Shown piece after piece: positions 1 through 11,691 of a stretch of 11,691 bases of DNA. Origin of the DNA: a virus (lineage: Duplodnaviria > Heunggongvirae > Uroviricota > Caudoviricetes); the IMG/VR virus record IMGVR_UViG_3300011952_000006. One strand, written 5' to 3'. Both the position numbers and the translations under genes were made by a program. How positions within the stretch are numbered: position 1 is the first letter of the stretch; every line of letters begins with the position of its first letter. The notes under the pieces were generated by a model, which saw only the letters and a list, made by a program, of their open reading frames with translations, made no database searches and was not told the origin of the DNA.

Positions 1-301
1 TGCTGTTTGATGGCAACTCAGCAAATGATTTCGATACACTGACCCCGTCAGCCGACACGGCTTTACTGATAACAACGCCAGAATCATTTTTCTGCTGAAA
101 CAACTTACCGAATGAGGCAATTCTGGCTGCATATGCTCCCGCAAGTTTTACCTCTTCCGGAATACGGGATGGGTTAATTTTCAGGTTGAAGCCATTAAGC
201 CAGGCATTAGCCATTAAAACAGCTTTATTTTTAGCGTTCTCACTCGTCCAGGCGTTCCCAAACGCATTATCAACGTCATCACAGGTCACGTAAGTGATCA
301 T
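1..301 (-). CDS. Putative head completion / head-tail connector protein, 3-prime partial (runs off the left edge). N-terminus MITYVTCDDVDNAFGNAWTSENAKNKAVLMANAWLNGF...
   Basis: ATG at 301..299 preceded by AGGAG 6 nt upstream (ctcAGGAGtaacacATG). Hand translation is open to position 1. Function is a positional guess (gene after major capsid in the head module). Confidence 0.45.
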   Translation of the reverse strand, partial: MITYVTCDDVDNAFGNAWTSENAKNKAVLMANAWLNGFNLKINPSRIPEEVKLAGAYAARIASFGKLFQQKNDSGVVISKAVSADGVSVSKSFAELPSNS

Positions 302-304
302 GTG

Positions 305-481
305 TTACTCCTGAGTTTTCCAGCCCATAGCCTTCCAGTTGTCAACTTCATCAGGATGAACATTAGCGATAGTTGGTGCGCCGGGAAACATCTGATAATC
401 GGTCACCATAACCACTAACTCAATTTGCGTTTTTTGTGCGGCTTCACGCTGTGCTCTTTGCTCTTTAGTTAATCCGGCCAT
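305..481 (-). CDS. Small hypothetical protein, 58 aa (MAGLTKEQRAQREAAQKTQIELVVMVTDYQMFPGAPTIANVHPDEVDNWKAMGWKTQE)
   Basis: Open frame found by hand, absent from the ORF track (too short). ATG at 481..479; stop TAA at 307..305 lies 3 nt before the next gene's ATG and overlaps its RBS. Only a weak G-rich RBS (GGGGGG, 3 nt spacer). Fills the whole capsid-to-connector intergenic space. Confidence 0.4.
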   Translation of the reverse strand: MAGLTKEQRAQREAAQKTQIELVVMVTDYQMFPGAPTIANVHPDEVDNWKAMGWKTQE

Positions 482-490
482 ATGCCCCCC

Positions 491-517
491 ATTAAAAATG
501 GGGCCGAAGCCCCGTTT
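491..517 (-). terminator. Rho-independent terminator after the major capsid gene
   Basis: On minus-strand RNA: GGGGC-UUCG-GCCCC (5 bp GC stem, UUCG tetraloop; plus coordinates 500..513) followed by AUUUUUAAU. Begins 10 nt after the capsid stop codon. An A-run upstream and T-rich downstream flank give it some bidirectional character. Confidence 0.7.
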
Positions 518-523
518 GAATGT

Positions 524-1663
524 TTAACCAAGAATCAGACAACCATGTGCCGGCTTCACTGATGAAACACCCCATGCCAGTCCAACTTCATAGCGCACCT
601 GGCGATACTGACGATACAGTGCAATCTGGAACGTAATCCCTGAAATCGGGTCCGTAACATTCATTACATCATCAGCATTATCGCCACCTTCCGGCATTGC
701 CGGAGTACGGGATGCCAGCAGAAACGCGTTGCGATCAAACGCCATATTTGCCGTAAAGGCCCCAACAACTGTGATGGCAGTATCATCGGCCAGATCCTGA
801 CGCAGTCCGGGCGCTGCAAGAGTAATCAGATTGCTGGTCGCTGCTGCCACAACATACTGATTCGGATCGCCAGCGAACGTAACAATCTGACCTGCAGAAA
901 TACTCCCCGAACCAGTATCAATGGAAATAAGAACATCGCCTTCTTTTTTCTCTCCATTCACGAGATAACCAGTTGCAGCAACCTTTGGCGCTCGTTTCAC
1001 ACCTGCCGAACTGTGAATATTGAATCCCTCCAGACGCCCCAACACGCCCTCACGCAGTAGCTGTTCAGTGCCGGATTCATTCACTTTAAACAATACAGAC
1101 TGTTTTCCGCGCAAATTAGCAATGGCAGTGGAGCCAAGCACCATCTGCAGATCGGTTGTCGGTGCGCCGTTATCCTCCAGAACCTGACGAGCCAGAGCAG
1201 CATCAGAAAGATCATCTTTAACACCAAACGGCGTTGTCCCTGCGGTTCCCACGGCGCGGGAAGCACCGAAATACAACGCACCAAGATCAGCCTCAACCTC
1301 GTTTGCAAGGGCGCGAAAAGCCTGCTTGAACTGATCAGCCAGAATGGTGTTGTAAGTCCCTGAAGGGCCAAGAGCCAGTTGTTCTTCACCATTCCATTTA
1401 ACCGGTGCCATTTTGGATTTAGTAATTTTTACATCAACAGTGCCAATATTTTGATCACCGGTATTCGGAGCTGACGGCCCCGGTACGATATCTTCGGTTT
1501 TCGCCTCAGGCGCAACTGGCGCGGTTACCGTCTGATCTTTTGCTGCGGCGTCAGCTTTTGCGTTTTTTGCTACCGCAGGGATAAAACCTACCTGCTCACG
1601 GGATACAACATCCAGGGCGGTATAAATAGTCGGGATCAACCCGGTCAGGGTATTTCCAGCCAT
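524..1663 (-). CDS. Major capsid protein, 379 aa from MAGNTLTGL... (HK97-fold-type coat of an SPP1-like head module)
   Basis: ORF track 524..1756; start trimmed to ATG 1663..1661 (residue 32, MAGNTL) with AAGGA upstream. Size and position directly after the scaffold gene; Ala/Pro/Lys-rich N-arm linker; followed by a strong terminator. Family assignment is by context, not a search. Confidence 0.75.
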   Translation of the reverse strand: MAGNTLTGLIPTIYTALDVVSREQVGFIPAVAKNAKADAAAKDQTVTAPVAPEAKTEDIVPGPSAPNTGDQNIGTVDVKITKSKMAPVKWNGEEQLALGPSGTYNTILADQFKQAFRALANEVEADLGALYFGASRAVGTAGTTPFGVKDDLSDAALARQVLEDNGAPTTDLQMVLGSTAIANLRGKQSVLFKVNESGTEQLLREGVLGRLEGFNIHSSAGVKRAPKVAATGYLVNGEKKEGDVLISIDTGSGSISAGQIVTFAGDPNQYVVAAATSNLITLAAPGLRQDLADDTAITVVGAFTANMAFDRNAFLLASRTPAMPEGGDNADDVMNVTDPISGITFQIALYRQYRQVRYEVGLAWGVSSVKPAHGCLILG

Positions 1664-1761
1664 AATTAAATATTCCTTAAAAATTTGCGTAATTGTGAAT
1701 AGATGGAGTAATGAGCTATCCAGCCCTGACACCAGCTCCCATCCGGAAGCTGACAAATGTG

Positions 1762-2460
1762 TTAATCAACGATTGTGATACCGTCTTTCAATGCGTTTTG
1801 CTTACCTGCAACATCCAGTGCATCAAAAGCAGAGCGTTTCATCGTTTTCTGACCAATATCATGCTGTGTCGGACGGGAGCCGCCGCCATTGTTGCCACTG
1901 GCTTTCAGGATGTAGTCTTTCTGAGGGTAATTTTCGACAAGGAACTCCAGCGCCTCATCAAACTGCGCCAGTTCGCCAGGCTTCGCGCGGGAATAAATTT
2001 TGTTGCCGGAAGCGTCATAAGCAACGATCCTCCCTTCTTCCACTTTGAATGCCTGCCCGAAGCGGGCTTGTAATAAATCTGCCGGGATCGCAATTTTATC
2101 GGCAATATATTTTGAACCCGCAAAACTACCGCCAATCATAGAATCGTAAAGCTGCTTCTCCAGCATCTGAGAGCGTTGCTTTTCTTCATCTAATTGCTGC
2201 TGAAAATTTTTCGTAATTTCTGCCTTAACCTGGTCAACCTGTCCCGCATCGAGCAGCTTTTTCTGGTCGATTTTTGACAGCATTTCCAGTGCCTCGATCG
2301 CCTTCTTCGGGTCTTCGATAGCGGCAAACTTAGCCAGTTTTTCCTCTGCAGCTTCTTTAGCCAGGCGATGATTTTTTGCCTCGCCATTAAGCTCTGTAAT
2401 TTTTTTTGTCGCCAGCGGTGCATCGAAGCCGATTTCTTTACCATCGTCGTGCAGTATCAA
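1762..2460 (-). CDS. Putative capsid scaffolding protein (coiled-coil, charged), 232 aa as listed. The listed start is a TTG; the true N-terminus is probably an out-of-frame ATG at 2506 (see findings)
   Basis: ORF track; Lys/Glu/Gln-rich coiled-coil-like composition; lies between the Mu-F-like gene and the major capsid gene. No in-frame ATG until residue 60. An ATG at 2506..2504 with AGGT RBS opens a 22-codon frame (MKLKTVEINGKQYAEIDTARRW*) that is out of frame with the long ORF. Confidence 0.6.
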   Translation of the reverse strand: MILHDDGKEIGFDAPLATKKITELNGEAKNHRLAKEAAEEKLAKFAAIEDPKKAIEALEMLSKIDQKKLLDAGQVDQVKAEITKNFQQQLDEEKQRSQMLEKQLYDSMIGGSFAGSKYIADKIAIPADLLQARFGQAFKVEEGRIVAYDASGNKIYSRAKPGELAQFDEALEFLVENYPQKDYILKASGNNGGGSRPTQHDIGQKTMKRSAFDALDVAGKQNALKDGITIVD

Positions 2461-2563
2461 TTTCTGCGTATTGTTTTCCGTTAATCTCGACCGTTTTCAG
2501 TTTCATATTAGTACCTGGTTTAAGTCTTCCGACAGTTACGCTGCTCACCATCCGGATCGCAGC

Positions 2564-2590
2564 AATAAAAAAGGCCACCCGAAGGTAGCC
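2564..2590 (-). terminator. Rho-independent terminator between the Mu-F-like gene and the scaffold gene
   Basis: On minus-strand RNA: GGCUACC-UUCG-GGUGGCC (7 bp stem with one G-U, UUCG tetraloop; plus coordinates 2573..2590) followed by UUUUUUAUU. Begins about 20 nt after the Mu-F-like stop codon. Confidence 0.75.
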
Positions 2591-2610
2591 TGTTGTAATA
2601 AATGATTTAT

Positions 2611-3726
2611 TTAAATCCCTGCTTTTCTGAATACCTGTGCATCACGCTCACGGAGCTGCTTCAGCGTCAGCCATTCGCCTTTATCGGTGTAAAATTCATC
2701 TGGCGACATACCACCATCCCGAATCAGCTTTGCTCGGGTTTCCCCCACAATCTGTTTTTGTCTGGTGTAAGGCTGACGCAAAAACCATTCCCTGTAGGTT
2801 GTATCTCCGGCTACCACGCCATCCATGCTGGCCCGCTCAGCCGGGGAAATATCACGAACATCAATACCCAGTTCCTTCGCTGATTTCAGAATGAACGTTT
2901 CCGTTGAGCGGCAGCAGAAATGAATTTTTCCCGGCCCCTGCAAATAAGGCACGCTGTGACCTACAGGTTTATTATTCAGCGTATATTTGAGGCGATCCCT
3001 GATTCGACATTGTGGCGTAGTACGATTATCAAGCGTTGATAACCATTGCTTACCCTTAATCAAATCATTATTCGCGCTGGCAAAACTCTCACGGGCAGTA
3101 GCAGCAAGATGTCCAACCGCTGTTTTTGCAATGCTGGCCGCATTAGCCCGGCTCATCTGCAATGCACCATCCTGAAATCCCTTACTGACATGTCCCCGAA
3201 TTTTTCTTGCGATCTGCTCATTGGTATCCCCCAGCAAAAAACCCTGACGCACCGTATTTGTTATGCGTCTGAGCCGATCCGCCTCAAGATCTGAGGCCCA
3301 CTCACTGAGCAGTCGTCCCTGGAATGGTCGCGCCATTGCAGCGGCATAAAGTGCATCAGGAGAGATACCAACCAGAGGGTGAACATCAGCAACAAAATCA
3401 GGTAGCATAGAATCAAACAGACTTAACTGATAACCAGCCTCATAAATTGCCAGCTCGTTCAGCTCTCCGGAGAGACTGGTAAACATGCTGTTAATAGCAG
3501 TGCGGTTAACCTTTCTGACGCTCGCCAGAAGTGACTCCAGGCGCTTAACGGTAAAATTACCTGGATCGAGGCTGTCCAGTGCTATCAGCAGGCGAGCAGT
3601 AAGTTCCGCATCGCTGTCATTCAGTATTTTCACCATTCTGGCAGCCACGCCAGTGCTATAGCGGGATATCCAGACTGCATGAGCAATTGATTCATCACGC
3701 AGCCGTTCATTCACGGTTTGCATCAT
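2611..3726 (-). CDS. Minor head morphogenesis protein, phage Mu F-like / SPP1 gp7-like, 371 aa
   Basis: ORF track; size and position directly after the portal gene, as in SPP1-type head modules. Start overlaps the portal stop (3707..3709) by about 20 nt, suggesting translational coupling. Confidence 0.8.
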   Translation of the reverse strand: MMQTVNERLRDESIAHAVWISRYSTGVAARMVKILNDSDAELTARLLIALDSLDPGNFTVKRLESLLASVRKVNRTAINSMFTSLSGELNELAIYEAGYQLSLFDSMLPDFVADVHPLVGISPDALYAAAMARPFQGRLLSEWASDLEADRLRRITNTVRQGFLLGDTNEQIARKIRGHVSKGFQDGALQMSRANAASIAKTAVGHLAATARESFASANNDLIKGKQWLSTLDNRTTPQCRIRDRLKYTLNNKPVGHSVPYLQGPGKIHFCCRSTETFILKSAKELGIDVRDISPAERASMDGVVAGDTTYREWFLRQPYTRQKQIVGETRAKLIRDGGMSPDEFYTDKGEWLTLKQLRERDAQVFRKAGI

Positions 3727-5113
3727 TGATTTCCATCAGCATTACACTCTGATTTTTTAATTCATCGATCACTTCCTCTGGACGGGAATCCTGATCGATA
3801 AATTTCAACGCCTGCAACACCCGAACCGCATCAATCTGACGTATATCACCGCCCTGACGCAATGACTGAACAGCCAGCGCGGAGGATGAGTCAAACACCT
3901 GGGCAGATACATCCAGTTCAGTGCGCACATCCACATTGCCACCGCAACTCTCTCCGCTCCATTCCGCCATTATCTGGAGAATATTATCGAGGGCATCTTC
4001 GAGGGAGTTCGCCATTGTATAAAGCGGCGAGTTTTCCTGCATTCGCTCTTCATTAGTCTGATCAACAGATTTGGTGGATGTATTTTCAGCACGCAGAAGT
4101 TTAGCGCCGGCATGACGCATCTGATTTTCCAGCTTCTCAAGTGATGTTTCGCCAGATTCTATCGCTGCGCCACTATGTTCAACATATTCGAGGCCATTTT
4201 TTGTTCTGTCCTCAAAAATCGTAGCGGTGGATGCACCAACCGTCAGTTCTTCATTCCTGTCCAGCCCGTAGGCCACCAGCAATGGAACGCGGGCAACATG
4301 AAGAATATTGTCCTGCTCGCTCTGGCTTTGCCAGTGCTTGATATTCAGCAAGCCAAGATTAAGCAATGGCGGTGTACCACGCATAAATCCTGTTTTCTTC
4401 GTGTACAGTGTTACCAGAGGAATATCATCACGGCTGGTATTCCATGACTCATGAAGCGTCCAGACAGATTCGCCATTAGTGCCTTCGCTACGTCGATAAA
4501 TTTCAACTCGACGGGGCATAATATGGCGGATCTGCTCCACCTTCTTCTGCCCGAAATCATCACCATCAATAATGATGACCTCTTTTATACGCAAATCAGT
4601 GAGAACAACTTTCCCTTTTTCAACTTTCGATTTCCATCCAATAACCTGGCGTGGATTCAGCATCGTAACGTACGGACGACCACCGGTCGCGTTTTCATCG
4701 GCTTTTGTACGAATCTCTTTCATATCCGTTCGTGGATAGTCCACCAGCGCATGTGCCACACCATACTGAAATGCGAGGCTGAAAAATTGCTGCGCCCACA
4801 CATCCAGTCGGCTCCCCTCCATGTCGATATTTTCTGCATATTCCCTGATTTTTTCCGGCGTTTCCTCACTCAATACTGTCGGCTCTGCAAATATGCGCCC
4901 AATATTTTGCTTGATGCTTTCTTCATACACAGGAAGTAGCGTAGCCACAGACAGGCGTTTTTTATAAGCGTCTTCATCTTCATTAGGCCATTTGGGGAGA
5001 TAATTTTCCCCCTGCCTGCGCATTTCAAGCGTACCGCCCATCAATGCGTCGTTAATATCCCACGCCTCCAGCATATCGTTATAGTCGAGGTTGGGTGTTG
5101 ATATATCAGCCAT
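3707..5113 (-). CDS. Portal protein, 468 aa
   Basis: ORF track; size and position immediately after the terminase large subunit (TAA-tt-ATG junction at 5116/5113). Conserved terminase-portal-minor head order. Confidence 0.85.
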   Translation of the reverse strand: MADISTPNLDYNDMLEAWDINDALMGGTLEMRRQGENYLPKWPNEDEDAYKKRLSVATLLPVYEESIKQNIGRIFAEPTVLSEETPEKIREYAENIDMEGSRLDVWAQQFFSLAFQYGVAHALVDYPRTDMKEIRTKADENATGGRPYVTMLNPRQVIGWKSKVEKGKVVLTDLRIKEVIIIDGDDFGQKKVEQIRHIMPRRVEIYRRSEGTNGESVWTLHESWNTSRDDIPLVTLYTKKTGFMRGTPPLLNLGLLNIKHWQSQSEQDNILHVARVPLLVAYGLDRNEELTVGASTATIFEDRTKNGLEYVEHSGAAIESGETSLEKLENQMRHAGAKLLRAENTSTKSVDQTNEERMQENSPLYTMANSLEDALDNILQIMAEWSGESCGGNVDVRTELDVSAQVFDSSSALAVQSLRQGGDIRQIDAVRVLQALKFIDQDSRPEEVIDELKNQSVMLMEINDANRE

Positions 5114-5115
5114 AA

Positions 5116-6417
5116 TTAAATCCGAAGTGATGTGACTCTTCCGGTCGGTTTGACAATAGGGAATTGCTTAACGATGAAATAACCTCCGGCATCATTCGGG
5201 TGATCATTGCCAGATTTTTTATCAGGCTCCCCCTTCTCATCCCAGACCTGTTGCTCCAGAGATTCGGCATATAACGGGCAACGCTTCACATTAACTTTAT
5301 AGCGACGCTCACCATTGGCATTGCAGAACATTGCATTCATTGAGTTAACGCGATCTTTTACTGGCGGGTTCGAGCTGTTCACCACAACGTTAAAACCAGC
5401 CTGCTTAAGCTGGGCTATATCCGTCGTACTTGCGTTACTTGATTTTCTGGAATCCCCGGAAGCATCTGGATAAATATAAATTTCCCTCACTTTCCGGTAA
5501 TCATTCCCATCATACAGCCAGAAGCGTTCTTTAATGATGCGGATCATATCCGGCGTATCGTAGGCATTGATGATTTCAGTTACCGCACATGGAAGCCCCA
5601 AACGCAGCACATGGACGATCCCCGCCATCTTTCCAACGTTAAAATCCATCCCAATATAAATCGGCTCCCCTGGCTGCTCCACTTCTTCGCAATTATTCAG
5701 TTTCCGGTCAAACTGATGGTAAACAGTACCACTTGTCAGGTTAGTAAACTGTCCTCGAAGATAGGCTTTAATCAGCTCTGGAGGGTATGATTCAAGAAGC
5801 GAAGGAATGTAATCTGCTGGCAGGTTCTTTTCATTATCGAAAGTAGATGCCTGCACCAGACCATACAGTGAGGCCAGCTCTGTTTTTTCACGCACGGCTT
5901 TAACAAACTGCTCGTAGACAAATTTGAATCCTTCCGGCGTGGTTGTAACGTCAATACCGTTGCGAAGTCCATCAATCTTATAACGCATACGTGCAATTAT
6001 CTTGCGCCACGCCGTTCTGGCTTTTTCCTTCGGCAAAATGTCCAGTTCATCCACCAACGCATTACCAATTTTGAAACCGACGATCGTTTGTGGCTTCTCC
6101 ATCGATCTGCAGATAGTGGTTCCCCGATACTGGCGTCCGTAATAAAAGTGAACCTCTTTATTTCCCTCATTAATTTTTACGTTCAATCCCCAGTCAGCAG
6201 CAACTTCTTCCACTGTAGGGTAAAAAATATCGCGAATTTGGGGATACGTTGGCGCAAAATATCCCTGATTTATACCTGGATGCTCCCAAATCCCCTTGCA
6301 TATGCCGCCACACCCAACCCATGTTTTGCCCGAGCCAAAACCAGCAATATAGGCTTTAAATTTATGGGGCATTGAAAGAAATCGCGCCTGAGGCACATTA
6401 AGCGTCGGAGAGATCAT
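5116..6417 (-). CDS. terL: Terminase large subunit (PBSX XtmB / Terminase_3-like)
   Basis: Walker A P-loop AGFGSGKTW near the N-terminus; C-terminal nuclease-like acidic motifs (IYIGMDFN, YIYPDASGD). ORF track 5116..6426 begins with GTG; preferred start is ATG 6417..6415 (MISPTLNV) with AAGGAG 8 nt upstream. Overlaps the terS stop by about 20 nt. Confidence 0.9.
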   Translation of the reverse strand: MISPTLNVPQARFLSMPHKFKAYIAGFGSGKTWVGCGGICKGIWEHPGINQGYFAPTYPQIRDIFYPTVEEVAADWGLNVKINEGNKEVHFYYGRQYRGTTICRSMEKPQTIVGFKIGNALVDELDILPKEKARTAWRKIIARMRYKIDGLRNGIDVTTTPEGFKFVYEQFVKAVREKTELASLYGLVQASTFDNEKNLPADYIPSLLESYPPELIKAYLRGQFTNLTSGTVYHQFDRKLNNCEEVEQPGEPIYIGMDFNVGKMAGIVHVLRLGLPCAVTEIINAYDTPDMIRIIKERFWLYDGNDYRKVREIYIYPDASGDSRKSSNASTTDIAQLKQAGFNVVVNSSNPPVKDRVNSMNAMFCNANGERRYKVNVKRCPLYAESLEQQVWDEKGEPDKKSGNDHPNDAGGYFIVKQFPIVKPTGRVTSLRI

Positions 6418-7492
6418 CTTCATCACTCCTTACTCTGGCATCAACCACATTAATATTGATCGCCACAGGCTGGGGATGTTCATTATCTTCCACCGTTTCG
6501 ATCTCTTTGCCCAGCTTCTGGTTTTCCATTCTGCGTCGTTCAATTTCCAGTTCCTGTAGCCGTTTATCTGCACATAAAGCCCCGCCAGCAGAAAACAAAC
6601 GCAACAATTCACGCCGGGCGGCAGCCTTATCCTCCAGCAGGATCTCAACGCCGAATTTTCCGAATTTTGCCCCTGCATATAATTGCCGCGCATCCCCATC
6701 AAGCAGAGTGGTATCAGCCATATAAAGCTGTCCCGTTCCCTCACCGCAGCACTTCGGGCAGTCCGGATTGGGTATGGCGTTATCAACAAAGCCGAGGCCT
6801 CCATATTCCGGTTCGGGTTTGCCATCTCTGGAAGCCTGCGCCGCTGCCTTGTCGAATTCTGCTATATCGCGCCACTGGTAGAGATGATTCTCGCCCCAGC
6901 AATAACGGCAGTTAACACGGCGAAATTGTGCAAGCTGATTGGGGTCGGCCAGGACAATAGCCATCAACTGACTCACTAGTAAATCCAGGTCTGCGGTATA
7001 GCGTTTCTGGTACTGATTGCGGAAGTAGCTGATAGCGCGAAAAACCCTGGCATTTCTAAGCATACGACTGGCGTTGCTGTTAGCTGTCGCACCTTGCCCC
7101 TCATAACCGGCTAGTCGGTACGCCTCTGTCGGCTTTTTACCCTGAGCAACAAGCATCGCAAACTTAGCCTGCTGGTCAGAAATGCCGAATTCATCGGGAC
7201 AGAACGAAAATTCCTCCGCGTCGCCCTCATTCAGGCCCGCATCGAATACTGGCTTTTTTTCCTGAGATTTTTCGTTCCGCTTTTGTGCAGTCTGCGCAGA
7301 TTTTTTCTGCGCACTTTTTTGCGCAGTTTTGCGCATTTCTGTCTGCGCATTTTTCGGAGGTTTTTTGATGTAACGACGGGCTGTTGCGTAATTCAGTCCC
7401 CTTGCTTCACACCATGCCACCGGAGATATACCGGAGCGGGTGTATTCAGCAATATACTCCTGCTGCAACGCCCCCCAGTCCGGTCTGCTCAT
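6398..7492 (-). CDS. terS: Terminase small subunit, unusually long (364 aa): N-terminal HTH, Terminase_2-like core (EAYRLAGYEGQGATANSNASRMLRNARVFRAI), Cys4 zinc-ribbon-like motif (CRYC...CPKCC), acidic C-terminal tail
   Basis: ORF track; motif pattern recalled for Terminase_2-family small subunits; sits directly upstream of and overlapping terL; AGGA RBS 8 nt upstream of ATG 7492. Confidence 0.75.
   Translation of the reverse strand: MSRPDWGALQQEYIAEYTRSGISPVAWCEARGLNYATARRYIKKPPKNAQTEMRKTAQKSAQKKSAQTAQKRNEKSQEKKPVFDAGLNEGDAEEFSFCPDEFGISDQQAKFAMLVAQGKKPTEAYRLAGYEGQGATANSNASRMLRNARVFRAISYFRNQYQKRYTADLDLLVSQLMAIVLADPNQLAQFRRVNCRYCWGENHLYQWRDIAEFDKAAAQASRDGKPEPEYGGLGFVDNAIPNPDCPKCCGEGTGQLYMADTTLLDGDARQLYAGAKFGKFGVEILLEDKAAARRELLRLFSAGGALCADKRLQELEIERRRMENQKLGKEIETVEDNEHPQPVAININVVDARVRSDEDDLSDA
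7284..7360. repeat. Phased direct repeats of the palindromic hexamer TGCGCA (5 exact copies plus one TGTGCA), each followed by a T-tract, inside the 5-prime part of terS
   Basis: Copies start at 7293, 7308, 7320, 7330 and 7344, with a variant at 7284; spacing 10-15 bp. On the coding strand they encode the Ala-Gln-Lys repeat segment of TerS (KTAQKSAQKKSAQTAQK). Confidence 0.8.
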
Positions 7493-7495
7493 CAG

Positions 7496-7747
7496 TTAGT
7501 CCTGATTTTTATCCACCCTGAGTAGTTCGCGCAGAGCAAAGGCATCCCCTTTTCTGGCAAGCTTAAACAATGCCGCTCGTAACTCGGCTTCACCTTTCGC
7601 TCTGCCCTTACGGATGGCCGCATAAAAATCTGTCATTGCTTCCCGATTTTCTTTCAGTCGGTTCAGATCAACATCCAGAACGTCAGCGATTTGTTGTGCA
7701 GTCATCCGGCACGCTGCCAGAGACTCGACTTTCGAATACGGAATCAT
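7496..7747 (-). CDS. Small putative DNA-binding protein (HTH-like, 83 aa) immediately upstream of terS
   Basis: ORF track; ATG 7747..7745 with extended SD-like GGGGGTGA 3 nt upstream; stop 3 nt before the terS ATG. Its 5-prime end overlaps the 3-prime end of the glycosyltransferase-like gene by 65 nt (23 nt if the start is Met15 at 7705). Basic, helix-rich sequence (MTAQQIADVLDV...AALFKLARKG). Confidence 0.5.
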   Translation of the reverse strand: MIPYSKVESLAACRMTAQQIADVLDVDLNRLKENREAMTDFYAAIRKGRAKGEAELRAALFKLARKGDAFALRELLRVDKNQD

Positions 7748-8615
7748 TTGTCACCCCCATTGATATGCAGGGTGTCTTCTTCCTGTATTTTTCGTGAAGG
7801 ATTTTTACTGCAGCGTTGTTCCAGGTGACCTGATGGTGAATGCGTTTATGGCTGGCACCCATCAGTGAGATTTTTACGCACGACGGCGCATACATGACGG
7901 AGTAAAAACTTTTAACGTAGGTTCCGGAATCCAGATACAGCTCGGTCATTCCGCCGCTGTTTTTCTGCGTCTGTTTCTGCCCTAACTGGACAGCACCGAT
8001 CGTCATAAACAATTCACCACAGCGACCGAGATTCGTGTACGTATTCACATCCTCGTTAATGCGCCCCATGAATGAGAACGGTCGATCAACCGAACAGATA
8101 AAGCTGTTCATTGCCTTGCGTTTCACCCACGAAGCATGGCCGCCATTGTCACCAAGAAAATCCCCGCCCTGCGACATAGCGATGGAAAGAGCAGGTATTG
8201 ATTCGTAGTACGCCAGCATTTCAGAAAGGATCGCATCCAGTTTCCTTATCGGAAAATAGGCCTGGTCATAGTTGCGATCCACCCGAAACTGGAACTCGTG
8301 ATAATCATCATCGAGCTGAATGAAGTATTTACACCCGACCAGTTTTGCCAGGTCGAAACAGGCATTACGGGCGTAAAAAATTGAGCGGCGGTCACAGAAA
8401 TTATCGGCTTCGTCAAAACGACTGGCGATATCGGCTTTGGAAAACACCAGCACCTGTTCACCAAATTCAGCCATGTACTGATGCCGTGTCTTATCTTCAT
8501 CATCAACAACGATAAAAATTTTCCCGGTATAGCCAGCACGACGCAACGTCCGGTAAGTCAGAACTTTGTCCGGTCGCCCGTGAGTCAGAATAAAGGCGCA
8601 AAAATCATCACGCAT
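7683..8615 (-). CDS. Soluble GT-A-fold (nucleotide-diphospho-sugar transferase superfamily) glycosyltransferase-like protein, about 310 aa from MRDDFCAF...
   Basis: ORF track 7683..8636; start trimmed to ATG 8615..8613, 3 nt after a strong GAGGAGGAGG RBS. N-terminal strand-turn pattern FILTHGRPDKV...GKIFIVVDDED resembles the GT2 signature (xIPTYNRPxxL...IVVDDGS); ARNAC..LAKLVGCKYFIQLDDDYHEF gives a DxD-like motif. No hydrophobic TM segments. No methyltransferase motifs (DPPY/NPPY, FxGxG). Confidence 0.6.
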   Translation of the reverse strand: MRDDFCAFILTHGRPDKVLTYRTLRRAGYTGKIFIVVDDEDKTRHQYMAEFGEQVLVFSKADIASRFDEADNFCDRRSIFYARNACFDLAKLVGCKYFIQLDDDYHEFQFRVDRNYDQAYFPIRKLDAILSEMLAYYESIPALSIAMSQGGDFLGDNGGHASWVKRKAMNSFICSVDRPFSFMGRINEDVNTYTNLGRCGELFMTIGAVQLGQKQTQKNSGGMTELYLDSGTYVKSFYSVMYAPSCVKISLMGASHKRIHHQVTWNNAAVKILHEKYRKKTPCISMGVTNDSVFESRVSGSVPDDCTTNR

Positions 8616-9353
8616 ATTCCTCCTCCTCACCACCATGCATGATCTCCACCATGCGCTGCGTCATCCGGACAAATCCATTTTCAATAGCCTGCTGATAATC
8701 AATGATCACCAGCGCCGACTCCTCGAAAAAACACTGAATTTCAGAGGGGGCGTGAGCGTAATAGTCCGCAATTCTGCTGAAATTAAACACCGTGNNNNNN
8801 NNNNACGTATCCGGCTGATCAGCTCCTGAGTTTTCGTATCGTCGTACAGTTCACTGATATCCGGTTTACCGCCCGACGGCTCATAAACAGGCGTATCAAT
8901 TTTCGTCGTATACGGCTCCTCCTCATTTCCTGTACCGGGCAAAACATCCGTCAACAGTTCATCAATTTCTGTCGGGATGAAGCCTGTCAGGGAGACATCA
9001 AAATCAGCATTGATTAGGTCCGACAGCTCCATCCGCAACAGATCTTCATCCCAGCCAGCATTCATCGGCAGGCGATTATCTGCCAGGCGGTACGCCTTTT
9101 TCTGCTCATCCGTCAGGCCAGACAGAACAATGACCGGAACAGAATCCATTTTGAGCATTTCAGCCGCCATAACACGACCGTGACCCGCAATAATTTCGCC
9201 CTTTTCATCAATCAGCACCGGATTAGTCCAGCCGAATTGCTTAATACTTTCTACCAGTTGTGCCACCTGCTCAGGGCTGTGTGTCCTGGCATTGTGTGCA
9301 TACGGAGACAGTTCTTGTAACGGGCGATAGACGATCTTCAATTTCTCGCTCAT
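8608..9353 (-). CDS. ParB/Srx-like N-terminal (nuclease-type) domain protein with an uncharacterised C-terminal region; interrupted by a 10-N assembly gap
   Basis: ORF track 8706..9353; ATG 9353..9351 with GAGG RBS. N-terminal ParB/Srx-type motifs (YAHNARTHSPEQV, IIAGHGRVMAAEML). The frame that is open from the gap down to stop 8610..8608 (ORF track 8608..8790, opening with GTG next to the gap) is the likely true C-terminus, ...MHGGEEEEYA. The stop overlaps the downstream glycosyltransferase-like start as ATGCGTGA. Confidence 0.7.
8795..8804. other. Assembly gap (10 N) inside the ParB-like gene
   Basis: Run of N characters; true length unknown, so frame continuity across it cannot be assessed. 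Confidence 0.95.
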
Positions 9354-9378
9354 ACAGCCTCGCTTTATGAATAAAAAA

Positions 9379-9415
9379 GCCCGCTATCGGCCAGTGCGCT
9401 GGGTGCGCGGCGGGT
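9379..9415 (-). terminator. Structured element with U-tract (terminator-like or attenuator-like) about 20 nt upstream of the ParB-like gene start
   Basis: Minus-strand RNA: outer stem CCCGC/GCGGG (plus 9380..9384 with 9410..9414) enclosing an inner CCAG-ugcg-CUGG hairpin, followed by UUUUUUAUU (plus A-run 9373..9378). Not a textbook simple hairpin. Confidence 0.35.
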
Positions 9416-9476
9416 GCCGATGACGAGCTTTGGCATTATCGCAGCCCCTCGCAGTGAAGAGCTGCTGTAATGCCTG

Positions 9477-9584
9477 TTACTCACGAATCAAACGAGCATG
9501 CTGACCACTCATTTCAATGCGTAAGTATTGTGGTTTGCCGTCAATCAACGCAGTGATTAACTTGTCACCTGTAGGTTTCCACAT
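9477..9584 (-). CDS. Small hypothetical protein, 35 aa (MWKPTGDKLITALIDGKPQYLRIEMSGQHARLIRE)
   Basis: Found by hand, absent from the ORF track (too short). ATG 9584..9582 preceded by strong RBS CAGGAG with 7 nt spacing (caggagaaaattATG). Stop TAA 9479..9477, followed by a 12 bp interrupted hairpin (plus 9432..9474). Confidence 0.4.
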   Translation of the reverse strand: MWKPTGDKLITALIDGKPQYLRIEMSGQHARLIRE

Positions 9585-9883
9585 AATTTTCTCCTGTTTT
9601 AATGCCCCTTGCCGCCGGGCAGTTGATCAAATTTCATCTTGATTCGGCAAGATTTAGAATGAATAAGATAAAATTAGCACACGCAGCAGAATTTCATGCT
9701 TTCCGGACGCTGGCGCACCCTTCATTTTTCAGCAAAATATTCTGCTCTTACAGGCGATCAGTTCTGCATACACTGCCGGACACTATCAACAATTTCGCAG
9801 ACCTGAGAAGCTGTATCGAAAAGCTGGCGCGCCTTATCCAAGCTGACGCACCCCACCAATAAAAAAGGCACCAGTATCGCTAC

Positions 9884-9977
9884 NNNNNNNNNNNNNNNNN
9901 NNNNNNNNNNNNNNNNNNNNNNNNNNNNNNNNNNNNNNNNNNNNNNNNNNNNNNNNNNNNNNNNNNNNNNNNNNNNN
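9884..9977. other. Assembly gap (94 N)
   Basis: Run of N characters interrupting a minus-strand gene; missing sequence of unknown content. Confidence 0.95.
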
Positions 9978-10082
9978 ACGCACAGCCCAAATCAGAACAG
10001 CGACCGCCACAAGGCGAATTGCAAAGGCCGCAGCCCTTGTCAAATCAAGGCTCGCGGGAGTTTCCACTTCAATACCTTTCAT
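9978..10082 (-). CDS. N-terminal fragment of a membrane-anchored protein (MKGIEVETPASLDLTRAAAFAIRLVAVAVLIWAVR...), truncated by the gap; possibly an i-spanin
   Basis: ATG 10082..10080 with GAGG about 9 nt upstream; a short polar N-terminus followed by one hydrophobic helix, the usual i-spanin (Rz-like) N-terminal architecture. The ORF track extends this frame from a GTG at 10142 to 9834 through the gap. Confidence 0.35.
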
Positions 10083-10170
10083 AATGGACAACCTCAAAAA
10101 GAATCTTTTATACTTTCCCACGAGGATTTTCTCCGTACTCACTACTCACAATTTCCTCTTTGACGTGAAA

Positions 10171-10210
10171 ACTAAAAACTCCGGACTGTTCCAGCAGCCG
10201 GGGTTTTTGC
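10171..10210. terminator. Putative bidirectional rho-independent terminator downstream of the endolysin gene
   Basis: Interrupted GC-rich hairpin CCGG-A-CUG-uuccag-CAG-CCGG (plus 10182..10202), flanked by an A-run 5-prime (10174..10180) and a T-run 3-prime (10205..10209), so each strand has a hairpin followed by a U-tract. Stem is imperfect (1 nt bulge). Confidence 0.4.
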
Positions 10211-10308
10211 TATCTGATGCTTGATGCTGTACCCCTTACTTTCACTCATCGTAACCCCAGAAAAGAGCCTGCGTGAGTTGAGGGTGTTCAGCACTTCAGC
10301 GTCAGTTT

Positions 10309-10854
10309 TTAAACTGCTACGCGCACTTTCATCCAGCCGTAGACAAACGACTCGTTGGCCTCGCGTTTTTCTGCCAGCTCCAGATAGCGGTCGCCCTGCG
10401 TGCAATTCAGCGCCTTCAGCATCACCAGTTCGCCGTCTTTGCCGCGTTTTTGCAGATAAGTCCGTAGTGCATTAATCGTGCGGGGGCCGATACGCCCGTC
10501 TGCGTCCATATCCGGGAACAATTTGCCTTGCAGGTTGAAAACGTTCAGCCAGCGTTGGAGCATTTTCGATGCTACGGACGGCCCCATATTCACACCGGTA
10601 TCACACAACTCTGCAGCAATATCAGAGGATAATGCGGCCACCTGATCAAAGCGTGGTCCGAACCAGTAATCCGCCTCAAGGATTTCCAGCGCCTGTTCGC
10701 GTGTCAGGTCACGCATATCGCCCTGATATCCGTGAGCGCGGGCGACTTTTTCCGTAATACCCCATTTTGTCGGTCCGCCTTTATCATCCGGGTGATTGAC
10801 GTAACCGCCCTCTTTTCCCAGAACTTCGTCAAAAATTTCATCTTTCGACTTCAT
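10309..10854 (-). CDS. Endolysin: GH108-family lysozyme-like N-terminal domain with a C-terminal peptidoglycan-binding domain
   Basis: GH108-type signature near the N-terminus (EGGYVNHPDDKGGPTKWGIT). ORF track 10309..10875; start trimmed to ATG 10854..10852 (MKSKDEIF), giving a TGA-t-ATG junction with the upstream membrane-protein gene. Confidence 0.85.
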   Translation of the reverse strand: MKSKDEIFDEVLGKEGGYVNHPDDKGGPTKWGITEKVARAHGYQGDMRDLTREQALEILEADYWFGPRFDQVAALSSDIAAELCDTGVNMGPSVASKMLQRWLNVFNLQGKLFPDMDADGRIGPRTINALRTYLQKRGKDGELVMLKALNCTQGDRYLELAEKREANESFVYGWMKVRVAV

Positions 10855-10855
10855 A

Positions 10856-11134
10856 TCAGCGCCTTCGTAATACAAAGATTTTTGAAACGTTCCCGCGTGC
10901 GCGAATCACCAACACGCAGAACAGCAGATTAAGCCCCACCGCCAGCCAGTTCGCCGCTAACGGGCGACCGCACAGATAGCTGAGTGGTGCAAAGGCATAA
11001 AGCAGCATCAGCAGCCAAGCCAGCCATGACATCAGCGGTTTATGTCTGGAATCACGGCGACGATAAAAAAAGAGCGTCAGCACAATAACCGTGCATAACG
11101 CCACATTCAGCAGGCCGGGAAGGTTACTTAACAT
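10856..11134 (-). CDS. Small membrane protein of the lysis cassette (holin- or antiholin-like, 92 aa, about 3 predicted TM helices)
   Basis: MLSNLPGLLNVALCTVIVLTLFFYRRRDSRHKPLMSWLAWLLMLLYAFAPLSYL...VSKIFVLRRR. ATG 11134..11132 directly preceded by GGAGGAGG; lies between the holin and the endolysin; basic C-terminus. Confidence 0.6.
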   Translation of the reverse strand: MLSNLPGLLNVALCTVIVLTLFFYRRRDSRHKPLMSWLAWLLMLLYAFAPLSYLCGRPLAANWLAVGLNLLFCVLVIRARGNVSKIFVLRRR

Positions 11135-11479
11135 TGCCACCTCCTCCGCCCCGCAGGCGGGAGAACAGACCGGACACCAGTGATGCGATATCCTGCTGGT
11201 GGATGANNNNNNNNNNGCATCTGCCGATGTACCGTCATAACCTGTTTTTGCCGCTATCCAGGCTGACAGCACACGCGCTCCCAGCACGCCGATAATGAAC
11301 GACACCAGAAAATGCGCCGCCACACGCCAGGCTGAAAGCGCCTGCGGCATCGTTGCCACAAATAACGCCCCGGCGAACGCACCAAACACAATCCCGAAAT
11401 CCGTTCCGGTAAACAGCCCGAATACCGTCGCCCCGCCGAGCGCCACAGCCGTGCCGGAACCGGATAAGGGTTCAGACAT
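11128..11479 (-). CDS. Holin (class I-like, 3 predicted TM helices), interrupted by a 10-N gap
   Basis: ATG 11479..11477 with AGGAG RBS (caggagaaaaaagtATG). N-terminal part MSEPLSGSGTAVALGGATVFGLFTGTDFGIVFGAFAGALFVATMPQALSAWRVAAHFLVSFIIGVLGARVLSAWIAAKTGYDGTSAD. After the gap the most protein-like frame ends ...GVRSVLPPAGRRRWQC with TAA 11130..11128 overlapping the next gene's ATG. The ORF-track extension to 11602 is probably spurious. Confidence 0.6.
11207..11216. other. Assembly gap (10 N) inside the holin gene
   Basis: Run of N characters; length unknown. Confidence 0.95.
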
Positions 11480-11493
11480 ACTTTTTTCTCCTG

Positions 11494-11520
11494 TAAATAA
11501 AAAAGGGCCACCAGCGACCC
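11494..11520 (-). terminator. tR-prime-like terminator immediately upstream of the holin gene
   Basis: Minus-strand RNA: GGGUC-gcuggu-GGCCC (5 bp stem including one G-U; plus 11505..11520) followed by UUUUUUAUUU, ending about 15 nt before the holin RBS. The stem is short, so the call is tentative. Confidence 0.45.
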
Positions 11521-11691
11521 GTAAAAACACCCCGTCAAAAGCACCGGCATCCGCAGATGCCCTTTGCGTGGCGTTATTTGATGCGCACCAGATGTGGCGC
11601 AAAGAAATGAAATAAGACTTATCGGAAATTAAGGTTAATTTGAGGATTTAAACCACTTCTGAAGCTTAGTAGTATGAACATGTCCCCGGAA

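Follow-up and report, generated by a model that had tools for sequence, protein, structure and literature searches.

A TGCGCA array inside the small terminase gene of a Rac-like Escherichia coli prophage is the probable recognition part of a P1-type pac site with a new specificity

Recognition of pac sites by small terminases is poorly understood, and few pac sites have been defined: that of P22 has been placed within or beside the small terminase gene, and that of ES18 is still unknown (PMC11260489). The stretch of viral DNA analyzed here (IMG/VR record IMGVR_UViG_3300011952_000006; 11,691 nucleotides, hereafter the window) raises the question of what a dense cluster of the palindromic hexamer TGCGCA is doing inside a small terminase gene (terS), where it might mark a packaging site, serve regulation, shape an mRNA, arise as a by-product of slippage, or simply mirror the protein linker that it encodes. 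From sequence comparison, the array is very probably where the terminase of this phage recognizes its own DNA and, with somewhat less certainty but still likely, the recognition part of a pac site of the P1 type with a new specificity.

The window comes from a Rac-like lambdoid E. coli prophage and represents its late region, in which every gene lies on the minus strand (Table 1). The terS gene matches 10 phage records at 99.4–99.5% identity, which their gene order (trkG, ydaY, ydaW) and annotation place in the Rac lineage. The encoded protein, TerS, scores 34.3 bits for Pfam Terminase_2 (PF03592; cut-off 26.1), with the match covering residues 122–316, and matches phrog_51 at 3.6e-75. A search of solved structures gave a marginal match of TerS to the Pam5 small terminase (E 0.22) and no PDB relative for the large terminase, TerL. 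The AlphaFold model of TerS is poor overall (mean pLDDT 48.7, from a 12-sequence alignment), and we used only its pattern of domain and linker confidence: residues 1–45 are helical with a pLDDT of 74–83, residues 55–94 of the linker fall below 50, and the DNA-binding region of Terminase_2 rises again to 66–86. Judged by its gene content, the phage would package DNA by a headful strategy.

Table 1. Features of the window discussed in the text (positions are those of the whole stretch)
Feature	Position	Strand	Basis or remark
P22-type coat protein	524-1756	-	
Scaffold protein	1762-2460	-	
MuF-like protein	2611-3726	-	
DUF4055 portal	3707-5113	-	
Large terminase (TerL)	5116-6426	-	Terminase_6N + Terminase_6C; overlaps terS 3' end
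Small terminase gene (terS), 364 aa	6398-7492	-	PacA-type HTH, linker, Terminase_2 body with 4-Cys motif
TerS codons 46-100, low-complexity linker (PPKNAQTEMRKTAQKSAQKKSAQTAQKRNEKSQEKK...) holding the array	7193-7357	-	pLDDT, frameshifted variants
Hexamer array, candidate pac, 66 bp	7284-7349	.	TGTGCA at 7284; TGCGCA at 7293, 7308, 7320, 7330, 7344
Out-of-frame TGCGCA, aTG-CGC-Aaa = Met53-Arg54-Lys55	7330-7335	-	frame reading
TerS codons 1-45, N-terminal HTH, recognition helix T37-A-R39-R-Y-I-K43	7358-7492	-	hhalign, pLDDT 74-83
ORF of 83 aa, HTH-like product	7496-7747	-	
TET-associated glycosyltransferase	7683-8636	-	
ParB_N protein	8706-9353	-	

The array occupies nt 144–209 of the 1095-nt terS gene (codons 48–70), between the N-terminal helix-turn-helix (HTH) and the Terminase_2 domain. 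TGCGCA is not enriched over the full window (8 copies versus 6.0 +/- 2.4 expected), and its clustering is non-random: five copies fall within 57 bp, and none of 2000 dinucleotide-preserving shuffles reached four or more, with a maximum of three, seen once. A recheck of the sequence and this shuffle test agree with the earlier note, which had described five exact TGCGCA and one TGTGCA clustered in terS. That note's spacing of 10–15 bp was nearly right, the start-to-start distances being 9, 15, 12, 10 and 14 bp (mean 12), and the helical phasing that it read from them is only approximate, given this irregularity. Likewise, the T-tract that it saw after each hexamer is present on the plus strand after five of the six elements and missing after TGTGCA; the A/T tracts flanking the hexamers may be nothing other than Lys/Asn/Gln-rich spacer sequence. 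The window's clade holds 33 distinct versions of the array with four to six copies. Six exact copies are commonest in close relatives, so that the TGTGCA of the window (TGCACA on the other strand) is best read as a decayed sixth copy. Degenerate copies such as TGCGTA, TGTGCA and TGCGCG are frequent in individual prophages and may reflect either decay in defective prophages or a loose constraint.

The hexamers are conserved as DNA, whatever the reading frame. Four of the five exact copies in the window are read as xxT-GCG-CAr and encode Ala-Gln, and the remaining one lies in another frame (frames 2, 1, 2, 2, 2 overall); the same out-of-frame copy, read as [MVL]-R-x, is seen again in relatives. 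Klebsiella phages, whose N-terminal coding part is ~70% identical in nucleotide sequence, carry six TGCGCA at the same spot in all three frames, encoding Ala-Gln four times, Leu-Arg-Thr and Cys-Ala. Across 57 loci from different bacterial species, 41 have three to seven TGCGCA in nt 120–300 of terS; in a control stretch of the same gene set (nt 500–680), the count of the top hexamer is one to three. The 512 linker hexamers found in 103 unique TerS reading frames are distributed over frames 2, 1 and 0 as 412, 85 and 15.

Codon usage in the linker follows the hexamer. The Ala codon of linker Ala-Gln pairs is GCG in 407 of 448 cases, compared with 147 of 322 elsewhere in TerS, and the base preceding the hexamer, a synonymous third position, is T in 439 of 448 cases versus 154 of 322; P values for these counts would be inflated by the relatedness of the sequences, yet the effect sizes are large. 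The residue to which that base belongs is itself variable (T, S, N, A, P, I, F, G, D or V). Linkers that are frameshifted and then restored, namely P0038 (the same as L016, from two samples) and L090, keep the hexamers within unrelated peptides (...KCAERNAQNCAKKCAKK... / ...NSEKCAERNAQNCAKKCAKKKLRRL...). The sister hexamer TGCGAA is likewise translated differently by lineage, as Ala-Asn in enterobacterial prophages and as Cys-Glu in Pasteurellaceae phages. Within the window's own clade, 28 indel-free haplotypes have 11% variable columns in the HTH, 14% in the hexamers, 21% in the spacers and 43% in the next 200 nt. The HTH and array thus vary far less than the stretch that follows them, and the gap between hexamers and spacers is too small to count. 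The comparison of repeats with encoded residues across terS homologues, proposed in the earlier note, thus clearly favors conservation at the DNA level.

The N-terminal domain that precedes the array is homologous to that of P1 PacA. An hhalign comparison of six window-type HTHs with the PacA N-termini of P1, D6 and Pantoea gave a probability of 98.65% (E 4.7e-16). In tblastn searches, the TerS N-terminal domain was found at the start of TerS in Klebsiella, Yersinia and Pasteurella phages and in the TerS of ~190 Stx phages, 933W among them, with a weak match to the 'DNA pacase A subunit' of P1-like plasmids. A profile scan of IMG/VR with the P1 PacA alignment returned near-identical P1 copies only. 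The homology covers the N-terminal 45 residues, and the remainder of the window's TerS is Terminase_2 and not PacA-like.

The P1 pac site spans 161 bp within pacA and combines seven TGATCA/G repeats (HEX4 and HEX3) with an IHF site and the point of cleavage (PMC10028697; also PMC11260489); synonymous mutation of these hexamers lowered P1 packaging about 9-fold (PMC10028697). In the annotated P1 genome, the first hexamers of pacA stand at nt 193, 200, 212 and 227 (frames 1, 2, 2, 2), followed by the IHF site at nt 255–267, the pac cuts at nt 275–284 and a second group at nt 323, 335 and 346, so that the two arms span nt 193–232 and 323–351. The array of the window is in a position equivalent to the HEX4 arm. 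In both systems, several copies of a palindromic hexamer lie within the 5' portion of the gene that encodes the DNA-recognizing terminase subunit, after a homologous HTH, with irregular spacing (7, 12 and 15 bp in P1 and 9–15 bp here) and in more than one reading frame. There are also differences. The hexamer is TGCGCA instead of TGATCA/G, and no GATC occurs in 7284–7349, which leaves no Dam methylation gate on cleavage. The window's clade has a single arm of five to six copies, in contrast to the four plus three that surround the cut in P1, and the array begins ~10 nt past the HTH, compared with ~70 nt in P1. Neither the window nor L097–L100 of the same clade has another TGCGCA, in terS or in the 1.5 kb upstream of it, that could form a second arm. 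A scan for the IHF consensus (WATCAANNNNTTR, at most one mismatch) gave no match anywhere in 4913–8318, although such a scan may miss a weak site. Lacking a Dam site, a second arm and an IHF consensus, the array does not, strictly speaking, belong to the P1 pac family.

The sequence of the hexamer covaries with residue 39 of the HTH. In loci from different species, together with a Pasteurella set, helices of the TA-R-RY type occur with TGCGCA in 41 of 43 loci and those of the TA-K-RY type with TGCGAA in 21 of 22, with no crossovers. Residue 39 stands out in 118 unique HTHs as the sole alignment column that perfectly splits 91 TGCGCA sequences (all Arg) from 17 TGCGAA sequences (all Lys); its mutual information of 0.63 bit equals the class entropy, and the next column reaches 0.42. 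The difference between the two hexamers does not follow one deep split, because a Yersinia HTH of the TGCGAA type is closer to the Klebsiella TGCGCA type (31 of 45 residues identical) than to the Pasteurella TGCGAA type (24 of 45). Nevertheless, the sequences are related, so the Arg/Lys-to-C/A covariation could stem from a small number of independent switches. A third pairing is found in the 933W lineage, where the helix TARTRIK accompanies four YGATCAT, and sister HTHs that are 76% identical have instead TARRYIK with TGCGCA; the pairs are thus TARRYIK with TGCGCA, TAKRYIK with TGCGAA and TARTRIK with GATCAT. A P1-like Pantoea plasmid combines TARRELN with seven TGATCA and two more ~170 bp downstream. 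Residue 39 is not a complete code, since the P1 helix is ARRY and yet reads TGATCA. Nor is the association of HTH and array universal at the edge of the family, where P1-like plasmids of Vibrio have scattered GCGAAA/GCGCAA with no clear array and the distant HTH relatives L252 and L253 have no array.

The module of HTH and array is widespread. Exactly this module is carried by 891 of 5426 complete E. coli genomes, one such prophage residing in E. coli 042 (terS at 1,555,401–1,555,751), and its relatives occur in Klebsiella, Enterobacter, Citrobacter, Serratia, Yersinia, Pasteurella and Stx phages. A hexamer-first scan of viral contigs (INDEPENDENCE from protein homology), which searched for three TGCGCA 3–12 bp apart, led to the same protein: among the 120 matches listed, 71 directly follow the start of a PacA-type HTH, all with an [ST]ARR[YH] helix, two more are interrupted by contig ends, and the rest are mostly perfect tandem repeats in unrelated sequence. 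The module heads at least three TerS bodies: Terminase_2 (the window, the Klebsiella type and L102), the 933W type (933W, Pmp11 and L113, with no Pfam match) and PacA. The Klebsiella/Enterobacter type (~330 aa, Terminase_2; ST405-OXA48phi1.3 and phage 5 LV-2017) has an HTH 58–64% identical to that of the window and TGCGCA at the same position, but differs in having six copies and a second group of two to three at nt 347–397, a two-arm layout like that of P1. A second arm is also present in the 933W and Pasteurella types, unlike the window's clade. In the Stx phage 933W, the linker after a homologous HTH (~40% identity) likewise holds a hexamer array, with two TGCGCA ~90 bp beyond the first arm; this first arm, however, consists of its YGATCAT copies at exactly 12-bp spacing, which are Dam sites as in P1, and the TerS body is of another kind. 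The TerS of Rac-SA53, whose gene is annotated as a 'fusion of two genes by deletion', no longer has the HTH, and decay has left two intact copies in its array. In the four records of Klebsiella and Rac-SA53 relatives that we inspected, no pac site is annotated and the gene is named only 'terminase small subunit' or 'hypothetical protein'. The literature search found no paper that connects repeated TGCGCA with terminases or pac sites, and supplied background on P1 alone (PMC10028697, PMC11260489).

Four other explanations of the array have to be weighed against a packaging role. The one that fares worst is that the array is merely the nucleotide footprint of an Ala-Gln-Lys protein linker, which the earlier note had offered as its own alternative. 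The predominance of Ala-Gln among the copies of the window and the low complexity of the linker agree with it, but hexamers in all three frames, their persistence in frameshifted linkers and the fixed synonymous positions contradict it, as does the reading of TGCGAA as two different dipeptides. Together, these observations refute the footprint and show the AQK repeat to be an imprint of the DNA array on the protein; we regard the alternative as extremely improbable. Hardly better placed is the idea that slippage or recombination at short repeats produced the array, as a mosaic joint or a hypervariable tract with no sequence-specific function. Copy number does vary between four and seven, A-runs of six to nine cause frameshifts, and homology with Rac-SA53 and with one Actinobacillus phage record ends inside the array. 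On the other hand, the hexamer is retained from genus to genus and changes in step with the HTH, and the copies are not tandem duplicates, as the spacers differ in length and sequence and the hexamer is constant, which renders this origin very improbable.

Two further alternatives grant the hexamers a function other than packaging. Self-complementary UGCGCA hairpins could tune the translation of terS or its coupling to terL, and the coding-strand RNA of 7270–7375 is indeed unusually stable (-31.7 kcal/mol, z = -4.66, with 0 of 200 shuffles as stable), as is its Klebsiella equivalent (z = -3.73). Any repeated palindrome would bring such stability automatically: in sister lineages with the non-palindromic TGCGAA, the z values of -0.78, -0.23 and +0.44 indicate no excess, with one at -2.36. 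Furthermore, copy number and spacing vary freely, so no fixed RNA pairing is preserved, and a role in mRNA structure appears improbable. The array might also bind the HTH of TerS, or another protein such as the HTH-like product of the 83-aa reading frame at 7496–7747, for regulation, for example autoregulation of terS and terL or transcription of the late operon. Conservation at the DNA level and covariation with the HTH reveal a recognition pair and not the role of the pair, and the second arm and IHF site of P1 pac are absent here. Against regulation, the homologous P1 array is a packaging site (PMC10028697; annotated cuts), and the module is always at the head of a terminase small subunit, with at least three types of body, which fits a role in packaging specificity. 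We consider a regulatory role unlikely.

The preferred explanation is therefore that of a TerS-binding or pac element, as the earlier note had proposed; the DNA-level conservation and the homology of the HTH to P1 PacA argue in its favor. The precedents that the note had invoked, P22, SPP1 and Sf6, are less apt. In these headful phages, pac is within or beside the small terminase gene, but P22 uses one short asymmetric sequence and SPP1 a set of boxes with intrinsic bends, neither of which is an array of identical hexamers. To our knowledge, the TerS proteins of P22, Sf6 and SPP1 have no PacA-type N-terminal HTH. The right precedent is P1, which shares both a homologous HTH and an equivalent hexamer array.

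By analogy with P1, recognition of the array could proceed as follows. The extra N-terminal HTH of TerS would read the hexamers, present in five to six copies in the DNA that encodes the adjacent downstream flexible linker. The HTH domains of a TerS oligomer would each bind one hexamer, ~9–15 bp apart on A-rich DNA, and a nucleoprotein complex would form on concatemeric phage DNA. The large terminase, as the presumed nuclease and motor recruited to the array, would then make the initiating cut nearby, and headful packaging would proceed in the direction of terS transcription, toward terL and the head genes. Four elements of this scheme are inferred: that TerS binds, that the DNA is cut, where the cut falls and which way packaging runs.

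The HTH and its array could, more tentatively, be viewed together as a portable and self-contained packaging-specificity cassette, mounted on at least three unrelated TerS bodies, in which residue 39 acts as a simple code and the DNA site, as the primary target of selection, dictates the linker. The code in such a cassette would pair Arg39 with TGCGCA, Lys39 with TGCGAA and a -TR- helix with GATCAT. We judge this joint reading, code included, to be plausible, at slightly less than an even chance. If true, it would provide natural specificity variants for studying how a small terminase reads pac, and would make pac and the starts of lateral or generalized transduction predictable in about one-sixth of E. 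coli genomes.

The array described here takes the hexamer-array pac, of which P1 has provided the one well-defined example, into a large family of terminases of lambdoid prophages. It illustrates clearly how codes can overlap, with a DNA site setting limits on the protein linker that it encodes, and the paired variants of protein and DNA (Arg39/TGCGCA and Lys39/TGCGAA) make the question of recognition directly testable. It also supplies a sequence rule for the probable start of packaging, which helps to predict which chromosomal genes get transduced.

In the window, the terminase genes of the lambdoid prophage are immediately preceded by a pair of genes encoding a TET-associated glycosyltransferase and an adjoining ParB_N protein, a neighbourhood that hints at a putative DNA-modification module. 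Neither a TET enzyme nor a methyltransferase was seen anywhere in the window. At L015, one of the related loci, the glycosyltransferase is shortened to 83 residues. Three runs of masked sequence interrupt the window (114 bases in total), breaking the ParB_N ORF and two others. Between the glycosyltransferase gene and terS lies a separate 83-residue ORF. Its 5' end overlaps the glycosyltransferase ORF at the latter's 3' end (7683-7747), and it stops 4 nt short of the start of terS. Its product has no Pfam match but aligns with the middle of a PHROG terminase small-subunit profile, and may represent an additional small packaging protein that binds DNA.

Features of the window and of related loci (positions in the record named)
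Feature	Location	Strand	Details
N runs (masked sequence)	window 8795-8804, 9884-9977, 11207-11216
TET-associated glycosyltransferase	window 7683-8636	-	PF20691, 3.8e-35; phrog_842 'beta-glucosyl-HMC-alpha-glucosyltransferase', 6.9e-104
ParB_N protein	window 8706-9353	-
83-aa ORF	window 7496-7747	-	matches positions 145-218 of the 319-position profile phrog_309 'terminase small subunit' (8.3e-23)
TerS linker with A-runs	window 7193-7357	-	runs of 6-9 bases
Four-cysteine motif CRYCWG...CPKCCGEG	window 6746-6910		TerS residues 195-249, within Terminase_2 region
Alternative TerS tails	window region 6398-6600		...LRLFSAGGALCADKRLQELE... vs ...IKLIMATKGSSAGGATDSRNDLE...
933W terS hexamer arms	L008 (phage 933W, AF125520) terS nt 139-185 and 240-265		likewise L374-L412
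Rac-SA53 TerS	L002 (phage Rac-SA53, KU052037) 3680-3822		record label 'gpOterS; fusion of two genes by deletion'
TerS-like ORF	L256 (IMGVR_UViG_2843860951_000003) 2050-2200		differing N-terminal HTH (...DWHAIEADFRAGALSNRQIAKKHGVAESTLRKRI...), then TGCGCA x6
PacA-type HTH remnant, isolated and truncated	L013 (Klebsiella sp. plasmid pCTHL.F3a) 1501-1626		MTIPDWGEFRQRFLSEHAATGVLPKDWFEAQGWHYATH...

The linker A-runs are evidently prone to frameshift. In several relatives (L016, L043, L090, L095, L117, L127 and L149) the TerS frame is shifted or truncated from these runs onward, and in two of them (L016/P0038 and L090) it is lost and later restored; such frame-altered relatives could be true variants, pseudogenes or homopolymer sequencing errors. 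Further along the protein, the TerS sequences P0047, P0056, P0073 and P0112 share >85% identity across their first ~295 residues, yet each ends in one of two unrelated C-terminal tails, a pattern suggestive of mosaic exchange in the portion expected to touch TerL. The four-cysteine motif, also kept in Klebsiella-type and L108/L147-type TerS, resembles a zinc ribbon; AlphaFold models this part of the protein with low confidence.

Hexamer arrays take a different form in 933W-type terS, where four YGATCAT copies, spaced by exactly 12 bp and coding for IDHEIDHKTDHEIDH, each contain a Dam GATC site, as in P1 pac. Two TGCGCA hexamers follow ~90 bp downstream, the first being replaced by TGTGCA in AF125520. 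In Rac-SA53 TerS the PacA-type HTH is replaced by unrelated sequence, with the junction at the array, of which just two hexamers are still intact; a pair of LT-IIa enterotoxin genes lies immediately upstream. On the conjugative IncF plasmid pCTHL.F3a, the HTH remnant is followed by neither array nor terminase. At L256, six TGCGCA copies lie behind an HTH that is not of the PacA type, and hexamer arrays following an HTH may thus extend beyond the PacA-type domain.

Follow-up and report, generated by a model that had tools for sequence, protein, structure and literature searches.

What does a phage gain from keeping a ParB/Srx-like gene and a glycosyltransferase-like gene as an overlapping pair just ahead of its terminase genes? 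The question is raised by an 11,691-nucleotide stretch of viral DNA (the window; IMG/VR record IMGVR_UViG_3300011952_000006, Caudoviricetes), where an earlier note, made from the sequence alone, had suggested that the usual DNA-modifying partner of a ParB/Srx-like protein is replaced by a glycosyltransferase, possibly for anti-restriction or lysogenic conversion. The host element is a Rac-like prophage of E. coli, and the pair consists of two overlapping late genes on the minus strand. In the following, "adaptor" denotes the ParB/Srx-like protein (ynaK family) and "GT" the 310-aa TAGT protein encoded downstream.

The adaptor gene (9353..8608, minus strand) starts at an ATG at 9353, with GAGG 5 nt upstream, and stops at a TGA (8610..8608), while the GT gene (8615..7683, minus strand) runs from an ATG at 8615..8613 to a stop at 7683 and encodes 310 aa. 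At the coupling junction (8628..8608, minus strand), the two genes share 8 nt (ATGCGTGA, 8615..8608), and the ribosome-binding site of the GT gene (GAGGAGGAGG, 8628..8619) lies 3 nt ahead of its ATG. The overlap, the RBS, the coordinates and the peptides quoted in the earlier note were all recovered when the minus strand was re-read. A program-made ORF list also offers an in-frame ATG for the GT gene at 8636; we favor 8615, because homologues begin at MRDDF and PGAP gives an identical 310-aa product. In unmasked E. coli relatives the adaptor gene is a single 263-aa ORF (21009–21800 in locus L001). As written in the window, however, and unremarked in the earlier note, 9353..8608 amounts to 746 nt and is out of frame, because a run of 10 N (8795..8804), at the start of the region for the C-terminal domain, stands for 56 nt; the frame is therefore broken in the window only.

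The surrounding gene order is holin, GH108 endolysin, a masked Rz-like ORF, adaptor, GT, a small HTH-like ORF, TerS, TerL and portal, in agreement with the proposed location between lysis genes (endolysin and Rz-like ORF upstream) and terminase genes (TerS and TerL downstream). The small HTH-like ORF (70–83 aa; 7747..7496, minus strand), a neighbor outside the pair, overlaps the GT gene at its 3′ end and precedes TerS (7492..6398). No promoter or terminator signal around the pair rose above shuffled expectation. The K-12 gene ydaY was compared as a possible GT remnant and found to be unrelated.

The GT matched the Pfam family TAGT (PF20691) over residues 8–222 with a score of 122.3 bits (cut-off 27.5; E = 3.4e-35), and PF20691 was present in all the GT homologues listed. 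In profile searches, the GT hit PHROG 842 (E = 6e-104), and a match to PHROG 620 was found within the pair (E = 2e-73); for both genes, the profile matches exceed chance by far. PGAP names the GT product a "GREB1-related protein". The peptides FILTHGRPDKV, IVVDDED and YFIQLDDDYHEF were confirmed in the translation. The DxD motif (D102-D103-D104, in QLDDDY; 8312..8304, minus strand) is invariant in close homologues and occurs in at least 90% of a 73-sequence alignment. Together with the equally conserved R14 and N187-E188-D189, it fits R...DDD...ED, a motif that has been reported for GT-A enzymes of phages that act on DNA. The protein is basic (pI 8.0–8.5), with a conserved extension of about 65 aa past the Pfam model (residues ~223–285) and a lineage-specific tail of about 25 aa modeled with low confidence.

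An AF2 model built from the 73 sequences was globular, with a confident GT-A fold and helices mostly of 4–15 residues; it superseded a model from 29 close homologues that had a poor C-terminal half (pLDDT 69.7) and weak Foldseek matches. Structural neighbors included glycosyltransferases of proteins and peptides (glycogenin, SunS/ThuS, GalNAc-Ts and POMGNT1), and also prophage GT-A enzymes such as TarP. A sequence search against PDB chains returned no match, and a Pfam search matched no membrane-protein family. The 310-aa protein is thus a TAGT-family GT-A glycosyltransferase, and would be expected to be a metal-dependent enzyme taking a nucleotide-sugar donor. A soluble GT-A enzyme with a DxD motif was just what the earlier note had read from the sequence, and the family match, the model and the structural neighbors bear this out; the named family, TAGT, had been missed.

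The adaptor begins with a ParB_N/ParB-CTPase-fold domain followed by a helical segment (residues 1 to ~139; 9353..8937, minus strand), as anticipated from the sequence. This region scored 29.6 bits against Pfam ParB_N (PF02195; cut-off 26.3) and aligned to ParB/Spo0J structures in the PDB. Its GxxR box II reads GHGR (G57, R60), and N21 and N93 are conserved too. The Glu of the canonical GERR is replaced by His (variants GHGR/GNMR), so NTP hydrolysis may differ. The same domain matched the N-terminal parts of ParB-methyltransferase families, namely PADLOC MTase_II (E = 4e-38, residues 10–145, model positions 13–152 of 436) and PHROG 498 (E = 4e-51, positions 31–171 of 633), while Pfam gave no MTase match. 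Because of this homology to the N-terminus of ParB-methyltransferase fusions, "usual partner replaced by a glycosyltransferase" seems to us a fair description.

Downstream of ParB_N come a linker motif, Y-T-T-K-I-D-T-P-V-Y-E-P (residues 148–159; 8912..8877, minus strand), whose Y148, P155 and Y157 are invariant in bacterial and archaeal virus homologues, and a C-terminal domain (FLxxAAERHTVFNF..IADYYAHA..SALVIIDY.QAIENGFV) ending in an acidic tail (8876..8611, minus strand). This domain, which is conserved more strongly than ParB_N, had no model in Pfam, NCBIfam or PADLOC; armadillo-repeat matches of its profile against the PDB were spurious, and there were no others. Overall, the adaptor is a strongly acidic protein, with a pI of 4.46 and a net charge of about −26.

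Database annotations label the adaptor gene "chromosome (plasmid) partitioning protein". The match to TIGR00180 was confined to residues 11–94 and reached 36 bits, below the cut-off of 58.45; Pfam detected neither an HTH nor a ParB-C domain, and parA-like genes were absent from both the window and the annotated 42-kb prophage. Without an HTH, a recognizable dimerization domain or a ParA partner, the adaptor is not a canonical partition ParB.

We surveyed about 250 related loci from bacterial phyla and one archaeal virus. The two genes co-occur in more than 95% of cases, most often through overlapping stop and start codons. The partner gene lies immediately upstream of the TAGT gene in 86 of 87 loci, the TAGT gene directly follows a stand-alone partner in 85 of 87, and a partner is present in 75 of 79 loci drawn from 80 species across many phyla. 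The pair also occurs in the archaeal virus HHTV-2 and in Lactobacillus phage c5, and the module is found in Gram-positive as well as Gram-negative hosts, whose envelopes are unrelated. Sequence identities of TAGT and adaptor domain are correlated (r = 0.69, 206 unique pairs), and charges are opposite across pairs (adaptor pI 4.3–4.6 vs a median TAGT pI of 8.7). In E. coli, 878 of 5,426 complete genomes (about one in six) carry the TAGT subfamily at a coverage of at least 80%. The adaptor gene and this TAGT subfamily are obligately paired.

The linkage proposed in the earlier note was therefore upheld, but not the identity of the linked part: judging from the alignments, what stays constant is not ParB_N but the "ParB" protein's C-terminal half (YTxKIxxPxYEP plus a domain of about 80 aa), an identification that is new here. 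Thousands of stand-alone adaptors of about 130 aa carry an N-terminal MKQxxLF peptide in place of ParB_N; it opens 81 of 109 short adaptor homologues, with Q3 and F7 invariant, and we take it to resemble a β-clamp-binding motif. The two architectures differ in setting, ParB-type pairs preceding terminase genes of at least four families and QxxLF-type pairs adjoining DnaB, ERF, exonuclease and DnaA_C-like genes.

Some loci have a second TAGT, or a TAGT fused to a sulfotransferase, SAM-methyltransferase or P-loop domain, and second GTs and sulfo- or methyl-transferase domains are likewise found in hypermodification clusters. Long TAGT proteins were also considered as candidate ParB–GT "Rosetta stone" fusions, and what they carry in addition proved to be a SAM-methyltransferase, sulfotransferase or P-loop domain or a second TAGT. 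The sole possible adaptor–GT fusion, P0081, comprises part of the adaptor domain and a TAGT, and may be a gene-calling artefact.

How might such a pair work? We put at about even the chances that it is a two-component DNA-modification module, in which an adaptor-tethered GT glycosylates phage DNA before packaging. The C-terminal motif and domain of the acidic adaptor would bind the basic GT, and the ParB-CTPase-fold domain would keep the complex on DNA, or license the GT on dsDNA, a role modeled on the ParB-like activator of the phage T-dioxygenase 5mYOX176. The two proteins would be translated together, through their overlapping stop and start codons, from a late operon and just ahead of the terminase genes, so that replicated phage DNA would be glycosylated before packaging and shielded from nucleases in the next host. 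Where the QxxLF peptide replaces ParB_N and the pair lies among replication genes, the arrangement suggests coupling to the host β sliding clamp. We infer the physical complex, DNA as the substrate, clamp binding and the protective role. Clamp formation by the adaptor's own domain is conjectural: the protein has neither an HTH nor a recognizable dimerization domain, and even the ParB_N part is acidic.

Glycosylation of phage DNA is, to our knowledge, established only where dedicated phage enzymes first supply hydroxymethyl-pyrimidines, and a source of such bases was looked for here. Neither the window nor the 42-kb Rac-like prophage, as annotated, contains a TET/JBP, thymidylate-synthase-like or C5-MTase gene, and none recurred as a neighbor in about 250 loci (top 25 neighbor families listed). 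Nor was the TET/JBP (5mYOX) association from which the TAGT family takes its name seen for the present module. That no 5hmC or 5hmU source is linked to the module counts against the DNA-modification reading, as does the finding that ParB mutants in the NTP site are still functional in the 5mYOX system (PMC13229309). One way to accommodate this would be for the sugar to be placed directly on ordinary DNA (a canonical base, the backbone or an end), without hydroxymethylation, by a two-part machine in which the adaptor plugs the GT into a DNA clamp, formed ahead of packaging by its ParB-type domain or provided during replication by the β clamp of the host. We offer this version only tentatively and think it may well be wrong.

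In the literature consulted, DNA-acting TAGT-type enzymes all use 5hm-pyrimidine or glucosyl-5hmC acceptors; the TAGT of T2/T6, for instance, glucosylates glucosyl-5hmC DNA, adding a second glucose. The GT could therefore act on hydroxymethylated or already glucosylated pyrimidines, either supplied by an unlinked or unrecognizably divergent dioxygenase encoded elsewhere in the phage or carried by superinfecting T-even-like phages, in which case its function would be exclusion or interference. Thousands of 5mYOX-like contigs do lack TET/JBP Pfam annotation (O'Toole et al., PMC13229309). Nevertheless, the neighborhood survey and the annotated prophage, as described above, yielded no candidate gene co-conserved with the pair, and expression of the module in a lysogen is unlikely given its late-operon position and the lack of a detected promoter of its own. 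We regard this explanation as improbable.

A somewhat stronger competitor, if still an unlikely one, is that the GT glycosylates a protein: either the adaptor itself, on the invariant Tyr/Thr of YTxKIxxPxYEP in the manner of glycogenin, or another protein on DNA, in the replisome or in the packaging apparatus (for example β clamp, terminase or portal). Under this reading, the adaptor would serve as substrate or matchmaker instead of tethering the enzyme to DNA. GREB1, whose TAGT-family domain O-GlcNAcylates a protein, weighs in this direction and against DNA as the substrate, and so do the glycogenin, SunS/ThuS, GalNAc-T and POMGNT1 neighbors of the model, the absence of a hydroxymethyl-base source, and the two invariant tyrosines in a linker that is elsewhere variable and acidic. 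Invariant aromatics and a proline are, however, equally typical of a docking peptide. ParB_N and the QxxLF peptide both point to DNA-bound machinery, ParB_N domains of this kind are otherwise fused to DNA methyltransferases, and the second GTs and sulfo- and methyl-transferase fusions look like DNA hypermodification clusters.

The remaining alternatives detach the GT from its partner. Cell-envelope glycosylation, with O-antigen or teichoic acid altered by lysogenic conversion as Gtr or TarP enzymes do and the ParB-like protein unrelated, would suit the structural likeness to prophage GT-A enzymes such as TarP; lysogenic conversion had been entertained in the earlier note. It is made very improbable by the late-operon position, a soluble enzyme devoid of GtrA/GtrB-like partners, an obligate partner of the DNA-machinery (tether) type, and the presence of the module in an archaeal virus and in hosts with unrelated envelopes. 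Least credible of all is that the two genes have no functional link, the first encoding a partition protein or nuclease and the second an independent moron next door: apart from the partitioning label on the first gene, this reading must face adjacency above 95% with overlapping frames across phyla, the correlated divergence of both proteins, and the missing parA gene, missing HTH domain and sub-threshold TIGR00180 score.

Whatever its substrate, this TAGT subfamily has kept its adaptor throughout the bacterial phyla surveyed and in an archaeal virus, although no hydroxymethyl source is linked to the module. If DNA is the substrate, the module would represent new DNA modification chemistry, with consequences for the evasion of restriction and defense (an anti-restriction role that, like DNA glycosylation, we infer), for artefacts that arise when induced prophage DNA is sequenced and for tools that label DNA enzymatically. 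Direct glycosylation of ordinary DNA, if true, would be an unrecognized and very widespread post-replicative class in temperate phages of bacteria and archaea. In the alternative outcome, a family of DNA glycosyltransferases would have acquired protein targets in the replisome or packaging motor. The model that we offer is one of interchangeable DNA tethers joined to a single enzyme-docking domain.

With respect to known systems, the IbrA/IbrB-type pairs mentioned in the earlier note, in which a ParB-like IbrB adjoins a PAPS-reductase-like IbrA, can be set aside, as Pfam found no PAPS_reduct domain in the window proteins. PAPS_reduct with DUF3440 is an occasional extra neighbor in other related loci only. 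Gtr-type seroconverting enzymes are likewise a poor match for a GT with a globular model, no membrane-family match and a late-operon position. With the TAGT family (T2/T6 and TET-associated phage GT-A enzymes; trypanosome JGT has been described as related), the GT shares PF20691 membership, the GT-A fold and the R...DDD...ED signature. It belongs, however, to a distinct, tightly conserved subfamily, with 13% identity to a T-even-type member in structural alignment, always accompanied by an adaptor gene, bearing the ~65-aa extension and showing no TET/JBP or hydroxymethylase association.

T4 α-glucosyltransferase is an enzyme of GT-B fold. It is reported to bind the gp45 sliding clamp, and such clamp-coupled glucosylation following replication is the logic proposed for QxxLF-type adaptors; the T4 enzyme, in contrast, binds the clamp itself and uses a phage-made 5hmC acceptor, while clamp binding in our case would follow from a motif. 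Its Pfam family is PF11440, not TAGT (PMC13229309). ParB-methyltransferase fusions (PHROG 498, PADLOC MTase_II; Kaljevic et al., PNAS 2025) have the same kind of ParB_N, likewise lie in the late region of prophages and are presumed to act in DNA modification. The match here is confined to ParB_N: the partner is separate, a sugar would be transferred instead of a methyl group, and the link is made by a dedicated adaptor domain.

The closest parallel is with 5mYOX176/ParB176. That ParB directs or activates DNA-modifying enzymes was suggested in 2013 (Iyer et al., as cited in later papers), and a ParB-like activator has since been found to be needed by the phage T-dioxygenase 5mYOX176 on dsDNA (O'Toole et al., PNAS 2026, PMC13229309). 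The earlier note missed this precedent, although it was right that the pairing is not a characterized one: we found no study testing the adaptor–GT pair in the literature searched. As judged from the published description of ParB176, both proteins have an N-terminal nucleotide-binding domain, a short helical segment, a long linker and a C-terminal domain, with no HTH, and in both cases the ParB-like gene lies beside that of an enzyme that modifies, or here would modify, DNA after replication, frequently in the vicinity of terminase genes. The adaptor thus shares, by alignment and neighborhood survey, the architecture and adjacency of ParB176, an activator role being suggested by analogy. The enzyme is different, a glycosyltransferase in place of an Fe/2OG dioxygenase, with no dioxygenase present. 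By the same analogy, our module may be a variant of the ParB-dependent DNA-modification enzymes shown in 2026 for phage T-dioxygenases, extending that result on ParB-like activators to a glycosyltransferase version that would be new.

The window spans the late genes of a lambdoid, Rac-like E. coli prophage, all on the minus strand. They run from holin(s) and a GH108/PG_binding_3 endolysin (10875..10309) through an Rz-like ORF masked by N (9834-10142) to the ParB-like gene (9353..8608) and the 310-aa gene (8615..7683); after a small HTH-like ORF (7496-7747) come TerS (7492..6398), TerL (6426..5116), portal, MuF-like protein, scaffold and capsid. The same DNA occurs in many E. coli chromosomes at 98% identity (1,568 of 5,426 complete genomes had a match, with a query coverage of at least 80% in 878 of the 5,426), and ten phage records reach the same coverage threshold. 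The prophage around the matching DNA of strain 52F4 carries intR, xisR, recE, recT, kilR, ydaT and ydaV. In the related prophage, the gene at the portal position (16029-17465 in locus L001; window 3707-5113 (-)) is labelled by PGAP 'anti-CBASS protein Acb1 family protein', and the equivalent neighbour cluster c7 in locus L044 matches DUF4055; the Acb1 annotation looks doubtful, or else marks a fused domain. The small HTH-like ORF (70-83 aa) overlaps the 3' end of the 310-aa gene by 23-65 nt, depending on its start, and matches PHROG 309, 'terminase small subunit', only partially. Of 46 diverse loci, 16 have a homologue between the glycosyltransferase gene and TerS; its product may serve the packaging machinery as a separate DNA-recognition subunit.

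By direct reading, the ParB-like gene runs from an ATG at 9353 to a TGA at 8610..8608 and the 310-aa gene begins with an ATG at 8615, so that the two overlap in ATGCGTGA; GAGGAGGAGG lies at 8628..8619, ahead of the second ATG. Both features had been claimed in the earlier note and were confirmed, and the peptide motifs quoted there are present in the translation of the 310-aa protein. Absent from that note are ten N at 8795-8804 inside the ParB-like gene, which replace 56 nt of real sequence and therefore divide the window ORF over two frames; unmasked relatives have a single ORF of 263 aa. The length of an N run is thus not the true length, at least for this first run. Two others fall within the Rz-like ORF (94 N, 9884-9977) and in the holin region (ten N, 11207-11216). 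In K-12 MG1655, ynaK (b1365, 87 aa; locus L175, NC_000913.3 6378-6641) matches the first 86 aa of the ParB-like protein at 97.7% identity, its counterpart in the window being 9353..~9096. It is a truncated remnant, K-12 having lost both the C-terminal half of this protein and the glycosyltransferase; the adjacent ydaY was considered as a glycosyltransferase relative and rejected as unrelated.

The 310-aa protein is a member of the TET-associated glycosyltransferase (TAGT) family by sequence, fold and motifs. It scored 122 bits against Pfam PF20691 (cut-off 27.5) and matched PHROG 842, 'beta-glucosyl-HMC-alpha-glucosyltransferase', with an E value of 6e-104; its newer PGAP name is 'GREB1-related protein'. 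The GT-A assignment made earlier was correct, although the family already had a name. Residues R14, D102-D103-D104, N187-E188-D189, R258 and H260-H261 show little or no variation among homologues, which agrees with the 'R...DDD...EDY/F' signature that a 2023 preprint gives for phage GT-A enzymes glycosylating 5hmC in DNA. In T2 and T6, TAGT-family activity places a second glucose onto the alpha-glucosyl-5hmC of DNA, and the family is described as related to the trypanosome base-J glucosyltransferase. The 310-aa enzyme belongs to a distinct TAGT subfamily with a conserved ~65-aa extension past the Pfam model, and it lacks the TET/JBP association behind the family name.

The enzyme and its dedicated partner constitute an obligate, co-translated gene pair. 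Across 87 loci with relatives of the glycosyltransferase (80 from IMG/VR and seven others, 55-100% identity), a ParB-like homologue was found directly upstream on the same strand in 86, mostly with overlapping stop and start; the sole exception was a 1.5-kb contig. When neighbours were clustered, these two genes alone were common to all loci, and the small and large terminase genes downstream belonged to several unrelated families (Terminase_2/6N, Terminase_3, Terminase_4 with TerL_ATPase, GpA).

Alignment of the partner proteins, which we call adaptors, resolved a ParB_N domain of moderate conservation (residues 1 to ~139), a linker motif Y-T-x-K-I-x-x-P-x-Y-E-P with invariant Y148, P155 and Y157, and, at the C-terminus, a domain of ~80 aa (FLxxAAERHTVFNF..IADYYAHA..SALVIIDF.KAIE.GF) whose conservation exceeds that of ParB_N. 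The linker motif and C-domain, used together as a profile, matched 4,711 proteins, and most of the 120 matches listed were stand-alone proteins of ~125-137 aa without ParB_N. A TAGT gene directly followed such a partner in 3/3 look-ups; among 87 IMG/VR loci it did so in 85, and the other two are contig ends. MKQxxLFG, i.e., Q-x-x-[LMIF]-F at residues 3-7, opened 81 of 109 short partners; many of the others opened with 'MFG', probably because the start codon was called within the motif. Q3 and F7 were invariant in an alignment of 22 short partners. This QxxLF peptide resembles QL[SD]LF, the bacterial beta-sliding-clamp-binding pentapeptide, and by that resemblance it may bind the beta clamp. 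We found no paper linking a clamp-binding motif to these pairs in the literature searched.

The partner thus combines a C-terminal half that is constant with an N-terminal module that is exchanged between types. The ParB-paired glycosyltransferase module of the earlier note stands as to the GT-A enzyme and the pairing, but the constant partner is the motif plus C-domain, not the ParB domain. In the window adaptor, the latter shares homology with the N-terminal part of ParB-methyltransferase fusions from phages (PHROG 498, E 4e-51; PADLOC MTase_II, E 4e-38, model positions 13-152 of 436). The adaptor carries a ParB-CTPase-fold domain yet differs from partition ParB: no HTH, ParB C-domain (Pfam) or ParA partner was found, and its score against TIGR00180 fell under the cut-off.

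With one genome scanned for each species, matches came from 80 species, among them members of Proteobacteria, Bacteroidota, Firmicutes, Verrucomicrobiota, Kiritimatiellae, Acidobacteriota, Actinobacteria, Chlorobi and Saccharibacteria. A partner was present in 75 of 79 loci (64 ParB-type, 4 QxxLF-type, 7 with other or truncated N-termini), and the pairing pointed out in the earlier note is real. In Lactobacillus phage c5 (locus L258, 90-1713) the pair forms the first two genes after cos, ahead of the terminase, and in the archaeal tailed Halovirus HHTV-2 (L257, 4196-5858) it is gp21/gp22; both adaptors have the same linker motif and C-domain as ours. Other isolated viruses that encode it are phages phi jlb1, Ld17, LL-Ku, phiLdb and PMBT4 and Nocardia phage NTR1. 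HHTV-2 and the dairy phage c5 are isolated viruses, whose DNA is open to direct analysis. In 191-kb Vibrio phages, which carry the pair as well, the partner is stand-alone and adjoins a large helicase gene; this adaptor (L256, pv27, 3459-3878) has no N-terminal QxxLF peptide, and a different tether is one possibility.

ParB-type pairs lie ahead of packaging genes, and QxxLF-type pairs among replication/recombination genes (DnaB helicase, ERF, exonuclease, a DnaA_C-like protein, NinG). A separate ParB_N-like ORF was seen 2-3 kb downstream of the QxxLF-type pair in six loci (L107, L126, L155, L161, L164, L169); it might encode, for instance, a ParB-methyltransferase. Over 243 pairs (146 ParB-type, 86 QxxLF-type, 11 other), TAGTs were roughly as similar between the two types (median identity 49%) as within either (52-58%), and TAGT identity correlated with the identity of the partner C-domains (r = 0.69).

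The adaptor is strongly acidic (pI 4.46, net charge about -26; C-terminal half, pI 4.33) and TAGTs are basic (median pI 8.7). We infer that the acidic half, comprising docking motif and domain, binds the enzyme, while the N-terminal module would attach the complex to DNA-bound machinery: the ParB-CTPase-fold domain in a late, packaging-linked version such as that of the window, and a beta-clamp-binding peptide in a replication-linked one. Phage DNA would then be glycosylated along its length ahead of packaging, and the sugar could plausibly protect it against nucleases in the next host. We give this adaptor-tethered DNA glycosylation about an even chance of being correct.

No TET/JBP dioxygenase, thymidylate-synthase-like hydroxymethylase or C5-methyltransferase was detected by Pfam scan among the window proteins or annotated in the 42-kb prophage; none was recurrent beside ParB-type or stand-alone loci, nor among the top 25 Pfam families of 149 neighbour-cluster representatives from the 80 species, where singletons are possible. 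With no such source of hydroxymethyl-pyrimidine seen, a dependence of the enzyme on 5hm-pyrimidine appears improbable, and three options follow: ordinary DNA is modified in a new way, the substrate comes from elsewhere, or the target is a protein. The last strikes us as unlikely, if less so than the 5hm-pyrimidine requirement; the linker motif has invariant tyrosines, and GREB1, a relative, O-GlcNAcylates a protein through its TAGT-family domain, and both lend it something. To envelope modification or an accidental gene pairing we assign very little probability.

Elaborated products, e.g., methylated, sulfated or extended sugars, are suggested by TAGT variants in the subfamily (P0151/P0186/P0198, P0128/P0130, P0165, P0146/P0148): tandem duplicates and fusions to a SAM-methyltransferase, sulfotransferase or P-loop kinase-like N-domain. 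A ParB-type adaptor gene was directly upstream of the variant in 4/4 loci (L002, L259, L261, L262), and all three fusion types examined keep it; L259 carries, likewise directly upstream, a radical-SAM gene. Duplication and fusion of this sort resemble the elaboration of DNA hypermodification clusters (2023 preprint). Extra neighbours that turn up occasionally include sugar-nucleotide enzymes, a second glycosyltransferase, radical-SAM genes and IbrA-like PAPS reductases.

Our verdict is a putative module for post-replicative, ParB-linked DNA modification, centred on an 'orphan' TAGT glycosyltransferase. The TAGT family itself and the link of ParB to DNA-modifying enzymes were already known; new are the previously undescribed adaptor domain as its invariant partner, an interchangeable module that would tether it to DNA, and a pair that is autonomous and extremely widespread. 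The literature searched, with incomplete coverage, yielded no experiment on the pair. In the 2023 preprint on phage DNA glycosyltransferases, ~65% of GT-containing contigs had no neighbouring 5mYOX or ThyS, and ParB-like proteins are named among GT neighbours in passing only; a survey of the ParB-CTPase fold (Kaljevic et al., PNAS 2025) does not mention glycosyltransferases.

Known systems offer precedents for both tethers. T4 alpha-glucosyltransferase co-purifies with the gp45 clamp, and Aravind and colleagues had put forward the idea that modification machinery is directed by ParB proteins during packaging. The phage T-dioxygenase 5mYOX176 requires a ParB-like activator on dsDNA (O'Toole et al., PNAS 2026, PMC13229309). 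That activator, which comprises an NBD, a ~20-aa helical segment, a ~50-aa linker and a CTD, and has no DNA-binding domain, shares its overall plan with the adaptor; in multimer models its NBD and CTD flank the enzyme. By analogy, our module would work like the ParB-dependent 5mYOX systems and the ParB-methyltransferase fusions, with a different enzyme.
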